Position numbers and translations under genes: made by a program
The notes under the pieces: model-generated
Told to the model about the DNA's origin: nothing
Database searches by the model: none
What the model saw: only the letters and a program-made list of their open reading frames with translations
Shown here: positions 1 through 64,000 of the stretch, one piece after another
How positions within the stretch are numbered: position 1 is the stretch's first letter
Layout of the letters: the number at the start of each line of letters is the position of its first letter
Source: Candidatus Thorarchaeota archaeon
GTDB lineage: Archaea > Asgardarchaeota > Thorarchaeia > Thorarchaeales > Thorarchaeaceae
Assembly (NCBI GenBank): GCA_016933575.1
Contig: JAFGAR010000088.1
Span: 32,001 to 96,000, forward strand
DNA: 64,000 nucleotides
Reading direction: 5' to 3'

Positions 1-1829
1 GCAGGAGTAGCGATTGGGCCCACGTCATTACGGACATGTGCACGGAGCTCCTCACGAAGAGCATCGGTCTTCTCTACACCCATCTTAAGAGTCACGAATA
101 CATAGATATCCTCACCCTTAATCTCATGTGGAAATCCAACGACAGCACACTCTGCGACTGATGGATGCTTGACTAGTGATGACTCGATTTCAGCAGTACC
201 AAGTCTGTGACCAGAAACCTTGAGAACATCATCAAGACGACCCATCACAAAGTAGTAGCCATCACTGTTGAAACGTGCACCATCACCTGTATAGTACATA
301 GGCTTCTTATCTTCAGGATTCTTGAACTGGACCCAGTATGTATCCACGAACCGTTTGTGGTCACCATAGACTGTTCTCATAAGACCCGGCCAGGGTTTCT
401 TGAAACAAAGATAACCACCTTCATTGGCGCTGACAGGTACACCATCTTCTGCGACAATGAGAGGATCAAGTCCAAAGTAGGGGAAGGTCGCAGAACCTGG
501 AATTGTCGGGGTTGCACCAGGTAGTGGAGTGAGAATCACGCCACCAGTTTCAGTCTGCCAGTAGGTATCAACGATTGGACACTTCTCTTTGCCAATCAAT
601 CTGTGATACCACATCCAAGCCTCTGGGTTGATTGGTTCACCAACAGTACCAAGTAGGTTTAGACTCGAGAGATCATGCTTGAGAACTGGTCCATCACCAA
701 ATCTCATGAGAGCACGAATGGCTGTTGGTGCGGTATAGAACTGCGTGACCTTCCAGTGCTCGACTTCTAACCAGAAACGGTCATTATCTGGATAGGTTGG
801 AACAGACTCGTACATCAGGGTCGTAGCCCCAGCGGAGAGAGGACCGTAAACGATGTATGAGTGACCAGTAATCCAACCAATGTCGGCAGTACACCAGTAG
901 ATGTCACCAGGATGCCAGTCGAATATATTGAGGAAGGAGTGAGTTGTATAGACCATGTAACCTCCGGTAGTGTGGAGTACACCCTTTGGTTTTCCAGTGG
1001 AACCAGATGTGTAGAGGATGAATAATGGATCCTCAGCGTTCATCCACTCGGTTTCACACTTGTCGTCGACCTTTGCATATTCTTCATGATACCAGACATC
1101 ACGTCCTTCAGTCCATGGTAGATCAATTCCAACTCTCTTGACAACGAGAACTTTCTCAACCGTTGGAGTGGACTCGAGAGCTACATCTGCACCAGCCTTC
1201 TGTGGAATAGTCTTACCTGCACGATAGTAACCATCAGCTGTGACAAGGACTCTGCCTTCACAGTCAAGGATTCTATCCACTAGTGAGTCTGCACTGAATC
1301 CACCGAAGACTATGCTATGTACTGCGCCAATCTTCACGCAAGCAAGCATGATAATTGCTAGCTCTGGAATCATTGGAAGGTACATTGTAATCCTATCGCC
1401 CTTTTTGACTCCAAGATTCTTCAGGACATTGGCAGCCTTATTGACCTCACTTAGGAGTTCACTATAGGTGTAGGTCTTTGACTCATCAAGGGGTTCGCCT
1501 TGCCAGATTAATGCAATCTGGTCACCCTTCCCAGCCTTAACATGCTTGTCAAGACAGTTGTAAGCCATATTGGTTACACCATCTTCAAACCATGTGAATT
1601 CGGCATTGGTGGGATTCTTCCAATCGAAGCCTTTAGTTGGCTCCTTCTTCCAGTAACAAAGTTCCTTTGCTGCTTTTAACCAAAAGGCGCTAGGGTCTTC
1701 AACAGACTCCTTCCAGATCTTCATCCGTTCTTCGTGGCTCTTTATATAGGCCTTATCGATGAAGCTCTGAGGAGGTTTGAAACGCCTTTCCTCTTGGCTA
1801 TATACCTTAATCTTCTTATCTTCTGACAA
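1..1829 (-). CDS. acs: Acetyl-CoA synthetase (AMP-forming); 3' end runs off the window
   Basis: Not in the ORF track. Manual minus-strand translation from TTG at 1829 (GGTGA SD upstream) gives MSEDKKIKVYSQEERRFKPPQSF..., with YTSGSTGKPKG and DTYWQTETG motifs. Confidence 0.93.
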   Translation of the reverse strand, partial: MSEDKKIKVYSQEERRFKPPQSFIDKAYIKSHEERMKIWKESVEDPSAFWLKAAKELCYWKKEPTKGFDWKNPTNAEFTWFEDGVTNMAYNCLDKHVKAGKGDQIALIWQGEPLDESKTYTYSELLSEVNKAANVLKNLGVKKGDRITMYLPMIPELAIIMLACVKIGAVHSIVFGGFSADSLVDRILDCEGRVLVTADGYYRAGKTIPQKAGADVALESTPTVEKVLVVKRVGIDLPWTEGRDVWYHEEYAKVDDKCETEWMNAEDPLFILYTSGSTGKPKGVLHTTGGYMVYTTHSFLNIFDWHPGDIYWCTADIGWITGHSYIVYGPLSAGATTLMYESVPTYPDNDRFWLEVEHWKVTQFYTAPTAIRALMRFGDGPVLKHDLSSLNLLGTVGEPINPEAWMWYHRLIGKEKCPIVDTYWQTETGGVILTPLPGATPTIPGSATFPYFGLDPLIVAEDGVPVSANEGGYLCFKKPWPGLMRTVYGDHKRFVDTYWVQFKNPEDKKPMYYTGDGARFNSDGYYFVMGRLDDVLKVSGHRLGTAEIESSLVKHPSVAECAVVGFPHEIKGEDIYVFVTLKMGVEKTDALREELRAHVRNDVGPIATP

Positions 1830-1944
1830 AATCGGTCACCAAATTTGGTCGATGATTTGGCGACCCTGAAAAAACGCCCTATATGAAGATTGTCCAATCG
1901 ATATAAAATTCGTGCGAAACAGAAAATTAAAAAAATAATGAGAA

Positions 1945-1973
1945 GAGGTCTGAGGAAACTGGTCCTCGACCTC
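1945..1973 (-). terminator. Hairpin followed by a U-rich tract downstream of the MFS gene
   Basis: GAGGTC-TGAGGA...TCCTC-GACCTC inverted repeat, followed on the minus strand by a T run. Confidence 0.55.
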
Positions 1974-1985
1974 AGATTATACTAC

Positions 1986-3305
1986 TTATTGACCCTTACG
2001 TCTGGAACGTAGAACAAGAGTGAAAAGAACCGCGATGATTGCCAACACGCCAGTGATAATAAATGCCATGAAGTAAGAACCAGTGGTGTCCACAATGGGG
2101 CCTGCAACTAATGCACCGGTGATTCCCGCGATTCCGTATGCAGTGAACATCACACCATAGTTTTTACCTACATTTTTGCTACCGAAGAAATCTGCTGTGG
2201 CTGAGGGGAATAATGCGAAGTTGCCGCCGAAACAGAAACCAATCAATGATGCTATTCCCATAACAGCATACCAGCTGATACTGATAGTTGACATGTACGC
2301 AAAGGTGAACATCCCTATTGCAAGTATAAGGAACATGAGAACCATTGTTTTTTCACGACCAAGCTTGTCAGAAACAGCACCCCAGACAATTCTTCCTGCT
2401 GCATTGAGTAGACTCATGACACCTACAACAATGACTGCGTCAGCTGTAGCATCAATCGCTGAGGCTGCTGTCTTCACATTACCAAGAGTCATTAAACCTG
2501 CGGTGGCAGCAAAGACAAACATGAGCCAGAGAAGCCAGAATGTAGAAGTTCTGATCATCTCACCGGGTAAGATGTCTTGACCTTTCCCATCAGCAGTTGA
2601 AGGAGCTGGGGTGAAGCCATCGGGCAACCAACCTTGTGGAGGATTGGTCAATACTTGGGCACCTAAGACTACAAATACTAGATATACTATTCCAAGAATC
2701 AACATTGGCATTCCAATATTTGCAACTGTTGGGACGTTATACAGTTCTAGGAGATACTGCTCAACGTATCCAAAGACGAGGGCACCTGCGCCAAATCCAG
2801 CTACTGCAATGCCAGTGATTGTTCCTTTCTTGTCGGGGAACCACTTAACAAGTGCGGCAATCGGGCATACGTACGCAAAACCAATACCAGCACCGGCGAT
2901 TATACCATAGGTGAGAATCAGAAATAACATACCAATAAACGCATCATCAGTAGTAGATACTAATCCATCAGTTACTACAATGATATCAATCAAATATGCG
3001 AGAATATAACCCAATCCAAGGAGGATACCTCCTACAGTAGCTACCTTGCGAGGCCCAACACGATCTTGCCATCTTCCGGCAATAATCATAAAGAGAGCAA
3101 AGGAAGCCAGACCAGCTGCAAAAGGAAGCTGAGAGTATAACGAAGGCCAGAGATAGAGACCTACATCTTGCACCTTTGTAATTGGATTGATACCATTTAG
3201 AGCTGATTGAAAGAACGACCATGCGTAAATGGAACCAAGACATAGTTGGACTATGATTGCACCAAGTACAACCAAGTACCGATTTCCAATTTTTTCTTCA
3301 GACAT
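1986..3305 (-). CDS. MFS transporter, oxalate/formate antiporter (OFA) family
   Basis: About 12 TM segments; GSIYAWS, GRWQDRVGPR, KWFPDKKG, GAVSDKLGR, DFFGSKNVGKNYG motifs. Confidence 0.88.
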   Translation of the reverse strand: MSEEKIGNRYLVVLGAIIVQLCLGSIYAWSFFQSALNGINPITKVQDVGLYLWPSLYSQLPFAAGLASFALFMIIAGRWQDRVGPRKVATVGGILLGLGYILAYLIDIIVVTDGLVSTTDDAFIGMLFLILTYGIIAGAGIGFAYVCPIAALVKWFPDKKGTITGIAVAGFGAGALVFGYVEQYLLELYNVPTVANIGMPMLILGIVYLVFVVLGAQVLTNPPQGWLPDGFTPAPSTADGKGQDILPGEMIRTSTFWLLWLMFVFAATAGLMTLGNVKTAASAIDATADAVIVVGVMSLLNAAGRIVWGAVSDKLGREKTMVLMFLILAIGMFTFAYMSTISISWYAVMGIASLIGFCFGGNFALFPSATADFFGSKNVGKNYGVMFTAYGIAGITGALVAGPIVDTTGSYFMAFIITGVLAIIAVLFTLVLRSRRKGQ

Positions 3306-3475
3306 GATAGAAAACTCCTATCAAATTGTTAGATGTTATTCTGCTGGCGAAATTACTGTACTAAAAGCCTTCCTACTTCGAAGAATGTCATACTCCAGCC
3401 ATAGCGACACTGTCGCTTGGAAACGCCTAAATACTCAGCCTAGTGAGTGTGTTCCATCCACCAGAGGTGACGACA

Positions 3476-5362
3476 GTGGTCGCGGCAGATTGGACTGATA
3501 AGTACAAGAACAAAATCCTGAGTGCTTCCAAAGCGATAACAAAGATTAGACGAGGTTCTAGGATTTTTCTAGGCACAGGTTGCGGTGTACCGTACCATCT
3601 TGTGCAAGAACTGGCGAGTCATGCAGATAAGATGGCAGACAACGAAATTGTTCATCTGCTGACTCTTGGTGATACGCCATCAGCTGATAAGAAATTTCAG
3701 AATCAATTCAGGCATAACACATTCTTCGTCAGTGCGAACATACGAGATGCTGTATCTGCAGGACGTGCAGATTATACTCCAATGATGTTATCGGAGATTC
3801 CAGATCTCTTCAGACAGAAACGAATGCCTCTGGATGTTGCTATGATACAGGTCAGTCCTCCCGACCGATACGGATACTGCTCTCTTGGCATATCTGTGGA
3901 CATAACAAAAGGAGCAGCAGAGAGTGCAGATATGGTCATTGCTCAAATCAATGATAGAATGCCAGTAACCCATGGAGATTCCTTTATTGACATAAGAGAT
4001 CTTGATTATCTTGTTCCATTCAATGAACCTCTGAGAGAGTTTCAGGGAGATGAGATCACAGAAACCATTGACCTCATAGGAAGCTATGTTGCAAGGCTTG
4101 TGGAAAATGAGTCAACTCTAGAACTTGGAATCGGAGCTCTTCCACAGTCAGTGTGCAATAATCTACTAGAAACTGGGGTGAAAGACGTTGGGATTCATAC
4201 AGAGATGTTCAGCGATAGTCTAGTGCCCCTGATTGACCAAGGAGTTGTAACGAACAAGAAGAAGTCAATCCATAGAGATAAAGTTGTAGCAAGCTTTGCC
4301 ATGGGATCAAACAAGCTTTATGACTATATAAATGACAATCCCATGTTCCAGTTTCACGATACTGCGTATGTCAATGATCCTTATGTCATTGGGCAGAACA
4401 GAAAGATGATAGCTATCAACTCAGCATTGGAAGTTGATCTAACTGGACAAGTATGTGCAGATTCTCTCGGTCACAGATTTTATAGTGGGATTGGCGGGCA
4501 GGTTGATTTCATTCGTGGAGCGAAGAGATCGATTGGAGGGAAAGCAATCATCTGCTTACTCTCAACAGCAATGGACGGTCAGGTTTCCAGGATTGTTCCA
4601 CAGTTAAGTGAAGGAGCAGGGGTTGTCACCACACGTGGAGATGTAGATGTAATCATCACTGAATACGGATTAGCGAATCTCCATGGCAAGACGATTCGAG
4701 AACGTGTGCTGTCACTGATTGCTATTGCAAATCCAAAATTCAGGAATGAATTGCTTGAAGCAGCAAAAGATATGCATTACGTCTTTGAAGATCAAGTCCC
4801 GTTCCTAGTTCAGGGTACATACTTTGCATCAGAATACGAAGTATCTGAAAGGTTCAAGGGACCTGATGGCCCTGTGGATGTTCATTTCAGATTAATTCGA
4901 CCTGATGATAGTGATAGAATCAAAGAACTATTTTATGGTCTTAGTGAAGAGAGCATTTACTTCAGATTCCTGACTCCACTCAAGACTCTTAGGAGACAGA
5001 CCCTTCAAGATTTCTACAATGTCGACCAATCAAGAGATATCAGCGTAGTAGCGGTTATAAAGTCGGACGAAGAGGGAGAGAGTGAGAAAATAATCGGTGC
5101 TGGTAGATACTTGCTTAATAGAAGCACAAATGAAGCTGAGTTTGCTCTACTCATAAATGATGATTTTCAGAATAAGGGGATTGGAACATTCTTACTCAAT
5201 CATCTCATGCGAATTGCAAAGAGTAAAGGTGTTGATGCGTTCATCGCGTATGTTCATCCGCAGAACCAACCAATGATTAGATTCATTCACAAGACAGGGA
5301 AGGTCGTAGAGAGTAAGATATCTATACAGGACGAGGAGTACGTATTTCGCCTCAAACTATAG
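3476..5362 (+). CDS. Acetyl-CoA hydrolase/CoA-transferase fused to a C-terminal GNAT acetyltransferase
   Basis: QVSPPD..G.CSLG, GIHTEM, EVDLTGQV, SGIGGQVDF motifs, then GNAT motif EFALLINDDFQNKGIGT. Start placed at GTG after GAGGTGA (track start 3443). Confidence 0.88.
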   Translation: MVAADWTDKYKNKILSASKAITKIRRGSRIFLGTGCGVPYHLVQELASHADKMADNEIVHLLTLGDTPSADKKFQNQFRHNTFFVSANIRDAVSAGRADYTPMMLSEIPDLFRQKRMPLDVAMIQVSPPDRYGYCSLGISVDITKGAAESADMVIAQINDRMPVTHGDSFIDIRDLDYLVPFNEPLREFQGDEITETIDLIGSYVARLVENESTLELGIGALPQSVCNNLLETGVKDVGIHTEMFSDSLVPLIDQGVVTNKKKSIHRDKVVASFAMGSNKLYDYINDNPMFQFHDTAYVNDPYVIGQNRKMIAINSALEVDLTGQVCADSLGHRFYSGIGGQVDFIRGAKRSIGGKAIICLLSTAMDGQVSRIVPQLSEGAGVVTTRGDVDVIITEYGLANLHGKTIRERVLSLIAIANPKFRNELLEAAKDMHYVFEDQVPFLVQGTYFASEYEVSERFKGPDGPVDVHFRLIRPDDSDRIKELFYGLSEESIYFRFLTPLKTLRRQTLQDFYNVDQSRDISVVAVIKSDEEGESEKIIGAGRYLLNRSTNEAEFALLINDDFQNKGIGTFLLNHLMRIAKSKGVDAFIAYVHPQNQPMIRFIHKTGKVVESKISIQDEEYVFRLKL

Positions 5363-5437
5363 ACTGTTGTATTGAATCCTTATTCACGGTGTAAATCATT
5401 CGAAGAGTCTTACAGACAGTAATCTGGGTGATTATAA

Positions 5438-6643
5438 ATGAAGGAAACGCTTCTAAAAGCAGGAACTGTAATTATAGGTGATGGTAATCTTATCGAGAAT
5501 GCATCAATATTGATACAAAACGGAATCATCTCTAGAATCGAAGAGAAAATTCCTACTGGTCTAGAAACCGAGGTTCTTGATTTTTCTGATTGTGTGGTCA
5601 TGCCAGGAATGATTGATCCACATGTTCATGTCTGCTTTGACGGTTCCCCAAACATGGCTGAAACACGGTTGTTCTCTGATGAACTGTTAGCAATAAGAGG
5701 TGGCAAATTACTGGAAATCCTCCTCCAACAGGGGGTAACAACTGTTGGCGATGCAGCGGGAAGAGGAAATGTTCCCTTTGCCGTGAAAGAGGCAATTGAT
5801 CGAGGTTTTGTCAATGGACCTCGTTTTCTTCCCTGCGGAAGAATGATTACGATATCAGGTGGGAGAGATCCTCTTGCAGGAGCAAATGAAGCAGATGGTG
5901 TAGATGGTATACGTAGAGCTGTCCGAGAAGAGATTGCAAGAGGCGCATACTATATCAAACTCGCAACTACTGGAGCCATGACATCTGAACATACAGAGAG
6001 TATGAGTGTACAGTTCAATCAAGATGAACTACAAACAGCTGCTGATGAAACAAGGAAGGTTGGTAAAATGTCTCACGCTCATGCGTACGGGGACGAAGGA
6101 ATCAAAAACACAATACTTGCAGGAGTAGATGTACTAGTTCACGGTCATCCACTCAGTAAAGAGAATATCGAACTGATGAAGAAACACAAGACAATGTACA
6201 TGCCCACGATTGTGACCTATTATGAGTCACAGCTGCACCATGATGATGGCGAACTTCCAGAGTATATGATTCGCAAAGAGAAGGAGATATTCCCACTCAT
6301 CGAAGAGGGTGTACGGAATGCTGTCAAGGCAGGAATAGAAATGGTTGTCGGAACTGATTCAGGAATGCCATACACATTCTTTGGAAAATCCACACCAGAA
6401 GAGATGGAGTTGCTTGTGAGACTAGGTGGTACCTCAGAGATGCAGGCAATTGTTGCAGGCACAAGAAATGCTGCAAAGTCAATGAGCATCGAGTCAAAGG
6501 TTGGGACTATTAAACTGGGAAAGTCAGCGGATATGTTGATTCTTGCTCAAGGAAAGAACCCTCTAGATAACATATCTATCCTGCAAGACAAGGAATCTAT
6601 CAAGAGAGTCATTCTCAATGGAAGGACTGTCGTTGAAAGATAA
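5438..6643 (+). CDS. Metal-dependent amidohydrolase (Xaa-Pro dipeptidase-like)
   Basis: PGMIDPHVH, IKL, HAHAYG, VHG, GTDSG, GKSADM motifs. Confidence 0.85.
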   Translation: MKETLLKAGTVIIGDGNLIENASILIQNGIISRIEEKIPTGLETEVLDFSDCVVMPGMIDPHVHVCFDGSPNMAETRLFSDELLAIRGGKLLEILLQQGVTTVGDAAGRGNVPFAVKEAIDRGFVNGPRFLPCGRMITISGGRDPLAGANEADGVDGIRRAVREEIARGAYYIKLATTGAMTSEHTESMSVQFNQDELQTAADETRKVGKMSHAHAYGDEGIKNTILAGVDVLVHGHPLSKENIELMKKHKTMYMPTIVTYYESQLHHDDGELPEYMIRKEKEIFPLIEEGVRNAVKAGIEMVVGTDSGMPYTFFGKSTPEEMELLVRLGGTSEMQAIVAGTRNAAKSMSIESKVGTIKLGKSADMLILAQGKNPLDNISILQDKESIKRVILNGRTVVER

Positions 6644-6999
6644 GATGTTAGTATGTAATGTGACAGTGAGATTGATTGTTTAATCTTGAAAAGAAATTGA
6701 GCGGGTTGAGTGATATACCCGCCCTTTGAGTGGTATACTATGGGTTGCACTAGATGCAATGGTGTGGTTATGGTTCTCGTTTAGAATGGTTCATCTGGCG
6801 AATTGCTTGGTGGCATATCCGTTACTCACCCCCGACAAATAGTAGTCTTATAATAATTTAAGCCCAGAAGAAAGTGAGGGCGCCACCCGCCGGGAAGCGG
6901 ACACGACAGACATTAAAAGTTAGATAGGGACCGTGGCGCCATTCAGTATTTTGTCTGCACGACTGCTAATAAGCCCCTAGAAAATTACGAGCATATATT

Positions 7000-7212
7000 G
7001 TGAAAAACTCACTTGAGAATATGACAGGCATAACGAGTTTCCCAGTAGTGGGTCACTTCACCAAGGAACAACTCGAGGCAATTGATAAGGTCTTACAATT
7101 ATTAGACTCTGAGGAGTTCAGAGACTATCATGACCAATTTGGAGTATGTAATGCTCCGGATATTATTGACACGCTCAGACGAAGTGTCCAGCAGGCCCTT
7201 GAGAGAGTCTAG
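7000..7212 (+). CDS. Hypothetical small protein
   Basis: ORF fills an intergenic gap; no recognisable motif. Confidence 0.45.
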   Translation: MKNSLENMTGITSFPVVGHFTKEQLEAIDKVLQLLDSEEFRDYHDQFGVCNAPDIIDTLRRSVQQALERV

Positions 7213-7217
7213 AGGTT

Positions 7218-7472
7218 TTAGACCAGTACAAAGTTTGGTGGAAAGAGCACAAAATACTCTATCACAATAGAGAGAAGAATTCCACTGAAGACTAGACCAC
7301 GTCCACGTTTCATATTCACCTCTGTAAACCAGAGTATTGCACCGATGAGAACAATGATGACCCCTGATATTTGGCCAATGAATATCAGGAAGTCCCAGAT
7401 TTCAATGAGATAAGCCCCAATCAATTGTGCAAAGTTTACCAATGGCGATTGCAATAGTAACGAGAGATCCAT
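7218..7472 (-). CDS. Small membrane protein (2-3 TM)
   Basis: Hydrophobic 84-aa ORF downstream of tRNA-Ile. Confidence 0.6.
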   Translation of the reverse strand: MDLSLLLQSPLVNFAQLIGAYLIEIWDFLIFIGQISGVIIVLIGAILWFTEVNMKRGRGLVFSGILLSIVIEYFVLFPPNFVLV

Positions 7473-7548
7473 GTACTCGACCCAGAAATCAGTGAGTCTC
7501 TGCTAATTTAAAGTCGTAGAGATACGGTGAGTAACAATCAAGAGAGAG

Positions 7549-7687
7549 TGGTGGGCCCGACGCGATGAATTCCAGTTGGGCAAATCCCATACTGTTTGAA
7601 CGCGCGATATCCGCCTTATCAGAGCGGCGCTATAATTGACTAAGGAAAACGAAGGTCGTTGACCTTTCCAGTCTAAGCCACGGGCCC
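7549..7687 (-). tRNA. tRNA-Ile(GAU) with two non-canonical introns: D-loop 19/20 (7636-7667) and T-loop 58/59 (7567-7595)
   Basis: Acceptor stem GGGCCCG/CGGGCCC-A-CCA; anticodon arm CCGCT-CTGATAA-GGCGG. Removing the BHB-flanked 32-nt and 29-nt inserts gives a 78-nt cloverleaf. Confidence 0.9.
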
Positions 7688-7760
7688 ATTGCATTCGTAG
7701 ACGGCTGCATATCGAAAGTGGATAAAAACGTTATGACTGTGTGTCAAACAAGAGATGCCT

Positions 7761-8657
7761 CTAGAGAACTTCTGGAACTATGTGTTTAATTTTGTCTAAT
7801 GATTCTTGGGCTTCAGACCTTGTAAGTTCAAAGATAATAGGCCCATCAAAGTCATCAGCAGATAAAGCTAGAAGGAATTCTCGAAGAACTTCATCACCCA
7901 TAATGCCACGACCAAGAGCAACATGATCCTCACGAGCTATTGCACCATCATATTCATGATAAATCCCATCTTGGAGATGTATCTCTATTATTCGATCCTT
8001 ATGGGTTGCATAGAACTCCATTACAGATTCATTTCCAGACATATGAGTAATCAGATGAGCTGTGTCAAAGCAGATGCTTGTATCAAGATCATCTATCATA
8101 TCCCGCGTAACGTCAAACGGAAACATACAATTCTCAATTGCTAGTCTTCGTGGTTTAATTTCTGTCTGCGTGATAATCTCTTCAATACTCTGCATGGAAA
8201 ATCCTGACAATAGCATACATATCAAACGAACCGTGTTATTTGAATATGGCAGGGTTGAGAATTCAGCAGCTAAAGCCCCAGTAGCATGTAAGACGTAAGC
8301 CTCTGGCTCCAGTCGTTCAGCCAGTCTTATGCACTCTACTTGACTCTTGACACTACCTTGACGTACTGGTTCATTGAAGGTCGCAAGTTCAATTGACCAG
8401 AAGGGAAGATGTATCGTATAAGCTAATCCAAGTTCATCCTTTAAATCTACGAGTTGATCAATTGCTTTTGGAGTAAAAATAGAATCGAGAATATATTGTG
8501 CATCCATTGAAATCTCTGCAACCGAAAATCCTGAAGTTGCAGTATCTCTTACCGGGTTGACTACATTGACCAGAGAGAAGTCTGGAATTCCATCGACTAT
8601 TACCTGTTGTGCAGTTGACTGAAAATCAAGAGCAGTTAGACCAAATCTAAAAGGCAT
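7761..8657 (-). CDS. Xylose isomerase-like/AP endonuclease 2 TIM-barrel metalloprotein (CbiR-like)
   Basis: IHLP, VLH, IEN, FDTAH, IHLQD, DH and IIFE metal-ligand pattern. Confidence 0.75.
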   Translation of the reverse strand: MPFRFGLTALDFQSTAQQVIVDGIPDFSLVNVVNPVRDTATSGFSVAEISMDAQYILDSIFTPKAIDQLVDLKDELGLAYTIHLPFWSIELATFNEPVRQGSVKSQVECIRLAERLEPEAYVLHATGALAAEFSTLPYSNNTVRLICMLLSGFSMQSIEEIITQTEIKPRRLAIENCMFPFDVTRDMIDDLDTSICFDTAHLITHMSGNESVMEFYATHKDRIIEIHLQDGIYHEYDGAIAREDHVALGRGIMGDEVLREFLLALSADDFDGPIIFELTRSEAQESLDKIKHIVPEVL

Positions 8658-8690
8658 GTACCATCGACTCCTAGTTCACATTTAGAAGAT

Positions 8691-10919
8691 TCATTCTTCA
8701 ACATTAATTCTACCAGTTCCAACGCCTGTTACGATTCCAATTATAGATGCTTCAGAAACTCCCTGAGCCTTAAGGGATTCTACTAGGGTTTCAGCCCGAT
8801 TAACAGGCAGAGAGATCAGTAATCCGCCAGATGTCTGAGCATCTGCTAATAATAATTGAGTTGCTCTTGAGATACTATTGGCAAAGGCGACATATGGTTC
8901 TACATAGGCCAAGTTATTTATCGTACCACCGGGTACCACACCTGTTCCTGCTAAATCACGCGCCTCCTTCAAGATTGGAATAGCACTTACGTTGATTGAC
9001 ACATCCACGCGACTTCCAGCAGCCATCTCATACAAGTGTCCTAATAATCCAAAGCCGGTAATATCTGTGCAGGCGTTGACGCCAATTTGTGTCATTAGTT
9101 CTGCAGCCTGACGATTCAGTGTTGCCATGATCTTGGCAATTTTAGTCCTCGTCACTTCATCAAGTAGTCCTCGCTTGGCAGCTGTTGATAGGATGCCTAC
9201 GCCCAGAGGTTTGGTCAATATGAGAGCATCACCGGGTAGTGCAGTGCTGTTTCTTATGACTCTATCAGGATGGACTAGTCCTGTTACAGCAAGTCCATAC
9301 TTAGGTTCAGTATCATCAACGGTATGACCGCCAATGATACTTATTCCAGCCTCTGAAGCCTTGTCCTGAGCTCCACGTAAGATGTCTTGGAGAACCGAGA
9401 GAGGAAGACGGTTCGAGGGAAAACCTACAATGTTTAAGGCAAATAATGGTTTTGCCCCCATGGCATAAATATCACTTAGAGAGTTAGCTGCAGAAATTGC
9501 ACCAAACCAATAGGGGTCATCAACTATTGGAGTGAAAAAATCCACGGTTTCAACAATTGCTACATCATCACTAATCTTGTAGACTGCCGCATCATCAGAA
9601 GTTTCTACTCCAACTACTATTGCAGGATCAGATGGTAGTGAAAATCCCCGAAGCACTTCTTCTAGTGCTTGAGGTCTCAGTTTGCAGGCGCAGCCAAGAC
9701 CATGCGTATATCGGGTTAGTTTGTACTCACCAGATCCAATAGGAACTTCCAGTCTTAGTTCTGTGTCAAGAGGTTGTAATCGACGGACCGCCTCGATTAT
9801 GACTGGAGTTGCTCTATCAATATCATCTGTAGTGGTATCCCGACCCACTGAGAAACGAACTGTTCCCATAGCCCATTCTATAGGAACATGCATGGCTTCA
9901 AGTACTGCGGAAACATCAACTTTATCCGCATGGCAGGCAGCGCCCGCAGAGGCTGCAACTCGGTCATTTATCTCTGAGAGAAGTGTATTGGCCTCTACAC
10001 CTTTAAAACTGACACTCAATGTATTTGGTAAGCGTAACTCAGGATGACCATTGGTCTTGATAGCATCACTGCCCAGCTCTTTGACAAGTTGCTGGGAGAG
10101 TCTATCACGCATCTCACTGAATTGCAGCATATTAGTATTCAAATCACGTGATGCTATCTCACAAGCTTTTCCAAGCCCTACAATTAGAAGAACATTCTCA
10201 GTACCTGGACGCTTCGCACCCTCTTGTCCAGCTCCATGCATGAGCAGATTCAACTTAATACCCTCACGTATGTAGAGAGCACCTACACCTTTGGGAGCAT
10301 AGAGCTTGTGTCCAGCAATTGATAGTAAGTCAACACCAAGATCGTCTACCATTACTGGTATTTTCCCTACAGACTGGGCAGCATCGGTATGAATCAATGC
10401 ACCATGTCTATGTGCAATCTTTGCTAACTCCTGAATTGGCTGAATTGTACCTACTTCGTTATTTGCATGCATGATAGTGACAAGAATAGTATCCGAGGTG
10501 ATTGATTCCTCCAAATCCAATGGGTTTACAAGACCATATTCATCAACGGGAAGAATTGTGATTCGGAACCCCTGATCCTTTAGCCAAGAACAGACCTCAA
10601 CCACAGCAGGGTGTTCTACTGCAGAAGTAATGATATGATTACCTCGTTCACGATAGGCTAGAGCTACTCCTTTGATTGCATAGTTGTTGCTCTCTGTTCC
10701 ACCACTAGTAAAGATAATCTCTGATTGTTGACAACCAATTAATGACCCCACTTGAGACCGTGCAGTTTCCACAGCTCTCTTAGCAACAGATCCATAGGGA
10801 TGATTACTTGATGGATTCCCAAAGTGCTCATACAAATAGGGAGTCATAGTCTCAGCCACCTCTCGAGCAATCGGCGTCGTAGCATTATAGTCAAGATAGA
10901 TTGGTTTCTTATTCGACAT
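8691..10919 (-). CDS. selD: Cysteine desulfurase/selenocysteine lyase (NifS-like) fused to selenophosphate synthetase
   Basis: N-half has YLDYNATTP, FTSGGTE, HTDAAQ, GHKLY, SAGAACH. C-half has GLGCACK, DDAAV, TVDFFTP, NSLSDIYAMG, GGHT, TDITGFGL, DAQTSGGLL. Confidence 0.92.
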   Translation of the reverse strand: MSNKKPIYLDYNATTPIAREVAETMTPYLYEHFGNPSSNHPYGSVAKRAVETARSQVGSLIGCQQSEIIFTSGGTESNNYAIKGVALAYRERGNHIITSAVEHPAVVEVCSWLKDQGFRITILPVDEYGLVNPLDLEESITSDTILVTIMHANNEVGTIQPIQELAKIAHRHGALIHTDAAQSVGKIPVMVDDLGVDLLSIAGHKLYAPKGVGALYIREGIKLNLLMHGAGQEGAKRPGTENVLLIVGLGKACEIASRDLNTNMLQFSEMRDRLSQQLVKELGSDAIKTNGHPELRLPNTLSVSFKGVEANTLLSEINDRVAASAGAACHADKVDVSAVLEAMHVPIEWAMGTVRFSVGRDTTTDDIDRATPVIIEAVRRLQPLDTELRLEVPIGSGEYKLTRYTHGLGCACKLRPQALEEVLRGFSLPSDPAIVVGVETSDDAAVYKISDDVAIVETVDFFTPIVDDPYWFGAISAANSLSDIYAMGAKPLFALNIVGFPSNRLPLSVLQDILRGAQDKASEAGISIIGGHTVDDTEPKYGLAVTGLVHPDRVIRNSTALPGDALILTKPLGVGILSTAAKRGLLDEVTRTKIAKIMATLNRQAAELMTQIGVNACTDITGFGLLGHLYEMAAGSRVDVSINVSAIPILKEARDLAGTGVVPGGTINNLAYVEPYVAFANSISRATQLLLADAQTSGGLLISLPVNRAETLVESLKAQGVSEASIIGIVTGVGTGRINVEE

Positions 10920-11099
10920 GGAGTCACTCACCAAGAGAACAGGTTACTGTCCGGATAGCTCTAAACACAACCTTTCAATCTTACGAATGGACTGTGTACC
11001 AATAGTTCAAAAGGTTGAGGAATTATCAAGTTGGATAGAATATACTATCTTATGAAAGACATATACATCGCTATGTATTGACATAGAGAGGCGATTCTA

Positions 11100-11771
11100 A
11101 TGGGAATTACAATAAAGTGCATGGCGCATGCTACCTTCAAGATAAAGACAGAGAAACAGGTCATCTACATTGACCCAACAACCAAAGGTACAGGTCTCAA
11201 GAAAGACCACTTCGAACCAGCAGACCTGATTTTGGTTACTCATGGACATCAGGACCATTTTGACAAAGACTTACTCAAAAAAATCCGCAAACTTGGATCT
11301 CCAGTGATTGCACCACTAAATCTTCAGAAAGAGATGAAGGGGATTCCAATGTGGGATCTGAGCGAAGGTCAATTCATGAAGATGGCTGATGGTTCTGCAA
11401 CTATATGGGCTGTACCAGCATATAATGTGAAACGGTTCAAGTCTCCAGGTAATCCATTTCATCCAAAGGGATATGGACTTGGATATATCATTAAGATTGA
11501 CGACAAGAAGATCTATCATGCTGGGGATACTGATCTTATTCCAGAGATGGAAAAAATCACTGATATTGATGTTGCTCTCTTGCCCAGTGGAGACACATAT
11601 ACCATGGATAATATGGAGGCCGCAGAAGCAGCCATACTCATCAAACCAAAGGTCGCAATTCCAATGCATTTGAAAGACTCCAATCCCGAGGTCTTCAAGA
11701 ATGAAGTGGAAGCAAAATCATCCACAAAAGTTGTTATTCTCCGAAATGGAGAAGAATACACCCTCGAATAG
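11100..11771 (+). CDS. MBL-fold metallo-hydrolase
   Basis: THGHQDH, YHAGDT and PMH motifs. Confidence 0.88.
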   Translation: MGITIKCMAHATFKIKTEKQVIYIDPTTKGTGLKKDHFEPADLILVTHGHQDHFDKDLLKKIRKLGSPVIAPLNLQKEMKGIPMWDLSEGQFMKMADGSATIWAVPAYNVKRFKSPGNPFHPKGYGLGYIIKIDDKKIYHAGDTDLIPEMEKITDIDVALLPSGDTYTMDNMEAAEAAILIKPKVAIPMHLKDSNPEVFKNEVEAKSSTKVVILRNGEEYTLE

Positions 11772-11774
11772 ATG

Positions 11775-11810
11775 GAACAGGAGAGTAGTCTCCTGTTCAA
11801 CTATTTTTTT
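11775..11810 (+). terminator. Perfect 10-bp hairpin followed by a T tract
   Basis: GAACAGGAGA-GTAG-TCTCCTGTTC then a T run, between convergent genes. Confidence 0.65.
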
Positions 11811-11813
11811 AGA

Positions 11814-12311
11814 TTATCTCCAAGATTTTAGTTTCTGAAGTTCGTGCGCCTCGATATTGGGGTCAACCTCGAGCACTTCTACCTTTAGCATCTTATCACC
11901 TTGTTTTATCTGTTGGACCACATCAAAGCCTTCGATAGTCTGACCGAAGACTGTATGTCGACCATCGAGATGCTTTGTATTTTTCTCATCAAGAACGATA
12001 AAAAACTGGCTACCTCCAGTGTCCCTTCCTGCGTGCGCCATCGAGAATGCGCCAACTCTATGTTTTTGTTTCTGACCCCGTGTTTCACAGGGAATTGCAT
12101 ACCCAGGTCCTCCAGAACCAGTACCAGTTGGGTCGCCTCCTTGTATCACAAAATTGTCTACAACTCTGTGAAAAGTCAAACCATCATAGTACCCACTCTG
12201 GGCTAAAGTCACGAAATTCTTGACAGTATTGATTGCATCATCATTCCAAAACTCAGCAATAATATCGCCACGATTTGTTTGAATCTTAACCTTTGTTGCC
12301 ACATCAAACAC
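11814..12311 (-). CDS. Cyclophilin-type peptidyl-prolyl isomerase
   Basis: FHRVV..FVIQGGDP, SMAHAG.DTGGSQFF, HLDGRHTVFG motifs. Confidence 0.93.
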   Translation of the reverse strand: MFDVATKVKIQTNRGDIIAEFWNDDAINTVKNFVTLAQSGYYDGLTFHRVVDNFVIQGGDPTGTGSGGPGYAIPCETRGQKQKHRVGAFSMAHAGRDTGGSQFFIVLDEKNTKHLDGRHTVFGQTIEGFDVVQQIKQGDKMLKVEVLEVDPNIEAHELQKLKSWR

Positions 12312-12442
12312 CTAGACATGTATTGAACGAACTCAATCGCCCTTTCAGGACTGCTTGTACCATTCCTCTTAGGCATTCCGGAAGCGCATTTTTCAGGTCC
12401 AGCCTATCGGCTTATTAGGAAATTCTAGGAGTGAGAAAATAG

Positions 12443-13648
12443 ATGACAGTCGAGAGAGAATATACCGAGGGTAGAACAACCTTCCTCAGTGCAGATGTTG
12501 ATCACTATAGAGGTGATAAGAACCAAGTAACTGCAAGTATGCCAGTCTTCTATAATCCTCGAATGCGATTGAATAGAGATATTTCGGTCATTCTTTTCTC
12601 TGCGTATTTGAAGAGTAATCCTGTAGAAGTGATGTGTGAACCACTTACTGGGTCTGGTGTCAGAACGCTACGATATCTGAATGAATGTAATGATGCTATG
12701 ACTGCAAAGATGTTTGATGTTAATCCAAATGCAATAGATATCGCGCGAAGGAATATCAAACGTCTAGGATTTGAAGACAGAGCTCAGGTCATCAAGGGCG
12801 ATGCTAAACTCTTGCTAATGTCAGAATCCAGAGAGAAACGATTTGATTATGTTGATGTTGATCCCTTTGGTACTCCAGCACTCTATCTAAATGCAGCCAT
12901 CCAGTCTCTGAACCCAGATGGAGGGTTGCTTGCTCTAACTGCAACAGATATGCCTGTACTCTGCGGTTCATATCAAAAAGTGGCTCTGCGGCGATATGGC
13001 GGATTCTCACTAAAGGCTCCATTTGTTCATGAGGTTGCAATTCGTCTTCTTCAAGGTCTGGCATTTCGATTAGCGGGACTCAATGATGCTTCAATGAAGC
13101 CCATTGCAGTTCTGAGTACTGACCATTATGTTAGAACTTGGGTACGGATTGAAGCGGACAGAAAGGAATCAAATAGACAATCAGAAAGAATTGGGATAAT
13201 CAGATACTGTCAAGGATGTATGAAGACGGAAACACATCCACTCACACCAATTAGGGATGAAACATATTTTGAACATGCAATTAATGACTGTAAAGGTCCA
13301 ATACGAGAAGCAGGCCCACTGTGGATTGGTGACTTGTTCAATGGGAAGATACTCGAGCATGCTTGGGAGATATTTAGTCAAGAAGAAACGAGTATCTATC
13401 ATAGACGCGTTTCGAGAATTCTAGAAGAAATGAGAGAGGAGGATGAGTTGATACGATTTCCGTTTCTTGATATACATGCACTATGTGACTTGCATAATCT
13501 CACGCCTCCCAAGAACAGTGCCATTATAGAATACCTCAAGAACGCTGGATATAGAGTGTCCAGAACGCACTTCACGCCAACTGCAATCAGAACGGATGCT
13601 CCAACTCAAGAGATTGTATCATCGATTAGAAATCTAATAGGAAAGTGA
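12443..13648 (+). CDS. trm1: tRNA (guanine26-N2)-dimethyltransferase
   Basis: VFYNPRM..NRD, DVDPFGTP, TATD, GPLWIG, SRTHF motifs. Confidence 0.92.
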   Translation: MTVEREYTEGRTTFLSADVDHYRGDKNQVTASMPVFYNPRMRLNRDISVILFSAYLKSNPVEVMCEPLTGSGVRTLRYLNECNDAMTAKMFDVNPNAIDIARRNIKRLGFEDRAQVIKGDAKLLLMSESREKRFDYVDVDPFGTPALYLNAAIQSLNPDGGLLALTATDMPVLCGSYQKVALRRYGGFSLKAPFVHEVAIRLLQGLAFRLAGLNDASMKPIAVLSTDHYVRTWVRIEADRKESNRQSERIGIIRYCQGCMKTETHPLTPIRDETYFEHAINDCKGPIREAGPLWIGDLFNGKILEHAWEIFSQEETSIYHRRVSRILEEMREEDELIRFPFLDIHALCDLHNLTPPKNSAIIEYLKNAGYRVSRTHFTPTAIRTDAPTQEIVSSIRNLIGK

Positions 13649-13656
13649 GAGAATAA

Positions 13657-14289
13657 ATGCCAAGAAAAACAGAAGGAGAGCGTCGTAGGAGTGACCCATA
13701 CTATAAAGCAGCCAAAAAACAAGGATATCGAAGTAGATCAGCTTACAAGATAAAACAAATGGCAAAGAATAACAAAATTCTACAAGGCGTTGACGTTGTT
13801 CTCGAACTCTGCAGTGCACCAGGAGGTTGGACGCAGGTCTTACGCGAGCTTGATAATACTCTGCGTATAGTAGCAATTGATCTTGATGCGATGCAATCAG
13901 TTCAGGGGGTACATTTCATTCAAGGAAGTATCCTTGATGATGATGTGATTAAAAAGGCAGAAGATTTGACTGGAGGGGCTTTCGATTTGGTGCTATCTGA
14001 CTGCTCCCCCAAGGTATCAGGACAGTGGGAGCTTGATGTTGTGAGACAGTTAGAGTTAGCAGAACGTACTTTTAAGATTGGACAGAGAGTGCTAGGTCCA
14101 AATGGAAAAGCTCTTGCCAAGGTATTCCAAGGAAAAGGGTTTCAAGATTTTATCAAGAACATCAAAGAGATGTTCAACACTGTAAAGCTGATCAAGCCTC
14201 CAGCATCACGAAAATCAAGTGCGGAGATATACCTTCTAGCTACTGGACCACGCAAGGAACAGGCAATTGAAGAGAACAAAGACATTTAG
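13657..14289 (+). CDS. rlmE: 23S rRNA Um2552 methyltransferase RlmE/FtsJ
   Basis: YRSRSAYK, APGGW, VLSD, KVFQG, KP.ASR..SAEIY motifs. Confidence 0.92.
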   Translation: MPRKTEGERRRSDPYYKAAKKQGYRSRSAYKIKQMAKNNKILQGVDVVLELCSAPGGWTQVLRELDNTLRIVAIDLDAMQSVQGVHFIQGSILDDDVIKKAEDLTGGAFDLVLSDCSPKVSGQWELDVVRQLELAERTFKIGQRVLGPNGKALAKVFQGKGFQDFIKNIKEMFNTVKLIKPPASRKSSAEIYLLATGPRKEQAIEENKDI

Positions 14290-14633
14290 TTGATGTCTGC
14301 GCCTAACCAGTCTTCTAAGTCTCGACAGGTGACTGGAGATTCTGGTTGTCTAACACCACAACGACTAATTTTCAAACAGTGAAAACAGGGGCAGCCATTC
14401 ATGTCAGTTAGACCACTAGGCTCGGAGTCTTCAGTGAGTACTGTCCGTACAACATATCTTTCGGTTTCGGTTTCTTGTTTCTGCATTATTCTTCCCTCGG
14501 ACATCAGAGCCTTTAGAGCTGACGTGATTTGTTCGGGGTCAATACCAAGCTTATCCAAAAGGTCAGCGACGCTTAGACCATCTTTGCTTGCGCTTTCTAA
14601 TTCACTTAGAATCTGGTCAGTTACATCGTTCAT
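14286..14633 (-). CDS. TFE-beta / RNA Pol III RPC34-like protein (winged HTH plus Fe-S Cys cluster)
   Basis: N-terminal wHTH; C-terminal CPCFHC-x5-C...P.TC..L..WL. Confidence 0.75.
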   Translation of the reverse strand: MNDVTDQILSELESASKDGLSVADLLDKLGIDPEQITSALKALMSEGRIMQKQETETERYVVRTVLTEDSEPSGLTDMNGCPCFHCLKISRCGVRQPESPVTCRDLEDWLGADIN

Positions 14634-14761
14634 GGATACGACCCTTGAATAAACACATGGCAACATCGGACGAAGTACACAGACCGATATTTAACTATCG
14701 GAAGCTACACGACATAATCGGCAAACGTCGTAGAATAAATAGCACGGATGTACAGTTGTGT

Positions 14762-15001
14762 TCATTGGCTTTTTTGCATGTAGAGCATTTGTCCAATGAG
14801 TTGACTAGTATCATAATCCCTGTTTGGGCGAATAGCAACATAGGGATTCTGTACAGGTCCGAAGACGTCCATAATTTTACCGACTATCTGTGCCTTCTTA
14901 TCCATCACAACGGACTTGTCACCTACAGGAGGAGTCTTCTCTGTTTTGACAATGATGGATCCACGATTTGATATGTGGAGGACTGTACCTAATCGTCGCA
15001 T
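14762..15001 (-). CDS. gar1: H/ACA RNP subunit Gar1
   Basis: LG.VLH...VGKIMDVFGPVQNPY. Confidence 0.9.
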   Translation of the reverse strand: MRRLGTVLHISNRGSIIVKTEKTPPVGDKSVVMDKKAQIVGKIMDVFGPVQNPYVAIRPNRDYDTSQLIGQMLYMQKSQ

Positions 15002-15025
15002 TTATGTGACCTCCGACAAGATTGA

Positions 15026-15382
15026 TTATCTTCTACGTTTCTGTTTCTTGTTCTTTTTCGATTCTAGTGCCTGTCTGGTAGATTCGCGTTGAGCAACAGC
15101 TCTTCGAACACTCTTTGCTAGCATGAGCATGATTCTCTTCTTCTTATGACCTTCCTCGTTAGTGAGAACCAGATATCCCTTCTTTTCACTCCAATTACGA
15201 GGATATCTCTTGTCACGCTCCACCTCGAAGTCAAATCCGGATTGCTCTGCTGCCTCAGCAAGGATATCTATGTTAATATCTGAAGCAGCAAGATTGCTTG
15301 GCAATCTACGACCTTGGAGTCGGGTATAGTTCTTCTCAAAGTAAGCTGGCCAGAATATGAGCTTACCACTCTGTTTTCTCAT
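15026..15382 (-). CDS. srp19: Signal recognition particle protein SRP19
   Basis: IFWPAYF....R..GRR and KRYPR motifs. Confidence 0.9.
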   Translation of the reverse strand: MRKQSGKLIFWPAYFEKNYTRLQGRRLPSNLAASDINIDILAEAAEQSGFDFEVERDKRYPRNWSEKKGYLVLTNEEGHKKKRIMLMLAKSVRRAVAQRESTRQALESKKNKKQKRRR

Positions 15383-15538
15383 TCTGTAAGCATCCGTCTT
15401 TCGATATTGATAGTCTATCTGTTCTACTTTTTACCTTTCCCATGGAAATCTAAAGGAGATCATTCGGGCATCCCGATGGGGAACTTCTTAAGCAGCTACA
15501 TTGGACTATGAGATTATCGAAGAAAGGATGATTGCCAC

Positions 15539-16024
15539 TTGAATAGAAAGAGCAAGGATGTTTATTTTTCTGAGATAGCGGACTTGGTATCATCAAGAAG
15601 TACTTGTCTTAGAAACCAAGTCGGTGCTGTGATAGTAAAAGAATCACAAATTCTGAGCACGGGATATAATGGCGCCCCAAAAGGACTTCCTCATTGTTCA
15701 GAGGTTGGTTGTCTGAGAGATCAACTGGGTGTTAAACCTGGGGAACGTCATGAACTATGTAGAGGACTTCATGCAGAACAGAATGCAATAATCCAAGCAG
15801 CCTATCATGGTGTTAGTGTGCGAGGGTCCAAGATGTATTGTACAACAAAACCTTGCAGCATTTGTACTAAGATGATAATAAATGCTGGAATTGAAGAGAT
15901 CATCTATAATGAGGAGTATGAAGATACTCTAGCAGCACAATTATTGAAAGAGTCGGCACTCGTTCTTAGGAAAGTAGAGATTCCTAGGCAGTATGGAAGA
16001 AACAGCAAGAAAACAGAGATCTGA
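15539..16024 (+). CDS. dCMP deaminase family protein
   Basis: RSTC, TGYNG, HAEQNA, PCSIC motifs. Confidence 0.9.
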
Positions 16025-16084
16025 ATTATCTGGAAACCTTAAAGAGTGACTTACTTCCAGATTTAGTCCCAGGTGCAATAACAC

Positions 16085-16999
16085 ATGGGTGAACTCCGAA
16101 ATCTCATCAGTATGAAGGACTTGGATAGAAAGCAGATTGACCATATTCTTGATGTTTCAAGTAAGATGGAAGATGTTGCTATAAAACGGAGTAAGGATCT
16201 TGAGTCTAAGATAATGGCTGTACTGTTTTTTGAACCATCAACTCGCACACGCCTCTCATTTGAAAGTGCTATGTTGCGTCTTGGGGGGAGTGTTCTGGGG
16301 TTTGCAGAAGCAACGACCTCAAGTGCTGGAGGAAAGGGAGAAACCCTTGCAGATACGATTAGAACCGTCGAGAGATATGCAGATATCATAGTAATTAGAC
16401 ATCCATTGGACGGGTCAGCCAGAGTAGCTGCTGAATTCTCAAGCATACCAGTGATTAATGCAGGAAGTGGTTCCGAGGAACACCCAACACAGGCACTATT
16501 GGACCTATATTCGATAAAGAAATTCAAAGGGAGCATTGATGGTCTATCAATATCTCTGTGTGGAGACCTAAAGTATGGTCGAACAGTTCATTCTCTGGGA
16601 ATGGCACTCACAAATTATAATGTAAGCATTAAACTTGCGGCTCCACAAATGTTGAGAATGAAGCCTGCAGTGATTGAGGATATGAGAAAAGCTGGAGCAG
16701 AGGTCATAGAAGTAGACAGTGTTGAAGAGGCAGTGAAAGACGTAGATGTAATTTATATGACACGAATTCAGAAGGAACGATTCCCAGATCCACGTGAGTA
16801 TGATAAAGTGGTTGGGCGATTCAGTATCACAGCCGATGATGCACCTCTGATGCGGGATGATGCGATTGTTCTACATCCACTCCCACGTGTGGATGAATTA
16901 AGTGCAGATTTGGATGGCCTTCCTCAGGCAAGGTATTTTGATCAGGTCTACAATGGAGTCATTCTCAGAATGGCAATCCTCAAGATGATTCTTGGTTAG
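16085..16999 (+). CDS. pyrB: Aspartate carbamoyltransferase catalytic subunit
   Basis: FFEPSTRT, HPTQ, GDLKYGRTVHS, RIQKER, HPLP motifs. Confidence 0.96.
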   Translation: MGELRNLISMKDLDRKQIDHILDVSSKMEDVAIKRSKDLESKIMAVLFFEPSTRTRLSFESAMLRLGGSVLGFAEATTSSAGGKGETLADTIRTVERYADIIVIRHPLDGSARVAAEFSSIPVINAGSGSEEHPTQALLDLYSIKKFKGSIDGLSISLCGDLKYGRTVHSLGMALTNYNVSIKLAAPQMLRMKPAVIEDMRKAGAEVIEVDSVEEAVKDVDVIYMTRIQKERFPDPREYDKVVGRFSITADDAPLMRDDAIVLHPLPRVDELSADLDGLPQARYFDQVYNGVILRMAILKMILG

Positions 17000-17721
17000 G
17001 TAGGATCAAGACTACGAAGCTCACGAGTCAACAGATCCAGAGACCCTATCTTACTGACTGCAAGGGGGATTCGCATCTGTTCGGCAAGTTCGATGGGTAA
17101 ACGGTCTACTTCAGTTACACCATGCAATATGACAAGAGAGGGTTTGAACTCCTGGGACTTGATGGCAATCATCGGAGCTCGACCAGTATTCACATTTGTG
17201 AAGAGAAGACATCTCTCAGTGGTCGCACCAAAGAGTTTGAGAAAGGCATCACTATTCAATTCCTTCACAGCTCGTTCTACATCAACAAGAGTATATCCGA
17301 ATATTTCTCGGTCCAGATATTTCTCTCCAGCAAGAACCGAACATTTTAGCTGCTTGCAGAAATCCTTTGAACTGATAGGTGATTGAAAGTCACTCATTGC
17401 CAAGACAATATTGAGATCAACCAGACTAACATCCATCAGGCGTACAAATGCGGCAACTGTCTGTCCGCCATTCCGTTCATCGAGACTCAAGAGAGCCATC
17501 ACAAAACGACGAATTGTCGATGTCCCAGGTGACTTCCTCCTTCCAGACTCGTAATCACTAATGACACTAGGACTGATACCAAGATGCTCTGCGAGAACAA
17601 TTTGAGGGAGTCTAAACCGCTCTCGCCACACTCTCATGGCCTGACCTGGACTCTCGGACAGGGCTATCTCACCAGCAATGCGACGAGCAAGTCGGTCTCG
17701 AACCGAGGATTGATACGACAT
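16996..17721 (-). CDS. Archaeal XRE-type HTH transcriptional regulator (COG1709-like)
   Basis: RIAGEIALSESPG, SPSVISDYESGRRKSPG, TGRAPMIAIK motifs. Confidence 0.85.
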   Translation of the reverse strand: MSYQSSVRDRLARRIAGEIALSESPGQAMRVWRERFRLPQIVLAEHLGISPSVISDYESGRRKSPGTSTIRRFVMALLSLDERNGGQTVAAFVRLMDVSLVDLNIVLAMSDFQSPISSKDFCKQLKCSVLAGEKYLDREIFGYTLVDVERAVKELNSDAFLKLFGATTERCLLFTNVNTGRAPMIAIKSQEFKPSLVILHGVTEVDRLPIELAEQMRIPLAVSKIGSLDLLTRELRSLDPT

Positions 17722-18083
17722 TACACGATTTTCTGTGAGAGATGAACATAAGGATTTCGACTATTGACGATGTATACCCCGGTCAAACATCTGTTTATCA
17801 TAGTTATCCCGAATTGAACTGGAAAAATAGAGATGGGCGCTATGCTGAGAACTCATCAAACCCTTTTCCAAATGAGATGAAGAGTCAGAAACAAGAGATG
17901 GTGGGTCGGGGGAGATTTGTTCCAATAGGGAGAAGTTCCCTATTGATTGAACTCCCGATCCCTTGGAATCTTGCTTACGAACAGATGTCCGCAAGACCCA
18001 AACCAAGAATCATAGCCAATCTAGACCACCGGCCCGTTGGTATGAATTTCCTCTCAATTCTAGTTATAAGAATATCTCTGGAA

Positions 18084-19781
18084 TCATGCAGATAGACCAA
18101 GGACTACTCCTTGGTATGGTTCAAGATGGAGTTTAGAGTCTTTGAGTGAATCAGCATCCACGATTGTGGAAAAGAGCAATTTTGAACTCACTTCTATTCT
18201 TCCAATCTCAAGTGGTTTCTTTGAAAAGTTCAACCAGATCTGTGCTACTTGTTCATCATGTATTCGTTGGTAGGAGAGAAGAGATTGAGTGGATAGAGAC
18301 TGATTCAAGAAACTAATAGAACCTGAGTGAAGAGCAGGCATTTTTTTACGAAGTCGTAGAAGAGCTTTGTAACAGTTGAGCAGAGAGTCCGGATTATCCT
18401 CTTCCGAACTCACATTGAGCTCGTGATGACCAAGGCTTAATGGTAACCAAGGTTCAAGTTCTTCAGAACAGAAGCCTGCATTGAGTGAAGGGTCCCATTG
18501 CATAGGGGTCCTGCAGTCATCACGATTGAGTGAGATAGAACCTTTTCTCGTCAAGAGATTAACCAGAAATTTGGGAAGCCGACTGAATCTTTGACCAATA
18601 GGATCTTCAGCAGTTTTCAAAGGAAGTCTATGATTTGACATACCAACCTCTTCGCCATAGTAGATGAAAGGGACTCCCCTAGCTGTAAGTTGCAAAGTGG
18701 CATTGAGCTTGGCCTTGTTCAAATCATTACCCAATTTGCTAATCCGGCGCATCTGATCATGATTGGAAAAGACCCAAGTTGGAATGTATGGTTCACTGAG
18801 ATGTTGCTCATACAGACAGATTAGTTCGTGAATTGGTTTTGCCATGAGAGGGACATTCAACGATTGGAACTGGAATGTCAAGTGAAGACCATTGGTTCTT
18901 GTCTTGTTTATAGCATCCCCGCAGTACTTCTTTAGGACTTCAACTGATGCACTAATCTCACCAACCAAGAATCGTTCAGGAGCATCATACTCATCCAACA
19001 CACTCCTAAGCTCCTTTACAAAAATGAAGTTGTCAGGGTGATTAATAGTATGAATTTTCTTCTGGAAGAAACTCGAATCGTCTGCATCGGATGGGAAAAA
19101 CTTCCAAGTAAATGGATTATTTCGGAATTGTTCATCTTCAAAGATGGTGTTTATGATATCTAGACGAAATCCATCAATTCCTTTATCCAACCAGAACCGA
19201 ATGGTGTCAAACATCTCCTTCTTCACATCAGGATTACGATAATTGAGATCAGGTTGAAAAGGGAGGAACTGAGCCCAGTACCACTGGTCTGTCAAATCGC
19301 GATAGTGCCATCCAGAACCACCCAACATCGACTTCCAGTTGTTCGGTGGTTTCTTTCCCATAGGTTTCTGGCCATCATGCCAGATGTACCAGTCACGTTT
19401 CGGGTTATCCCGACTTGATTGTGATTCTTGAAACCATGGATGTTGGTCACTGGTGTGATTGAGGACTAAATCGAATACAATGTACATTTCTCGAGTATGA
19501 ATCTCACGTATTAGTAGTTCACAATCTCTTATAGATCCATACTCAGGTGCGATACTTCTATATCCACTCACATCATATCCATGGTCTGCTTGAGGACTTG
19601 AGAAGATAGGCGAGAGCCAGATTGTCTCAATCCCAAAATCTTTCAAATAATCTAATTTTGAGATAATTCCTGGAATGTCCCCAATCCCGTTACCCGAACT
19701 GTCTTTGTAACTTCGTGGATAGATATGATATACTGTGGTCTTCTTCCACCAAGGTATTTCATGGACAGAGAAAATTGACAC
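18084..19781 (-). CDS. GH13 alpha-glucosidase/oligo-1,6-glucosidase
   Basis: YHIYPRS, DLVLNHTSDQH, QPDLN, DGFRLD, VGE, NHD, YYGEE motifs. GTG start after GAGG (track start 19859). Confidence 0.92.
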   Translation of the reverse strand: MSIFSVHEIPWWKKTTVYHIYPRSYKDSSGNGIGDIPGIISKLDYLKDFGIETIWLSPIFSSPQADHGYDVSGYRSIAPEYGSIRDCELLIREIHTREMYIVFDLVLNHTSDQHPWFQESQSSRDNPKRDWYIWHDGQKPMGKKPPNNWKSMLGGSGWHYRDLTDQWYWAQFLPFQPDLNYRNPDVKKEMFDTIRFWLDKGIDGFRLDIINTIFEDEQFRNNPFTWKFFPSDADDSSFFQKKIHTINHPDNFIFVKELRSVLDEYDAPERFLVGEISASVEVLKKYCGDAINKTRTNGLHLTFQFQSLNVPLMAKPIHELICLYEQHLSEPYIPTWVFSNHDQMRRISKLGNDLNKAKLNATLQLTARGVPFIYYGEEVGMSNHRLPLKTAEDPIGQRFSRLPKFLVNLLTRKGSISLNRDDCRTPMQWDPSLNAGFCSEELEPWLPLSLGHHELNVSSEEDNPDSLLNCYKALLRLRKKMPALHSGSISFLNQSLSTQSLLSYQRIHDEQVAQIWLNFSKKPLEIGRIEVSSKLLFSTIVDADSLKDSKLHLEPYQGVVLGLSA

Positions 19782-19894
19782 ATTAGTAACCTCTGAGAAT
19801 TGACATGCTAGCAGCCTCTTTTTTCTTCTCTCTTTTATTGGGGGTATGAATAAGGTCATAACATCAAACTAACAGAAATAGATAGTGAACCACT

Positions 19895-20134
19895 ATGAGT
19901 CTACTTGGACCTGACGATTTCGACCTCGATAGAAAAGGGAGAAAGAAGAAGTTAGCTAAGGACCTCTCTCCTTCTGTGGCTAAAGAGATCGAGAGATGGT
20001 TAGATAAACTGGAAGACCCAGAGGCATACAGGAGAATCTCGGAACTAGTGGGACCTGAAGAAGCATCCCGCATTTTAGCAAAACGAAAAAGACAGAAAGA
20101 TCTCAAATCAGATGATTTGTTACTCGACAAATAG
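19895..20134 (+). CDS. Hypothetical charged protein
   Basis: ATG ORF, first of a small plus-strand cluster. Confidence 0.6.
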   Translation: MSLLGPDDFDLDRKGRKKKLAKDLSPSVAKEIERWLDKLEDPEAYRRISELVGPEEASRILAKRKRQKDLKSDDLLLDK

Positions 20135-20153
20135 GAAGAAGTTGATTTAGGAT

Positions 20154-20495
20154 ATGGCTGATGAATCTGAAGATATTAGAACTACATTGGCGCTCATCCG
20201 CACGATTGATGCAGAGAAACGTACTCATCTTGCGGAGCTGCGTACAGGGATAGGAATTCTTACAATTCCCCTCTCACTGTTGACCATACTTATTGCCACC
20301 TCTAACTACTATACTTTTGAAGCTGTGTTACACTTTATCCTTGGACTCATCATCGGAATCATTGCACTATCATGCGTAGGAACCTATCTTGTTGTCAGAG
20401 CCCTGAAGAAGATACGAAGAAATGAGGGGCTACGGAGTGCATGCAAAGACATATCCTGTTTTCTTGATGAACACAAGAAAACAAGACAATTATGA
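20154..20495 (+). CDS. DUF202-like small membrane protein
   Basis: AEKRTHLAELRT followed by two TM helices. Confidence 0.7.
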   Translation: MADESEDIRTTLALIRTIDAEKRTHLAELRTGIGILTIPLSLLTILIATSNYYTFEAVLHFILGLIIGIIALSCVGTYLVVRALKKIRRNEGLRSACKDISCFLDEHKKTRQL

Positions 20496-20501
20496 AAGTA
20501 A

Positions 20502-20825
20502 ATGGACCGACGATTAAGATTGATGGTTGGATTGTTGCCAATCATAGTCTATTTTGTCATTAGATGGCTTTTTCAAATTCTTGGACATGAAGGGGTGAAT
20601 TCAGCCTATTCAGTGGATACATTGAGAAGACATAGAATCACTCTGGGAATTGTAGCGCTACCCCTTGAAACGAATTTCTATACAATTGAGATTATTAACT
20701 ATCAGTCAAGTTCGTTAAGTCCTCCACCAATGCCAGTAATCTACTACGTATTTTGGATTACATTTCTTGTCATTGATATGCTACATCAATACATGCTGCT
20801 ATCTAAATCACAAAAGATACCATAG
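20502..20825 (+). CDS. Hypothetical membrane protein
   Basis: Hydrophobic segments; 6 bp after the previous gene. Confidence 0.4.
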   Translation: MDRRLRLMVGLLPIIVYFVIRWLFQILGHEGVNSAYSVDTLRRHRITLGIVALPLETNFYTIEIINYQSSSLSPPPMPVIYYVFWITFLVIDMLHQYMLLSKSQKIP

Positions 20826-20855
20826 AATACACTAGTAGTATTATTAGAGGATAAG

Positions 20856-20995
20856 TGGAGCCCCAGGCGAGATTTGTTCCACATTGAAGAGTTTTCAATA
20901 TGTTTGAACTCGCGGCCTCCTCCTTACCAAGGAGGCGATCTTTGAGGGTATGGGTGGGCGAATCCACCTAACTAACCGGTCTAAGCTACTGGGGC
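20856..20995 (-). tRNA. tRNA-Thr(GGU) with a T-loop intron (58/59, 20874-20903) and a ~32-nt D-arm insert
   Basis: GCCCCAG/CTGGGGC-T-CCA; CCTCC-TTGGTAA-GGAGG; perfect BHB GA-GTTC-AAA...GAAC-AAA-TC in the T arm. D-arm insert boundaries are unresolved. Confidence 0.85.
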
Positions 20996-21065
20996 TTTTT
21001 TGACACACCTAAAAGGTGATGTCATCCGCTTTTCGCTAGAGGAGTAGAGATAAAGATTTCGTTAC

Positions 21066-21680
21066 TTAGCTCCATCTGATTTTGTTGAGGAGGGGTTTTA
21101 GGGCACGGGGAACATTAACGCTCTTCAGTTTCGCAGAAGCTGTCAGAGTCACCTCATCATCCAGACCGAGTTGCATGAGGTTAGGGCAGGAGAATAGAGG
21201 AGAGATATCAAGACTCGTGAAGTCATTCTTTGTTAGCGTCAGATTTCGTAATTTCTTGCATTTACTAAGAGTTGACAGGTCTATATTCTCAAGTTTATTC
21301 TCATAGAGATGAAGCGCCTTTAGGCTCTTACACCCCCCTAGCGGTGATAGATCAAGAGCCCTGAGCTTGTTGAATGATAGATCAAGATGCATTAGACTCG
21401 TCACACTCCCAAGAGGGACAAGGTCGATTGCTTCTAATTCATTACTACCAAGATTGAGTTCTAACAGATTTCCATTCCCGGTTAGCACAGAGAGGTCCAA
21501 CGTCTGAATCTCATTGCCCGATAGAGTCAATACTTCAAGATTGGGAAACTGATTTAGAGGGTCGAGGTCAATCGATCCAATCCTTCTGTCACTGAGGTTG
21601 ATTGTTGATGTAGCTGGATCGAATCGTTCTGCGATCTTTCCACCCTTTTTTGTCTCGCACCAGATGGTAATCTCTTCCAT
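21066..21680 (-). CDS. Leucine-rich repeat protein
   Basis: 22-aa repeats LxxLxLxxNxLxxIDLxPL. Confidence 0.9.
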   Translation of the reverse strand: MEEITIWCETKKGGKIAERFDPATSTINLSDRRIGSIDLDPLNQFPNLEVLTLSGNEIQTLDLSVLTGNGNLLELNLGSNELEAIDLVPLGSVTSLMHLDLSFNKLRALDLSPLGGCKSLKALHLYENKLENIDLSTLSKCKKLRNLTLTKNDFTSLDISPLFSCPNLMQLGLDDEVTLTASAKLKSVNVPRALKPLLNKIRWS

Positions 21681-21777
21681 TGATGAAACATCCAAGAACC
21701 AAACACACTCCCTGCTTTATAATTAGGTATGGTCAACCCCATAAGAGGAGCACAGATAACACAGGAAGAATAACAAA

Positions 21778-22674
21778 CTAGGAGAGTATATCATGCAAAT
21801 GAATCTGATATTTACCGAGTTTCCCACCAAAATTGCCAGCGGTCACTCTCAGGACTCCATCATGGGAGCAGACCTCTTTGATAGCTATAGCCATTGCAGC
21901 TCCAACATCCTCCTCTGTAAGACCATTGATGACTATCTCCATAACAAATTCACTGTCCCTAGGCACTTCAGTATCAGGGATTTTGGCTCTAATAGTTGGA
22001 CAATATCGTTCATTAGTAGATGCAACCAGACCTTTGTATCTTGAAGATGGTTTTGAACCAGAACCTACAAGGCCCCCCGGAAATGGGGTGTATGCGCCTT
22101 CGACCTTCTCAATTGCTTTGACAGCTGCACGGCCACTTGTCATACCACTTCCAAGATCCTTGCAGAAGTAGATGATATTGCCTCCAGCCACTCCTTTCGT
22201 ACGGCCGAAGTTCTCTTGAACGACAAAGGTACCACTCATTCTTGGAACTAGCCAGAGAATTCGACCATCAATTGGACCCTTCTTAATCTGGTGTCCATCA
22301 CCGAACATTGCTAGTTGTCTTCCGATAGGAAAGAAGTCTTTTGGGTCAGGAGTAGAGTCGTATGCAGATGCTGTTGGACTTGTAAGGATACATTGTCCAA
22401 TTCGTGCATTGAGCTGCTGTTCAAGGGTCTCTTTCTTTGATGTAGCAAAGATGACTCTTACCCCGGGACGTCTATCAGGAGTAGCCTCGGGAGAGAGGAT
22501 GTATTCAATTCCAGCCTCAGCAGGGGACATTATAATAGAGGTGGCGAACCCTGTAGCCTCCTGGGCAGTTATTCGAGCCCAGTCTTCTTCATAGGCTGTG
22601 ATTAGGGTTCTATTCATGTGCATACTGAATGCTTCAGCAAAGGTATCGTCGATTGCTACTCCGTTTATCTCCAT
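21778..22674 (-). CDS. ftr: Formylmethanofuran:H4MPT formyltransferase
   Basis: IDDTFAEAF, TGFATS, RIGQC.LT.PT, GGN, SGSK, AGNFGGKLG motifs. Confidence 0.96.
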   Translation of the reverse strand: MEINGVAIDDTFAEAFSMHMNRTLITAYEEDWARITAQEATGFATSIIMSPAEAGIEYILSPEATPDRRPGVRVIFATSKKETLEQQLNARIGQCILTSPTASAYDSTPDPKDFFPIGRQLAMFGDGHQIKKGPIDGRILWLVPRMSGTFVVQENFGRTKGVAGGNIIYFCKDLGSGMTSGRAAVKAIEKVEGAYTPFPGGLVGSGSKPSSRYKGLVASTNERYCPTIRAKIPDTEVPRDSEFVMEIVINGLTEEDVGAAMAIAIKEVCSHDGVLRVTAGNFGGKLGKYQIHLHDILS

Positions 22675-22802
22675 TTCAGAACTTCCAGCTAGATTACAAT
22701 CCTTTCATGATATGCAGTCTTTTCTCTGTTCCGCAAGATGATTGTAGTTGGGAGTCTTTATCAGGAAGAGAGTAGTGGAAACTGAACAGGTCGAGTACAG
22801 TC

Positions 22803-23669
22803 ATGTCTGTTTTCCTGACATTGAAAGAATCTCCTGATATTCCAATCGAGGCGGATACAATAACTCCGAGTGAGTTTGCGGGTAAGACAATCTCGCAAAT
22901 CAGCAATCTATCAGTTCAGCAAGGAAACAAGTCTCTGTCTCTAAAGAAGTTCTTCAGTGTAAAAGGAAAGCCTGGAAAGACTGCCAATGATACTAAGATT
23001 ATACTAGACGGTGACCTGAGAAAAATCAAGATGATTGGCAGAGGTATGGATGGTGGCAGAATTATCATTGATGGAAATGTAGGAATGTATCTTGGTGCAG
23101 AGATGAAATCTGGAAGAATTCATGTAAAGGGCTCTGTTGATGACTGGGCAGCAGCAGAGATGCAGGGAGGGAATATCCAGATTGAAGGAGATACTGGAGA
23201 CTATCTCTGTGCAGGCTTTCGTGGAAGCAGAGATGGAATGCGCGGAGGTCGGGTCTATGTTGGTGGAAATGTTGGTAGAGAACTTGCATCGCATATGCAA
23301 AGAGGATTCATAGCAATCAAAGGGAATGTGGGGTCACCTTGTGCAGCAAGAATGATGGGTGGAACGATAATCATCATTGGAAATGTTGGGGAGAGAACCG
23401 CCATTCAGGCAACGAGGGGGATGATCATATGTTTGGGAACGGTCGAATCAGTACTACCCACCTACAAATTCAGTGGTTCTTCAGAACGTGAGATTGTGAA
23501 CTACTATTTACGTTACTTACATTCACGTCGACCAGACTTTGTGGGTGATAGTGTCAATAATACCGAAAAATGGATGAAATTCATTGGCGATTTTGCTGAG
23601 GCCAGTCCAAATGAGGAAATATTTGTGCGCTCTTCAATAAATGAGCACTTACATCCAGGTGGCAAATGA
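22803..23669 (+). CDS. fwdC: Formylmethanofuran dehydrogenase subunit C
   Basis: IPIEADTITP, repeated G..M.GG.I.I.G beta-helix motif, F.GD. Confidence 0.92.
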   Translation: MSVFLTLKESPDIPIEADTITPSEFAGKTISQISNLSVQQGNKSLSLKKFFSVKGKPGKTANDTKIILDGDLRKIKMIGRGMDGGRIIIDGNVGMYLGAEMKSGRIHVKGSVDDWAAAEMQGGNIQIEGDTGDYLCAGFRGSRDGMRGGRVYVGGNVGRELASHMQRGFIAIKGNVGSPCAARMMGGTIIIIGNVGERTAIQATRGMIICLGTVESVLPTYKFSGSSEREIVNYYLRYLHSRRPDFVGDSVNNTEKWMKFIGDFAEASPNEEIFVRSSINEHLHPGGK

Positions 23670-24640
23670 TGTATCATAGTGTGAACCAGACAGCAATTGA
23701 GATTGCCAAGGAGATATTGGATAGGAAAGAGAGCCTGCGCTGTATTATCGATGAGAGCCCTTCAGGAGCAACATTGATTGATGCAGGTATCAAAGCTCAA
23801 GGTAGTTTTGAACTGGGGCGTCTAATTGGAGAAGTATGCCTTGGCGGACTAGGGGCTATCAGACTTACAAGGATGTATATTGGATCTCTAGATATGCCTG
23901 CAACTATTGTCAGCACTTCACATCCAAAAATTGCTACCCTTGGATCACAGTATGCAGGATGGACTATCAAGGTTGGGAAATATTTTGCCATGGGGTCAGG
24001 ACCTGCAAGAGCATTAGCCCGGGTTGAGCGAGAACTCTATGATGCGTTGGGGTATGAGGACCATTCGAAGAAAGGTGTTATTATTCTGGAGAGTAGGAAA
24101 ATGCCTACAGAAGAGGTGATAGCATATATTGCTGAAAAATGTCATATTGCGCCGTCACATCTGTATTGCATAGTTGTGCCCACAGCAAGCATTGCGGGCT
24201 CAGTTCAGATTGCCGCGAGGATTGTGGAAGTCGGTATGCACAAGCTCCACCAATTTGGATTTGATCTCGAGAGGATTCGAAGAGGGCATGGTGTTGCACC
24301 AATTGCCCCAGTCGCAAAGAATGATAACCGGGCTATGGGAGTGACAAATGATTGCATCCTCTATGGGGGACGTACATTCTACTATGTCCGTGCAGAGAAT
24401 GATGATCTTCAGAAGGTAGTAGATAAAGTCCCGTCTTCAACTTCAAAACAATATGGTCAGCCTTTTTATGACCTCTTCAAGAGCGTAGACTTCGACTTCT
24501 ACAAGATAGATCCATTACTCTTTAGCCCTGCTGAGGTCACATTCAATATCATTGAGAGTACGGACTATTACCATGCAGGAGCAATAAATCCAGAGATACT
24601 TGAGATATCACTTGGACAAATAGATAACAAGTCTAAGTGA
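23666..24640 (+). CDS. mch: Methenyl-H4MPT cyclohydrolase
   Basis: GSQYAGW, MGSGPARA, PTAS.AGSVQ..AR, TNDCILYGG, DFYKIDP.LFSPA motifs. Confidence 0.95.
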   Translation: MMYHSVNQTAIEIAKEILDRKESLRCIIDESPSGATLIDAGIKAQGSFELGRLIGEVCLGGLGAIRLTRMYIGSLDMPATIVSTSHPKIATLGSQYAGWTIKVGKYFAMGSGPARALARVERELYDALGYEDHSKKGVIILESRKMPTEEVIAYIAEKCHIAPSHLYCIVVPTASIAGSVQIAARIVEVGMHKLHQFGFDLERIRRGHGVAPIAPVAKNDNRAMGVTNDCILYGGRTFYYVRAENDDLQKVVDKVPSSTSKQYGQPFYDLFKSVDFDFYKIDPLLFSPAEVTFNIIESTDYYHAGAINPEILEISLGQIDNKSK

Positions 24641-26138
24641 CTTCCATCTCGATGACCTCTTCACTCTCTTCTTTATCTGCAACTATAACTTCTTCAGTCT
24701 TAGGAATTGGATGTTTGAAGGCCTCATAGATCATTATAGTTGAAATGAGAGAAATAACTGCACATATGAGGAATGAGAGTGTGAATCCACCTGTAAAGGG
24801 AATGAACCAGCCAAAGAAAGCTATGAGTGGCATTGACACCAACATGACCAACGTGGGTTGAAGAGAATACATCGAATTGCGAATCCTATTTGGAATTACA
24901 TCTAACATGACGCGCTGTGTAAGAATATCTGCTATTCCACCAAACATATTCAATGCTACAAAGAGGATAAACAAGAGCGCGACAGGAACGATGGTTTCAA
25001 TGGGTATTTCGATTATTGGAACAGATGTAAAGGGAACCAGAATGCTGATGAACTCTGTAGTGTTGGGATCAGCCCCTGGAAAGAGATGAACTACAACTGC
25101 TAGGAGAAGGTAAAAGACGAAACCTGTGAATTGTAAAAATCTAAAGCGTGGAATCCATGTCTTTGGGTCAAATCGTTTTGCTAAAACACCACTTCTCTCA
25201 TTGGATAGGGCTTGAGGAATAAATACCAAGGTACGGAAGGACGATACTGCAACAATAGTGACAAGATAACTGAAATATAATGGAAATAGAATGAGATTCC
25301 ACCATACGGGTCCAGTGCTAAACATCACGACCTCACCCAGAATGAGAAGAGTCACGAAACGACTAGACCATAGAAACTTGAATCCATCTTTTAATAGAGT
25401 TCCGTACTCTCCAAGGTCAGGCCGTTTTTCATTCTCATCTCGAACTCCAGGCAGGTCTCTAACAAGCTTAAACACTAGAATAGCTAAGAATATGGCAAAG
25501 ACCGCTTGGAACTGGAAGACCCAAGGTTCACCGAAGAAATAGGCAAGCCAAGAACCAGGAATCAGAACGAGGGTCGATGCGACCTGCCAGATCATACCCA
25601 CTTTCCCCCAGAAGACACCATACATCTTCCGATCTTTGTCGTGAGGCATGACAGCACGATAATTGTTGTCAAACCACGCATGAAAGGCTCCACTCTCTTG
25701 AGAAGCACCTAAACCAAAGAGAATGTAGATCACAACATACACATAGAATGGCGACGGAGTATTTTTCACAACAGTAGAAGTGAGCCAGAACGCAAAAGCA
25801 TAACATACAAGAGCTGAGGCTATAACAAAACGCTGCCCTATCCAATCGCCAATGGCTCCGGAGGGGTAGTCTAGAGCTGTCTGGATTGCCATCTGAATGA
25901 CAACTAGAAAACCAACCAATGTAAGCCCAGCAAAATAATCTCCATTTCCAAGTGATTCTGCAATATAGATCATCCAGAAGGTTGTACTGATTTGAAAACT
26001 AGCAGCAAAGGCAGGAAGTATGACGGACAGAATCTTGACTAAACGAACCGCATCTGAGGTGGGCGATTCTAGGCCAAAGAGACGAGCATATCTGCTCTTC
26101 ACTATCTCTGGTTGGTCAAGATCACTATCATTTGTCAT
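24633..26138 (-). CDS. MFS transporter
   Basis: DYPSGAIGDWIGQR motif A; many TM helices. Confidence 0.8.
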   Translation of the reverse strand: MTNDSDLDQPEIVKSRYARLFGLESPTSDAVRLVKILSVILPAFAASFQISTTFWMIYIAESLGNGDYFAGLTLVGFLVVIQMAIQTALDYPSGAIGDWIGQRFVIASALVCYAFAFWLTSTVVKNTPSPFYVYVVIYILFGLGASQESGAFHAWFDNNYRAVMPHDKDRKMYGVFWGKVGMIWQVASTLVLIPGSWLAYFFGEPWVFQFQAVFAIFLAILVFKLVRDLPGVRDENEKRPDLGEYGTLLKDGFKFLWSSRFVTLLILGEVVMFSTGPVWWNLILFPLYFSYLVTIVAVSSFRTLVFIPQALSNERSGVLAKRFDPKTWIPRFRFLQFTGFVFYLLLAVVVHLFPGADPNTTEFISILVPFTSVPIIEIPIETIVPVALLFILFVALNMFGGIADILTQRVMLDVIPNRIRNSMYSLQPTLVMLVSMPLIAFFGWFIPFTGGFTLSFLICAVISLISTIMIYEAFKHPIPKTEEVIVADKEESEEVIEMEVT

Positions 26139-26236
26139 AATTTCAACCCGCAGGGATTACATATAGCAATTAACACTTGAGCAGGAGCATGCGATTTATC
26201 AAGGATTCGCTCGAAGAACGTGAGTGGCGAGGTATC

Positions 26237-26515
26237 ATGAAATTAACTATCAAATTTCGAGGCCCTATTGCCCGTCAGTTCAAAGAGGGTATCTTAGTTA
26301 TAGATATTGAAGATGGTGTTTCAATCAATCAACTGCTCGTGATGCTTCTTGATCAAAATCCCAACCTTCAGAGAATTTGGAACGAACCAAGTGACGTGGA
26401 TCGTGATACAATGATTCTCAGAAATGAGGTGGACATTGGCGTAATAGAAGGACTCGATTCTATCTTGGAAGACGCAGATGTTCTTACTGTCCTTCCGCTT
26501 GTTCATGGTGGCTAG
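26237..26515 (+). CDS. Ubiquitin-like Urm1/SAMP/MoaD family protein
   Basis: Beta-grasp pattern ending VLPLVHGG; ATG after GAGGT. Confidence 0.85.
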   Translation: MKLTIKFRGPIARQFKEGILVIDIEDGVSINQLLVMLLDQNPNLQRIWNEPSDVDRDTMILRNEVDIGVIEGLDSILEDADVLTVLPLVHGG

Positions 26516-27036
26516 ACTAGTTTTGCCCCTGCACGGACAGCATCAATGTCAAGTTTGAGTGCCTTTGCTGCTATAAATTCAGTCAATGTCTTCTCTAGAA
26601 CTTCAATTGGAAACAATCCTGCTTTTTGTACCAAGGCTCCAAGCATCACCATATTTGATACTAACCTGAGACCCAATTCATCTGCAGTTCGCATTGCAGG
26701 AACTTGTACTACCTCATACCCTTGGATATTGTCAGTATTTACTAAATCAGGGTCAGCAATTACAACACTGCCCTTCTTGGCATCTTTCAAATACAAATCC
26801 AGAGCTTTTTGGGACATCACGATGAAGTAATCCGATAAGCGAACCTTCGGATATTGAATTGGTTTGTCGCTTATTATGACCTCACTCTTTGCTGCGGTTC
26901 CACGGGCTTCAGCACCATAACTTTGGCTCTGAACTGCATCAAGATTTCCATATACCACTGCGGCATGACCAAGTATCACACCTGCAAGAACTACACCCAT
27001 ACCACCAGTCCCGGCAATCCGGATTTCAGTTCGCAT
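26512..27036 (-). CDS. 2-oxoacid:ferredoxin oxidoreductase gamma subunit
   Basis: IRIAGTGGMG, QSYGAEARG, SNMVMLGA motifs. Confidence 0.9.
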   Translation of the reverse strand: MRTEIRIAGTGGMGVVLAGVILGHAAVVYGNLDAVQSQSYGAEARGTAAKSEVIISDKPIQYPKVRLSDYFIVMSQKALDLYLKDAKKGSVVIADPDLVNTDNIQGYEVVQVPAMRTADELGLRLVSNMVMLGALVQKAGLFPIEVLEKTLTEFIAAKALKLDIDAVRAGAKLV

Positions 27037-27880
27037 CCTTCACTTCCTCCAAGTTCGCAAATGTTGCCTTCATCGAGTCTATGAACTCTATCTCATTGCG
27101 GTCGACAAAAACACCGAGATCTACACCATCTCGTGTTGGAATCTTAGAATCCAGTGGTTCTCCACGTTTACGTACTGGAAACTTCTTGAACCATTCAATC
27201 ATCTCTGTAGGACCTCCAGTCTTTGTTCTACGCCCGTAGGCTGTAGGACATTGAGAGACCATCTCTATGAAGGAGAATCCCTTCTTTTCAAGAGCTGTTC
27301 GTATTGAGCGAGCGGCTTGTACGGGATGTGCTGTTGTCCAACGCGCAACGTAGTTTGCTCCAGCAGCAGTTACTAGACGAGCCATATCAAAAGGACGCTC
27401 AGGATTTCCATATGGAGAGGTACTAGTACGGTCTCCTGTAAACGTAGTTGGTCCAACCTGACCTCCAGTCATTCCATAGATATAGTTGTTGACACAGATT
27501 ACCGTCATATCGATATTACGACGGGCGGCATGAATCAGATGGTTTCCACCAATTGCTGCAAGGTCTCCATCACCGCTAATCACTACGATTTTGAGTTCTG
27601 GTGTAGCTAGTTTCAAACCAGTCGCAAATGCAATTGCACGACCATGAGTCGTATGAAGTGTATCCGCTTTGAAATGTGGAGATGTGATCCAAGAACTGCA
27701 GCCAATTCCTGAAACGAAGGCAAATCCTGAGAAGTCATCATGCCCCATATCTTTGATTGCTTTGAGAAAAGCGGAAGTGACGATTCCTGCGCCACAACCC
27801 GGACAGAAGGTATTTGGCAAAGTTTCTTCGCGGAGATAGTGTCGTGCAAAGTGCTTAGTAGTTGTTGACAAGACATTCAC
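27026..27880 (-). CDS. 2-oxoacid:ferredoxin oxidoreductase beta subunit
   Basis: FCPGCG, SGIGCS, GDGD..AIGGNH, NN.IYGMTGGQ, CPT motifs. Confidence 0.92.
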   Translation of the reverse strand: MNVLSTTTKHFARHYLREETLPNTFCPGCGAGIVTSAFLKAIKDMGHDDFSGFAFVSGIGCSSWITSPHFKADTLHTTHGRAIAFATGLKLATPELKIVVISGDGDLAAIGGNHLIHAARRNIDMTVICVNNYIYGMTGGQVGPTTFTGDRTSTSPYGNPERPFDMARLVTAAGANYVARWTTAHPVQAARSIRTALEKKGFSFIEMVSQCPTAYGRRTKTGGPTEMIEWFKKFPVRKRGEPLDSKIPTRDGVDLGVFVDRNEIEFIDSMKATFANLEEVKDAN

Positions 27881-28005
27881 CCTTGGACAGGGAGAGTCCA
27901 GTACGTTCCAGTTAATAATCCATTCTTTATGGATACAGAGTTTTACCCAAAAAGATTAATTATAGTAGCTACTCAATCCTGTTTTGGATAGAGGAGAGGA
28001 TTTCG

Positions 28006-28338
28006 TTGAGAGATTGCCAAAACTGTAATTACTGTACAGATGTCAAAAAGATAGGGGATTCTTGATGGGTCAATTGTACAAATCCAGCACGTTCTATAGA
28101 GGCAGACTTCAAAGGTAGAAACTGGGGGAGAAGCGGGTTGAATCTTCCATGTTGGATCGAAAAGGTCATCTATGCTCATGAGGAAATCGAACCGGTCAAG
28201 CCATCAGGATTCCAGAGGTTTAGAAAGCAAGGACCTTTACAGTCATATTTTGAAAGACCAAGAGATGGGACTATGAATATACCATGGCATTACATACTTC
28301 ATTCAAAGATAAAGGAACTATTCATGGAAGAAGAATAG
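28006..28338 (+). pseudogene. Cys-rich small ORF interrupted by an in-frame TGA (pseudogene or selenoprotein candidate)
   Basis: GAGGAGAGG, then TTG at 28006: MRDCQNCNYCTDVKKIGDS*WVNCTNP..., continuing in frame into track ORF 28138-28338. Confidence 0.5.
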
Positions 28339-28502
28339 CATCAAAGACCACATAATAAAATGAATTATGATTCATTATTTTGACTTCTCCATTTTCGTGA
28401 CTTTTTATGGGTTTGCCTTGGCGCTGCTCCAAACGCCGACCTTTTTTAATTATGAAACCAAGTCTGTCATTAAAGAGGAGATAACGCACTCAAGGTGATA
28501 CT

Positions 28503-29834
28503 ATGAGAGCGGATGGAAAAATAAAGATCGCACTACTACTTGCGATTGTACTTGCTGTGGGTGTTCTAGGAAATCCAGTAATTAGTTCCAATATTGAACC
28601 ACAACTATTGGAAGACCAGAATGGATTTTCCACTGCGTACACTCCACATGCGGCAATCATAATTCACAGTAATACTGAGATGGTCGCTCGGGCAACAACA
28701 GAATCATGGCCAGGTGATGGTTCAGCAGGAAATCCCTATGTAATAACGGGATATTATTTCTATGACACAACACATTCACTTGAGATATATGATACTAGTC
28801 TCTACTGGGTGTTTACTGGCAATGAGGTGAATGGTTCAGGTGATCCAACTGTCTGGTGTGGAATAGCAATCGATAATGCTACAAATGGCATAATCTCGAA
28901 TAACCTGTTCCATAACAGGTATCGAGGTGTCTGGCTGGATGATGTGACCAATGTCAACATAACTGGAAATATAATACAAAACAATCATCTCCATGGAATA
29001 GAATGTGTTGGATTCATCAACGGTTGTCTGATATCAGAAAACACTGTGACACGATGTGAAGGAGCTGGAATTCGTTCAGTCATAGCTACAGACTGCATTA
29101 TCTCAGACAATGTGATATACGAAAATGACTTGAGTGGAATTCAGGTCGTAGGAAGCTCAACTAGATGTGAGATAAATAATAATGAAATTAATTTGATGGG
29201 AAGCATGGGTATCCAACTTGGCCCTTCAACATCAGTTTCTATCAAACACAACCAAATCAGTAACACATCAGGTGCAGGTATGTATCTACAAGGATCTGAT
29301 GGTATTGAAATCTACAATAACACAATAGAGCATTGCGATGATGATGGGATGAAGCTTACCACATGTGAAAGAGGGTTGGTTCACGAGAATACTATTACAT
29401 CATGTGATGGTATTGGTATCTACATCGTTTCAGGAGAGAACTCAACATTCAAACTCAACCATATTGAAGGCGTAACTGAGTATGGAATCAAGACTGGAGT
29501 AGCTGCCATGAACATGACCATAACACGAAATGCATTCATCAATAATGGTGGAACTGCGCAGGTCTATGATGATGGTGAGAACAATGTATACATCTATAAT
29601 TACTACGATGATTGGACATCCCCAGATGTAGACGCAGACCAAATCGTAGATGTGCCCTATGTAATGGATGGAGATGCTGATAATGAGGACCCATATCCTC
29701 TCACTGAATCGCCAACAGGAACAAATCCAAGTGGCGGAGAGAGCTTCTCGATACCAATAGATGTTCTATTGATTGTAAGTGGCGGAGTTGCACTTGTGAT
29801 TGTAATGGTAGTTCTTGTAAAGAAGAGATGTTGA
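28503..29834 (+). CDS. Secreted right-handed parallel beta-helix (NosD-like) protein with a C-terminal membrane anchor
   Basis: Signal peptide, WPGDGS..NPYVI, repeated I..N.I....GI, D.YPL, C-terminal TM plus KKR. Confidence 0.85.
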   Translation: MRADGKIKIALLLAIVLAVGVLGNPVISSNIEPQLLEDQNGFSTAYTPHAAIIIHSNTEMVARATTESWPGDGSAGNPYVITGYYFYDTTHSLEIYDTSLYWVFTGNEVNGSGDPTVWCGIAIDNATNGIISNNLFHNRYRGVWLDDVTNVNITGNIIQNNHLHGIECVGFINGCLISENTVTRCEGAGIRSVIATDCIISDNVIYENDLSGIQVVGSSTRCEINNNEINLMGSMGIQLGPSTSVSIKHNQISNTSGAGMYLQGSDGIEIYNNTIEHCDDDGMKLTTCERGLVHENTITSCDGIGIYIVSGENSTFKLNHIEGVTEYGIKTGVAAMNMTITRNAFINNGGTAQVYDDGENNVYIYNYYDDWTSPDVDADQIVDVPYVMDGDADNEDPYPLTESPTGTNPSGGESFSIPIDVLLIVSGGVALVIVMVVLVKKRC

Positions 29835-29852
29835 AGAACATGTGATTACAAA

Positions 29853-29894
29853 GCGGAGTCATGATTCGCCCCATGATTCCGCGGTTCTTTTTTT
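29853..29894 (+). terminator. Hairpin followed by a T tract
   Basis: GCGGAGTCATG...CATGATTCCGC followed by a T run. Confidence 0.65.
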
Positions 29895-30028
29895 ATCTGT
29901 AATAAGATGAGTTTCCATTAATAGTTGTCAATCACAGATTATTGAGGAATATCGGAGCTAGCATCAATTTTAAAACGGCATCACGTCGCCATCACTTCTG
30001 AATTCATTTGATTTAGTGGTGAAACTAA

Positions 30029-30469
30029 ATGTCAGATGTCGCAGCAATGAGGTCCTTCAATCGTGAACTCGCAGCGGTTGTAGGCGCAACAATAGAAGTT
30101 TCAACAAAAGATGGAAAGACCTACCAAGGCACTCTCAAGGGAATTGATCAAAACACCCTGAGCATTATTCTATCTGATGTTGTTGCAGTAGGAGAGAGTG
30201 GAAACATTCCCAAGATTTTCATCTATGGTAGTAGTATTGTTTCATTCTCAGTGGCTCAAAAAGAGGTCAGTCTTGAGGGATTAGCTAAAGAACTCGAGAA
30301 GACATTTCCTCCTGGTGGTGTGAATTTCTATCCTGAAACGGGAGGTGGCGTGATCGTCGTCATGAACAAAATAAGGATCACACCAGAGGGTGTTGACGGG
30401 TCAGGTCCACTCTATGAGAGAGTGCGTGAGATTGCTGAGGATTGGCTTAGAGATAGAGGATTGATATAG
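30029..30469 (+). CDS. Sm-like (Lsm) protein with C-terminal domain (SmAP3-type)
   Basis: Sm1 motif GKTYQGTLKGIDQ..LSIIL, Sm2 motif IFIYGSSI, plus an extra C-terminal domain. Confidence 0.85.
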   Translation: MSDVAAMRSFNRELAAVVGATIEVSTKDGKTYQGTLKGIDQNTLSIILSDVVAVGESGNIPKIFIYGSSIVSFSVAQKEVSLEGLAKELEKTFPPGGVNFYPETGGGVIVVMNKIRITPEGVDGSGPLYERVREIAEDWLRDRGLI

Positions 30470-30887
30470 AAATAAGTCAAAGATGAATTTCCAGTTTCTT
30501 TCTCATTATATTAGTGGATACTGGAAATACTGTTCAAATATCCGACTGCGACACCTGATATTTGCTGACTTTCTTCAATTCAAGTAGGACTCTATGGTAT
30601 CTGTGTTGTTGGGACTCAATCCACGATTGAACTTTCAATCTTTTCTTAACATCATCAGGAGGTGCTTGAATAGCTACAATCATAGCTCCATCTCGTGTCT
30701 TTGTTCTTGCTCTCCAAAGAACAGAAACACGACCAGTCCCCGGGTAGTACCATATCTCAGTAGGAGATGAAACTGATTCGACACCTAGATTGTAGAAAGT
30801 CCTTCTCAGTCTAAACTAGAAAATACTAGGTCTATTGCTGCAACTACGTATTTAGAACAGACTCATATCACTAACTGACAATGAAAA

Positions 30888-32144
30888 CTAGAGAAGGCGA
30901 CGAAGGCCTAATTCATCCAGGTCTTTCTTCTTCTCAAGTTCTTTGTGTTTTCTACCACCGAGAGTCCGCTCTAGAGGCTTGAGTCTATCTTCCCAAGAAC
31001 CTCGTGGCGAATCTGGTATCTTCCCAAATGCCTTTGCTCTTGCCTGAACTGAACCAAGTGACGTGGTCTGTGAACCTATTACGCCAAATTCTGCAAGACG
31101 CTTTGTTGCTACTGATATTCCAGATTCTTCTTTTGATCGCGGGAGCAATTGAGGACTCTTCACTCCAGTGAGAATAAGCATGACCCGCAATACACCGCCC
31201 AGACGAGGATCGACTCGAGCCCCCCAGATAACATTTGCATCAAGACTCATCTTCTCGGAAACCAGTTCACCGACCTTATTAGCCTCAGCGAGGCTCATGT
31301 CCGGGCCTCCAGTGATGTGAATCAATGCACCTGTGGCCCCACTCCACTCTACTTCTAGGAGGGGGCTGTTCAACGCGTTCTTTATCGCTGCGTGTGCTCG
31401 GTCTTGGCCAGTGGCCTCACCAAGTCCGACAAGGGCTACACCACCATTGCAGATAATTGAGCGAACGTCAGCATAATCCAAATTGATCAGGCTAGGCATA
31501 GTAATGGTTTCAGTGATGCCTTTGACCATATTGGCAAGGACTTCATCAGCTACACCAAATGCTTCCTCTATGGGTAGATCTGGAACAAGTTGCATGAGCT
31601 TCTGGTTATCAATGACTACAGCTGTGTCAACATTCTCTTGAAGACGAGCAAGACCAGCTTTTGCCTTATCGATACGAGTTCGTTCAAGACTGAAAGGCAT
31701 TGTAACAACACCAACCACAATTGCATCGTTGTTTTTCGCAATCTCTGCCACAACTGGTGCACTCCCTGTTCCTGTACCACCGCCCATACCTGCTGCAATA
31801 AAGACTAGGTCAGCATCGCGGAGTAATTCGGTCAATTGCCCTGTGGATTCCTCAGCTGCAGCTTTCCCAACATGAGGGTAGCCCCCGGCTCCTAGTCCTC
31901 GGGTAATTCGTTCTCCAATCAATAGTTTCCTGTGTGCTGTGGTAACAGCAAGATGTTGTCTATCTGTATTGATTGCAATACATTCAGCGCCTTGAACACC
32001 GATCGTCATTAACCGCTTTACTGTATTATTACCTGCACCACCACAACCGACTACGACTATACGAGCTTGCCCTACATCGCGCATTGTTGAAGACCCTCTC
32101 TCAATTTGGCTATGTTCTCGTGCAGAGTCAATGAACGACCTCAT
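30888..32144 (-). CDS. ftsZ: Cell division GTPase FtsZ (FtsZ2-like by context)
   Basis: [20 protein letters not shown] and T7 loop INLDYAD motifs. Confidence 0.96.
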
Positions 32145-32326
32145 TATCCTATGACCTCACTCATTCTTTCTTTTTGATACATGTTCTGGTCCCATAGCTC
32201 TCGCTTCAGGAGGTCTCGGATAGCAATTCGGATTGCCTCTGAACGATTGGGATAGAGACCTTTGTCAACCAGTTGTTGAATATCAATTACAATCCGATCT
32301 GGTAAGTGCACAGCTATGAGACGCAT
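32144..32326 (-). CDS. cdrS: Ribbon-helix-helix regulator, CdrS-like
   Basis: G.YPNRSEAIR.AIRDLL; stop overlaps the ftsZ start, as in the archaeal cdrS-ftsZ2 operon. Confidence 0.85.
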   Translation of the reverse strand: MRLIAVHLPDRIVIDIQQLVDKGLYPNRSEAIRIAIRDLLKRELWDQNMYQKERMSEVIG

Positions 32327-32364
32327 ATCTAGTCCTCTATGATAGCCGGGAAGTATGGGGATAT

Positions 32365-32379
32365 GTATTTGTGTAATAC
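32365..32379. promoter_or_regulatory. Palindrome GTATT-N5-AATAC upstream of cdrS (candidate operator)
   Basis: GTATTTGTGTAATAC about 40 bp upstream of the start codon. Confidence 0.4.
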
Positions 32380-32542
32380 CTTGATTCAGCTGATTGCAAT
32401 TGATTTTTTGTAGTTATTTGCACGAATCAAGTATCTCGATATGCGTGATTTAAAAATACAGAAACTCGAATCTGTTGCTTCTGACCCTAATATATATAGC
32501 TAAAAAAGGATTCAACAATGTTATGGTTAACTGACTCTTCAC

Positions 32543-35500
32543 TTAGCTATATTCAGTATTGGGCTGATCAAACTCTCGTTCTTCATCCCAATCCTCTTCA
32601 AACGCCTCATCAATCTCCTCAACTTCTGAGGACTCCAACTCTTCAATATGCCCAATGATAGCATTTTCAAGTTTCGAGTAGTCTGAGAGAATATGCACCA
32701 ACCTAAGATTCACAAGAGCCTCTGCATCAATCGAGAGATTGTATCTTGAGTTAGAATCAATATCGACAAACTGACCGCATTCTGCTAATAACGCCACATC
32801 GAATATTCCCATATCCTCATTCTCTAATTCAGAAACTCTCTGATTCTCTTTCAACCCATCCAGATGTATCTTCAGATACTTCTTGAAACCACGTTCTTTT
32901 TTCTGTTCATCCACACTGATTCGGAGGATGATATCGCCGCCCACACTTGTTTCCAAGAACTCCTCGCATGTTGAGGGTACTGCAATATTGTCAGAGAAGA
33001 ATGTTGAACGATGAATGAGGGGCTTGAGCACAGAGAGATCGTAGAACTCGCGTTTTCCTTCCTTGTTCTTAACCATCATTTCGTCATAATCGACATCTTT
33101 CAGGGGATCCCACTTGAGGTATGTTCCTTCACGAGTCGCAAAATACTCTCCAGTTCTCTGTGGATATCTGAGAAATCGGATCACCTCGTCGGTGTAGGGA
33201 GTTTCCTTTCTTGCAATCAGCTTAGATCCCTCAAGCAGGTTGATTCTGTAGACTCTCTTCTCGAGATTGATGGTAAGAAGACATGAAACCTCTCTGATGA
33301 CTCCAGCCCATTCAACAGCCTCACGTAACACCCTATCACACTGTGCACGAACGTTCGAGGGAAGTGATGATGGCCTGTACCCATGGAGAGCAAGGAGGGT
33401 TTCAGGCAAAGGTTCTGACAACCGTATCCATCGTACTGGCAGGCTCTTCTCCTTTGGAGGGTTTCCATACTCGAATACTCCAGCAAACGTCCATTCTTTG
33501 CCATCCTCTCCTTCACTCTTTATGTAAAGCACCTGTTGCCGGCTCACTTCGAGAAGGATAATGGGCAGTTCATCCCATCCCTCTCTTGATAGTGCAGTGG
33601 TCGCTTCAGCCTTAGTCTGTTCAGGGTCAATCACACAACGGTACCAACTATAAGGAAGGTATGCACTCATCTGACCTTCAACTAGCCCTCCGTACATAGT
33701 GTTCTTCAAGGATGGAAACAACAACCAGATGGGTCCTCCCTCACTCCCTTCTCGCCATAGCAGTTGTCCGAATCGTTCTATAAATCTCGGTCTACCTGAT
33801 GATGTCATCTTCTTCATCTGCTTCGCCCTCCATTGGAGATTCTTGTGTATTGCCTGAAAGTCGTATCGATATTCAAAGTCGTTATCATCCTCCGGTCTAA
33901 AGCCCATCTGGTGGAATTGCCATCTAGCAACAGCAGACCATAAGTCAATGCAAGATGGTGACTCTACATCTCTGAAGATATTTTCCGCTACCGAAAGTAC
34001 TGCGAGAAAGAGGTTCATCCCATAGATCTCTAGAAGCTCGACATTGTGACTCTGAGCAAGTCTGAGAGATCTCTGATTGTCTAAGTTTAATAGGCTTCCA
34101 AGACTCAGCCGAGTATTTGATAGGAGCCTCCAGAGAAGCCTGGGTTCAGTTCTTCGTAGTAGTGCATCTTTCACTTGAGTCAAAGTATTGAGTAGAATTT
34201 CATCATCACATGATTGATAATCATTGCATTCACAGATGCTGATGATATCTTGATACAATGAAAAGAGCGAGTTGCGCAACGATGTTCTATCCATCAGAAA
34301 GGTTGCAGCATAGAGCAGTCTATGAATCTCTCTTCTTCTCGTATTGGTGGTATCGATATGTGATGATTTCGTAGAATAATTGAGAGGAGGTCTACGAGTG
34401 ATAGTGACTTGCTGTTCATGCTGTTCATCATGCTCTTTGTGAATCCAGCCCCTTGTAATTCGATCAGCACCAACATGGATTCCTTGATGGCATTTTCCAA
34501 GTCTGTTTGGATGAGGTGGCGGTTGCATCAGGTCAAGATGCAACCTACTGGTCAGACTTGGCTGAGTCCTCATACTATCCACAGGATGGTAAGCTGTTTT
34601 CCAATCCTCACTGACATCATCTATCTCAATTTCATTTGTCTGCTCTAGTCTTGGTCTACACAGACTAGGTATCAGACTGGCTGCTCTCTCTTTGATTGTA
34701 TTCAGGCTCTCTCTACCAATCATGTTGCATCGAACCTGAATTGAGGCGCTATGAAACGATCTTCCGTACATGTCCTGTTGTTGGTTCAAAGCTCCAGATT
34801 GTTTACCCACTTCGACATTGAAACTCTGTGTTGCCGCCGCACTGAATTTGCGAGTCCAGCCTCTGAGATGTGGAACACAAATCACAGTTGTCCATGGTTG
34901 GTTATCTATAGGGAGGTCCTGAACGATGACTCGACTCTCATCATATTGGGGGGTTAACCATCCCATCTCTCGCGGAACTGTGGGAAGATTCCAGATTATC
35001 TCATCTACAAGTTGTCTTCGCGGCGAATTATAGTACAGAGGATTCACACACGGTCGCTGGTAGGTCTTGTTCATCTCAGGATGATTCACACCACTATCGA
35101 CCCATATCAATTCAGAGGCAAAGTCCTTCAAGATTTGGAGTAGTGACAATTCAAGTATCTGCAGACTATTTCTACGACCAACAGGTACCATACTCTCAAG
35201 GTCTGGCCAACCATCTACAATGATAATTCGTTCTCCGGATTCTTTGAGGAACATAGACTTGATTCTAGCATGGAAATCCTTCAGTCCTGAAGACCCATTG
35301 GCAAAAATCAGATTATCTGTTTCTTTTTGGAGGTCTATAAAATGTACGCGCTTGAGAACGCCGCTGAGTCTGATATACTCCAACTGACTGATTAGTCCTC
35401 TCTTTCGGAGATTACCAAGTCCGAATCTCATATTGACAAGTTTCTCAGTCGAATAGTCACCAAGAAAATCCATCCAGAAGAGAGATGGACTAGAAGTTAC

Positions 35501-37390
35501 AGTTTCTGCTAATTCAGCGAGATGATTCAACAGGTGCCAGTTTTTAGCCAGCCATGCGGCACTCTTGCCAGAGGTTGTTGGTGAAGAAACAGAGATGTAT
35601 TGAGTAAAGAAGAAACCATCCTCTACTCGTTCTGCAAAAGGGTCTTCATTTTGTGCGTTCTTGGTGGGGACAATGCTTCTCAGGAGATGCTCAGGACCTT
35701 GAGCTGGTGTCATTGTGATAGCGATGCGCGGTACTGTTCCATTAATAGTCGTACACTCAAACTTGAGTGTCTTCCATTGACCACGAAATTCTCCTTCCAT
35801 TAGCTTCGTGGCCAGTTGGTCGATGAGTTGGTCAAAAGCCTTCTTCGTTACTTTAAAGCCCTGGAATGTGTCAAGAGTTACAACTCCCTTCCAGACACGT
35901 TTTGGTGCCAGCGGATTGTTGACAAGGGTATTGAATTCGGTAAGTAGTATTCGCTCGTATTCATCTAACTGGTCAAGATGGGACTTTGGAGGTTTGGAAC
36001 CTAATACTGCATTCCATTCAGAATCCGTAAGACGCTCTTTCCAGGAATGGAGTACTGGAACGTAGACGTCCTTCTTCCTAGTTCGAGGTTTCATTCCATA
36101 GATATTGAAGTTGAATCCTCCTTTCGTCTTTACTTCAAGAATCATAACAGGAGTCCAGATGTACTGCCCTGCACCTCTCAATATTCGTGCAAAAAGTACA
36201 AGATCTATCTTTCCAGCTCCCTGATCCCCAACGACAGGAACCTCCGCCAGATATTGTATTCCAGACGGATTCTGCAGAAATTCATCGCCTGCAAAGACAA
36301 CCTCTCTCAGAGATTTTGGGTGGCAGAACCCTGAGAGGAGCACTCTGTGCCAGTCATTCCCTTCTCTTTGTGTCTTCTTTGTAATCTCTTCGAAGAATTT
36401 TGAGGTTTCTTTACCTGTGATAATTCCATTTCGAATATGACCAAGGACAACCTCACCCCGCTCTCTGACATATTCCTCTTCTGAAGACTCCAGAGTCGTT
36501 TCGACTCTCTTTTTTAGAAATTCAACATCAAGGCCTGTTGGAGGAGTCTCTATTTGCTTGCTAATGCTCTCACTTATTCCACTCTTATCACCGAAATGAG
36601 TCCTGATTTCAAGTACAATCTTGCTAAGTTCTTTATCCGCATCAGGATGGAAGTTCTTTCGACCAACTTTACCTTGTGTGTAGACCCAATCGAGGAATGG
36701 TATGAGCCTATGAATCAGTAACCGGATATATCTATGACACTCGCGGCGAGGAACAGTGTGGATGAAGCATTGCCGACAGAGCTCTATGAGGTGCGCGCGA
36801 ATCATGTCAGCAAAGTCGAGGACGGGAAGGGTCGGATGCGCAAGGAGAACGCGCGGATTTTTTGAATTCCCTCGGTACCCTGCCTTCTGGTGAATTTTTA
36901 CACCCCTCTCCAGTGGTATTCTATCAGCTACACCCTCGGGAATGATATCTACTCGACCATCTCTGTATTTTCTTATCTGGTAGAGGTCTGGGTCTGGAAA
37001 ATAGTATCGAGGGACTAACACATCTCGTAACAGAGAACCCATATAGTTGAGGAGTTCATTAAGTGGCCCAACGGTCCCCTCTCTCCAGTTGTAAACCCGT
37101 TTGAACTCCTTGTTACCGTATCGTTTTGTACTGTACCAGAGCATCTGAAGGTACAATCTTCTCAGAACAGACTCTCTATTCTGTATGGAAGAGAAGTCAT
37201 ATGAGCCCTGTTCTCTGCAAGACGCCCATTCAGTACGCGCAACTTCCCAGTTGCACCTGATCTGTTCATAGAAAACGTTCGTCAGGTCGTTCTTTCTTTT
37301 GTAGGAAAGCCTGACTAAGGCTGATAGTCCTGAGTATATTGCATCTGCCAGAACCTCATTCGGTCGGATTTCTTGGACTTTTCGCCCCAA
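32543..37390 (-). CDS. Large protein (1615 aa) with a RecB/Cas4-like PD-(D/E)XK nuclease domain and a putative P-loop region
   Basis: GNDWH...AEVPV...GKIDLV...ILEVKT...QLDEY, then SSPTTSGKS and RIIIVDG. Confidence 0.75.
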   Translation of the reverse strand: MGRKVQEIRPNEVLADAIYSGLSALVRLSYKRKNDLTNVFYEQIRCNWEVARTEWASCREQGSYDFSSIQNRESVLRRLYLQMLWYSTKRYGNKEFKRVYNWREGTVGPLNELLNYMGSLLRDVLVPRYYFPDPDLYQIRKYRDGRVDIIPEGVADRIPLERGVKIHQKAGYRGNSKNPRVLLAHPTLPVLDFADMIRAHLIELCRQCFIHTVPRRECHRYIRLLIHRLIPFLDWVYTQGKVGRKNFHPDADKELSKIVLEIRTHFGDKSGISESISKQIETPPTGLDVEFLKKRVETTLESSEEEYVRERGEVVLGHIRNGIITGKETSKFFEEITKKTQREGNDWHRVLLSGFCHPKSLREVVFAGDEFLQNPSGIQYLAEVPVVGDQGAGKIDLVLFARILRGAGQYIWTPVMILEVKTKGGFNFNIYGMKPRTRKKDVYVPVLHSWKERLTDSEWNAVLGSKPPKSHLDQLDEYERILLTEFNTLVNNPLAPKRVWKGVVTLDTFQGFKVTKKAFDQLIDQLATKLMEGEFRGQWKTLKFECTTINGTVPRIAITMTPAQGPEHLLRSIVPTKNAQNEDPFAERVEDGFFFTQYISVSSPTTSGKSAAWLAKNWHLLNHLAELAETVTSSPSLFWMDFLGDYSTEKLVNMRFGLGNLRKRGLISQLEYIRLSGVLKRVHFIDLQKETDNLIFANGSSGLKDFHARIKSMFLKESGERIIIVDGWPDLESMVPVGRRNSLQILELSLLQILKDFASELIWVDSGVNHPEMNKTYQRPCVNPLYYNSPRRQLVDEIIWNLPTVPREMGWLTPQYDESRVIVQDLPIDNQPWTTVICVPHLRGWTRKFSAAATQSFNVEVGKQSGALNQQQDMYGRSFHSASIQVRCNMIGRESLNTIKERAASLIPSLCRPRLEQTNEIEIDDVSEDWKTAYHPVDSMRTQPSLTSRLHLDLMQPPPHPNRLGKCHQGIHVGADRITRGWIHKEHDEQHEQQVTITRRPPLNYSTKSSHIDTTNTRRREIHRLLYAATFLMDRTSLRNSLFSLYQDIISICECNDYQSCDDEILLNTLTQVKDALLRRTEPRLLWRLLSNTRLSLGSLLNLDNQRSLRLAQSHNVELLEIYGMNLFLAVLSVAENIFRDVESPSCIDLWSAVARWQFHQMGFRPEDDNDFEYRYDFQAIHKNLQWRAKQMKKMTSSGRPRFIERFGQLLWREGSEGGPIWLLFPSLKNTMYGGLVEGQMSAYLPYSWYRCVIDPEQTKAEATTALSREGWDELPIILLEVSRQQVLYIKSEGEDGKEWTFAGVFEYGNPPKEKSLPVRWIRLSEPLPETLLALHGYRPSSLPSNVRAQCDRVLREAVEWAGVIREVSCLLTINLEKRVYRINLLEGSKLIARKETPYTDEVIRFLRYPQRTGEYFATREGTYLKWDPLKDVDYDEMMVKNKEGKREFYDLSVLKPLIHRSTFFSDNIAVPSTCEEFLETSVGGDIILRISVDEQKKERGFKKYLKIHLDGLKENQRVSELENEDMGIFDVALLAECGQFVDIDSNSRYNLSIDAEALVNLRLVHILSDYSKLENAIIGHIEELESSEVEEIDEAFEEDWDEEREFDQPNTEYS

Positions 37391-37646
37391 GCAGACTCCT
37401 CGGGGGCAATTTCATAATTTTATTTATAAGTAATTCTATCTTAATTGGAATTCTTTTTTTATAATATAAAGTTCTCATAATACCTTTTTTGAAATTTTAA
37501 GCAATAATAGAATTTTTGTTTAATAAGTTTATATAACTTGAATATGATACTAATACGAGTTCAAAAGACTCCTTCAGAACAAGAAAGGGAGTGAACTTGA
37601 CTGGCTCAGAAACGGGTCAGAAGTTTATATAACGTAGGCGAATGCG

Positions 37647-39323
37647 ATGGCTCGGTCCCGTGGAACAACAATCAGTGTAAAGGTCCCTATTAATTGGGAT
37701 ATCATGACGCAAAGGACTCAACAGAGGTTGAGGCAGATTGTTGGAAGGGATACCCGAGTAATCCGAGCGTTCCTTGGAATAATCGAACAACACGAAAACG
37801 AATTGCTAACCGGTCGAAAGAATAACAGAATTCATGATGGAAAATTAGACAAACTCACAATTACAGCGATTAGGGTCAAAGCTGGTAACGGTCAAAGGAT
37901 CACTGTTTCTCACGATATCAAACAGAGGTTCACAAGAATCTCTACGAATGAACTTCAGGAATGCAGGCAGACAGCGGTAGCGCTCTATGAGAGCTACTTG
38001 GCATTGAAAGGAAAAAAAAGATGGAGTCCATCTCGTCCTTCGAAGGTAAACTCAACTAGAAGAATACCACGATGGACGTTCATACAAAGATTCAAGCTCG
38101 AGCAGAATTCATCATCTGTTTCAAGATGGTGGCTCAATCTTCGGGACACTCTTGACTCTGTACCTGAAGGCCGCGTAATTCATGATAGATTATCTATTCC
38201 CCTAAAGGTGTCCCCCTTTCATATCAATCAGTTCCAACGAGGAGAAGTAAAGGCATGTCAAATCTTCACTGATCTTTCAGGGAAGTGGTGGGTAAATTTC
38301 GCTATACGTGTGGCCATTTCAGAGATTCCAAGTACCATTCATCCTCCTGCTGTTCTAGGAATCGACCTTGGTATCGAGAAGGCTGCATGTACGACCTTGA
38401 TTACACCTATGAAGGTACGAGAAACCCGATTCTTCAAACAGAGGAATAAGCTTGAAGTTATCAAGAATTACGACCGACTAGTGGCAGACCTTCAACACGA
38501 GATTTCTACTCGTATCAATACGACTCAGAATGCTGATGGTGTGCTTCAAAAAATAAGGCAGATGCGATATAAACGAGAAAGGGTTGCTCGTGGATATGAC
38601 CGAGTTCTTGTTAGAAACTTACTGGACTATATCGAAGAGTTGTCTGAGAAGTACACACTCTATGTAGCAATTGGTCGCTTGAAGAATATCCGAAATACAG
38701 CTCGAAAAGGTAACTTCAAGGGAAGAGAGTTCAGGGGAATGATTCACTCTTGGGCTTTTGCAAGAATCTCTGAGAGTCTAAAACATGGATTAGCCCAAAA
38801 AGGCTGGTCTGTGGAGGGAAAAGACGCGAGATTCCGTGCAGTTCCTGAAGCTTGGACATCCATCATGTGTTGGAAATGCGGTAGCAAAGGAGTAAGATCC
38901 AAACAGAATTACTTCAATTGTCCATCGTGTGGTCACAAAACAAATGCAGATAGGAATGGAGCAATCAATATCGCCGGACGTCTTATTACGCTCACAAAGT
39001 CATTGCACAATGTGAGAGGACTAGGTAAGTGGGAAACCTCTGTTCAGGCAGGGAAATACTCACGACCGAAAGCCCGAAAGAAGATGCCTTCTCAAGGGAA
39101 GTTCTTACTCTCCGAAGAAGATGAAACATCACATCTTGGAGAGTCCGCGGCTGTTCACTTTGTCCAGATGGACCTTATTAGTTTCAGTGATGGAATTAGT
39201 GAGGGCGATGACGATCCCGCCGTGGAAAATACTGTGGAAATCCTCTCTGTTGCTAGAAGTGATGCTCCGGCGTTAGAACAGGAGAAAGAAGCCAGGTCTT
39301 CAGGAGGGATTCCATCCCAATGA
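37647..39323 (+). CDS. tnpB: TnpB-like RNA-guided endonuclease (IS200/IS605/IS607-associated family) with a rearranged RuvC site
   Basis: RuvC-I LGIDLG (D240), RuvC-II position AIGRL (G343), VPEAWTS (E401), CxxC..CxxC zinc finger, RuvC-III NADRNGAINI (D435). Confidence 0.9.
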   Translation: MARSRGTTISVKVPINWDIMTQRTQQRLRQIVGRDTRVIRAFLGIIEQHENELLTGRKNNRIHDGKLDKLTITAIRVKAGNGQRITVSHDIKQRFTRISTNELQECRQTAVALYESYLALKGKKRWSPSRPSKVNSTRRIPRWTFIQRFKLEQNSSSVSRWWLNLRDTLDSVPEGRVIHDRLSIPLKVSPFHINQFQRGEVKACQIFTDLSGKWWVNFAIRVAISEIPSTIHPPAVLGIDLGIEKAACTTLITPMKVRETRFFKQRNKLEVIKNYDRLVADLQHEISTRINTTQNADGVLQKIRQMRYKRERVARGYDRVLVRNLLDYIEELSEKYTLYVAIGRLKNIRNTARKGNFKGREFRGMIHSWAFARISESLKHGLAQKGWSVEGKDARFRAVPEAWTSIMCWKCGSKGVRSKQNYFNCPSCGHKTNADRNGAINIAGRLITLTKSLHNVRGLGKWETSVQAGKYSRPKARKKMPSQGKFLLSEEDETSHLGESAAVHFVQMDLISFSDGISEGDDDPAVENTVEILSVARSDAPALEQEKEARSSGGIPSQ

Positions 39324-39455
39324 TAGCAGACAAAGCTCTTGCTGATTACATTCTCTGTGGAGTATGTAAGATGGCGACATCAAGTAAGGGAAGGGTAGAA
39401 CACAGAAGTTTCTTTCAGTTGAATTTCACTCAACAAGGGAGATTCAAATTGTATG
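39230..39455 (+). ncRNA. Putative omegaRNA/right-end region of the TnpB locus (boundaries approximate)
   Basis: Several stems overlapping and following the ORF end; a final GTTGA..TCAAC hairpin ends at 39434. Confidence 0.45.
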
Positions 39456-39521
39456 AATACTTGTAATACTCACCTATACTCAGATGAAAGATTCAGGTCG
39501 TATTTGTCCTTGTAATACTCA
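39440..39521. repeat. Two degenerate 33-bp direct repeats with a 49-bp period
   Basis: AGATTCA..T.GTAT...T.CTTGTAATACTCA at 39440 and 39489 (26/33 identical). Confidence 0.6.
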
Positions 39522-39557
39522 GATACTGATAATATAATAGCAAAAGAAGAGGAAACC

Positions 39558-39576
39558 GAGAGAGGTGACCTCTCTC
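39558..39576 (-). terminator. Hairpin downstream of rpl2
   Basis: GAGAGAGG-TGA-CCTCTCTC, with pyrimidine/U-rich sequence downstream on the minus strand. Confidence 0.6.
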
Positions 39577-39590
39577 AGTTCAAGAACTGT

Positions 39591-40313
39591 TTACTTTGTC
39601 TTGCGACCAGTTCTTCTTGCTGCAATATTACCGACTTTACGACCCGGAGGTGCGTGTCTACTCACTGTAGAAGGTCGACCAGGTGACTGATGTGACCCAC
39701 CACCGTGTGGATGCGAGGCTGCATTCATTGCAGCACCCCTGACAACAGGCCATTTTCGCGCTGTTCCACGAGTGTGGTGCCAGACTGCACCGGCTTTCAG
39801 GAAAGGTTTCTCAGATCGGCCACCACCAGCAACGATACCAACTGTAGCTCTGCATCGTGGACTGAAAGCCTTCTGTGAGCCACTTGGAAGGCGGACCATA
39901 GCCTTGGTCTTGTCTATGGATACTATTGTTGCTGTAAGACCTGAAGATTTCACGTACTTGCCACCATCCCCGGGGCTTCCTTCAATGTTATACACTGGAG
40001 TGCCTTCAGGGATATACTCAAGCATTAGAGTATTGCCATTTGCCAATCGGGCTTCCTCTCCGCTTTCAACCACTTGACCAACATATGCTCCTTCAGGAGC
40101 CACCATGTAGTACGGTTTTGTTTCGCCTTCATAGCGAATCTCAGCTAGAGGAGCACCTCGACCAGCCTCATGGAGGAGATCAATAATAGTTCCCACATAT
40201 GTCTTGCCAGGAGCCCATTTAGGATGTCTAGCAGGAGCTATCTTCTTGTGGCTCGGAGACCTCCATTGAGTAGTGCCTCGACCTTTCCGCTGCACAAGTA
40301 TTTTTCTACCCAT
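39591..40313 (-). CDS. rpl2: 50S ribosomal protein uL2
   Basis: MGRKILVQRKGRG, WPVVRGAAMNAASHPHGGG, PPGRKVG motifs. Confidence 0.97.
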   Translation of the reverse strand: MGRKILVQRKGRGTTQWRSPSHKKIAPARHPKWAPGKTYVGTIIDLLHEAGRGAPLAEIRYEGETKPYYMVAPEGAYVGQVVESGEEARLANGNTLMLEYIPEGTPVYNIEGSPGDGGKYVKSSGLTATIVSIDKTKAMVRLPSGSQKAFSPRCRATVGIVAGGGRSEKPFLKAGAVWHHTRGTARKWPVVRGAAMNAASHPHGGGSHQSPGRPSTVSRHAPPGRKVGNIAARRTGRKTK

Positions 40314-40325
40314 TCACAAGCCTCC

Positions 40326-40589
40326 TTAGAAGATCCCGAGGTTGGTTGCAACCTCTGCAGCACTGTACTCTGGTGCTAATCTCACAAATGCCTTTTTTCT
40401 GCCATCAGGCATTATCAGTGTGTTAACCTTCGCTACTACAACGTCGTAAAGGGATTCCACGGCCCACCGGATGGTATTCTTGTTAGCCTTGGGTGCAACA
40501 TAGAAGATGAGCTTATTGTCTTTATCAACTGCTTCAAGACTCGCCTCAGTCACTACTGGGCGGATAATTATATCATTAGGGTCTACCAT
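40326..40589 (-). CDS. rpl23: 50S ribosomal protein uL23
   Basis: KVNTLI..DGRKKAFVRL; ATG after GAGGTG. Confidence 0.95.
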   Translation of the reverse strand: MVDPNDIIIRPVVTEASLEAVDKDNKLIFYVAPKANKNTIRWAVESLYDVVVAKVNTLIMPDGRKKAFVRLAPEYSAAEVATNLGIF

Positions 40590-40599
40590 GATGCACACC

Positions 40600-41391
40600 T
40601 CAGATGAACAAATTCTCCTTTCCGAGCCTATCAATGGCTGTTGTTGTCCAGACCACAAGACGACCAGGGTGTGTTCCCGGGGCTAGGAGTTCTGCGTTCA
40701 GACCATGAACTTCAGCAACATCAACACCAGGAATATTACGTGCGGCCTTTATGATTCCTGAATCTGTACCGATGACTATCAGTAGTGACTTAGGAGTCTT
40801 CATCTTTCGACCACGCATCTTCCCTTTACCTGCTCTGATACTGCGACCATTACTTGCTCTTTCAAGATCATCACCGAGTCCTAGAGCAGTCAAGGTTTCA
40901 AGAACCTCTTTTGTTGTTGCAAGTGTTTCCAGCTTGCTACTGACGATAAGAGGAATTGCAGGAACTTTTTCGATCTTATGACCACGATTCTTTACATACA
41001 GGGGATTTGCACTTGCTGCAATGGCTGATCGAATTGCTAGACGATTTTCCTTGGTATTGATTCTCTCAACAAGGACCTTCCGTGCCTCCGGTGGGTGTGC
41101 TACACGACCACCGACTGTACCAGGAGCGAATCCAGCTTTGTTTGCAGCACCAGTGCCACTGCCCTTAATGCGCGGCATTCTTGATCTACCATGTCCTGTC
41201 TGCCAGCTCTGAGCTGTATTGCGTTTTCCTGCGAGTTCATCAACACCATGTGGTTGAAATCTGCGGGACTGCACAGCTAATACTGCTCTCTTGATTACAT
41301 CAGGACGATATGGTGTATCAAAGTGAGCTGGTAACTCGATAGTTTCCTTGCTGGCTTTGCCAGTTAGTGTATAAGTCTTAATATTTGCCAT
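40600..41391 (-). CDS. rpl4: 50S ribosomal protein uL4
   Basis: YRPDVIKRA, SW.TG.G.SR.PR, RAGKGKMRGR, LAPG..PGRL motifs. Confidence 0.96.
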   Translation of the reverse strand: MANIKTYTLTGKASKETIELPAHFDTPYRPDVIKRAVLAVQSRRFQPHGVDELAGKRNTAQSWQTGHGRSRMPRIKGSGTGAANKAGFAPGTVGGRVAHPPEARKVLVERINTKENRLAIRSAIAASANPLYVKNRGHKIEKVPAIPLIVSSKLETLATTKEVLETLTALGLGDDLERASNGRSIRAGKGKMRGRKMKTPKSLLIVIGTDSGIIKAARNIPGVDVAEVHGLNAELLAPGTHPGRLVVWTTTAIDRLGKENLFI

Positions 41392-41404
41392 AGATTGCAT
41401 CCTC

Positions 41405-42412
41405 CTACTGCTTCGAAGCTGTGCTGATGTAACTGACCTGCACAGGTCGCTCCACCTTGCTCTTCTTAGGGCGTATTGCGAATCTGAGTCTGACTGGTCG
41501 CTTTATTGCGCCAGGAACAGAACCGCGGAGCATTAAGTAGTCGCCTCGGATAACACCATAATTCACAAAGCCACCAGAAGGTGTAATTTCTTCACCACGT
41601 TCACCCATCTTGACTACTTTGTTATTGAAGCTTGTACGGGTGTGAAAACCAGTCTGACCTGGTCGTGGAACGGTGTATCTGATACTGCTAGGAGTCCACG
41701 GGCCAATACAGCCTACGCCACGCTTTGTCTTTCGGGACTTGTGCTGAAGAATTCTAATTCCCCAACGGCGAACAGGACCCTGAAAACCGTGACCCTTGGT
41801 CACAGCAATGCTATCAACAAAGATTCCCTCATTGAGAATGTCCGCAACACGGACATCGGTACCTAAGACTGTCTTTGCATATTCAAAGGCTTCCTTGATG
41901 TCTTGGGAACCAATCTTGAATTCCATTACATCAGGCTTCTTCTTCGCAATCCCTGCAAGCCTTGGCTGAGTATGTATCAACATCCGAATCTCGGCAAATG
42001 AGTCGAGCTTTGACTCGAACTCACCCATCTTGGTTTCATAATCGTACTCTTTTGGTAATGGCATAGTCTTTCGGAGATCTTCGGACATACTTCCAGCAAG
42101 AACCTCCATTGAGAGCCGGAACCCATAAGGTGTACTCTCATAGCCACGAATTGAGAACGGTCTAATCGGTGGTGTGTCAATCACTGTGACCGGGATAACG
42201 GTCTCTTGTCCTTGGAATGGACTGTCAGGATTGCCAACGGTTACAACAGCATGGGTCATACCTGCCTTGTAACCAATGAAACCGAGTAGTTTTGCAGCCG
42301 AGTCAGTATACTCAGGCCAATTCTTGATACGGGGCACGAATTTAGAAGCCTTACCACGCGGCAAGTAAGCTAGACTGCCACGTCTCGGTGCATTCTTCTT
42401 TCGATGTGCCAT
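41405..42412 (-). CDS. rpl3: 50S ribosomal protein uL3
   Basis: PRRGSLAYLPR, GYKAGMTH, TKGHGFQGPVRRWG, GQTGFH.RT motifs. Confidence 0.97.
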   Translation of the reverse strand: MAHRKKNAPRRGSLAYLPRGKASKFVPRIKNWPEYTDSAAKLLGFIGYKAGMTHAVVTVGNPDSPFQGQETVIPVTVIDTPPIRPFSIRGYESTPYGFRLSMEVLAGSMSEDLRKTMPLPKEYDYETKMGEFESKLDSFAEIRMLIHTQPRLAGIAKKKPDVMEFKIGSQDIKEAFEYAKTVLGTDVRVADILNEGIFVDSIAVTKGHGFQGPVRRWGIRILQHKSRKTKRGVGCIGPWTPSSIRYTVPRPGQTGFHTRTSFNNKVVKMGERGEEITPSGGFVNYGVIRGDYLMLRGSVPGAIKRPVRLRFAIRPKKSKVERPVQVSYISTASKQ

Positions 42413-42587
42413 AATTAACACCACAAAGGTATTCGTATCGAATGGCCGATGAACTGGGCTATTCGTACTACAACAGGCGCGAAAAGTGGAGATGGTTTTT
42501 AAAACTTGCCTACTGACCAAGGAACATAGATGGCATAGAATATCATGTCAGGAGAGTGGATATCTCTTTAGACTAGAGTTGAAATCA

Positions 42588-44954
42588 TCAGAATCTATTC
42601 TGTTCAGTTCTAGCTAGTATCTCATCTTGTAGGTCTTTCCCGATATTTACAAAGTAGTCTGAATATCCAGCAACCCGTACAATGAGATTTTGATAGTTTT
42701 CAGGATGTCTTTGAGCATCTCTCAAGGTGTCCGCCCTAATGACATTGAATTGAATGTGATGACCTCCAAGCTTGAAATATGTACGAACTAGGTCAGCCAG
42801 TTTTCGTCTTCCCTCAAGATCAGCCAATACATCAGGCATGAATTTCTGATTTAGAAGGGTTCCTCCAGTCTTTGAGTGATCGATCTTGGAAACAGATTTT
42901 ATTACAGCAGTGGGACCATTAGTGTCAGCTCCATGACTTGGAGAGATACCATCAGACAGTGGAGATCCTGCCCTTCGTCCGTCAGGTGTAGCACCTGTCA
43001 CTTGTCCAAAATAGATGTGTACTGTTGTAGGAAGAAGATTTACCCGATACTCACCACCCTTGGTATTGGGTCGACCATCAATTGCCTTGAAGTAGGCTTC
43101 AAAGACTGTCTTTGCAATGTCATCTGCAATGTCATTGTCATTACCATACTTTGGTGTCTTATTCAACAAGGTCATTCTCATAGGTTCGTTGTCTTTGAAA
43201 TCGGTTACAATTGCATCAAGTACCTGGGACATGGTGTATCGTTTCTTATCAAAGACATGATGTTTGAGTGATGTAAGTGAATCAGTAATTGTCCCCATCC
43301 CAACACCTTGAATGTATGTTGAATTATATCGTGGACCACCATTATGGTAGTCTTTTCCCTTCATAATACAATCATCAAATAACAAGGACAGGAAGGGAGC
43401 TGGCATATACTCTGCATACAGTCGCTCGATTATGTTGTTGCCCTTGATTTTTATATCAATGAAATATTCTAGTTGTTTCTCATAGGCTGAGAACAGCTCT
43501 TCATAAGACCGGAATTCACTTGCAATACCAGTCTGAGGACCGACTTGGATTCCTGTTCTGGGATCAACACCATTATGAAGTGTAATCTCAAGAATCTTAG
43601 GCCAGTTACAATATCCTGTCAATATGCAACTTTCTTTTCCAAAAGCACTGATAGTCACACAGCCACTAGGACCTCCAACCCTTGCATCTTCAAGTGACTT
43701 TCCAGCCCGAAGGAACTCCTTGATTATGACATCTGTGTTGAACATTGAGGGTTGACCAAAACCTTCCTTCACCACATCAACTGCGCTCAAGAGAAACCTG
43801 TCGGGATTCTCTGTACTCATCTGGATGCAGACACTCGGTTGTATCAGTCTCATCTCATTACAGACTTCTAGGATGAGATATGATATCTCATTGACACCGT
43901 CTGTACCATCTATCTTTAAGCCACCGGTATTGATCAACGCAAAGTCTTGGTAGGTCCCACTCTGTTGTTCAGTGATGTCCACTTTGGGTGGGGCAGGTTG
44001 ATTGTTGAACTTAATCCAGAAGCATTGCAGAAGCTCTTTAGCTGAATCTCTGGTAAGAGTACCCTGCTCAAGTCCCTGCTCATAGAAAGGATGGAGATGC
44101 TGGTCCAATCGACCAGGATTGAAGCTGTCCCATACATTGAGCTCAGTAATAACTCCTAGATGAATGAACCAATATGCCTGAAGAGCCTCCCAGAAATCAC
44201 GGGGAGGATTTGCTGGAACGTGATGACATACATCTGCAATTTTCCTCAGTTCTTTTTTACGCTCAGGCTCAGATTCCAACTTAGCAAGTTCCTCTGCTTT
44301 ATCAGCATAACGTTGCGCAAAAGCAATCATAGCTTCTGCTGCAATTCTCATCGCCTTGAGTTCTTGTTCCTTGAGATACGCCTCTAGGTCATTATAGAAA
44401 TCTAATTTTTCCAAGCTCTTCTCAATATCATCGATTAGATTCAGCAGTCCTCTTCGATAGATCTTATCATCTAAGATTGCATGACCGGGGGCTCGCTGTT
44501 CCATGAACTCAGTAAACACACCAGCCTCAAAGGCGTTCATCCAATCATCGGACATTGCATTGAAGACTCGTTCACGCATTGTCCTTCCTTTCCAGAAGGG
44601 AATAATATCATCACGGTAGGTGTTTAGTGTGTCTTCACTTACTAGAAAGGGAGTTCGTTCACGAGAATTGGCAATAGTAAGGTCATCGATTGTATGACAG
44701 CATAGTTCGGGGTACGTGGGAGTAGCTCTTGGTGCTGAACCGCGCTCTCCAACTATTAGTTCTCCATCAGCAATCATAATTGTCTTATTTTCGAGAATGT
44801 ACTTGAATGCAAGAGCTCGTGCGATAGGTGTCGATACCAAGTCTGCTGCTCCACTTTGATAGAAGTCTGTTAGAAATTCTGCACGTTCTGTGCAGATGTA
44901 AGGCTTTGTACCTACACTCTGATTCCTTAGTGCAATCACGCGCTCAGTCTGCAA
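42588..44954 (-). CDS. Glycyl radical enzyme, HypD (4-hydroxyproline dehydratase)-like with a variant active site
   Basis: IVRVAGYS glycyl motif; RAPGH, ELN.WD, APPKV, TY.DF, LPTT.H.YFG; Cys loop reads SGCVT. Confidence 0.85.
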   Translation of the reverse strand: MQTERVIALRNQSVGTKPYICTERAEFLTDFYQSGAADLVSTPIARALAFKYILENKTIMIADGELIVGERGSAPRATPTYPELCCHTIDDLTIANSRERTPFLVSEDTLNTYRDDIIPFWKGRTMRERVFNAMSDDWMNAFEAGVFTEFMEQRAPGHAILDDKIYRRGLLNLIDDIEKSLEKLDFYNDLEAYLKEQELKAMRIAAEAMIAFAQRYADKAEELAKLESEPERKKELRKIADVCHHVPANPPRDFWEALQAYWFIHLGVITELNVWDSFNPGRLDQHLHPFYEQGLEQGTLTRDSAKELLQCFWIKFNNQPAPPKVDITEQQSGTYQDFALINTGGLKIDGTDGVNEISYLILEVCNEMRLIQPSVCIQMSTENPDRFLLSAVDVVKEGFGQPSMFNTDVIIKEFLRAGKSLEDARVGGPSGCVTISAFGKESCILTGYCNWPKILEITLHNGVDPRTGIQVGPQTGIASEFRSYEELFSAYEKQLEYFIDIKIKGNNIIERLYAEYMPAPFLSLLFDDCIMKGKDYHNGGPRYNSTYIQGVGMGTITDSLTSLKHHVFDKKRYTMSQVLDAIVTDFKDNEPMRMTLLNKTPKYGNDNDIADDIAKTVFEAYFKAIDGRPNTKGGEYRVNLLPTTVHIYFGQVTGATPDGRRAGSPLSDGISPSHGADTNGPTAVIKSVSKIDHSKTGGTLLNQKFMPDVLADLEGRRKLADLVRTYFKLGGHHIQFNVIRADTLRDAQRHPENYQNLIVRVAGYSDYFVNIGKDLQDEILARTEQNRF

Positions 44955-45039
44955 AGAATCAACCTCACAATGACCCAGATATGTGATGATTTGTTATTTT
45001 CGTACTCTATTCTCTTTAAAGGTCATGTATATGGGTTCA

Positions 45040-45903
45040 TCAATCGTAGAAACCTGTTTGTGAAATAAGATTACCCACAGAGTTGTTGAGCAACCCAAGA
45101 CTAATCATTAAGGCCTCTTCAAGGCGAACAGTTTCAGTTCCCTGATTATCAATCGTATTCGTCCAGAAATCAATGCTCTGTTTGATATCATCTTTCTGAT
45201 CATCAAAGAGCTCTAGAATGCCCCGATTAGGACCTCCGAATACTGCGAGGACAGACTTGGTATTAGACACCGTAGCTTGTAGTTCATCGTCTATTCTCTT
45301 GAACATTGGCGCTTTTCTTGAGAAGCCAATACGGGTCGTTTTGTTCGACTGTTTGAGTAATTCGGGCAGACTTCCAGTTCTTGTAGACTCAAAACCCCAG
45401 TATTGAGATACATCAGACCTATTGATGACCTTAAGCGAGAGCTGAGGTATAACACTCTCGATCATGAATAGAGTTGGATCACGCTCACTCAGTGTCTGTG
45501 GATAATCTACTAGTTGGTCCAGACCGAGGTCGATTTTCCCGACTCTGGCTTGCACGCCCCATCGTATAGTGCCTACAGAGAGATTGGATATGGAGGATTG
45601 GAGTGGATGACTCTTGGTTCGGAGAGGTGGAAGAAGACCAGCAAATTTCAAAGAGGCAGATGTAGGGAATATTCTTCGTCGAAGATATTGTGGTGTGTCC
45701 ATGAATCTCAAGAGCTTCACCAGTAGGTCAGCATCACGTTTCTGCCGCGGTGATAGTTTGCCTGTGTTATAGATGAATATTTCATCAACTCTGAAGACTG
45801 CAAGAGCTCTTGCAATCTGACCTACTTTGATTGTCTTCAGGCGAATGTCAGGACAATCTATGAGTGATGTGTCCGGGAGCGCAACTTTTAGTGTCATTAT
45901 CAC
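45040..45903 (-). CDS. SPOUT RNA methyltransferase (DUF171/SPOUT1 family)
   Basis: GQIARALAVFRVDEI, TPQYLRR, GLLPPL...H, FGGP, QGTETVRLEEA motifs. Confidence 0.9.
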   Translation of the reverse strand: MIMTLKVALPDTSLIDCPDIRLKTIKVGQIARALAVFRVDEIFIYNTGKLSPRQKRDADLLVKLLRFMDTPQYLRRRIFPTSASLKFAGLLPPLRTKSHPLQSSISNLSVGTIRWGVQARVGKIDLGLDQLVDYPQTLSERDPTLFMIESVIPQLSLKVINRSDVSQYWGFESTRTGSLPELLKQSNKTTRIGFSRKAPMFKRIDDELQATVSNTKSVLAVFGGPNRGILELFDDQKDDIKQSIDFWTNTIDNQGTETVRLEEALMISLGLLNNSVGNLISQTGFYD

Positions 45904-45909
45904 GACCTC

Positions 45910-46341
45910 CTACAGATCCAAGGTGAACCAGAGTCTGGTAGTTTCATCTGTTCTTTCAATCTTCATATCAGCATAGGTCATAGCCTTGACCTCAGTTTTC
46001 GTATCATGCTTACTAAAATCAATGTCTTCTCCAAAAACCGTTCCCTTGAGTCTATATCCAGTAGATTCTCTATCTATTGTTTCAACCTTGAAACTGGAAT
46101 AGAACTGACCGTTAATATCGATGAGAGCTATGAGTCTACCAATCCATTCCACAAGGAGCTCTTGGAGATCAATTCCTACTACTACAAGATTGAAGGGAGT
46201 TGTTGGACTAACTGTGGTGGTATCAAGAATGACCTCAAAAGTTGCCTTTGCTGCTTCTTCAAATGATTCCTCTAATGTAGGAGCCCAGCATTCTATGGTA
46301 ATGTCTGCAGTATGCTCATGAAATCTAAAACCGCGGTCCAA
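45910..46341 (-). CDS. Archease
   Basis: EHTAD, EVKAMTY and terminal LDL motifs. Confidence 0.93.
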   Translation of the reverse strand: MDRGFRFHEHTADITIECWAPTLEESFEEAAKATFEVILDTTTVSPTTPFNLVVVGIDLQELLVEWIGRLIALIDINGQFYSSFKVETIDRESTGYRLKGTVFGEDIDFSKHDTKTEVKAMTYADMKIERTDETTRLWFTLDL

Positions 46342-46408
46342 ATTCTAATTCTCCAAACTCAACCACGACAAGAAGCTTAAAAGGCATTTCCAACGGTGGA
46401 AATCCTAA

Positions 46409-46555
46409 GCCGAGGTAGCCAAGCCCGGATTACGGCGCCGGTCTTGAAAATCGGAGTGTTCTGCACTCCTAGACCAAGCCAACCGGTATCTTCGGATGCA
46501 TGAGTTCAAAAAATCCATATTTTGTGGAGTCGAATAAATCTCATCCTCGGCGCCA
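46409..46555 (+). tRNA. tRNA-Ser(UGA) with a canonical 37/38 intron (46449-46480) and a T-loop 58/59 intron (46510-46537)
   Basis: GCCGAGG/CCTCGGC-G-CCA; BHB helices CTTG/CAAG and GTTC/GAAT; long variable arm; spliced length 87 nt. Confidence 0.92.
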
Positions 46556-48121
46556 TTTTCTTATTATAGTGGTGCTAATAGCCATAATTGAAATCGCAAC
46601 AGTTACGATAATAGATGGATACCATCCTATGATATCATGATGACTAGATGATGAACTGATTTGCAGTCGGCAGAGGAATACATCATAGTATCCTCCAATT
46701 TGCATTTGATACGCTCCTTCAGATATCGGAAAATCAGATGATGCAGTCCTGCCACTTATAATCATTCTTTGATCTATATCAAAGAAAATGCTCTCACCCG
46801 AATCCTCGGCGGACCCACCAATATAGGTTGAAAATAGGATAGACTGGCCATCCCCTGCAAGCAAAGTTACTGTTGTATCGAGATGCCCAGCTCTTTGATT
46901 CTGGAGAGAGTTGACTAAGGGATAGTCGTCAGATAGAGTTCGACCTATTATTATTGGTCTGTTAATACCATCAAACTCGACTGCATATGCAATATCAAAT
47001 TCACTACCGCCTAGATATGTCAGATACTCTGTTATGCCAGTTTTGTTACATTTGTAGATGAAGATATCACGAGTTCCTCCTGCATATTCTGGTTGAAGAG
47101 GCGATAATGTCTTCAAATCTGTAGAGCCAGTATATCCCACCACGACAATCTCATCGAGGTCATTGGTAGCAACACCCCGACCTACATCCTCATTCTCTCC
47201 TCCAATATATGTCGATAACAAAATGGATGTTCCATCAGAAGACACCTTGATTAAGTATGCATCCCATACTCCAGCATTTTCAGTTTGGTATGCCTGTTCT
47301 GTGGTTGGAAAATCTTGAGAACTTGTCTGTCCTGTAAGGATGTAATTGTTCAATGAATCAATAGCCATGCACTCGACCCTATCGACTCTGCTACCTCCAA
47401 TATAAGTGAACATCTCTGTCTGACTACCATCATCAGTGATTCTCGCAATGAAGAGATCCTCTCCACCGGATGGATGTTCCTTATAGGCACCATCTGTGGA
47501 TAACCCAAATGATGCTGAAGTGCCTGCAATCATGTAGTTTTCTTCTTGGTCGAGTTTCACTGAACGAATTGTATCGCTTAGAGCGCCGCCATAGTAGGTT
47601 GAATACAATAAGGTTCTTCCATCAGCAGAGATTCGTGTTATGTAGCCATCAGTTTCTCCAGAGAGAGATGATTGAATTGCATCAGACGTCACTGGAAAGT
47701 CAAGAGATGATGTGAATCCCACGACTATCAGGCTACCATCAGACCGAATTTCTACATCATCCACATGTTCATAATCACTTCCGCCTAGAAACGATGAGAA
47801 TACAAGTGCTCCAGAAACATCGAATTTCACTACAAAGATATCCCATTGACCACCAGAGTAGGTCGGTTGGAACGCATCTTCAGTGGTTGTAAGGTCAGGG
47901 GAGTTTGTATGACCAACCATCACAATGGAGCCATCTGAGGCACACGTGACCTCTGAAACCTCTTCGATATTGAATCCTCCGAAGTAGGTGGCAAGAGAGA
48001 TATTGTATGATAATGAAGATTCCACCTCTGAAGCTATCTGGAGAGATAATGGCAATATTAGAAAAGATACAACCAGCATGAGGACAATACTAGCGATAGG
48101 AAGCAATCTTGCTGGAGTCAT
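46541..48121 (-). CDS. Secreted SBBP-repeat (beta-propeller) protein with a C-terminal TM anchor
   Basis: Repeats ST(Y/F)xGG...D...G.T.S.DFP....A.Q....G..D.F; signal peptide. Confidence 0.85.
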   Translation of the reverse strand: MTPARLLPIASIVLMLVVSFLILPLSLQIASEVESSLSYNISLATYFGGFNIEEVSEVTCASDGSIVMVGHTNSPDLTTTEDAFQPTYSGGQWDIFVVKFDVSGALVFSSFLGGSDYEHVDDVEIRSDGSLIVVGFTSSLDFPVTSDAIQSSLSGETDGYITRISADGRTLLYSTYYGGALSDTIRSVKLDQEENYMIAGTSASFGLSTDGAYKEHPSGGEDLFIARITDDGSQTEMFTYIGGSRVDRVECMAIDSLNNYILTGQTSSQDFPTTEQAYQTENAGVWDAYLIKVSSDGTSILLSTYIGGENEDVGRGVATNDLDEIVVVGYTGSTDLKTLSPLQPEYAGGTRDIFIYKCNKTGITEYLTYLGGSEFDIAYAVEFDGINRPIIIGRTLSDDYPLVNSLQNQRAGHLDTTVTLLAGDGQSILFSTYIGGSAEDSGESIFFDIDQRMIISGRTASSDFPISEGAYQMQIGGYYDVFLCRLQISSSSSHHDIIGWYPSIIVTVAISIMAISTTIIRKWRRG

Positions 48122-48208
48122 GAGATTCTTAGAACGTGATAATTTCTGTTAAAAGCGATTATCAACGCAGAAAAACATGGCATTTACTTTCTTCAGAGAG
48201 GATCTTGT

Positions 48209-48676
48209 TCATAATCCAGAAGCATCGGATCTCCCTTCGAACACAACACTAGCTGTTCCTTCTAAAGAACTGAAAGACTGATTTGTGACATCATTTCCAC
48301 GTTCATCGACAACATACCATTTTGATTTCCGAGAGTGCTCATGAAATGGCCAATTTTCATCCAGAATCTCTCCAAGAGGGGTATTGCTTGCTCCTCGAAT
48401 GAAATATTCTTGGTCATCGCCAGCAATACGTACTGTGCGAACGATCTCACCACTAAACCCTGTAGACCATCTTGCGTGTGTCTGTACTTTTGTAACAAGA
48501 TTAGCTGTGGTAACAAGAAATAGAACGACCGACATCCAAAATAACCACGCATATTGCTCAAGTGAAACAACAATCACTCCAACTGGCGATACATATCCTA
48601 GTTGAACAACAAGTAGGAATAGGCTACTGAAAAACCAGATAAGTACTGAAAAAAGGTCAATTCTGCGGTTTGCCAA
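48209..48676 (-). CDS. Hypothetical membrane protein
   Basis: Two N-terminal TM helices plus a soluble domain. Confidence 0.55.
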   Translation of the reverse strand: MANRRIDLFSVLIWFFSSLFLLVVQLGYVSPVGVIVVSLEQYAWLFWMSVVLFLVTTANLVTKVQTHARWSTGFSGEIVRTVRIAGDDQEYFIRGASNTPLGEILDENWPFHEHSRKSKWYVVDERGNDVTNQSFSSLEGTASVVFEGRSDASGL

Positions 48677-48937
48677 GAAACTACACCTTGATTCTTGTGA
48701 GATTCAATAACATCTCTGTTTCAAGGGTTATAGAATTTTCTTAAAACTCAGAACACGTGTTCGAGATTTCTATGGAGTGCGGTTATTAAAAATATTGAAC
48801 TTCAATCGTTTCAAAGAATTACGGGTTTACTGGCGTCGCTATGCAGAGGCATCTATGAATGAGGCGACTGATACTCTCAGAAGCTATTTGTTTCATTGGA
48901 TTATTGTATATGCATCGTATCTTATTATATCTGCAGT

Positions 48938-50536
48938 CTAGAGAGGTTTGAAGAGATACGGACCTTTATCAACAAAACCCAGTCCACGATAGTACTCCTT
49001 GACTCCAATCCCACTATTGACGAGTATCTGCTTAGCATCGAACTCGGTCCTAGCAATCTCATCAGCATGACTAAGCATCTTTTCGCCCAAGCCTAGATGC
49101 TGCCAAGCTCCCTCATCACGTTTTCCGATTTCGACTACTGGGCCATAGACACGTAGCTCTCTAATGATCGTTGATGGAAACTCGGTTATTTCAGAACGAA
49201 ATGTGTTAGCACTTGGATGTCGGAGTCGTATGAATCCAAATAGGATATCCAGGTCAGGCTCTTCATAAGAGAGAAATATCTCCGTACCACCAGCAGCCTC
49301 GTAGTCGCGTCGGATGAGTTTGATATTGTCGGGATCTATGGACTCATCAGACCTCATCTGAAAATGACCAATCTCTCTAAAGCGGATGGTAGGATTCCTC
49401 AATCCTTCCAGTTTCATTTTATGATGAACCAACTCTCGTAGATTGCCCTGATTTAGGCCAGCTTCAATCTGGTGTAAGGGGATATCTCTCTGCATTCTCT
49501 GAATACGAACATATTCGGGCATTTTACTGACTGCAGTGGAAACAACCGAAATTATCTCTTCATTTGTAAGAGGGGTATAATCGCCATTCATCCACCAATC
49601 GTATAGTTTTGTATTCTTCACAACAATAGTTGGATAGACCTTTAGCATATCTGGACGAAATCTGGGATCAGAGAACAACTGCCCAAATGTCGCAATATCA
49701 TCTTCGGGAGTTGTACCAGGAAGACCAGGCATCATGTGGTAGCATACCTTGAGACCGCTATCTCGGAGAAGTTGTGTGGCTTGAACTGTTGCATCAACAC
49801 CATGACCTCGTTCCACCAATTCGAGTATCTCTTCTGAGAGAGTCTGCACCCCAATCTCAACACGGGTAGCTCCCATCATGAGCATAGCATCAACACTCTC
49901 TTTGGTGATCCAGTCCGGACGTGTTTCAAAGGTCAGGCCGACATTTCTAATTGAAGAGGTTTCATTCTGCTTCATTGCCTGTAGGAGTGTGGTGCTTATA
50001 CTACCATTCATGGCATCAAGGCAACCCTTCACAAAGAATTGTTGATATTCACCAGGTTTGGAACACCAATCACCTCCCATGATGATTAGTTCCACTTTGT
50101 TTACGCTATGACCTATATTCCGTAATTGAATGAGTCTGCTGTCAACTTGACGATAAGGGTCAAAATCATTCTGAATCCCTCGCATAGTAGCAGGTTCATA
50201 CCCAGTATAACTCTGGGGAACTCCAAGATCTGGGCCACCAGGACAATAGGCGCACTTGCCATGAGGACAGGCTTGAGGTTTTGTCATAGCGGCTACAACA
50301 GCAACCCCGGAAACTGTCCGTACAGGACGTTTCTGAAGGAAAGGACGGAGAAGCTCTTCTTCTTCAGGAATTGTAACCTGAAGGAGGTCAGCGTTAGACG
50401 GGGCTCTTGGATAGTGATAGCGTGCACAGACTTTATTTTTGATACGATTAATGGCCCGACGATTAAGCGATTCATTGGAGTTGAGAAGCTCCTTAACTAT
50501 CTCCCTACAAACAACATAGTCATCAGGGTCGGTCAT
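48938..50536 (-). CDS. elp3: Elp3 radical SAM/GNAT tRNA U34 acetyltransferase
   Basis: RTVSGVAVV, CPHGKCAYCPGG, ETRPD, RVEIGVQ, RELRVYG, WQHLGLG motifs. Confidence 0.95.
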   Translation of the reverse strand: MTDPDDYVVCREIVKELLNSNESLNRRAINRIKNKVCARYHYPRAPSNADLLQVTIPEEEELLRPFLQKRPVRTVSGVAVVAAMTKPQACPHGKCAYCPGGPDLGVPQSYTGYEPATMRGIQNDFDPYRQVDSRLIQLRNIGHSVNKVELIIMGGDWCSKPGEYQQFFVKGCLDAMNGSISTTLLQAMKQNETSSIRNVGLTFETRPDWITKESVDAMLMMGATRVEIGVQTLSEEILELVERGHGVDATVQATQLLRDSGLKVCYHMMPGLPGTTPEDDIATFGQLFSDPRFRPDMLKVYPTIVVKNTKLYDWWMNGDYTPLTNEEIISVVSTAVSKMPEYVRIQRMQRDIPLHQIEAGLNQGNLRELVHHKMKLEGLRNPTIRFREIGHFQMRSDESIDPDNIKLIRRDYEAAGGTEIFLSYEEPDLDILFGFIRLRHPSANTFRSEITEFPSTIIRELRVYGPVVEIGKRDEGAWQHLGLGEKMLSHADEIARTEFDAKQILVNSGIGVKEYYRGLGFVDKGPYLFKPL

Positions 50537-50605
50537 ATAGTACAAATTCCGCGGATTTCTGTTTAATAGGATGTGGTCTGGACAGATATCACGCTAGTCA
50601 AACAC

Positions 50606-51181
50606 TCACCGTTCGGGAGTGAGTGTAACATCATCGAGACAGAGCTCTTCAGAAAATGGATTTTCCGTTGATAATGGAAGTTGTCCAGCAATCACCGTTT
50701 CAATTCCAAACCGGGTACAGACATCCTGAAGGGTTGAGATAGCGACACGGGTCCAACAGGTCACATCAATCTCTCCGGGTACTGCAATCTCCCTCATCAT
50801 TATACTGAAGGGCTTCACATGCTCTGCAGTCAATATTTTCGCAACCGCGGATAACACGACCTTTCGTTCATCACTTAATGAGTGGGCATAGAGTAATATA
50901 AGCCGGTCTACTGCCTCAGGGGTTCCTATAGAGGACAGGGTGCTAATTCCTGTTAGCCACTCTTCATAATCTTCAGAGTTCAGTAATTTTTCGCAATAGT
51001 CTATTAAATCGGGATCGTGTCTTCGGGCAAGTTCTGCAAGTGCAGGTCTGCGGAGAACAAGGTGAACCTTTTCATCGTTGACCAAATCCCACAGCCGCGT
51101 ACTATCAACATCAACGTGCAGGGGGGTATGGTCTTCAACCGGGTAGTGCTTCGATAGAAGACGCAGCTGTGGGTGGGTCAT
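50606..51181 (-). CDS. Hypothetical protein, HEAT-like helical
   Basis: Helical repeats such as LSSIGTPEAVDRLI. Confidence 0.6.
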   Translation of the reverse strand: MTHPQLRLLSKHYPVEDHTPLHVDVDSTRLWDLVNDEKVHLVLRRPALAELARRHDPDLIDYCEKLLNSEDYEEWLTGISTLSSIGTPEAVDRLILLYAHSLSDERKVVLSAVAKILTAEHVKPFSIMMREIAVPGEIDVTCWTRVAISTLQDVCTRFGIETVIAGQLPLSTENPFSEELCLDDVTLTPER

Positions 51182-51317
51182 GAACTGCTGTATAGACCAT
51201 TGCTAATAAGGTCGTCATACTTTCTTGGAGCGAAAATTGCGCATTTACGAATGGTGCTCATTGGATACCTTTTTATGATAACATTTCAGAAAACAATACT
51301 GTCAAGGTGATAATGAG

Positions 51318-51479
51318 ATGCCTGGTTCACATGGTTCACTTACAAAGGCAGGTAAAGTTCGCGAATCAACACCAAAAGTAAAGGGTCGTGAACGACATAC
51401 TCCTATTCCTCGTATTCGTAACAAGAGGAACTTCATAAAAAGATTCGTTCAAGGTCAGACGATTGGAGTTCGGAAATAG
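51318..51479 (+). CDS. rps30e: 30S ribosomal protein eS30
   Basis: Below the track cutoff. Manual translation MPGSHGSLTKAGKVRESTPKV...RNKRNFIKRFV (53 aa), with an AGGTGA SD. Confidence 0.95.
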   Translation: MPGSHGSLTKAGKVRESTPKVKGRERHTPIPRIRNKRNFIKRFVQGQTIGVRK

Positions 51480-51654
51480 CTCTCTTTTGTAACTTAGTTC
51501 TTTGATTGTGCCATTTACAGAAGTATCATTCTGCGGTAGAGTATACATGTTTCCATTTTTTAGAGCGATATTCTAAATAGTCGGATTGTTTTCCTAAAAT
51601 GAGAAATTCAGCACGCCTTGGCGCGAGGGGATTTCAAAGTAGGTGATTCGTAAC

Positions 51655-52002
51655 ATGGCAAGTGAATTTACATATGAGGATGCAGGGAAGCTCATAATTC
51701 TCGCACTCAATGCTGGCCACGCTATATTTGCAATGGGTGTTTCACTTTTTGGGATTATATTTCTCTTCAGTGAAGGCCCAGTAATTGGATTCATTCTGGG
51801 ATTAGTATTGTTACTAGTATCGTGGATGTATCTCAAACCAGCTAAGAAAGAGGGTCTGATGTACGCATTCATAATAAACATCATTACAATTCCAGTATGG
51901 ATTATCTATATACCATTCCCAATATGGGTGTACACAGTTACCTTTGCAATAATGGTCATAATTTTCATGCTTCCACCCCAATTTAGAGCCAAATTCATAT
52001 AA
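51655..52002 (+). CDS. Hypothetical 4-TM membrane protein
   Basis: Hydrophobic ORF, AGGTGA SD, hairpin downstream. Confidence 0.65.
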   Translation: MASEFTYEDAGKLIILALNAGHAIFAMGVSLFGIIFLFSEGPVIGFILGLVLLLVSWMYLKPAKKEGLMYAFIINIITIPVWIIYIPFPIWVYTVTFAIMVIIFMLPPQFRAKFI

Positions 52003-52082
52003 TGGAATGTATCTGGTAAATGAATAGATCGGGCGGGCTTAAGAAGACCAGTCCGATCTCTTCTTTTTCTTCTAAATTTTGA

Positions 52083-52904
52083 TCAATACTTTTTCTTTAT
52101 TCCAACCGCATCTCGGTAATATCTTCCAAAATCATTGAAGTTTGCAAGTTGTTCACCTCGGAATACAGGACCGTCAACACAGACCAGATGGCCTGTTGGA
52201 TCCATTGCACATGTGCCGCATATGCCACATCCGCATTTCATGAATCTCTCGAGAGATGCTTGGACTGGAGTCTTGAATTCTTGAGAGAGTCTATAGAGAC
52301 CAGCCATCATGAGTTCTGGACCACATGTATAGAGCATATCATACTCATTTTCTTGCAGTAATACCTTAGCAGCCTCAGTTGCTAGACCCTTGTATCCTAA
52401 ACTACCATCATCTGTGGATAGTTCTAGAGAGAATTTGGATGATGAGATTCCTGAATATTCATTGAAGAATACTAGTTCGTCCTTTGTTTTGGCAGCAATA
52501 AGAAGAGTCACCTCAGTATTTTGCTTGAGAAGAGTATAGACAAGCGGTCTTAGAGGTGCCATTCCTACACCTCCTCCAATGACAAGAACTTTCTTACTGG
52601 TCATATCAAAAGATGACCCAAAGGGACCTCTAATGCCAATCCAGTCACCAGCTGTTAGAGAACATAGTTTTTGGGTTGCTTCACCAAGAGGTAATACAGT
52701 GATAGAAAGACTGGATTCATCTTGGGCCGATATACTCATTGGTATTTCATCTATGCCTGGAATCCAAATCATAAAGAACTGTCCTGGAAGAATTGACATT
52801 CTGTTTTCATAAGAGAATCTTAGAGTTCTGACCAAAGGAGTTTCTCTTATGACCTCAGATATCTGAACAGAGTGCGAGTCTCCCAGTAGACTTTCTATTT
52901 TCAT
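52083..52904 (-). CDS. pyrK: Dihydroorotate dehydrogenase electron transfer subunit
   Basis: PGQF, RGPFG, GGGVG.AP, CGP, MKCGCGICGTC, C.DGPVF motifs. Confidence 0.92.
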   Translation of the reverse strand: MKIESLLGDSHSVQISEVIRETPLVRTLRFSYENRMSILPGQFFMIWIPGIDEIPMSISAQDESSLSITVLPLGEATQKLCSLTAGDWIGIRGPFGSSFDMTSKKVLVIGGGVGMAPLRPLVYTLLKQNTEVTLLIAAKTKDELVFFNEYSGISSSKFSLELSTDDGSLGYKGLATEAAKVLLQENEYDMLYTCGPELMMAGLYRLSQEFKTPVQASLERFMKCGCGICGTCAMDPTGHLVCVDGPVFRGEQLANFNDFGRYYRDAVGIKKKY

Positions 52905-52905
52905 G

Positions 52906-53826
52906 CTATCGTCCCCCTGCCAATCCAATTATTTCAGAAGTATCCCGATACCCTTTCTCCCCAAGGTAGGAAGATACACCACTCTTGATTTTTGAGAAGA
53001 TTGTTAGGTCATCCATCACAGCAGTACCAATTTGAATTGCACTGGCTCCAGCCAAATGCATCTCTATTGCATCTTGCCAACTAGATACTCCACCTACACC
53101 AATAATTGGGATTGAGAGTGTTTGGGAGAGATCATATACACATCTGACCGCAATTGGAAAAATTGGCGGGCCAGATAGACCACCAACTCTATTCCCTAGG
53201 ACAGGGCGCATCTGGTGAATATCAATCTTCATACCGCGAACCGTGTTGATTGCAACAATCGCATCAGCTCCGGCTTCCTCAGCAGCCTTTCCAATGGCAA
53301 CATAATCAGACGCATTTGGTGTAATTTTTGCAAAGACTGGAAGATGAACAGCCTCCTTTGCAGCTTGCACAAAATTCGATGTGAGTTTTGTACTATGAGA
53401 TATCTGGCTAATTGTAGCATGAGGACATGAGAGATTGAGTTCAATGGCTGATGGTTTCATTTTTTCACCTTTTTCAGCGATGATTGCAATCTCTTCAGGT
53501 GTATCTCCAAATATACTGAGAATAACTGGGATCTTAGCTTCTTTAAGCAAGTGCATCTCATTTGCAAACTCATCAATCCCAGGATTTGTGAGGCCTACTG
53601 CATTTAGCAATCCACCGTGAGAACTAGTAAGGACAGGACCTGGGTGTCCCTTTCGTGAAACAAGACCAATTGATTTTGTGACAACTGCATCAGCGCCGGA
53701 TTTTGTTGCGCGGATCATTGTGGATGCAGTCACTCCAAGTATTCCGGATGCTAACCAGTAGCCGCTAATTTTCAATTGGTCACCCATTTTGTTGGAGAGA
53801 TTATTGCGTAATAAGCTAGTTGGCAA
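52906..53826 (-). CDS. pyrD: Dihydroorotate dehydrogenase 1B catalytic subunit (true start possibly 53787)
   Basis: LASG, TKS, NAVGL.NPG, ELNLSCPH, AINT, GGLSG, IIGVGG motifs. Confidence 0.93.
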   Translation of the reverse strand: MPTSLLRNNLSNKMGDQLKISGYWLASGILGVTASTMIRATKSGADAVVTKSIGLVSRKGHPGPVLTSSHGGLLNAVGLTNPGIDEFANEMHLLKEAKIPVILSIFGDTPEEIAIIAEKGEKMKPSAIELNLSCPHATISQISHSTKLTSNFVQAAKEAVHLPVFAKITPNASDYVAIGKAAEEAGADAIVAINTVRGMKIDIHQMRPVLGNRVGGLSGPPIFPIAVRCVYDLSQTLSIPIIGVGGVSSWQDAIEMHLAGASAIQIGTAVMDDLTIFSKIKSGVSSYLGEKGYRDTSEIIGLAGGR

Positions 53827-53880
53827 CCTTTATCCGGAATGCAAACATCATGCAACTAACATGTTAAGGATGGATTCGCT

Positions 53881-55128
53881 GTGTCATTACATCTCGTATT
53901 ATCAGCCTTTGGGATTTTTGCGTTAGATGAGAAGAATGAGGTGATAGCAAAACGTGTTTTCTATCCTGATGCAAAAGCAGCTGTTTCCAATTTACTTGAG
54001 ATAGGAGAAGGAAAAACGAATAGTACGATTGAGTCAATAGTTGCGGATATTGGCAAAATTGGTTCAGAGACCATCTTTGTTGAAGATCAGATGCTTGCAC
54101 GCTCAATCCCGGATATAACAGGGACTAGCGTAAAGATCGCTGATAGTGAAGTAATAAAATGGTTCAGACAGAATCTTGGTGATTACCTCACGAGACTTGG
54201 CATTGTTCAATCTCAAGACGAAATATCGGGTTTTAGATACAACGTTGGTATTCAGTTATCAAAAGCGAAATTGAGTGCAGCTACAAGCGAAAAGGACCTC
54301 CTCGTAAAGAATGCAATTGATGCGATTGATGAGCTTGACAAGGGCGTTAACGTACTTGTTATGCGTCTACGAGAGTGGTATTCTATTCATCATCCGTCAC
54401 TTAGCGATCTGGTACAGGACCAGGAAGAGTTTACACGAATACTGAATACTTGTTGTGGGAAGGAGAACATAGGCCGTGACTGTTTAGTAAAGGCAGAAAT
54501 TCCTGAAGCCACAGCTGAATCAATAGTGAACGCATTGATTGGTGATATAGGAGCGGAGATGAAAGAGATAGACCTTACGATTATTCAGGGATTAGCTGGG
54601 GCGATAGATAATCTGTATGGTACAAGAAAAGACCTAGAAACCTATGTCACATCTGTGATGGAGATAATAGCTCCAAACATGTCCGCCCTCGTTGGGCCTC
54701 TCATCGGAGCTCGCTTGATAAGTCTGGCAGGATCTCTGAAAGAGTTGGCAAGGAAACCTTCCAGCACAATCCAAGTATACGGAGCTGAAAAGGCACTCTT
54801 TCGTAGTATAAAGACCGGAGCGGATCCACCTAAGCATGGAATAATATACCGGGTGTCAGAAGTCCATAGTTCTGCGTACTGGCAGAGAGGAAAAATCGCT
54901 CGGGCACTAGCAGGAAAACTATCTATTGCTGCCCGAATTGATGCATACTCAGATAGAAATGTAGGTGAGAGCCTGCGTGAGGATTTCCTAGAACGGGTTG
55001 AAGAGATACGAAGACAGAATCCTGAGGCACCCCCTGCAAAACCACCAAAACCAGTTGAGAAAGATAGGAAACCGCAGTGGAAAAAGCGAGATAGAAAAGA
55101 AAAGGGACGACAGGGAGGTCGGAGATAA
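53881..55128 (+). CDS. nop5: C/D box RNP subunit Nop5 (Nop56/58)
   Basis: RLREWY, APN...VG..IGARLI, PSSTIQV.GAEKALF, PKHGII, RGKIAR motifs. Confidence 0.95.
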   Translation: MSLHLVLSAFGIFALDEKNEVIAKRVFYPDAKAAVSNLLEIGEGKTNSTIESIVADIGKIGSETIFVEDQMLARSIPDITGTSVKIADSEVIKWFRQNLGDYLTRLGIVQSQDEISGFRYNVGIQLSKAKLSAATSEKDLLVKNAIDAIDELDKGVNVLVMRLREWYSIHHPSLSDLVQDQEEFTRILNTCCGKENIGRDCLVKAEIPEATAESIVNALIGDIGAEMKEIDLTIIQGLAGAIDNLYGTRKDLETYVTSVMEIIAPNMSALVGPLIGARLISLAGSLKELARKPSSTIQVYGAEKALFRSIKTGADPPKHGIIYRVSEVHSSAYWQRGKIARALAGKLSIAARIDAYSDRNVGESLREDFLERVEEIRRQNPEAPPAKPPKPVEKDRKPQWKKRDRKEKGRQGGRR

Positions 55129-55826
55129 TGGTAATCATAAATCCACACAAGTTTCCAGGTGTATTCCTTGCAGAAGATTCTGACAGACAGTCATTATCTA
55201 CCAAATCATTGATTCCTGGTAAGAGTGTATATGGTGAGAAATTGATCAAAGATGGTGTTGATGAGTATCGTATCTGGTCCCCGAGAAGGTCAAAGCTTGC
55301 AGCAGCTATAAGAAAAGGATTGTCAGAGATGCCGATTCAACCCGGATCAAAGATGCTTTACCTAGGTGCAGCTTCGGGTACGACTGTAAGCCATTGTTCA
55401 GATATTGTTGGTCCAAATGGTGTGATATATGCAGTCGAATTCGCTCAGAGAAGCGCAAGAGATTTGGTAGGGTTAGCAGCGTTAAGAAAGAACATAATTC
55501 CAATTGTGGAGGATGCACGGCATCCAGCACGTTACGCACCACTGGTCACTGGTCCAATAGAGGTCATCTATCAAGATGTGGCTCAACCAAACCAAGCAAG
55601 TATTCTATATGAAAATCTAAAGACATTCTGTTCCTTTGGAGCATGGGGATTACTGGCAATCAAAGCACGAAGTATTGATTCAACACAGAACCTCGATAGA
55701 ATCTACAATAAGGAGATTTCAGAATTAGATAGAAAGGGTCTTGAGATTGTAGAGAATATCGACTTGGACCCATTAGAAAAGGATCACAGGTTTATTGTCT
55801 GTCGCGTGACGGAGGAGATGATGTGA
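55128..55826 (+). CDS. flpA: Fibrillarin-like 2'-O-methyltransferase
   Basis: VYGE, RSKLAAA, LYLGAASGTTVSH, YQDVAQP.Q, IKARSID motifs. Confidence 0.95.
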   Translation: MVIINPHKFPGVFLAEDSDRQSLSTKSLIPGKSVYGEKLIKDGVDEYRIWSPRRSKLAAAIRKGLSEMPIQPGSKMLYLGAASGTTVSHCSDIVGPNGVIYAVEFAQRSARDLVGLAALRKNIIPIVEDARHPARYAPLVTGPIEVIYQDVAQPNQASILYENLKTFCSFGAWGLLAIKARSIDSTQNLDRIYNKEISELDRKGLEIVENIDLDPLEKDHRFIVCRVTEEMM

Positions 55827-56290
55827 ATCCATCAATAGATCGGATTATTGAACATGAGATTGATACTCTGAACGATCATCTTCCCATGAAAAGGATTCCA
55901 TTAAAACAACTGTTAGAGACTGATGACCCGCACTTCATCACTCGATGTGGAGATAAATCTGTGTTCCGCATTGAGGAGATTATATGGCTTCGTGACACAA
56001 TACCTGAAGAATTTCACGATGATATCTGTCTGCCAATTGTATTCCTTAGGCGGAATGATTATGGTCCGGGTATCTATACCATAGCTGGGAATAAGTCTGA
56101 ATTATTTCTGGTCCACCATATTCTAGGATATGTTGACCTAGAATGGCAAAATTTTTCAAAGTGGAACCCTGTTGAGCGTCTAGCAAGACCACAAGTCCAA
56201 ATTCTACGCCAGAAATTGCCATCAACTACGACCATTGGAATTGTCTTGATATCAAGAGAAAAAACAAAAGAGGAAACTCTTCAAGATTGA
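55823..56290 (+). CDS. DUF61-like protein
   Basis: LNDHLP..R..L..LL, LPIV, LR..LP.TT; typical position after fibrillarin. Confidence 0.7.
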   Translation: MNPSIDRIIEHEIDTLNDHLPMKRIPLKQLLETDDPHFITRCGDKSVFRIEEIIWLRDTIPEEFHDDICLPIVFLRRNDYGPGIYTIAGNKSELFLVHHILGYVDLEWQNFSKWNPVERLARPQVQILRQKLPSTTTIGIVLISREKTKEETLQD

Positions 56291-56341
56291 AATGACCTGT
56301 TTAGATATCCTGAAAAGGTTTAATCACTGAAGTAATAATGG

Positions 56342-57304
56342 TTGAAAGAGTTGACCAAAGCCAGAACTGAACTAACAGAGGAGATAATTACTCAGTTAGA
56401 TGAGGCTGGATTTAGTCTATCAACTCAGTGTGATGTGAGACCCAGTTGTTTTGATATGGTTGCTCGAAAAGGCAATCGCCTTCTCTTGGTTAAGATCCTC
56501 TCAAATATTGATGCTCTGACCAAGGAAGATGCTGAGGCACTTCAGCTTGTAGCCAACTTCTTTATGGCAACACCGTTGATTGTAGGAAAAAAGACGAGAA
56601 AAGGTGAACTAGACCCCGGAGTTGTTTACAAAAGACATGGTGTCTCTACAATAGCTCCACCTAGTTTTCAAGAGATGATTGCAGAGGAACGAATGCCTCG
56701 TGAATATGCGCAAAGAGGTGGGAGACTTGTTGCAATTGATGGGGCGAAGCTCAGAGAGGCAAGGCTACAACACAACATGACCACAGGTGAACTTGCTGAG
56801 TGTGTCCAAGTTTCTGCCAGAGCTATTCTAGCATATGAAAAAGACCAGATGGACATCAGTATTGACACTGCAGAACGACTTGAGGAATATCTCGAAACTG
56901 ACCTGATGATTCCAATCGATCTTCTTCATGGTCAAGAAGAGAAGACACTACCGCAACATGGTGGACCAACTGATGTCTTAGAACGACGGGTGAACGAGTT
57001 CTTTGCTAGACTTGGAATGAAGGTCCTGTGGACAGACCGAGCACCGTTCCATGTAGCTGCCAAAGAAACAGGACCACCGTTGATTTCGGGGATAGGCTCA
57101 ATCAGAAGTTGGAGTCTCAAGAAACGTATGGAGATTCTCAAGAGCGTGTCAAAAGTCTCAGAGTCAGATGCTGTCATCTTTGTGGAAGAAGGTCAATCTG
57201 AAGAGAACGTATCAGATCTTCCTGTCATTAGGCAACTTGAGCTCGATAATATTGATAAACCTCGTGAACTCAAAAAGATTATTGCAGAGAGATCTGGAGA
57301 ATGA
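56342..57304 (+). CDS. Archaeal HTH transcriptional regulator (COG1395-like)
   Basis: SCFDMVAR, KIL.NID, RGG..V.IDG..LR..R, Cro-type HTH. Confidence 0.85.
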   Translation: MKELTKARTELTEEIITQLDEAGFSLSTQCDVRPSCFDMVARKGNRLLLVKILSNIDALTKEDAEALQLVANFFMATPLIVGKKTRKGELDPGVVYKRHGVSTIAPPSFQEMIAEERMPREYAQRGGRLVAIDGAKLREARLQHNMTTGELAECVQVSARAILAYEKDQMDISIDTAERLEEYLETDLMIPIDLLHGQEEKTLPQHGGPTDVLERRVNEFFARLGMKVLWTDRAPFHVAAKETGPPLISGIGSIRSWSLKKRMEILKSVSKVSESDAVIFVEEGQSEENVSDLPVIRQLELDNIDKPRELKKIIAERSGE

Positions 57305-57311
57305 GAAGATT

Positions 57312-57995
57312 TCATTCAAGTCGTGTCTGTTCTGTAGATTCTTCATCAATGATTCTCCTCACAGAGTCCCAACTATGACGAACAATGGATGGTAGTTTCT
57401 TACCGGTTCGAACCAAATTTCTTACGAAATCAACAGTTTTGGGATCTGATGGATACCCAGAACCAAAATCTCCATATTTTTGATGAAGATTGGTAATGAT
57501 TCTGTCCCGTTCAACTTTTGCAAGGATTGAAGCAGCTGAAACTATCGGATATTTAGAATCTGCCTTGTGCTCAGATACGATGATAGTGCCCTTTGCTGCG
57601 AGACCGCTTATTTTTCCAATCTTACTTCCAAATCGGTCAGCCTTCACATCTGCAGCATCAAGATAGACTTTCTCAGGTTTCAGTGTCTTCACTATGGACA
57701 CAAACTCAGAGACTTCAATCTCATTCAGGGTCGTGTGTTTTCGTAAGCTATCAATGTCAGAAGCAGAAATCTCTCGAATTGCAATCTTCTTGGCAATTTT
57801 CATGATTTTTTCACTCAATTTCTCACGTTGCTTGGGGGAAAGTAACTTTGAGTCTCGAACATTGAGTGCTTCGAGTTCATGCATCCTATCTGCATCTACG
57901 AGAACTCCGCAGATAATCATGGGACCAATCATCGGACCTCGACCAGCTTCGTCTACACCTGCGATTCCTGTAAGGCTGGCATCCCGTTTGGTCAT
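57312..57995 (-). CDS. rnhB: Ribonuclease HII
   Basis: GVDEAGRGP, DSKLL, HKAD, SAASILAKV.RD, GSGYPSDP motifs. Confidence 0.96.
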   Translation of the reverse strand: MTKRDASLTGIAGVDEAGRGPMIGPMIICGVLVDADRMHELEALNVRDSKLLSPKQREKLSEKIMKIAKKIAIREISASDIDSLRKHTTLNEIEVSEFVSIVKTLKPEKVYLDAADVKADRFGSKIGKISGLAAKGTIIVSEHKADSKYPIVSAASILAKVERDRIITNLHQKYGDFGSGYPSDPKTVDFVRNLVRTGKKLPSIVRHSWDSVRRIIDEESTEQTRLE

Positions 57996-58057
57996 GATGC
58001 AAGAGAGAAAAAAAGTCCCTTATTACCGTTCAGTATGGAAGGATATCAAAGAAAGAG

Positions 58058-58195
58058 TGGTGGGGACGGTGGGATTTGAACCCACGATCGACGAGTTACG
58101 CCATGACGACGGTCGTTTGTTGACCCCGTCCATTTCTAGCGCGAATCGCGCCCAGATCTGGAGCCCGTCGCCATACCGGTCTAGGCCACGTCCCC
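58058..58195 (-). tRNA. tRNA-Trp(CCA) with a 61-nt canonical intron (58097-58157)
   Basis: GGGGACG/CGTCCCC-A-CCA; ACGGG-CTCCAG|...|A-CTCGT; GTGGG-TTCAAAT-CCCAC. Confidence 0.92.
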
Positions 58196-58687
58196 GGTGG
58201 CTGGAGGGGTGACCAAATTTTAAGTTAAGAAGTTTTCTACGTGAAACGCAGTTTGTAGATGATGTATCTATATTTCTACAAAAAAGGTGGAAGATAGAAC
58301 TATATTGTTCATAATCGTACAAAATAAAGTACACTGAAATTTAACGTTTTCATCAGTGATTATTGCTAGTTTTGGATGAAATCTTAGAGAGTATCTATCA
58401 ATTAGGATTGCTATTTGTTAACCGTGTATCATGAGAATAGAATATGTGAGTGATATAACAATGATACCAGATTTTAGCCCAAGCATTCCGGAACCCTGGT
58501 AGTAATCCGGAATATACTAAGATTATACACACAAATTTCAGAGATAATACCAGATTTATTGTCCTCTAAATGAGGACAATTTCTATTATTTATTGACTGA
58601 AATTGTTTGATATGTACAAATAATGGACAATTCTAAAAGGAAATCTCCTATCAATGCGTAGTAGATTCTACTTAGGAGCATACCCGC

Positions 58688-60709
58688 TTGTCGTCACTCA
58701 GTGATATGAATGTACAAATATTGACGAGAGATGGTTGGAGTAATGGTTCTATTATAATAAACAAGATGGGTATGAATATCAAACTGGCTTCAGGTCAAAT
58801 TCTTACAGGTAAAGAAAAATCAAAAATTCTTTACGAGATGAATATTCAAATTCTCCCTTCTATGGAAGGAAATAAAGAAATCTCCCACTTAGAGCCAAGT
58901 TTTAAGATATCACTTAAACCACTTTTGCAGACATATCACAGGTACAATCCCCATTGGGGTCAATACATTGAGGATATTTTTCCACCATCCACACTGGGAT
59001 TTTATGGGCGAATGAAAACTGGAAGAGAAAAATTTCTCTATATCGTACAGGAGATAGAAGATGATTCCAGATTATGGCTTACTATAGCAGATGCCAACAA
59101 AGGCGAAATATATGAAGCACACACAATTCACCAATTTGAGGTTGAAAGCATCTCTTTAATTGATAGTCAGGAATTCAGGCATAAATGGTATGAAACTATA
59201 TGGTCAGAAATTCCTTCTTCAGAGAGAGATGAGATTCTGAATATACTAGATAGCCCTACCGTATCATGGAGTGATTTTGCTAAACTATTGGAAGATGTAT
59301 CTGTACCTAATCTCGAACTTGGAAAGACGATGAGAGATACTTTTTCTCAACTTATTCCATCGAATTTTCCAGAAGAAGTTCAGGAGCAGTTGATGCTTTT
59401 TTTGGCATTCATATCAATGAAAAAAGCTCCAAATGAGGATCCAATTGACTATTTGTATAAATTCTGGTCATTCCCGATACTTGGAGCCTTGATGGAAGGA
59501 CATTTGATGTGTTTAGTAGATGGTGTTGATTGCCCTCCGTATCTCAAACTCTTAACTCTAGCTAATAGACAGCATCTAATTGCGCCAACGAGAGCGATAG
59601 AAAACATAGTTATGGATTCACCGTGGCTTTTATTCTGGCAAAAAACTATCGAACAATTTCCAAACTGGTTCAATATAGCAGCAGAAATGGTTAAGGATTT
59701 GAATGCCAGAGAATCGATTGTTACTAAACCACCGATAACAGAATCTGCTGCAAAGAGATCTAAAGAACTTTGGAAAAAAAGGCTTGCAATCCTAATTTAT
59801 GAACTTAGAATTATGGGGAGAACCAACTCTCAATCATTGGGGCTTAAGGAACTCGTATATCTTGGGTCAGCCTATCGATGGCCACACAGACATATGAAAT
59901 TCATTACCCAATTAGGTAGTACCGGAGAAAACCCACCTTATCTTCAAGTAATGGTTATGCCACCATCTGCAGCAGTTCGGGTGAAGAGAGTTCTACCAGC
60001 AGTAGTAATCTTGTCTTGGATTACTAGAACCTCTAATATCGATCTATTCGATTTGGAAAAGAAAAAATGGGTAGTCCCAACTGAACAAATCATTTCTTCA
60101 ATTGCAAATACAAGTTCTCTCAATAAAATTACGAATAGATTTGGTATCAAAAGGACTGTTGATAACTACAGGATTACATCAAAGGAAGCAAAGGTTCTGG
60201 ATTTAGCAGCAGAGGGAATTAGATTAGCTGGAATTGAGAGAAGCGAGTATCTTAAGCCTTGGGGATTGGATTGGAAACAAATTCGATTCTTATTATCAAA
60301 TCTCTCCAATCGTGACGTAATTCAGTTGTTTTATGAAGTGTCGGATCAGAAGCTTATTTCGTTGGCAACAATCATTCAAGGACCTCCTGAAAGAGTATTA
60401 TCTTTGTGTTCTTCAATGTTAGAATATACTCCCACTACTTTAGCAATGATAGGAGAAAGAAGTGACCAAGCTGTTCTACTTACAAGAATACCTGAAACTC
60501 CAGCTTATGAGATAGCTTCGCAGTTACCCACACAAGGACTGGAGCAGGGTCTCACAATTAGATGTCTTCGTCCAACAAAATATCAAAGTTACTCTCACAA
60601 TCTCTATCAAAGGCTACTTAGAGAAGATGGAACTTGGGATGATGATGTGAGTGCATTCCTCTCCCAGGCTAGGTCCAAGAGAAGAGAGCTGTCAGAGAGT
60701 AATGCTTAA
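58688..60709 (+). CDS. Hypothetical 673-aa protein, possible C-terminal wHTH/Lrp-like region
   Basis: Long ORF with a GGAG SD; the C-terminal ITSKEAKVLDL...IRFLLSNLSNRDVI segment resembles a wHTH. Confidence 0.65.
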   Translation: MSSLSDMNVQILTRDGWSNGSIIINKMGMNIKLASGQILTGKEKSKILYEMNIQILPSMEGNKEISHLEPSFKISLKPLLQTYHRYNPHWGQYIEDIFPPSTLGFYGRMKTGREKFLYIVQEIEDDSRLWLTIADANKGEIYEAHTIHQFEVESISLIDSQEFRHKWYETIWSEIPSSERDEILNILDSPTVSWSDFAKLLEDVSVPNLELGKTMRDTFSQLIPSNFPEEVQEQLMLFLAFISMKKAPNEDPIDYLYKFWSFPILGALMEGHLMCLVDGVDCPPYLKLLTLANRQHLIAPTRAIENIVMDSPWLLFWQKTIEQFPNWFNIAAEMVKDLNARESIVTKPPITESAAKRSKELWKKRLAILIYELRIMGRTNSQSLGLKELVYLGSAYRWPHRHMKFITQLGSTGENPPYLQVMVMPPSAAVRVKRVLPAVVILSWITRTSNIDLFDLEKKKWVVPTEQIISSIANTSSLNKITNRFGIKRTVDNYRITSKEAKVLDLAAEGIRLAGIERSEYLKPWGLDWKQIRFLLSNLSNRDVIQLFYEVSDQKLISLATIIQGPPERVLSLCSSMLEYTPTTLAMIGERSDQAVLLTRIPETPAYEIASQLPTQGLEQGLTIRCLRPTKYQSYSHNLYQRLLREDGTWDDDVSAFLSQARSKRRELSESNA

Positions 60710-60736
60710 AACCAAACGTGGAAACGAAACCTCTTG

Positions 60737-60853
60737 ATGGCGGCCATAGACCTAAGTGTACACCTGAACTCGGCCGAACTCAGAAGTTAAGACTTAGGCC
60801 GTCTGGGAAGATGTGCAGTGCGCGAGCCTGTGACAGGTCCCAGAGCTGCCACA
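60737..60853 (+). rRNA. rrf: 5S rRNA (stand-alone)
   Basis: TGGCGGCCATAG...ACACC....CCGAAC.CAGAAGTTAAG...GCGCGAGC...GCTGCCA; termini pair; about 117 nt. Confidence 0.9.
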
Positions 60854-60912
60854 TTCTCTTCTTCTATTTGCTCCAAACAATGTATCGATAGAAGCCATTA
60901 AAAGAATAATAA

Positions 60913-62052
60913 ATGAAATCGGATTTGATTTACATGCAGCTAGGCGCAACTAATGAATACAGTTGGATTATCAACATAGCATTCTTTGCCTTCATCATGC
61001 TATTCAGCCTATATGGAGCCAAATTCCAAATGTGGCAGTGGTTGAAACAGATTGAGATGGGACTGAGTGAGATGAAGCGTATGTTTGTCGAGTCTCGACA
61101 GACAGCTATTGATACATTCAAGGAATATGGAAAATCAGAAGAAGACATTGCTAAAGAGCTGGATAGATGGATGGACTATTTCACCATTATGCCTGTCGAT
61201 TTAGATCCAGCAGGAATTCTCAAGCGACTTGATCATCTATTAGATGAGCGAAGGGACAGATTTCAAGAGTTTGTTGCAGAATTAGCACCAGAGTCAAACG
61301 TGAGTATGAACCAGAATCTGGAGAATACCCTTGAAGTCACACAAGTTCTGGGATTAATATATCGAGTTGTCAGGCACTTCTACATTCTTGGAAAGAAGAC
61401 TGGCAGTCAGATTATGATTATGCAGATTCAGATGCAAATGCCGGACCTACTTAGACTTGCTAAGGCGTACTATGATGCCATTGGTGCATTCTCAGAAGGC
61501 AAACCAATTGGAGACAGTATTGGTCCCCTAGTCATTACTAGGTTTGCTAGAGAGTATGGTGCAACTCCAGAGAGCTACAACCATGAGATATCCAGAGAAG
61601 TGGGATATTATGTTATTGAATCTGAAGGACGAACTGTCTATGCACTTAGAGCAACAGGACCTGGTGGTACTGTTGGCAAGCCTGGTTTCGGTGTTCAGAG
61701 ACTTGTTGAAAAACATGGTAAGAATATCACACGGATTATCACCATTGATGCTGCCCTCAAATTCGAAGGTGAAGAACTAGGCCGTGTTTCCGAAGGGACA
61801 GGTGCAGCCATAGGCGATCCTGGACCGGAGAAACATGCAATAGAGCAGACAGCAACTGAACACGGGATTGGAATTGAGGCCATTGTCATCAAGGAGGATG
61901 AAGCAGCTGCAGTGGGAATTATGGACAAAAAGATCCTTGATGCTGTGCCAGAGGTCATTTCACGAATAAAAGAATCAATCCTCAAGAGGACAAAGCCAGG
62001 AGAGAGTATCATCCTAGCTGGGATTGGAAATACCATCGGTATTGGTCTGTGA
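60913..62052 (+). CDS. DUF1512-like conserved archaeal protein
   Basis: PVDLDPAG, PIGDSIGP, GPGG.VG.PG, IDAALK.EGE, G.AIG..G.EK, GIGNT.G motifs. Confidence 0.8.
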   Translation: MKSDLIYMQLGATNEYSWIINIAFFAFIMLFSLYGAKFQMWQWLKQIEMGLSEMKRMFVESRQTAIDTFKEYGKSEEDIAKELDRWMDYFTIMPVDLDPAGILKRLDHLLDERRDRFQEFVAELAPESNVSMNQNLENTLEVTQVLGLIYRVVRHFYILGKKTGSQIMIMQIQMQMPDLLRLAKAYYDAIGAFSEGKPIGDSIGPLVITRFAREYGATPESYNHEISREVGYYVIESEGRTVYALRATGPGGTVGKPGFGVQRLVEKHGKNITRIITIDAALKFEGEELGRVSEGTGAAIGDPGPEKHAIEQTATEHGIGIEAIVIKEDEAAAVGIMDKKILDAVPEVISRIKESILKRTKPGESIILAGIGNTIGIGL

Positions 62053-62062
62053 GGTGCGAAAA

Positions 62063-62422
62063 ATGAGCGTACTATCAAAAGGATTAGGCCTTATTCTCTC
62101 AGGTGTTGGATTTGTTCTCCTATTTTATGGTATGAGTACAACTGATGCACTGTCATTTGTATGGTCATTCATCGGGCTCATTGTAATGTCATTTGGATTT
62201 GCGTTCCTAACTGCAGGGAAACCAAAGGAAAAGAAACCGCCGCCGCCAACAGTGACTGAGATACAATGTGGCAGTTGCGATTTCAAGGAGATACGCGATT
62301 TCCAGAGGGGCGATCATGTCCTGAAAATTGTAGAAGCTGCATGTCCAAAGTGCCAAGGCACAATGACAATTGAGGGTGTCTACATCATAAGGGAAGAACC
62401 CGAAGAGAAGTACAATGTCTAA
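62063..62422 (+). CDS. Membrane protein with a C-terminal zinc ribbon
   Basis: 2 TM helices, CxxC...RDF..GD...CPKC...IEG.Y; GAGGTG SD. Confidence 0.7.
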   Translation: MSVLSKGLGLILSGVGFVLLFYGMSTTDALSFVWSFIGLIVMSFGFAFLTAGKPKEKKPPPPTVTEIQCGSCDFKEIRDFQRGDHVLKIVEAACPKCQGTMTIEGVYIIREEPEEKYNV

Positions 62423-63318
62423 GTCCGTTGGGTGAGAATCACAGGACCATTCTCAGATACGAAGATTGTGTGTTCGGCCTGACTCACAGGTCGACCCTTC
62501 TTTTCTATCTGAAGCGGGTATCCACGGATTGCTCTCGCACGGATCAAGTTACGTATCTCTTCAACAATATCAATTTCTTTATCAGCTGAACCAATCCATC
62601 TTGATGCAAATGGGTAAGGGCCATATTTTTCTCGTAGATAGACTCTAAGCTTCTCTGTTGCCCCATCAAGAACTTTGTCTATACCAGTATTCGAAAAGAT
62701 GTAGACATATTCACTGTCTACAACAGTCCCGATACCACTTGTTGCGAAGGGTTCTATTGCATAGTACTCGCCAACCTCAACAACAGGCGTTCCCCGTTTC
62801 TTGATATTTGGAACTTGTTTTCCAGCATGAAGACGATGCCTTTTGATACTGTGACCTGTAAGATTGGAGATTGGTCGTAGACCATAAGCCTTGATTACTT
62901 TCTCAATAGTGGCTCCAATATCACCGAGTGCCACCCCAGGCTTTATCATAGAAATTGCCTCCTCAAGAGCATCTTCTGTTGCTGCAACGAATCCATCAAG
63001 GGTCCCATCGATATCCACAGTGAGAGCTGTATCAGTGATGTAACCATCCACATGAACCCCAACATCCAGTTTGACTAGTCCAAATTCAGGGATTTCGCTT
63101 CGGTCACCACGGGGAGAAGTGCTATGTGCAGCAATATGATTAATTGATACATTGCATGGAAATGCAGGAATTCCACCATATTCTCTGATTTTGTTCTCAG
63201 CTGTTGCACAAATCTTGAGAATTCTTGCCTTTGGCTCAATCATATGGCTGATGTCCTCGAGAACACGAGCAGCAATTTCGCCAGACTTGAGAGCTAAGGG
63301 ATCAGGATTGGGGACCAT
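62419..63318 (-). CDS. map: Methionine aminopeptidase type II
   Basis: AFPCN.S.N..AAH, D.GVHVDG.I.D.A, GH, HAG, AIEPF, EHT motifs. Confidence 0.95.
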   Translation of the reverse strand: MVPNPDPLALKSGEIAARVLEDISHMIEPKARILKICATAENKIREYGGIPAFPCNVSINHIAAHSTSPRGDRSEIPEFGLVKLDVGVHVDGYITDTALTVDIDGTLDGFVAATEDALEEAISMIKPGVALGDIGATIEKVIKAYGLRPISNLTGHSIKRHRLHAGKQVPNIKKRGTPVVEVGEYYAIEPFATSGIGTVVDSEYVYIFSNTGIDKVLDGATEKLRVYLREKYGPYPFASRWIGSADKEIDIVEEIRNLIRARAIRGYPLQIEKKGRPVSQAEHTIFVSENGPVILTQRT

Positions 63319-63372
63319 GGTACCACCTTGGCGAGACAGTGTAACGGAGCTTCTTAAGCGGTTCCATGTCCG

Positions 63373-64000
63373 CTATATGGTTTCAGAGTCTCGATGAGTC
63401 GAAACGATAGCACCGTTTTCACCTACAAAGACACTATGTTCAAACTGGGAAACCATACCGTTTCGTCCCTCGTAGAGAACAGGGTATCCATGTATCACAT
63501 CTGCGCGTTGAAGTAATTTGATTGCCACATCAATGTCAATCCCTTCAATTTTGCCATGAAGCCAGCGTGAAGCCCAAGGAAGAGTCTTGAAGAGATGGCG
63601 TGCAGTGTTTCGCACTCTTAGAGCCTGATGATCGAGCTTCTTCTTATTCTTCAGGTTGTTTGAGAAGATATAAGCATCTGAACCACTCTTAATTGTGCCA
63701 TTGCCATCAGTAGCAAAGGGTTCAATGGCATAGGTTTCACCAAGATTCATCACTGGCGAAACTCTCTGTCCAATATTAGGCACATTCTTTCCTGCATGAA
63801 GAACCCACTGTTTTAGCTGGTGTCCAGAGAGTTGATGGATGGGTCTGAGACCGTCTTTCTTTATTGCACGTTCTATTGCTTGACCCACTTCGCCCACATG
63901 AACTCCGGGACCAACAGTTTCCACTGCCGCCTGAAGTGCATTCTTTGCCGCGGCTATGAATCTATCATATGAACCATCAAGATCTACCGTGATTGCTGTA
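63373..64000 (-). CDS. map: Methionine aminopeptidase type II, second paralog; 5' end outside the window
   Basis: Frame stays open to the window edge (TAITVDLDGSYD...); SGH, HAGK, AIEPFAT, QFEHS motifs. Confidence 0.9.
   Translation of the reverse strand, partial: TAITVDLDGSYDRFIAAAKNALQAAVETVGPGVHVGEVGQAIERAIKKDGLRPIHQLSGHQLKQWVLHAGKNVPNIGQRVSPVMNLGETYAIEPFATDGNGTIKSGSDAYIFSNNLKNKKKLDHQALRVRNTARHLFKTLPWASRWLHGKIEGIDIDVAIKLLQRADVIHGYPVLYEGRNGMVSQFEHSVFVGENGAIVSTHRDSETI

Follow-up and report, generated by a model that had tools for sequence, protein, structure and literature searches.

Two genes that diverge from an AT-rich spacer interrupt a run of housekeeping genes in a Thorarchaeota genome, raising the question of whether they form a unit and, if so, of what kind. 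They lie in a 64,000-nt stretch of a Candidatus Thorarchaeota archaeon (assembly GCA_016933575.1, contig JAFGAR010000088.1, positions 32,001 to 96,000), hereafter the window. A first-pass annotation placed a tnpB head-to-head with a giant gene between rpl2 and cdrS-ftsZ, and proposed that they are a candidate new system. The ORFs confirmed this layout, with the 256-bp spacer at 37391-37646, cdrS (RHH) and ftsZ on the left, and PFL, rpl3, rpl4, rpl23 and rpl2 on the right, all neighbours being on the minus strand. The absence of a tnpA gene was also borne out, as neither the Y1 (PF01797) nor the serine recombinase (PF00239) profile found a match in the whole assembly, which is 85.5% complete. 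Our results indicate, with a probability of about 0.78, that the segment from ~32380 to 39499 represents a single copy of the aCas1-TnpB mobile element of Thorarchaeota (Table 1).

The annotation had suggested looking in relatives for empty rpl2-cdrS sites; these exist, contain neither gene and define the ends of the insertion. The distance from the cdrS start to the rpl2 stop is ~116-133 bp in about 20 same-genus genomes, indicating that both genes entered jointly as a 7.1-kb insertion, and the alignment of seven empty sites placed the junctions at ~32379/32380 and ~39499/39500. The insertion contains the two genes only. No convincing terminal inverted repeats were found around it, nor any conserved left end beyond the stop of the giant gene among the copies compared. 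There are three full giant/tnpB pairs in this genome, and empty sites were identified for all three copies. Insertions occupying the same cdrS-rpl2 spacer in three other species proved to be different from the aCas1-TnpB element.

Table 1. Features of the insertion and its flanks (positions are those of the window; aa, residues of the giant protein or protein length)
Feature	Position	Strand	Remarks
Left copy of duplicated target	32365..32379	+	GTATTTGTGTAATAC; imperfect direct repeat of 39500-39518
Whole insertion	32380..39499	.	~7.1 kb; compared with relatives whose cdrS-rpl2 spacer is empty
Giant gene	32543-37390	-	1615 aa; TTG start
C-terminal region	32546..34780	-	~745-750 aa; function unassigned; model pLDDT 79
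RecA/KaiC/RadA-like P-loop ATPase domain	34862..35620	-	aa 591-843
PD-(D/E)xK nuclease motif region	35621..36403	-	aa ~330-590; D396, E419, K421; known by motif
Cas1-like catalytic domain	36623..37387	-	aa 2-256; AlphaFold2 model and VIA-align
DR1, promoter-like box	37525..37537	+	AAGTTTATATAAC
Hairpin 1	37557..37598	+	inverted copy of GTTCACTC motif (GGGAGTGAACT); right-end motif copy at 37587-37597
Hairpin 2	37599..37621	+	ends GGGTCAGA, resembling the end of the right-end guide-RNA scaffold
DR2	37621..37633	+	exact DR1 copy directly after hairpin 2, 14 nt before tnpB ATG
tnpB	37647-39323	+	558 aa
Guide-RNA (omegaRNA)-like region	39018..39448	+	overlaps tnpB 3' end; nucleotide-level conservation between copies
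Terminal covarying hairpin	39410..39446	+	loop TTTCACTCAA (39424-39433), then AGATTCAAA
R1	39449..39488	+	40-nt target-like sequence in guide position; different 'allele' of the cdrS-rpl2 site
Scaffold-end repeat and right target copy	39489..39518	+	last 9 nt again (AGATTCAGG), then GTATTTGTCCTTGTAATAC (39500-39518) into chromosome

To which extent the two genes belong together was evident from the genus as a whole. Among the ~36 loci with enough flanking sequence, 28 had the divergent layout, and the spacer measured 237-286 bp in 27 of these (the exception, L093, has ~1.15 kb). The pairing persists even among giant paralogues at ~24% identity. The annotation had taken a usual lack of neighbouring tnpB genes as the observation that would speak against its proposal; homologues of the giant gene usually do carry an adjacent tnpB, and the pair stands as one conserved module, associated far beyond chance. 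Some distant giant paralogues are found without tnpB; the 866-aa neighbour of one of them was considered, and its identity as TnpB rejected. The pair is conserved as a unit, occurs in multiple copies and entered the cdrS-rpl2 site as a unit. Within each of the pairs L039/L040 and L042/L044, at least one flank is syntenic, which suggests a single locus shared by two species. We found no near-identical copies at different loci among the pairs examined, so that recent movement is not in evidence.

The pairing might also reflect an independent tnpB-only insertion sequence, with ends at ~37.55 and ~39.43 kb, lying by chance beside an unrelated giant gene. An inverted right-end motif is indeed present in the spacer (Table 1), and a few tnpB copies, L101 and L102, have no giant gene. 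Spacing and orientation, however, are constant in 27/28 pairs, and both genes are absent from the empty sites. Moreover, both copies that have tnpB alone are derived from the pair by decay or truncation: L102 still has the first ~30 nt of the giant gene, and L101 breaks off immediately upstream of DR1. These observations contradict an independent tnpB insertion and make it extremely improbable.

The giant protein has 67 homologues; all those with a source name are 'hypothetical' proteins of Thorarchaeota or Promethearchaeota, and none has a Pfam domain. Its description as nuclease/ATPase-like was correct as far as it went, but missed an N-terminal Cas1-like domain. An AlphaFold2 model (pLDDT 85.9, pTM 0.84) was aligned by VIA-align with Cas1 8flj_A (Z 12.8, rmsd 3.8, 176 residues aligned), with the usual caveat for a helical domain, and further with 4n06 (Z 11.8) and the casposase 6opm (Z 11.0), among 12 Cas1/casposase entries that all cover residues 2-256. 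E73, N111, H185, D192, D195 and R198 occur without exception in the 56 sequences compared, and the first five are colinear with the canonical Cas1 invariants E179, N213, H244 and D256 and the near-invariant E259. The best, weak hhalign alignments place the canonical Glu and Asn on E73 and N111, while the His and Asp were assigned by inspection. The protein thus displays the alpha-helical catalytic fold of Cas1 and its catalytic Glu, His and Asp, plus an N-x-x-LNY motif.

Sequence profiles, conversely, did not recover this relationship. PF01867 had no match to the giant protein at E<=1, its only match in this genome being the canonical Cas1 on another contig (C105), and hhalign comparisons of canonical Cas1, as a single sequence or as an 18-sequence Asgard profile, with the giant family were not significant (E 0.03-0.07, probability ~1%). 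The N-terminal beta-strand domain of Cas1 is missing: the matches begin at Cas1 residue ~85-114, and the model opens with helices. Pfam and NCBIfam assigned the giant protein to no family; searching PDB sequences with profiles of either half gave a chance-level DnaB-intein match alone, with nothing for the C-terminal half; and a search of the ESM Atlas by features with aa 1-275 gave no usable match. A profile search of 1.84 billion representatives yielded 186 matches, all from the same giant family, with no bridge to canonical Cas1. On the evidence of its predicted structure, the giant protein is a Cas1-fold protein, and it is supported as the best candidate for the role of TnpA in IS605, as originally proposed.

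The remainder of the protein accounts for the initial description. In the PD-(D/E)xK motif, D396, E/D419 and K421 are each conserved in 56/56 sequences and fall on consecutive strands of the model. The ATPase domain resembles RAD51/DnaB in Foldseek (E ~1e-4) and Elp456, KaiC and RAD51 paralogues in VIA (Z 10-12); its Walker A lysine (K609 in the window copy) is present in 36/56 homologues and lost in 20/56. Further on, aa ~1004-1183 are weakly Cas1-like (VIA Z 5-6, Cas1 entries only). A test for internal duplication, matching the N-terminal alignment (A1) with the C-terminal one (A2) as profiles, was not significant, and the second Cas1-like domain thus stays tentative. The giant protein of the window copy stops ~95 aa short of its homologues, which run on to a conserved ...SYY/DYY terminus; in the full-length copy 2 of this genome it has 1682 aa.

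The 558-aa protein is TnpB-like, matching PF07282 above the cut-off (46.9 bits) and the PDB TnpB 9nzp with an E of 8e-8; its match to NF040570 (guided_TnpB; 83.7 bits, E 1.5e-23) falls under the curated cut-off of 100. It contains the RuvC-I D240, the RuvC-III D435 and a zinc ribbon (C408/C411/C425/C428). The RuvC-II Glu is replaced by G343, within 'VAIGRLKN', a pattern that fits the 'rearranged RuvC-II' class (Altae-Tran 2023, PMC10691335). Metatranscriptome cover consisted of one 160-nt contig within tnpB (38182-38341) and none elsewhere, from a library that could contain DNA, and it shows little.

The 3' end of tnpB overlaps a region resembling a guide RNA. An Rfam search returned nothing relevant. 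Many genomes also contain lone segments of ~420 nt that share the limits of this region, and such remnants are common across the genus. The terminal hairpin can be folded in almost all of the 40 copies compared, and its stem shows compensatory changes. The GTTCACTCA(C) motif in its loop, after which AGGTYA follows, was found 3' of tnpB in 18/18 pairs and also across the 40 copies. The scaffold-end repeats of the window copy form a pair (family D1) with 79% identity and 49-nt spacing. The right-end motif is degenerate in the window copy, where the giant gene is also missing its 3' end, suggesting that this copy may no longer move.

Next to the right end of the sister copies lies the chromosomal target itself, in most cases a tRNA gene in antisense orientation. 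Copy 2 is followed by nt 1-15 of a tRNA-Ser gene, which lead directly into the chromosome; the flank of copy 3 matches the tRNA-Thr of the empty sites in 19/19 nt; and L039/L040 adjoin a whole tRNA-Gly. Three sister elements contain a spare tRNA copy inside the insertion. The flanking duplications are irregular and imperfect (~15-19 nt in the window copy, 8 nt in copy 3, ~46 nt in L039, none clear in copy 2), which counts against the mobile reading, since a Cas1 integrase is expected to give a fixed length.

Some right ends raise the possibility of RNA-guided integration, as in CAST, with TnpB and a guide carried by the element choosing the target and the Cas1-like/ATPase protein inserting the DNA. 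In the window, the allele of the 40-nt target-like R1 differs from the genome's own site, and R1 is followed by a repeat of the last 9 nt of the scaffold, the real chromosome starting only afterwards. In copy 3, 545 nt of non-target DNA follow the 19-nt match; right-end remnants are stacked at single sites in L040 and L044; and the RecA-like ATPase could act in a TnsC-like manner. Nevertheless, copy 2 and L039/L040 have nothing but uninterrupted chromosome on their right, for which the ordinary rule that the guide equals the flank suffices, and both R1 and the 545 nt are explicable by repeated insertions or later events. We therefore rank a carried guide below the ordinary reading and consider it unlikely.

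The annotation had also raised a defence module. A domesticated, immobile module for defence or genome maintenance, with TnpB targeting invaders that the giant nuclease/ATPase would degrade, agrees with the nuclease and ATPase parts of the protein and with the position of the truncated window copy among housekeeping genes. Against this, single genomes contain up to 16 matches, at different sites, and presence is patchy, with the element found in 15/24 same-genus genomes sampled and in 0/16 outside the genus. Decayed copies are numerous across the genomes examined, as are guide-RNA remnants, some elements carry tRNA cargo, and the guides match host tRNA genes instead of foreign DNA. The multiple copies, the variable sites, the tRNA targets and the remnants left behind point to a mobile element and away from a defence module, which we regard as very improbable.

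The spacer contains a conserved cassette, bordered by a promoter repeat of 10-15 nt, which is new here. Its common order in 18 copies is the TATA of the giant gene, an AT-rich stretch, DR1, hairpin 1, hairpin 2, DR2 and the tnpB ATG. The stem of hairpin 1 covaries between copies (e.g. CTCCCTT/AAGGGAG versus CTCCAAT/ATTGGAG). Exact DR1/DR2 pairs of 10-15 nt, at a constant distance, were found in 27 elements, the sequence of the repeat varying by element, and their observed length was matched by 0/200 shuffles. The cassette would fit a rather speculative scheme in which TnpB uses two RNAs. The 3' guide, equal to the insertion site, would steer integration by the giant protein, while a second, short RNA from the spacer cassette, with the scaffold-end motif GGGTCAGA and then DR2 at its end, would make TnpB bind, and not cut, DR1 in its own promoter through the 10-15-nt match, throttling expression. 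With the spare tRNA, mismatched to the guide in copy 2, the element would become a homing device that is directed at intact tRNA alleles and is itself immune. We consider this scheme, taken as a whole, unlikely.

How do these features compare with known systems? Asgard aCas1-TnpB transposon-like loci, in groups Cas1H-Asgard-1 and -2, have a GTTCACTCA motif 3' of tnpB, preceded by a variable stretch (Altae-Tran 2023, PMC10691335). They share with the present pair an Asgard host, a tnpB beside a Cas1 homologue without TnpA, and GTTCACTCA after a variable stretch. The published loci also have flanking repeats, for which the present copies offer imperfect and irregular candidates. In the features described, there is no essential difference between the two. 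In our copies, the variable stretch makes up the 5' arm of a covarying hairpin and is no obvious spacer; the target-matching sequence lies 3' of the hairpin. The notion of a candidate new system was not sustained, as the Cas1-fold giant protein and GTTCACTCA are the signature of these loci: the pair is a slightly truncated copy of an element already described computationally in Asgard archaea. aCas1 is said to go back to the Asgard Cas1 variants that Makarova et al. presented in CRISPR J in 2020.

As in IS200/IS605 and IS607, tnpB shares its 3' end with a guide RNA, the right flank matches the target and the partner gene lies upstream. Here, however, there is no Y1 or serine TnpA, the partner is a Cas1-fold protein of 1600-1900 aa, and the RuvC-II Glu is changed to Gly; the target sequence is also duplicated at the ends, unlike in IS605. 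Casposons have in common a Cas1-fold integrase as presumed transposase (casposase 6opm, see above); they prefer tRNA genes as targets and duplicate the target. Unlike them, the present element lacks PolB and any convincing terminal inverted repeats, its duplications are irregular, and its Cas1 domain lacks the N-terminal beta domain, is fused to a nuclease and an ATPase, and is accompanied by TnpB. Type V-K CAST (Cas12k with TnsB/TnsC/TniQ) likewise links a protein of the TnpB/Cas12 lineage to integration machinery containing an ATPase, whereas here Tn7 proteins and a CRISPR array are both absent, TnpB keeps its RuvC-I and RuvC-III residues, and RNA-guided integration is only a hypothesis. Cas4-Cas1 adaptation modules (7mi4, Z 10.7; 8d3p, Z 10.0) also join a PD-(D/E)xK nuclease to a Cas1 catalytic domain, but in our case there is no Cas2 and no array, the order is Cas1 and then nuclease, and the nuclease is known by motif. 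What we add is the hairpin-loop motif, the tRNA targets with spare copies, the spacer cassette, the guide-RNA remnants and the truncation of the giant protein, and no new kind of system.

In the mechanism that we favour, the Cas1-like protein would integrate DNA in place of TnpA. By analogy with IS200/IS605/IS607, TnpB and its guide RNA would cut unoccupied copies of the target, leading to retention or homing, and the spare tRNA of the three sister elements may compensate for the interrupted gene.

The TnpB and Cas1 lineages gave rise to CRISPR effectors and CRISPR adaptation, respectively, and to our knowledge aCas1-TnpB is the only case of a TnpB coupled to a Cas1-type integrase. Asgard archaea are the archaeal lineage closest to eukaryotes, whose Fanzor nucleases share the rearranged active site. 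As far as we know, aCas1-TnpB elements have been catalogued and never tested experimentally. The empty sites, tRNA targets, spare tRNAs, terminal hairpin and promoter-matching cassette provide testable handles on the guide end, the target and the residues involved. If integration were RNA-guided, the element would be a compact, two-gene programmable insertion system.

The giant protein gene and tnpB lie head-to-head across an AT-rich spacer of 256 bp, with the ribbon-helix-helix gene cdrS and ftsZ to their left and rpl2, rpl23, rpl4, rpl3 and a glycyl-radical enzyme gene to their right. Neither a Y1 transposase nor a serine recombinase was found upon searching the whole source assembly (85.5% complete), which, together with the ORFs and the spacer, confirms the head-to-head pair without TnpA described in the first-pass annotation. 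Relatives do carry the empty site that it suggested looking for: only ~116–133 bp separate the cdrS start from the rpl2 stop in about 20 genomes of the same genus, and alignment of seven empty sites placed the insertion junctions at ~32379/32380 and ~39499/39500. Therefore, both genes entered together, as 7.1 kb. Likewise, the other two pairs of the source genome (copies 2 and 3), as insertions of 9.2 and 8.0 kb, separate genes that are direct neighbours in relatives, demonstrating that the pair inserted as one unit.

In all 28 genomes of the genus, rpl2 is directly followed, after ~120 bp, by cdrS-ftsZ (window 39560–40313 and 30888–32330), so that the ribosomal gene run stops here at rpl2; the usual archaeal order past rpl2 is rps19-rpl22-rps3. 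The glycyl-radical enzyme gene (42588–44954), pyruvate formate-lyase-like, immediately precedes rpl3 and shares its strand. Different insertions, of 0.4–4.9 kb, occupy the cdrS-rpl2 spacer of other species (L035, G002:C30; L036, G011:C215; L037, G041:C6), and none of the three showed TnpB, giant-protein or right-end motif matches. Additionally, the junction between the rpl2 start and the rpl23 end (~40305–40310) is the exact break point in several relatives, with a 3.6-kb insertion in G011 and contig ends in G007 and G004, which suggests a second insertion hot spot.

Besides fragments, the source genome contains three full pairs, which share one contig and are all divergent; identity between copies is 63–64% for TnpB and 24–38% for the giant protein. 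The latter was detected in 15 of 24 sampled genomes of the genus, with at most 16 matches per genome, and was not found in 16 genomes from other genera of the phylum. At 28 of the ~36 loci with enough flank, tnpB is divergent from the giant gene, an arrangement also held by giant paralogues of only ~24% identity, and the spacer measures 237–286 bp (mostly 247–260 bp) in all divergent pairs but L093 (~1.15 kb). Loci without pairing fall in a distant clade. Two tnpB copies have no giant partner: L102 is a deletion derivative, because ~30 nt from the giant gene's 5' end remain, and L101 ends just upstream of DR1, a spacer box. Since paired loci are common and partnerless tnpB copies are derived or cut, we found the opposite of the situation that the first-pass annotation saw as fatal to its idea of a functional pair, namely giant-gene homologues usually without tnpB; conserved divergent pairing across the genus bears that idea out. 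The giant gene and tnpB are thus a conserved, multi-copy unit.

Pfam and NCBIfam searches with the giant protein matched no family. An AlphaFold2 model of residues 1–870, built from a 56-sequence alignment, was confident (pLDDT 85.9, pTM 0.84), and exhaustive structural comparison returned Cas1 as its top match (8flj_A; Z 12.8, rmsd 3.8, 176 residues); 11 further Cas1 or casposase entries also matched, all spanning residues 2–256 of the model and, on the Cas1 side, the catalytic helical domain. All 56 homologues share E73, N111 (within a P-L-N-x-L-L-N-Y motif), H185, D192, D195 and R198 without exception, and these are colinear with the E, N, H and D positions in 18 canonical Cas1 proteins from Asgard archaea; the best profile alignments, which were non-significant, put the Cas1 Glu on E73 and the Cas1 Asn on N111. 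The model thus shows a predicted Cas1 fold with intact catalytic-type residues. The protein also contains a conserved PD-(D/E)xK motif (D396, E/D419, K421) and, in structural comparison, a RecA/KaiC/RadA-type ATPase at residues 591–843 (Z 10–12), with the Walker A lysine present in just 36 of the 56 homologues. For the C-terminal 745 residues the fold is confident but has no good structural match, and a weak Cas1-like signal at residues ~1004–1183 (Z 5–6) gets no backing from profile comparison. The family is small (186 clusters in 1.84 billion representatives), and all homologues with a source name are from Thorarchaeota or Promethearchaeota and annotated as hypothetical. The window protein lacks the last ~95 residues present in homologues.

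A distant 1422-aa paralogue without tnpB (L095, G015:C218:2110-7203) is followed by a separate gene for a 274-aa Rad51/KaiC-type ATPase, and may represent the fused architecture split in two. The source genome also encodes one canonical Cas1 (L111, G000:C105:30000-30779; PF01867, 202 bits), the only one found among 28 genomes of the genus.

Judging from its sequence, the 558-aa protein is related to TnpB: it matches PF07282 above cut-off and the solved TnpB 9nzp (E 8e-8), and scores 83.7 bits with NF040570 (guided_TnpB), under the curated cut-off of 100. It retains RuvC-I D240, RuvC-III D435 and a CxxC...CxxC zinc ribbon, with Gly343 at the position expected for the RuvC-II Glu, a configuration that Altae-Tran et al. 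2023 (PMC10691335) describe as 'rearranged RuvC-II'. The sole expression trace, one 160-nt metatranscriptome contig inside tnpB, is weak as evidence of expression.

The same authors reported TnpBs associated with 'Asgard Cas1' (aCas1, from Makarova et al. 2020) in two Asgard groups, proposed that aCas1 serves as transposase in a separate family of transposons, and noted that tnpB is succeeded by a variable region and then by a conserved GTTCACTCA motif (PMC10691335). We found this motif 3' of tnpB in 18/18 pairs, mostly ~100 nt beyond the stop, and in the degenerate form TTTCACTCAA in the window (39424–39433). The motif and the Cas1 fold identify the locus as one of the computationally described aCas1-TnpB elements, a new member in partial decay. 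The gene pair is a real observation of high statistical weight, and the system, claimed as new in the first-pass annotation, had already been described.

Features of the window element and related guide-RNA-like segments
Feature	Position	Strand	Remarks
Giant protein gene	32543-37390	-	ORF, 1615 aa
tnpB	37647-39323	+	ORF, 558 aa
DR1	37525-37537		promoter-like box
Hairpin 1	37557-37598		with inverted GTTCACTC
Hairpin 2	37599-37621		end GGGTCAGA, like scaffold end
DR2	37621-37633		exact second copy of DR1 box; 14 nt ahead of tnpB ATG
Stand-alone guide-RNA-like segment	G000:C64:173886-174311		source genome, outside window
Stand-alone guide-RNA-like segments	L061-L080		genus

A hairpin encloses the motif: the 'variable region' forms its 5' arm, and its 3' arm lies immediately past the motif. 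Of 40 copies, nearly all fold this hairpin, with compensatory stem changes between them (TCTTACA/TGTAAGA, TTTCTTGT/ACAAGAAA, TCTTATAG/CTATAAGA). Past the hairpin come AGGTYA and 1–2 nt, and since copies diverge completely only from there, the guide would most simply be the sequence beyond the hairpin rather than the stretch ahead of the motif.

The spacer plan is fixed: TATA box of the giant gene, DR1, hairpin 1, hairpin 2, DR2 and tnpB ATG. The terminal and spacer hairpins covary. DR1 and DR2 match exactly over 10–15 nt, at constant distance, in 27 elements, with a sequence that varies from element to element, and 0/200 shuffles per element attained the observed repeat length. One reading of this concerted pattern is a putative short self-targeting guide.

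This position beyond the hairpin, next to the right end, is occupied by the chromosomal target. Copy 2 adjoins nt 1–15 of a tRNA-Ser gene, antisense and contiguous with the chromosome; at copy 3, 19/19 nt there are identical to the tRNA-Thr of five empty sites; L039/L040 adjoin a whole tRNA-Gly, and L042/L044 adjoin the first 14 nt of a tRNA in antisense. Unlike these, the window copy occupies an intergenic spacer. Inside the insertions of copy 2, copy 3 and L042/L044 lies a spare of the tRNA that each interrupted, and the spare in copy 2 has four mismatches to the guide-matching 15 nt. The spare tRNA-Thr (L060 ~14694–14850) and tRNA-Ser (L059 ~13000–13140) seem to contain introns, and ARAGORN calls neither; the original tRNA-Thr(TGT) in copy 3 is broken into three pieces.

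Before rpl2, a 49-nt tandem (39440–39488 and 39489–39537, 79% identical) repeats the last 9 nt of the scaffold, the guide-RNA-like region at the tnpB 3' end, plus 40 target-like nt. The inner copy differs in 'allele' from the site as it stands in the source genome, which is consistent with the site having been used more than once or with the element having come from another lineage, and does not prove a carried guide. Stand-alone segments of ~420 nt (the last ~300 nt of tnpB plus scaffold end) are frequent in the genus, with at least eight in G022, a genome in which the giant gene was not found.

Two observations speak against a simple casposon-like mechanism: no convincing terminal inverted repeats were found around the insertion, and end duplications are irregular (8, ~15–19 and ~46 nt) and all imperfect. 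Integration could instead be RNA-guided, in a CAST-like manner, but we consider this unlikely because the plain contiguous flanks of copy 2 and L039/L040 are explained without it. We favour a scheme in which the Cas1-like domain would integrate the element and the nuclease and ATPase parts of the giant protein would process DNA ends. In IS605 and IS607 elements, RNA-guided cleavage of unoccupied targets by TnpB is known to serve retention or homing; by analogy, TnpB and guide RNA here may cut unoccupied targets to the same end.

Follow-up and report, generated by a model that had tools for sequence, protein, structure and literature searches.

Casposons, in which a Cas1-fold catalytic domain inserts a whole mobile element (e.g. 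the casposase of PDB 6opm), duplicate 14–15 bp of their target and are frequently inserted at tRNA or gene 3' ends. A functional analogy is provided by Tn7, in which TnsA/TnsB/TnsC bring together a strand-joining enzyme, an NTPase-fold module and a PD-(D/E)XK nuclease that deals with the opposite strand. The closest described relatives of the protein studied here carry the name 'Asgard Cas1' (aCas1), which is said to originate with Makarova et al. 2020 in CRISPR J. In the accessible text of Altae-Tran et al. 2023 (PMC10691335), TnpB-associated aCas1 proteins form two groups, Cas1H-Asgard-1 and Cas1H-Asgard-2, and are predicted to mobilise a new family of transposons as its transposase; the same text describes the loci as often flanked by repeats, places a variable stretch with an adjoining GTTCACTCA motif after tnpB, and notes a Cas1-Cas4 fusion of type V-B.

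We have analysed a 64-kb stretch of Thorarchaeota DNA (the window) that contains a gene for a 1615-aa protein, which an earlier reading of the letters alone had taken for an unfamiliar fusion of a nuclease and an NTPase. Both of these parts were found again, as nuclease motifs and a RecA-like domain; what the sequence-only reading missed was a Cas1 domain, the partnership with TnpB, the mobile context and the prior publication. Because its gene is paired head-to-head with tnpB, and because a GTTCACTCA motif lies about 100 nt after tnpB, the protein is identified as aCas1 (groups Cas1H-Asgard-1/-2), a new member of the published family with a predicted integrase role, and the apparent 'orphan nuclease-ATPase' of the window is explained as belonging to an already catalogued family. 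The locus shares with the aCas1-TnpB loci of PMC10691335 the Asgard host, the Cas1-like domain, the two-group pairing with TnpB, the GTTCACTCA motif and, in some loci, flanking repeats, with no essential difference from what the accessible text describes. The domain map, with its Cas4-like nuclease, RecA-like module and possible second Cas1-like domain, and the evidence from empty sites are additions to that description.

A block carrying aCas1 and tnpB occupies the ftsZ–rpl2 interval

Where ftsZ and rpl2 were compared in 12 other genomes of the genus, the two adjoin at a distance of about 300 bp. In the window, where the neighbourhood of aCas1 comprises archaeal ribosomal proteins L2/L4/L3, FtsZ and Lsm, these two genes are 7446 bp apart, and a 7.1-kb block with aCas1 and tnpB is present which is absent from the same site in the 12 related genomes (Table 1). 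The block holds aCas1, tnpB and the scaffold only and, in contrast to canonical Cas1 and to the Cas4/Cas1/Cas2 adaptation complexes, comes with neither Cas2 nor a CRISPR array.

Between 15 and 19 nt of target are repeated at both borders, the two copies differing by a 4-nt indel, and the 64-kb window contains just three occurrences of TGTAATAC, all of them at the insertion borders. A third, partial target copy (39459–39472) is contained in one of two 33-nt tandem units just past the scaffold (39440–39472 and 39489–39521; 79% alike, period 49), each of which ends in a target copy. The sequence GATTCAG stands in direct orientation 3 nt inside both borders, and convincing terminal inverted repeats were not found at the ends of the insertion.

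Flanking direct repeats were significant in 3 of the 15 loci tested. In two of these (L001 and L002; local alignment against shuffles) the element is bracketed by 46–60-nt direct repeats of a tRNA 3' half, and in the third (L038; BLAST) by a 50-nt repeat that includes the GTTCACTCA motif. In one further locus (L055) and in the window the flanking repeat was marginally above the shuffle null, the gapped repeat of the window not being significant on that test alone, and most of the other loci among the 15 had no significant flanking repeat. The genes that flank aCas1 differ from locus to locus (synteny of 53 loci). In comparison with casposons, the 15–19-nt repeat is close to theirs in length, with L001 and L002 located at tRNA and the window copy next to rpl2, whereas the aCas1 element is without a family B polymerase, has no terminal inverted repeats that we could find and is partnered by TnpB.

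Table 1 Features of the aCas1–tnpB insertion and of the aCas1 protein (positions in the window).
Feature	Position	Strand	Evidence
Left copy of duplicated target, GTATTTGTGTAATAC	32365–32379	plus	Empty-site sequences align to both borders here
Insertion, 7.12 kb (aCas1, tnpB and scaffold), between ftsZ and rpl2	32380–39499		Empty sites aligned to both borders
aCas1 gene, 1615 aa	32543–37390	minus	Open frame of 1615 codons, TTG start
Beta-rich C-terminal region, residues 1205–1600, then acidic tail	32591–33778	minus	Confidently folded
Second, weaker Cas1-like helical domain, residues 1004–1183	33842–34381	minus	
Linker, low-confidence, residues ~851–1000	34391–34840	minus	pLDDT 32–55
RecA/Rad51/DnaB/KaiC-fold domain, residues 589–843	34862–35626	minus	Walker A SPTTSGKS, Walker B IIIVD726GW
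RecB/Cas4-type PD-(D/E)XK nuclease motifs, residues 326–531	35798–36415	minus	GxxxH348, E383, D396, E419xK421, Q474xxxY478
Cas1-like alpha-helical catalytic domain, residues 2–256, beta insertion 135–182	36623–37387	minus	Invariant E73, E95, H185, D192, D195, R198
TnpB/Cas12f-like divergent partner gene, 558 aa	37647–39323	plus	PADLOC Cas12f 1e-17; Pfam TNB domain; PDB TnpB 9nzp 8e-8
OmegaRNA-like conserved scaffold after tnpB, ending in hairpin with GTTCACTCA motif	39324–39455	plus	Motif position and hairpin folds
Right copy of duplicated target, GTATTTGT-CCT-TGTAATAC	39500–39518	plus	Empty-site alignment

The TnpB partner and the downstream scaffold

A TnpB gene stands head-to-head with aCas1, on the opposite strand and across a gap of 160–260 bp, in nearly all of the 53 loci. 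A chance IS insertion of TnpB beside aCas1 was rejected on the basis of this synteny count.

The same arrangement bears on the idea that aCas1 serves the host in DNA repair or defence, as a nuclease-NTPase fusion working on its own, and only happens to lie beside an unrelated TnpB insertion. Combinations of PD-(D/E)XK and RecA-like domains are known in repair and defence proteins, and genomes carry several diverged aCas1 paralogues (four in the window's assembly, which is 85.5% complete; these are only 24–38% identical and therefore show no sign of recent copying). Nevertheless, the divergent TnpB neighbour at its fixed distance in nearly all loci, the gain of aCas1 and tnpB together as one block, the lack of a PADLOC match and a P-loop lysine that is not conserved all speak against a host enzyme, which is a disfavoured and very improbable explanation.

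Alignment of 35 TnpB partners separated two groups, of ~560 aa (cluster 1, to which the TnpB of the window belongs) and ~720 aa (cluster 2). All cluster-1 proteins (23/23) have Gly in place of the canonical RuvC-II Glu and share a conserved Glu in 'VPExWTS'; cluster-2 proteins retain the canonical Glu.

The hairpin that ends the scaffold carries the GTTCACTCA motif, whose form in the window is TTTCACTCAA (39424–39433). We found GTTCACTCA(C) in 15 of the 23 cluster-1 loci, 14 of them with the motif at +96 to +106 nt past the tnpB stop and one (L030) at +149. In single-sequence folds of most loci, the variable bases that flank GTTCACTCA form a hairpin stem by pairing with one another, and RNAalifold returned no consensus for the region past tnpB because the variable stems misalign.

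It is conceivable that aCas1 is an adaptation-type integrase which, instead of moving the whole element, installs or replaces the guide segment in the gene for the TnpB RNA, and that the locus represents a one-spacer forerunner of type V CRISPR adaptation (Cas1 and Cas4 with a Cas12 ancestor). The fusion of Cas1-like and Cas4-like domains beside a TnpB gene would fit such a role, as would the two tandem units directly past the scaffold, each ending in a target copy, and the hypervariable stretch beside a CRISPR-repeat-like motif after tnpB that is described in the accessible text of PMC10691335. However, the variable bases around the motif need not be guide, because they pair as a hairpin stem in most loci; neither Cas2 nor an array is present, and it is the whole block, not a spacer alone, that differs between genomes. 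We regard guide writing by aCas1 as improbable.

Domain organisation of aCas1

The intact open frame of the 1615-aa protein was confirmed on the minus strand, and its TTG start is supported by the same MGRK...PN N-terminus in homologues; the database copy of the protein (1533 aa) has been annotated from an ATG farther downstream, which is too late. Homologues fall into 67 clusters, all from Thorarchaeota, and a profile search of the whole library (1.84 billion representatives) gave 188 aCas1 clusters; the named homologues and loci all belong to Thorarchaeota or Promethearchaeota MAGs. Conservation was counted on alignments of first 30 and then 53 sequences, with identities of 23–77%. The whole protein had no match in Pfam, NCBIfam or PADLOC, and PDB sequences compared with the family profiles gave chance matches only (e.g. 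a DnaB intein, E 0.06). AlphaFold models were obtained for residues 1–870 (53-sequence alignment; pLDDT 86.8, pTM 0.85) and 851–1600 (pLDDT 79.8). The order of domains is a Cas1-type catalytic domain, RecB/Cas4-type nuclease motifs, a RecA-fold domain with a decaying P-loop, a disordered linker (probably so; see below), a weak second Cas1-like helical domain and a beta-rich C-terminus.

The N-terminal ~330 residues, previously passed over as unrecognised, contain a Cas1-like domain at residues 2–256. In fold searches the N-terminal model matches the alpha-helical catalytic domain of Cas1, and E73, H185, D192, D195 and R198 are invariant in 53/53 sequences. When the family was compared with 18 canonical Thorarchaeal Cas1 proteins by hhalign, the sole match fell on the diagnostic Cas1 motif, at a low probability of 4.9%; in the extended alignment, also of low probability, E73 lies opposite the catalytic Glu of Cas1 and L-D192-F-x-D195-M-I-R198 opposite the Cas1 'LDxxEEFR'. 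Residues E73/H185/D192 are a candidate Cas1-like Glu/His/Asp metal site. The Pfam Cas1 model PF01867, which does detect ordinary Cas1 in the class (18 of the 61 genomes sampled), had no match in the window protein or in the 53 members even at E<=5, and Pfam as a whole gave only scattered noise on the 53 N-terminal halves at E<=5. The whole-library HMM search (188 clusters) did not link the aCas1 family to canonical Cas1 either.

Fold-search matches begin at residue 2–6 of aCas1, against residue ~85–116 of Cas1, and this leaves no room for the N-terminal beta domain of Cas1. Compared with canonical Cas1, the beta-strand domain is absent and only the beta insertion at 135–182 is present. aCas1 likewise differs from casposases by the lack of this domain and of the HTH, and also by its nuclease and RecA-like modules and a size roughly four times theirs; the insertion of a whole mobile element by a Cas1-fold catalytic domain would be what the two have in common.

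The sequence-only reading had listed an ordered set of nuclease motifs and two Walker-like motifs, and all of them were located where it had placed them: G344NDWH348 at ~36.36 kb, E383, G393KID396, E419VKTK423 and Q474xxxY478 at ~35.96 kb for the nuclease, and SPTTSGKS (residues 603–610, ~35.58 kb) and IIIVDGW (residues 722–728, ~35.22 kb) for the Walker-like pair. It had also proposed motif conservation in homologues as a check, and for the nuclease part this was borne out: G344, H348, D396, K421, Q474 and Y478 are invariant in the 53 sequences, residue 419 is always E or D (so that GxxxH, D396, [E/D]419-x-K421 and Q474xxxY478 hold throughout), and E383 is nearly invariant. Because they are invariant across 53 sequences of 23–77% identity, these motifs are more than chance. 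In the AlphaFold model they fall in the expected order of elements, helix/strand/strand/strand/helix, and the nearest named ESM-Atlas clusters of the region all belong to the PD-(D/E)XK clan, with lead-level scores of 0.80–0.87. The suggested membership in the RecB family is supported by the motifs and by the order of elements in the model, whereas hhalign of the region against Thorarchaeal Cas4 was not significant (probability 0.5%); the fold-search match lists for aCas1 are occupied by Cas1 and RecA domains, not by the nuclease region. By its motif set we regard residues 326–531 as a putative RecB/Cas4-family nuclease. In this respect aCas1 resembles Cas4-Cas1 fusions and Cas4/Cas1/Cas2 complexes (PDB 7mi4, 8d3p), with which it shares a Cas1-like domain, the RecB-type nuclease motifs GxxxH, D, ExK and QxxxY, and a link to the Cas12 family (TnpB). 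QxxxY is ~50 residues farther from ExK than in Cas4, owing to an inserted beta hairpin.

The RecA/KaiC-like part of the earlier proposal was also sound: the RecA-like core fold is present in residues 589–843, with a decaying P-loop. Of the motifs typical of RecA/KaiC NTPases, neither GxxxxGK[ST] (Walker A) nor hhhhD (Walker B) is conserved across the 53 sequences. In the window protein the first Gly of Walker A is Ser; the Walker A Lys (K609) is K in ~18/53 sequences and N/E/V/D/P/R/I/M elsewhere, and the Walker B Asp is lost in a subfamily of short proteins (1420–1440 aa). For these last two reasons, the guess that Walker A is atypical and possibly inactive was right at the level of the family. 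The clade of the window retains GK[ST] and D726, so nucleotide binding is possible there. Directly downstream of aCas1, the short subfamily has a separate gene for a Rad51-like protein in which GxxxxGKT is intact. The domain differs from non-catalytic RecA-fold proteins (the Rad51 paralogue XRCC2, Elp4/5/6, KaiC-like archaeal proteins) in being embedded in a giant multidomain protein.

The remaining C-terminal ~750 residues had been described as unrecognised, which is still the case for residues 1205–1600, whose model matches nothing in fold searches and has no recognisable fold, but not for residues 1004–1183, which form a weak Cas1-like helical domain. This second domain is probably non-catalytic, and hhalign of the C-terminal helical domain against the aCas1 N-terminal domain or against Cas1 was not significant. 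Residues ~851–1000, modelled at low confidence, are probably a disordered linker. We also considered that aCas1 could be a single-chain Cas1 pseudo-dimer (an active N-terminal and a degenerate C-terminal Cas1 domain, with a Cas4-like trimmer) which installs target-derived DNA beside the TnpB scaffold, with or instead of movement of the element, and we think this a long shot.

Which enzyme moves the element

We favour the reading in which aCas1 is the integrase, with a built-in end-processing nuclease, of a mobile TnpB element of Thorarchaeota, and give it roughly an even chance of being correct. In such a mechanism, modelled on casposases and Cas1-Cas2, the Cas1 domain would insert the element by joining its 3' ends to staggered target positions, leaving the 15–19-nt repeat. 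The fused nuclease may act on the opposite strand or on the ends by cutting or trimming, like Cas4 for Cas1 and TnsA for Tn7, and the RecA-like domain may serve assembly or DNA binding, with ATP hydrolysis not obligatory; TnpB and its RNA would cut empty sites, with the result that the element is kept or re-copied. In comparison with Tn7, the joining enzymes are unrelated in fold (DDE against Cas1), as are the NTPases (AAA+ against RecA), and aCas1 has all parts in one polypeptide. No other transposase was found inside the 7.1-kb block. Several observations weigh against aCas1 as the integrase: the low hhalign probability and the lack of a link to canonical Cas1 in the Pfam and whole-library searches, the absent N-terminal beta domain, ends in which inverted terminal repeats were not found, flanking repeats that are significant in only 3 of the 15 loci, the 4-nt indel and third copy in the repeat of the window, and the low identity of the paralogues (24–38%).

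Alternatively, aCas1 may be cargo or an accessory of an IS607-derived TnpB element which is moved by a serine recombinase (in cis, in trans or since lost) or by homologous copying triggered by TnpB, in which case aCas1 would do some other DNA work for the element, for example mending the breaks made by TnpB, protecting ends or competing with other elements. An IS607-type serine recombinase adjoins aCas1 in five loci (L022, L025, L039, L059 and L060), which have the second TnpB type or belong to the short subfamily; in the first three, tnpA (MerR-HTH and Resolvase, E 1e-20) and tnpB lie on one strand in the IS607 order, with aCas1 antisense in the middle. Among the 61 genomes of our class sample, 17 have both Resolvase and aCas1, 1 has Resolvase without aCas1, 22 have aCas1 without Resolvase and 21 have neither, and most of the Resolvase genes have an aCas1 match no more than a few kb away. 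As a recombinase adjoins aCas1 in some loci and 17 of the 18 Resolvase-positive genomes carry aCas1, the element may descend from, or depend on, IS607-type transposition. The ends of the window insertion point in the same direction, since inverted terminal repeats were not found and GATTCAG is repeated directly 3 nt inside both borders, unlike Cas1- or DDE-type ends.

On the other hand, none of the 23 loci with the TnpB type of the window (0/23) has a recombinase beside the aCas1-tnpB pair. A Resolvase-family gene was not found in the window's assembly (85.5% complete) nor in 21 other aCas1-positive genomes, and some of the genomes without a Resolvase match (22 of the 39 that are aCas1-positive) are 92–99% complete and have 6–8 aCas1 matches. 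Moreover, 15–19 nt of target are repeated at the borders in the window, and to our knowledge insertion of IS607 creates no multi-base target duplication. Two catalytic sites are strictly conserved among deeply diverged sequences; this also argues against cargo, since it suggests a function needed by the element. Because no Resolvase match was found in 22 aCas1 genomes, this assembly among them, and no recombinase lies beside the pair in the 23 cluster-1 loci, we favour aCas1 as the integrase over transport as IS607 cargo, which we keep as a tentative and less probable alternative.

Implications

The domain map provides candidate residues for each of the predicted activities, namely E73/H185/D192 (joining), D396/E419/K421 (cutting) and K609/D726 (nucleotide use). 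The copy in the window is a clean test case, with borders set against 12 empty sites, no other transposase and both candidate active sites intact. Should the pseudo-dimer described above be true, aCas1 would be a living intermediate between transposon-encoded TnpB and adaptive type V CRISPR, of which the two 33-nt units would be the trace. [quoted passage not shown]

Insertion borders and target sites

The region immediately 3' of the scaffold (the omegaRNA-like sequence that follows tnpB) contains two tandem units that each have AGATTCA at the beginning and CTTGTAATACTCA at the end, the latter being the target sequence of the insertion carrying aCas1 (the giant 'Asgard Cas1' protein) and tnpB; ATACTCAGAT is repeated there as well. 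These units could have originated as an old junction, as a guide copy or through repeated integration. GATTCAG is found at both borders of the insertion, and its two copies are in direct rather than inverted orientation. The small conserved ORF next to the insertion belongs to the host flank and not to the element, and is also found in all of the empty sites, the versions of the ftsZ-rpl2 region which lack the insertion in 12 genomes of the same genus.

Features at the insertion and in its flank
Feature	Window position	Strand	Remarks
Small conserved ORF	32150-32330	-	between ftsZ and insertion site
GATTCAG, first copy	32383-32389		3 nt inside insertion border
tnpB partner	37647-39323	+
Two-tier hairpin	39402-39455	+
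Two 33-nt tandem units	39440-39521		79% alike, period 49; directly 3' of scaffold
ATACTCAGAT copies	39476 and 39515
GATTCAG, second copy	39490-39496		3 nt inside insertion border

Two other genomes of the genus carry separate insertions in the same, otherwise collinear region: rpl4 and rpl2 are separated by one of ~3.9 kb in L128 (G066:C215), and the glycyl-radical enzyme gene and rpl3 by one of ~2.6 kb in L129 (G027:C52). At E 1e-10 neither insertion matches the window's aCas1 or TnpB.

Among the homologous loci, L001 (~7084-7128) and L002 (~1153-1212) each have an aCas1-TnpB element that adjoins a tRNA gene at its 3' end, and the opposite border of the element bears a diverged copy of the 3' half of that tRNA.

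A hairpin around the published motif

The published GTTCACTCA motif (PMC10691335) lies in, or beside, the loop of a two-tier hairpin, both in the window, where pairing requires G-U pairs, and at the same place in L001-L055. Single-sequence z-scores of the hairpin were modest (-0.2 to -2.2), and RNAalifold, applied to a MAFFT alignment of the region after tnpB, returned no consensus structure. In 12-13 of 15 loci the variable bases on one flank of GTTCACTCA are complementary to those on the other, despite differing in sequence from locus to locus, and therefore the 'hypervariable' stretch may represent a covarying stem in the RNA instead of a guide.

Accessory genes and the TnpB active site

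Six loci (L021, L026, L030, L034, L038 and L040) carry an ORF of ~220-250 aa for which no family match was found; it is encoded on the same strand as aCas1, in the interval separating that gene from tnpB, and it overlaps the start of aCas1. The short aCas1 subfamily (L052, L054, L059, L060 and L062) lacks both Walker residues in its own RecA-like domain, and directly downstream of aCas1 these loci encode a Rad51/RadA-like ATPase (Pfam Rad51, E 3e-23) with an intact GxxxxGKT. Next in order come a gene of unknown function (~230 aa) and a TnpB of ~720 aa.

This ~720-aa TnpB group keeps the canonical RuvC-II Glu and has no Glu corresponding to that of 'VPExWTS'. In the group of the window TnpB, the canonical position is Gly in all members (23/23), and a conserved Glu is present in 'VPExWTS', upstream of the zinc finger. 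The swap between the two groups fits a relocated catalytic Glu.

Follow-up and report, generated by a model that had tools for sequence, protein, structure and literature searches.

A TnpB with an alternative RuvC-II glutamate and an overlapping omegaRNA gene in a mobile Thorarchaeota cassette with a predicted Cas1-like partner

RESULTS

Gene content of the locus, TnpB protein, and host

The window analyzed here, a 64,000-nt stretch of DNA from a Candidatus Thorarchaeota archaeon, contains a tnpB ORF (37647..39323, plus strand), a giant divergent gene upstream of it, a predicted structured RNA that overlaps its 3' end, and conserved element ends on both sides. The 558-aa ORF product consists of a WED/REC/RuvC/Zn-finger core (aa 1-467) and a disordered tail (aa 468-558), and carries the aspartates of RuvC-I and RuvC-III and the CxxC...CxxC zinc finger in TnpB order (D240, D435, and C408/411/425/428). 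It matches the Pfam family PF07282 (Cas12f1-like TNB domain) with 46.9 bits against a cut-off of 26.3, and scores 83.7 bits with the NCBIfam model guided_TnpB (NF040570), under the cut-off of 100. An AF2 model made from a 55-sequence alignment has a mean pLDDT of 81.5, with residues 1-467 confident and the tail below 50. When this model was used in Foldseek searches, the best matches were AsCas12f (E 4.9e-17, TMt 0.63), OsCas12f, and ISFba1 TnpB (E 9.7e-15), and ISDra2 TnpB was matched with an E value of 7e-11. Full-length homologues labeled as Thorarchaeota number in the hundreds, and almost all of 80 related genomic loci carry the same label; the host is thus an Asgard archaeon of this lineage, as had been guessed from the bare sequence. 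In one metatranscriptome, a 160-nt contig maps within tnpB, which gives a weak hint of transcription. A second metatranscriptome yielded no contig at the locus, and the RNA gene was covered in neither, which carries no weight as evidence of absence.

Rearranged RuvC catalytic site

The sequence-only reading had described a RuvC site in which the canonical glutamate is replaced by glycine, a glutamate stands before the zinc finger, and both aspartates are intact, and the residues are as it stated them: D240 (GIDLGIE), G343 (YVAIGRL), E401 (AVPEAWTSIMC), and D435 (NADRNG). In a phmmer alignment with AsCas12f (8j3r), the segment 'yvaigrlknir' is paired with 'tiqmedltnir', so that G343 (codon 38673..38675, plus strand), at the canonical RuvC-II position, falls on the catalytic Glu of the MEDL motif, and the canonical glutamate is truly replaced. 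Across 55 relatives with 21-75% identity to the query, this position is a glycine in no fewer than 90%. The alternative RuvC-II glutamate, E401 (38847..38849, plus strand), lies six residues before C408; its conservation, on which the earlier claim had been staked beforehand, proved complete in the 55 relatives and also among 9 close family members. The positions invariant in the 55 relatives are D240, G242, E401, T404, S405, C408, C411, R417, C425, and D435. They include the RuvC-I aspartate of the DLG motif (codon 38364..38366, plus strand), the RuvC-III aspartate (38949..38951, plus strand), and three cysteines of the zinc finger (38868..38930, plus strand), the fourth of which, C428, is conserved in at least 90% of the same set. 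Among 62 more distant representatives, defined as full-length sequences drawn from 50%-identity clusters down to an E value of about 1e-12, the combination of Gly at the canonical site with Glu six residues before CxxC is found in 58, and the canonical Glu is kept in three peripheral sequences. The spacings are 158 residues from G242 to E401, 13 between the CxxC pairs, and six from C428 to D435, and the protein satisfies the D{P}G alternative-Glu (Ealt) regular expression of Yoon et al. (PMC10711439).

In the predicted RNase H fold, G343 is located at the end of strand beta4 (337-344), and E401 directly follows strand beta5 (396-400). A relocation of the RuvC-II glutamate from beta4 to beta5 has been described for rearranged TnpBs (PMC10691335). 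In addition, a phmmer search with query residues 385-450 aligned positions 400-442 with 466-508 of the mimivirus Fanzor2 (9B0L); the two spans are of equal length and hence free of gaps, which equates E401 with Glu467 and D435 with Asp501. In ApmFanzor2, these two residues and Asp324 make up the catalytic triad seen by cryo-EM (PMC11832414); the E467A substitution abolishes its activity, and TvTnpB, an Ealt enzyme from an archaeon, has been found to be active (PMC10530073). As judged from alignments and the model, the RuvC triad of the Thorarchaeota TnpB is D240/E401/D435, a known Ealt arrangement, and topology and homology both support a placement of E401 in the active site. The catalytic glutamate would thereby be supplied from the end of beta5 instead of from beta4, where the residue is now glycine.

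The tnpB core evolves under purifying selection, with dN/dS values of 0.07-0.16 against eight relatives with measurable dS, which fits an active enzyme. Together with the invariance of E401 and its equivalence to Glu467, these values support the earlier suggestion of an active rather than dead nuclease, and the protein is probably an active RNA-guided nuclease.

An omegaRNA gene overlapping the tnpB 3' end

A putative omegaRNA scaffold (39012..39433, plus strand) overlaps the last ~104 tnpB codons and the next 110 nt. Nucleotide conservation across 41 loci extends from about 39010 to 39433 and then collapses. The family consensus at the RNA end is GTTCACTCA in nearly all loci, and the window reads TTTCACTCA at 39424-39432. 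The entropy at third codon positions is 1.27-1.44 bits for residues 1-450 and only 0.57-0.73 bits for residues 481-558; in the latter stretch, the three codon positions resemble one another and codon periodicity is lost. Similarly, dS exceeds 1.7 in the core and is 0.27-0.67 in the tail, with tail dN/dS reaching 0.47-0.91. RNAalifold applied to 40 loci predicted 86 base pairs, of which 65 fall within the ORF; compensatory changes were seen at 36 of the pairs, and the paired fraction of cells was 97%, as compared with 11-18 compensatory pairs and about 43% of cells in slid-partner controls. Stand-alone units of ~430 nt match the RNA profile end to end. No Rfam family was matched by the region 37300-39700. 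The covariation and conservation patterns identify this conserved RNA of about 420 nt as an omegaRNA scaffold.

The overlap with the RNA gene explains why the TnpB tail is disordered yet conserved. The long protein and its C-terminal tail of ~100 aa, pointed out by the sequence-only reading, are real, but the tail is no low-complexity filler: it is conserved in the family and overlaps a structured RNA. We regard it as a by-product of the overlapping omegaRNA gene, and as a protein extension it is not noteworthy.

Element ends

An anchored comparison of about 85 right ends revealed 13-20 semi-conserved nucleotides after GTTCACTCA, ending in AGGTYA and followed by unrelated DNA; such a right end is unlike that of a plain IS200/IS605 element. 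The corresponding terminal segment of the window, ACAAGGGAGATTCAAATT (39434..39450, plus strand), has AGATTCA as the counterpart of the family AGGTYA, and is either a candidate guide or the element end. The 20-mer that follows the scaffold has no other match in the genome with up to 3 mismatches allowed. The sequence GATTCAA is present also at 32509-32515.

On the left side, a module TACGAGTTC...GGGTCAGAAG with a proximal TATA-like box (37547..37633, plus strand) is conserved upstream of tnpB. This conservation begins at TAYGAGTTC and is common to loci with and without the giant gene. A locus-specific direct repeat of 13-19 nt is found at 37523-37537 and 37619-37633.

A divergent partner with a predicted Cas1-like domain

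The gene divergent from tnpB (32543..37390, minus strand) encodes 1615 aa. A homologue of this partner is present at 33 of 46 family loci, in most of them 250-314 nt upstream and divergent. Searches of the partner by sequence in Pfam, NCBIfam, PDB by phmmer, profile searches, and a protein atlas gave nothing informative. An AF2 model of residues 1-330 (pLDDT 86) was compared with known structures by VIA-align, and Cas1 and casposase structures took all of the 12 best places (Z 8.8-12.5, across 150-197 residues), followed at Z 6.7 by unrelated folds. The invariant residues of the partner are E95, H185, D192, D195, and R198, which form a D-x-x-D-x-x-R motif plus His, with E95 in addition. The model thus suggests that the N-terminal ~255 aa (36626-37390) are a Cas1-like catalytic domain.

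Mobility and genome context

The segment 32380..39499, which comprises the cassette and remnants, has no counterpart between ftsZ and rpl2 in four genomes of the same genus; since ftsZ is directly followed by rpl2 in these congeners, the segment is an insertion. Its flanks carry GTATTTGT(CCTT)GTAATAC (32365-32379 and 39500-39518), and this sequence occurs a third time at 39451-39469. Comparison of occupied and empty sites showed that the junctions of the window copy carry a 15-19-nt repeat and an inner GATTCAA repeat, and the histories of the insertion sites look compound; blastn-short around this copy found no convincing flank repeats, which became clear only on the empty-site comparison. Likeness to the cassettes of other genomes is limited to 32625-39432. 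A second example, a locus with tnpB only (L015), is absent from five genomes and has ATAGGTC at both junctions. Other copies adjoin tRNA-Gly with a 60-nt repeat, and no tRNA was found at the window copy.

The host genome contains three full copies, each paired divergently with a partner paralogue, and one stand-alone RNA unit. The three copies are only 63-64% identical, which gives no sign of recent transposition in this genome. Across same-genus genomes, the number of matches varies from 0 to about 21. The Y1 transposase TnpA (PF01797) was not found in the host genome (85.5% complete) or in five same-genus genomes with up to 21 matches, although such an absence is no proof where MAGs are incomplete. 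At the 13 of 46 family loci that have no partner, the tnpB gene is set among housekeeping genes, and no transposase was found among 10 neighboring ORFs scanned at six of these loci. We conclude that the tnpB gene is part of a mobile, Thorarchaeota-specific cassette.

Comparison with known systems

Alternative-Glu TnpBs are known as TnpB2 (Jiang et al. 2023, PMC10530073), for example TvTnpB of Thermoplasma volcanium, and as the RIIr branches (Altae-Tran et al. 2023, PMC10691335). The Thorarchaeota TnpB shares with them the Gly at the canonical RuvC-II position, the Glu six residues before the first CxxC, the intact zinc finger, the aspartates of RuvC-I and RuvC-III, an archaeal host, and an omegaRNA at the 3' end. 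However, TvTnpB belongs to an IS605 element that also has a Y1 TnpA, whereas no Y1 TnpA was found here and the partner is a giant Cas1-like protein. At 558 aa, the Thorarchaeota protein is also the longer one, as a consequence of roughly 100 codons lying within the RNA gene.

The aCas1-TnpB elements of Asgard archaea have been described as combining a Cas1 homologue, a repeat-flanked locus, and a conserved GTTCACTCA downstream of tnpB (PMC10691335). The cassette agrees with that description in its Asgard host, adjacent gene with a predicted Cas1-like fold, flanking repeats, and downstream GTTCACTCA, and differs in that the Cas1-like domain accounts for no more than the N-terminal ~255 aa of its 1615-aa protein and escapes detection by sequence profiles. 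It thus appears to be an aCas1-associated Asgard TnpB element, and we infer that it corresponds to Cas1H-Asgard-1/-2. Cas1 homologues of the aCas1-associated kind are reportedly also treated by Makarova et al. (2020). The published description also includes a hypervariable stretch, bounded by a conserved T on one side and by GTTCACTCA on the other (PMC10691335). Such a stretch was not seen before the motif in our loci, where the preceding 40 nt are conserved in 40 loci and the variable sequence follows the motif.

Cas12f (AsCas12f and OsCas12f) and the ISFba1 and ISDra2 TnpBs are the best profile and fold matches and have the same WED-REC-RuvC-ZnF order, but retain the canonical beta4 glutamate, unlike the Thorarchaeota TnpB. 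In addition, Cas12f proteins function together with CRISPR arrays. Fanzor2 (ApmFz2, PDB 9B0L) has its catalytic Glu and Asp at the same distances from the zinc finger as the Thorarchaeota TnpB, and has several features that are absent here: DPG in RuvC-I, an N-terminal extension with a nuclear localization signal, a context of the IS607 type, and a virus of eukaryotes as host.

DISCUSSION

In this study, we describe a predicted catalytically competent Ealt TnpB with an overlapping omegaRNA gene, carried by a Thorarchaeota cassette that usually includes a Cas1-like partner; this joint reading of the locus is the one we favor, and we hold it to be fairly probable. Under it, the TnpB-RNA complex would cut sites that match the DNA beside the right end of the element, which may favor retention or spread of the element, and the Cas1-like protein would act as the integrase.

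A different division of labor has a small chance of being correct, in which the TnpB-RNA module is not solely a homing nuclease and would either aid target choice by the Cas1-like protein or serve in a defense-like role with stand-alone guide genes acting in trans. Such a role would agree with the many stand-alone ~430-nt omegaRNA units per genome in relatives, with the extra copies of the RNA terminal segment beside some of them, with the resemblance of insertion-site sequences to the element's own right end, and with the failure to find a Y1 transposase in the six genomes searched. However, the stand-alone units share a single junction, in which the left terminus is fused to the RNA start, and are therefore simply explained as multiplied deletion derivatives. 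The absence of the partner from 13 of 46 loci also speaks against this role, as does the candidate guide of the window, which has no match elsewhere in the genome.

Comparably doubtful is the idea that the cassette is an intermediate between transposons and CRISPR systems, in which Cas1-like insertion at a TTCACTCA-like motif duplicates a target that then serves as the TnpB guide, with stand-alone omegaRNAs acting in trans. By this scheme, the motif at the insertion site would resemble the element's own right end, and a short stretch of target would be duplicated; placed directly after the omegaRNA scaffold, the duplicated stretch would become a guide, so that Cas1 would make 'spacers' for an Ealt TnpB.

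We consider improbable a reading in which this TnpB has been domesticated and has lost its nuclease activity (as in TldR or another exapted form), and would use its RNA for DNA binding only, for instance as a regulator acting with the giant neighbor. TnpB exaptation is common (PMC10691335), the canonical RuvC-II glutamate is absent, the genome holds no near-identical tnpB copy, and the spacing to the partner is fixed although partners share only about 25% identity. On the other hand, the clade shows no variation at E401, D240, or D435 or in the zinc finger, and ApmFz2 and TvTnpB carry out catalysis with this Ealt geometry (PMC10530073, PMC11832414). The patchy copy number, which ranges from 0 to about 21 matches among genomes, and the empty sites indicate mobility, and the flank of the element is the one place in its genome that the candidate guide matches; both points also speak against a dead nuclease.

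The sequence-only reading took the rearranged triad as a mark of closeness to Fanzors and proposed that an Asgard enzyme of this kind bears on Fanzor origins. The Ealt position is indeed common to the family and Fanzor2, the host is an Asgard archaeon, and archaeal inheritance is generally possible according to Jiang et al. (PMC10530073). However, altered RuvC-II sites are reported for two major clades of TnpB as well as for eight large branches, several of them nearly exclusive to archaea (Altae-Tran et al., PMC10691335), so that Ealt has evolved in many branches and is a known recurrent variant of prokaryotic TnpBs, including archaeal ones. Three features define pro-Fanzors: a RuvC-I motif DPG combined with Ealt, association with IS607, and a cyanobacterial host (PMC10711439). 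The RuvC-I motif is DLG in the window protein and DLG or DFG in nearly all listed relatives, none of which has DPG, and neither an IS607 serine recombinase nor a Y1 TnpA was seen at 13 inspected family loci. The family profile scores 134.6 bits with AsCas12f, which has the canonical Glu, 122.8 with a TnpB (9nzp), 59.5 with Fanzor2, less than half of the Cas12f score, and 41.6 with ISDra2 TnpB; Fanzor1 was not matched at E values up to 10. The fold ranking concurs: Fanzor2 is the 15th profile match and the 21st Foldseek match, behind Cas12f proteins and TnpBs. The family was found in archaeal MAGs only, and searches of viral contigs gave no Fanzor-like matches, only distant TnpBs (at most 36% identity), almost all with the canonical Glu. 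The rearrangement is therefore no marker of closeness to Fanzors, and the proposed bearing on Fanzor origins found no support: with Ealt widespread in prokaryotic TnpBs and DPG missing, an Asgard Ealt TnpB provides no evidence on this question, and the Asgard host adds none for Fanzor ancestry. On these grounds, it is highly improbable that eukaryotic Fanzors stem from this family, or have a close prokaryotic relative in it, through the Asgard-eukaryote link.

Both Ealt TnpBs and aCas1-TnpB elements of Asgard archaea were already known, and the gene at 37647-39323 adds one member. The more interesting loose ends are the integration mechanism of the cassette and the stand-alone RNA units. The pairs of occupied and empty sites, together with the fold of the Cas1-like partner, make the proposed mechanism of transposition by a Cas1 homologue directly testable. 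Ealt enzymes are reported to act without collateral cleavage, which gives them some interest as genome-editing tools. The boundaries of the RNA scaffold are now defined, at about 420 nt with an end at GTTCACTCA, for a family that represents a large set, numbering hundreds, of non-canonical and probably active TnpBs.

A Cas1-like neighbor and possible module shuffling
Domains were not detectable in sequence searches of the 1615-aa protein encoded divergently beside tnpB (window 32543-37390, minus strand). In fold comparisons of models, its first ~255 residues (36626-37390) appear to match the catalytic domain of Cas1 and casposases, with Z scores reaching 12.5; one His in this Cas1-like part is invariant, as is a D-x-x-D-x-x-R motif. 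Across homologous loci, the identities of TnpB and of this partner to the window copies are not in step (L010, L012, and L048 vs L013, L038, and L077): for example, TnpB is 75% and the giant protein 37% identical in L010, vs 63% and 76%, respectively, in L038. Because the two values are untied across loci, the tnpB-RNA unit and the Cas1-like gene may be modules that are shuffled between elements.

The region upstream of tnpB and possible transcription of the gene
Directly 5' of tnpB lies a conserved structured module of ~96 nt, flanked by two copies of a 13-19-nt direct repeat (37523-37537 and 37619-37633). The repeat, which is found at equivalent positions in other loci, has the consensus A[TG]AANTTTAWAW with an additional 5-8 locus-specific nt. 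Its two copies co-vary within the locus in all 14 giant-linked loci and in 5 of the 11 others, with a mean length of 13.7 as compared with 9.8 for mismatched loci. Within the gene itself, positions 38182-38341 in the middle of tnpB are identical to one 160-nt contig of a sediment metatranscriptome from the same study, which faintly hints that tnpB is transcribed in situ.

Insertion sites and right ends
Empty sites in related genomes (L191, L192, L195, and L197-L199) contain a right-end-like motif (GCTCACTGA; GTAATACTCAC) shortly before the insertion point; its version in L038 is GGTTAACTAAC. In several cassettes (L038, L077, L089, and L057), a tRNA-Gly(TCC) gene encoded on the other strand lies 10-25 nt away from the right end. 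At the left ends of L038 and L077, past the stop of the giant gene, the 3' part of this tRNA is present a second time along with a right-end-like sequence, and the resulting direct repeat spans ~60 nt with 87-88% identity. In the window, two more target-like copies (GTATGAATACTTGTAATAC and GTATTTGTCCTTGTAATAC) adjoin the right end of the element (39447-39518), separated by 30 nt in which AGATTCAGG recurs. These further copies and the recurrence past the right end suggest that the site took more than one integration event.

Additional and stand-alone omegaRNA copies
Additional copies of the 3'-terminal 50-125 nt of the omegaRNA, the putative guide RNA, occur close to a full unit in L031 (1907-1959), L084 (8095-8223), and L004 (66-134 and 1084-1135). 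In L031, the extra copy lies just 42 nt downstream, resembling a repeat-spacer-repeat arrangement. Some congeners are rich in stand-alone omegaRNA units of ~430 nt (L176-L189, same-genus genomes), and the own genome carries one, L004 (contig C64, 173886-174315). All stand-alone units share one junction, at which a ~45-nt left terminus (AATTG TAYGAGTTCATATAC...) is joined to the RNA start (ATGAAAGGACTAGG), and most keep an open frame of ~100 codons. They are likely multiplied deletion derivatives, but could instead serve as guide genes acting in trans.
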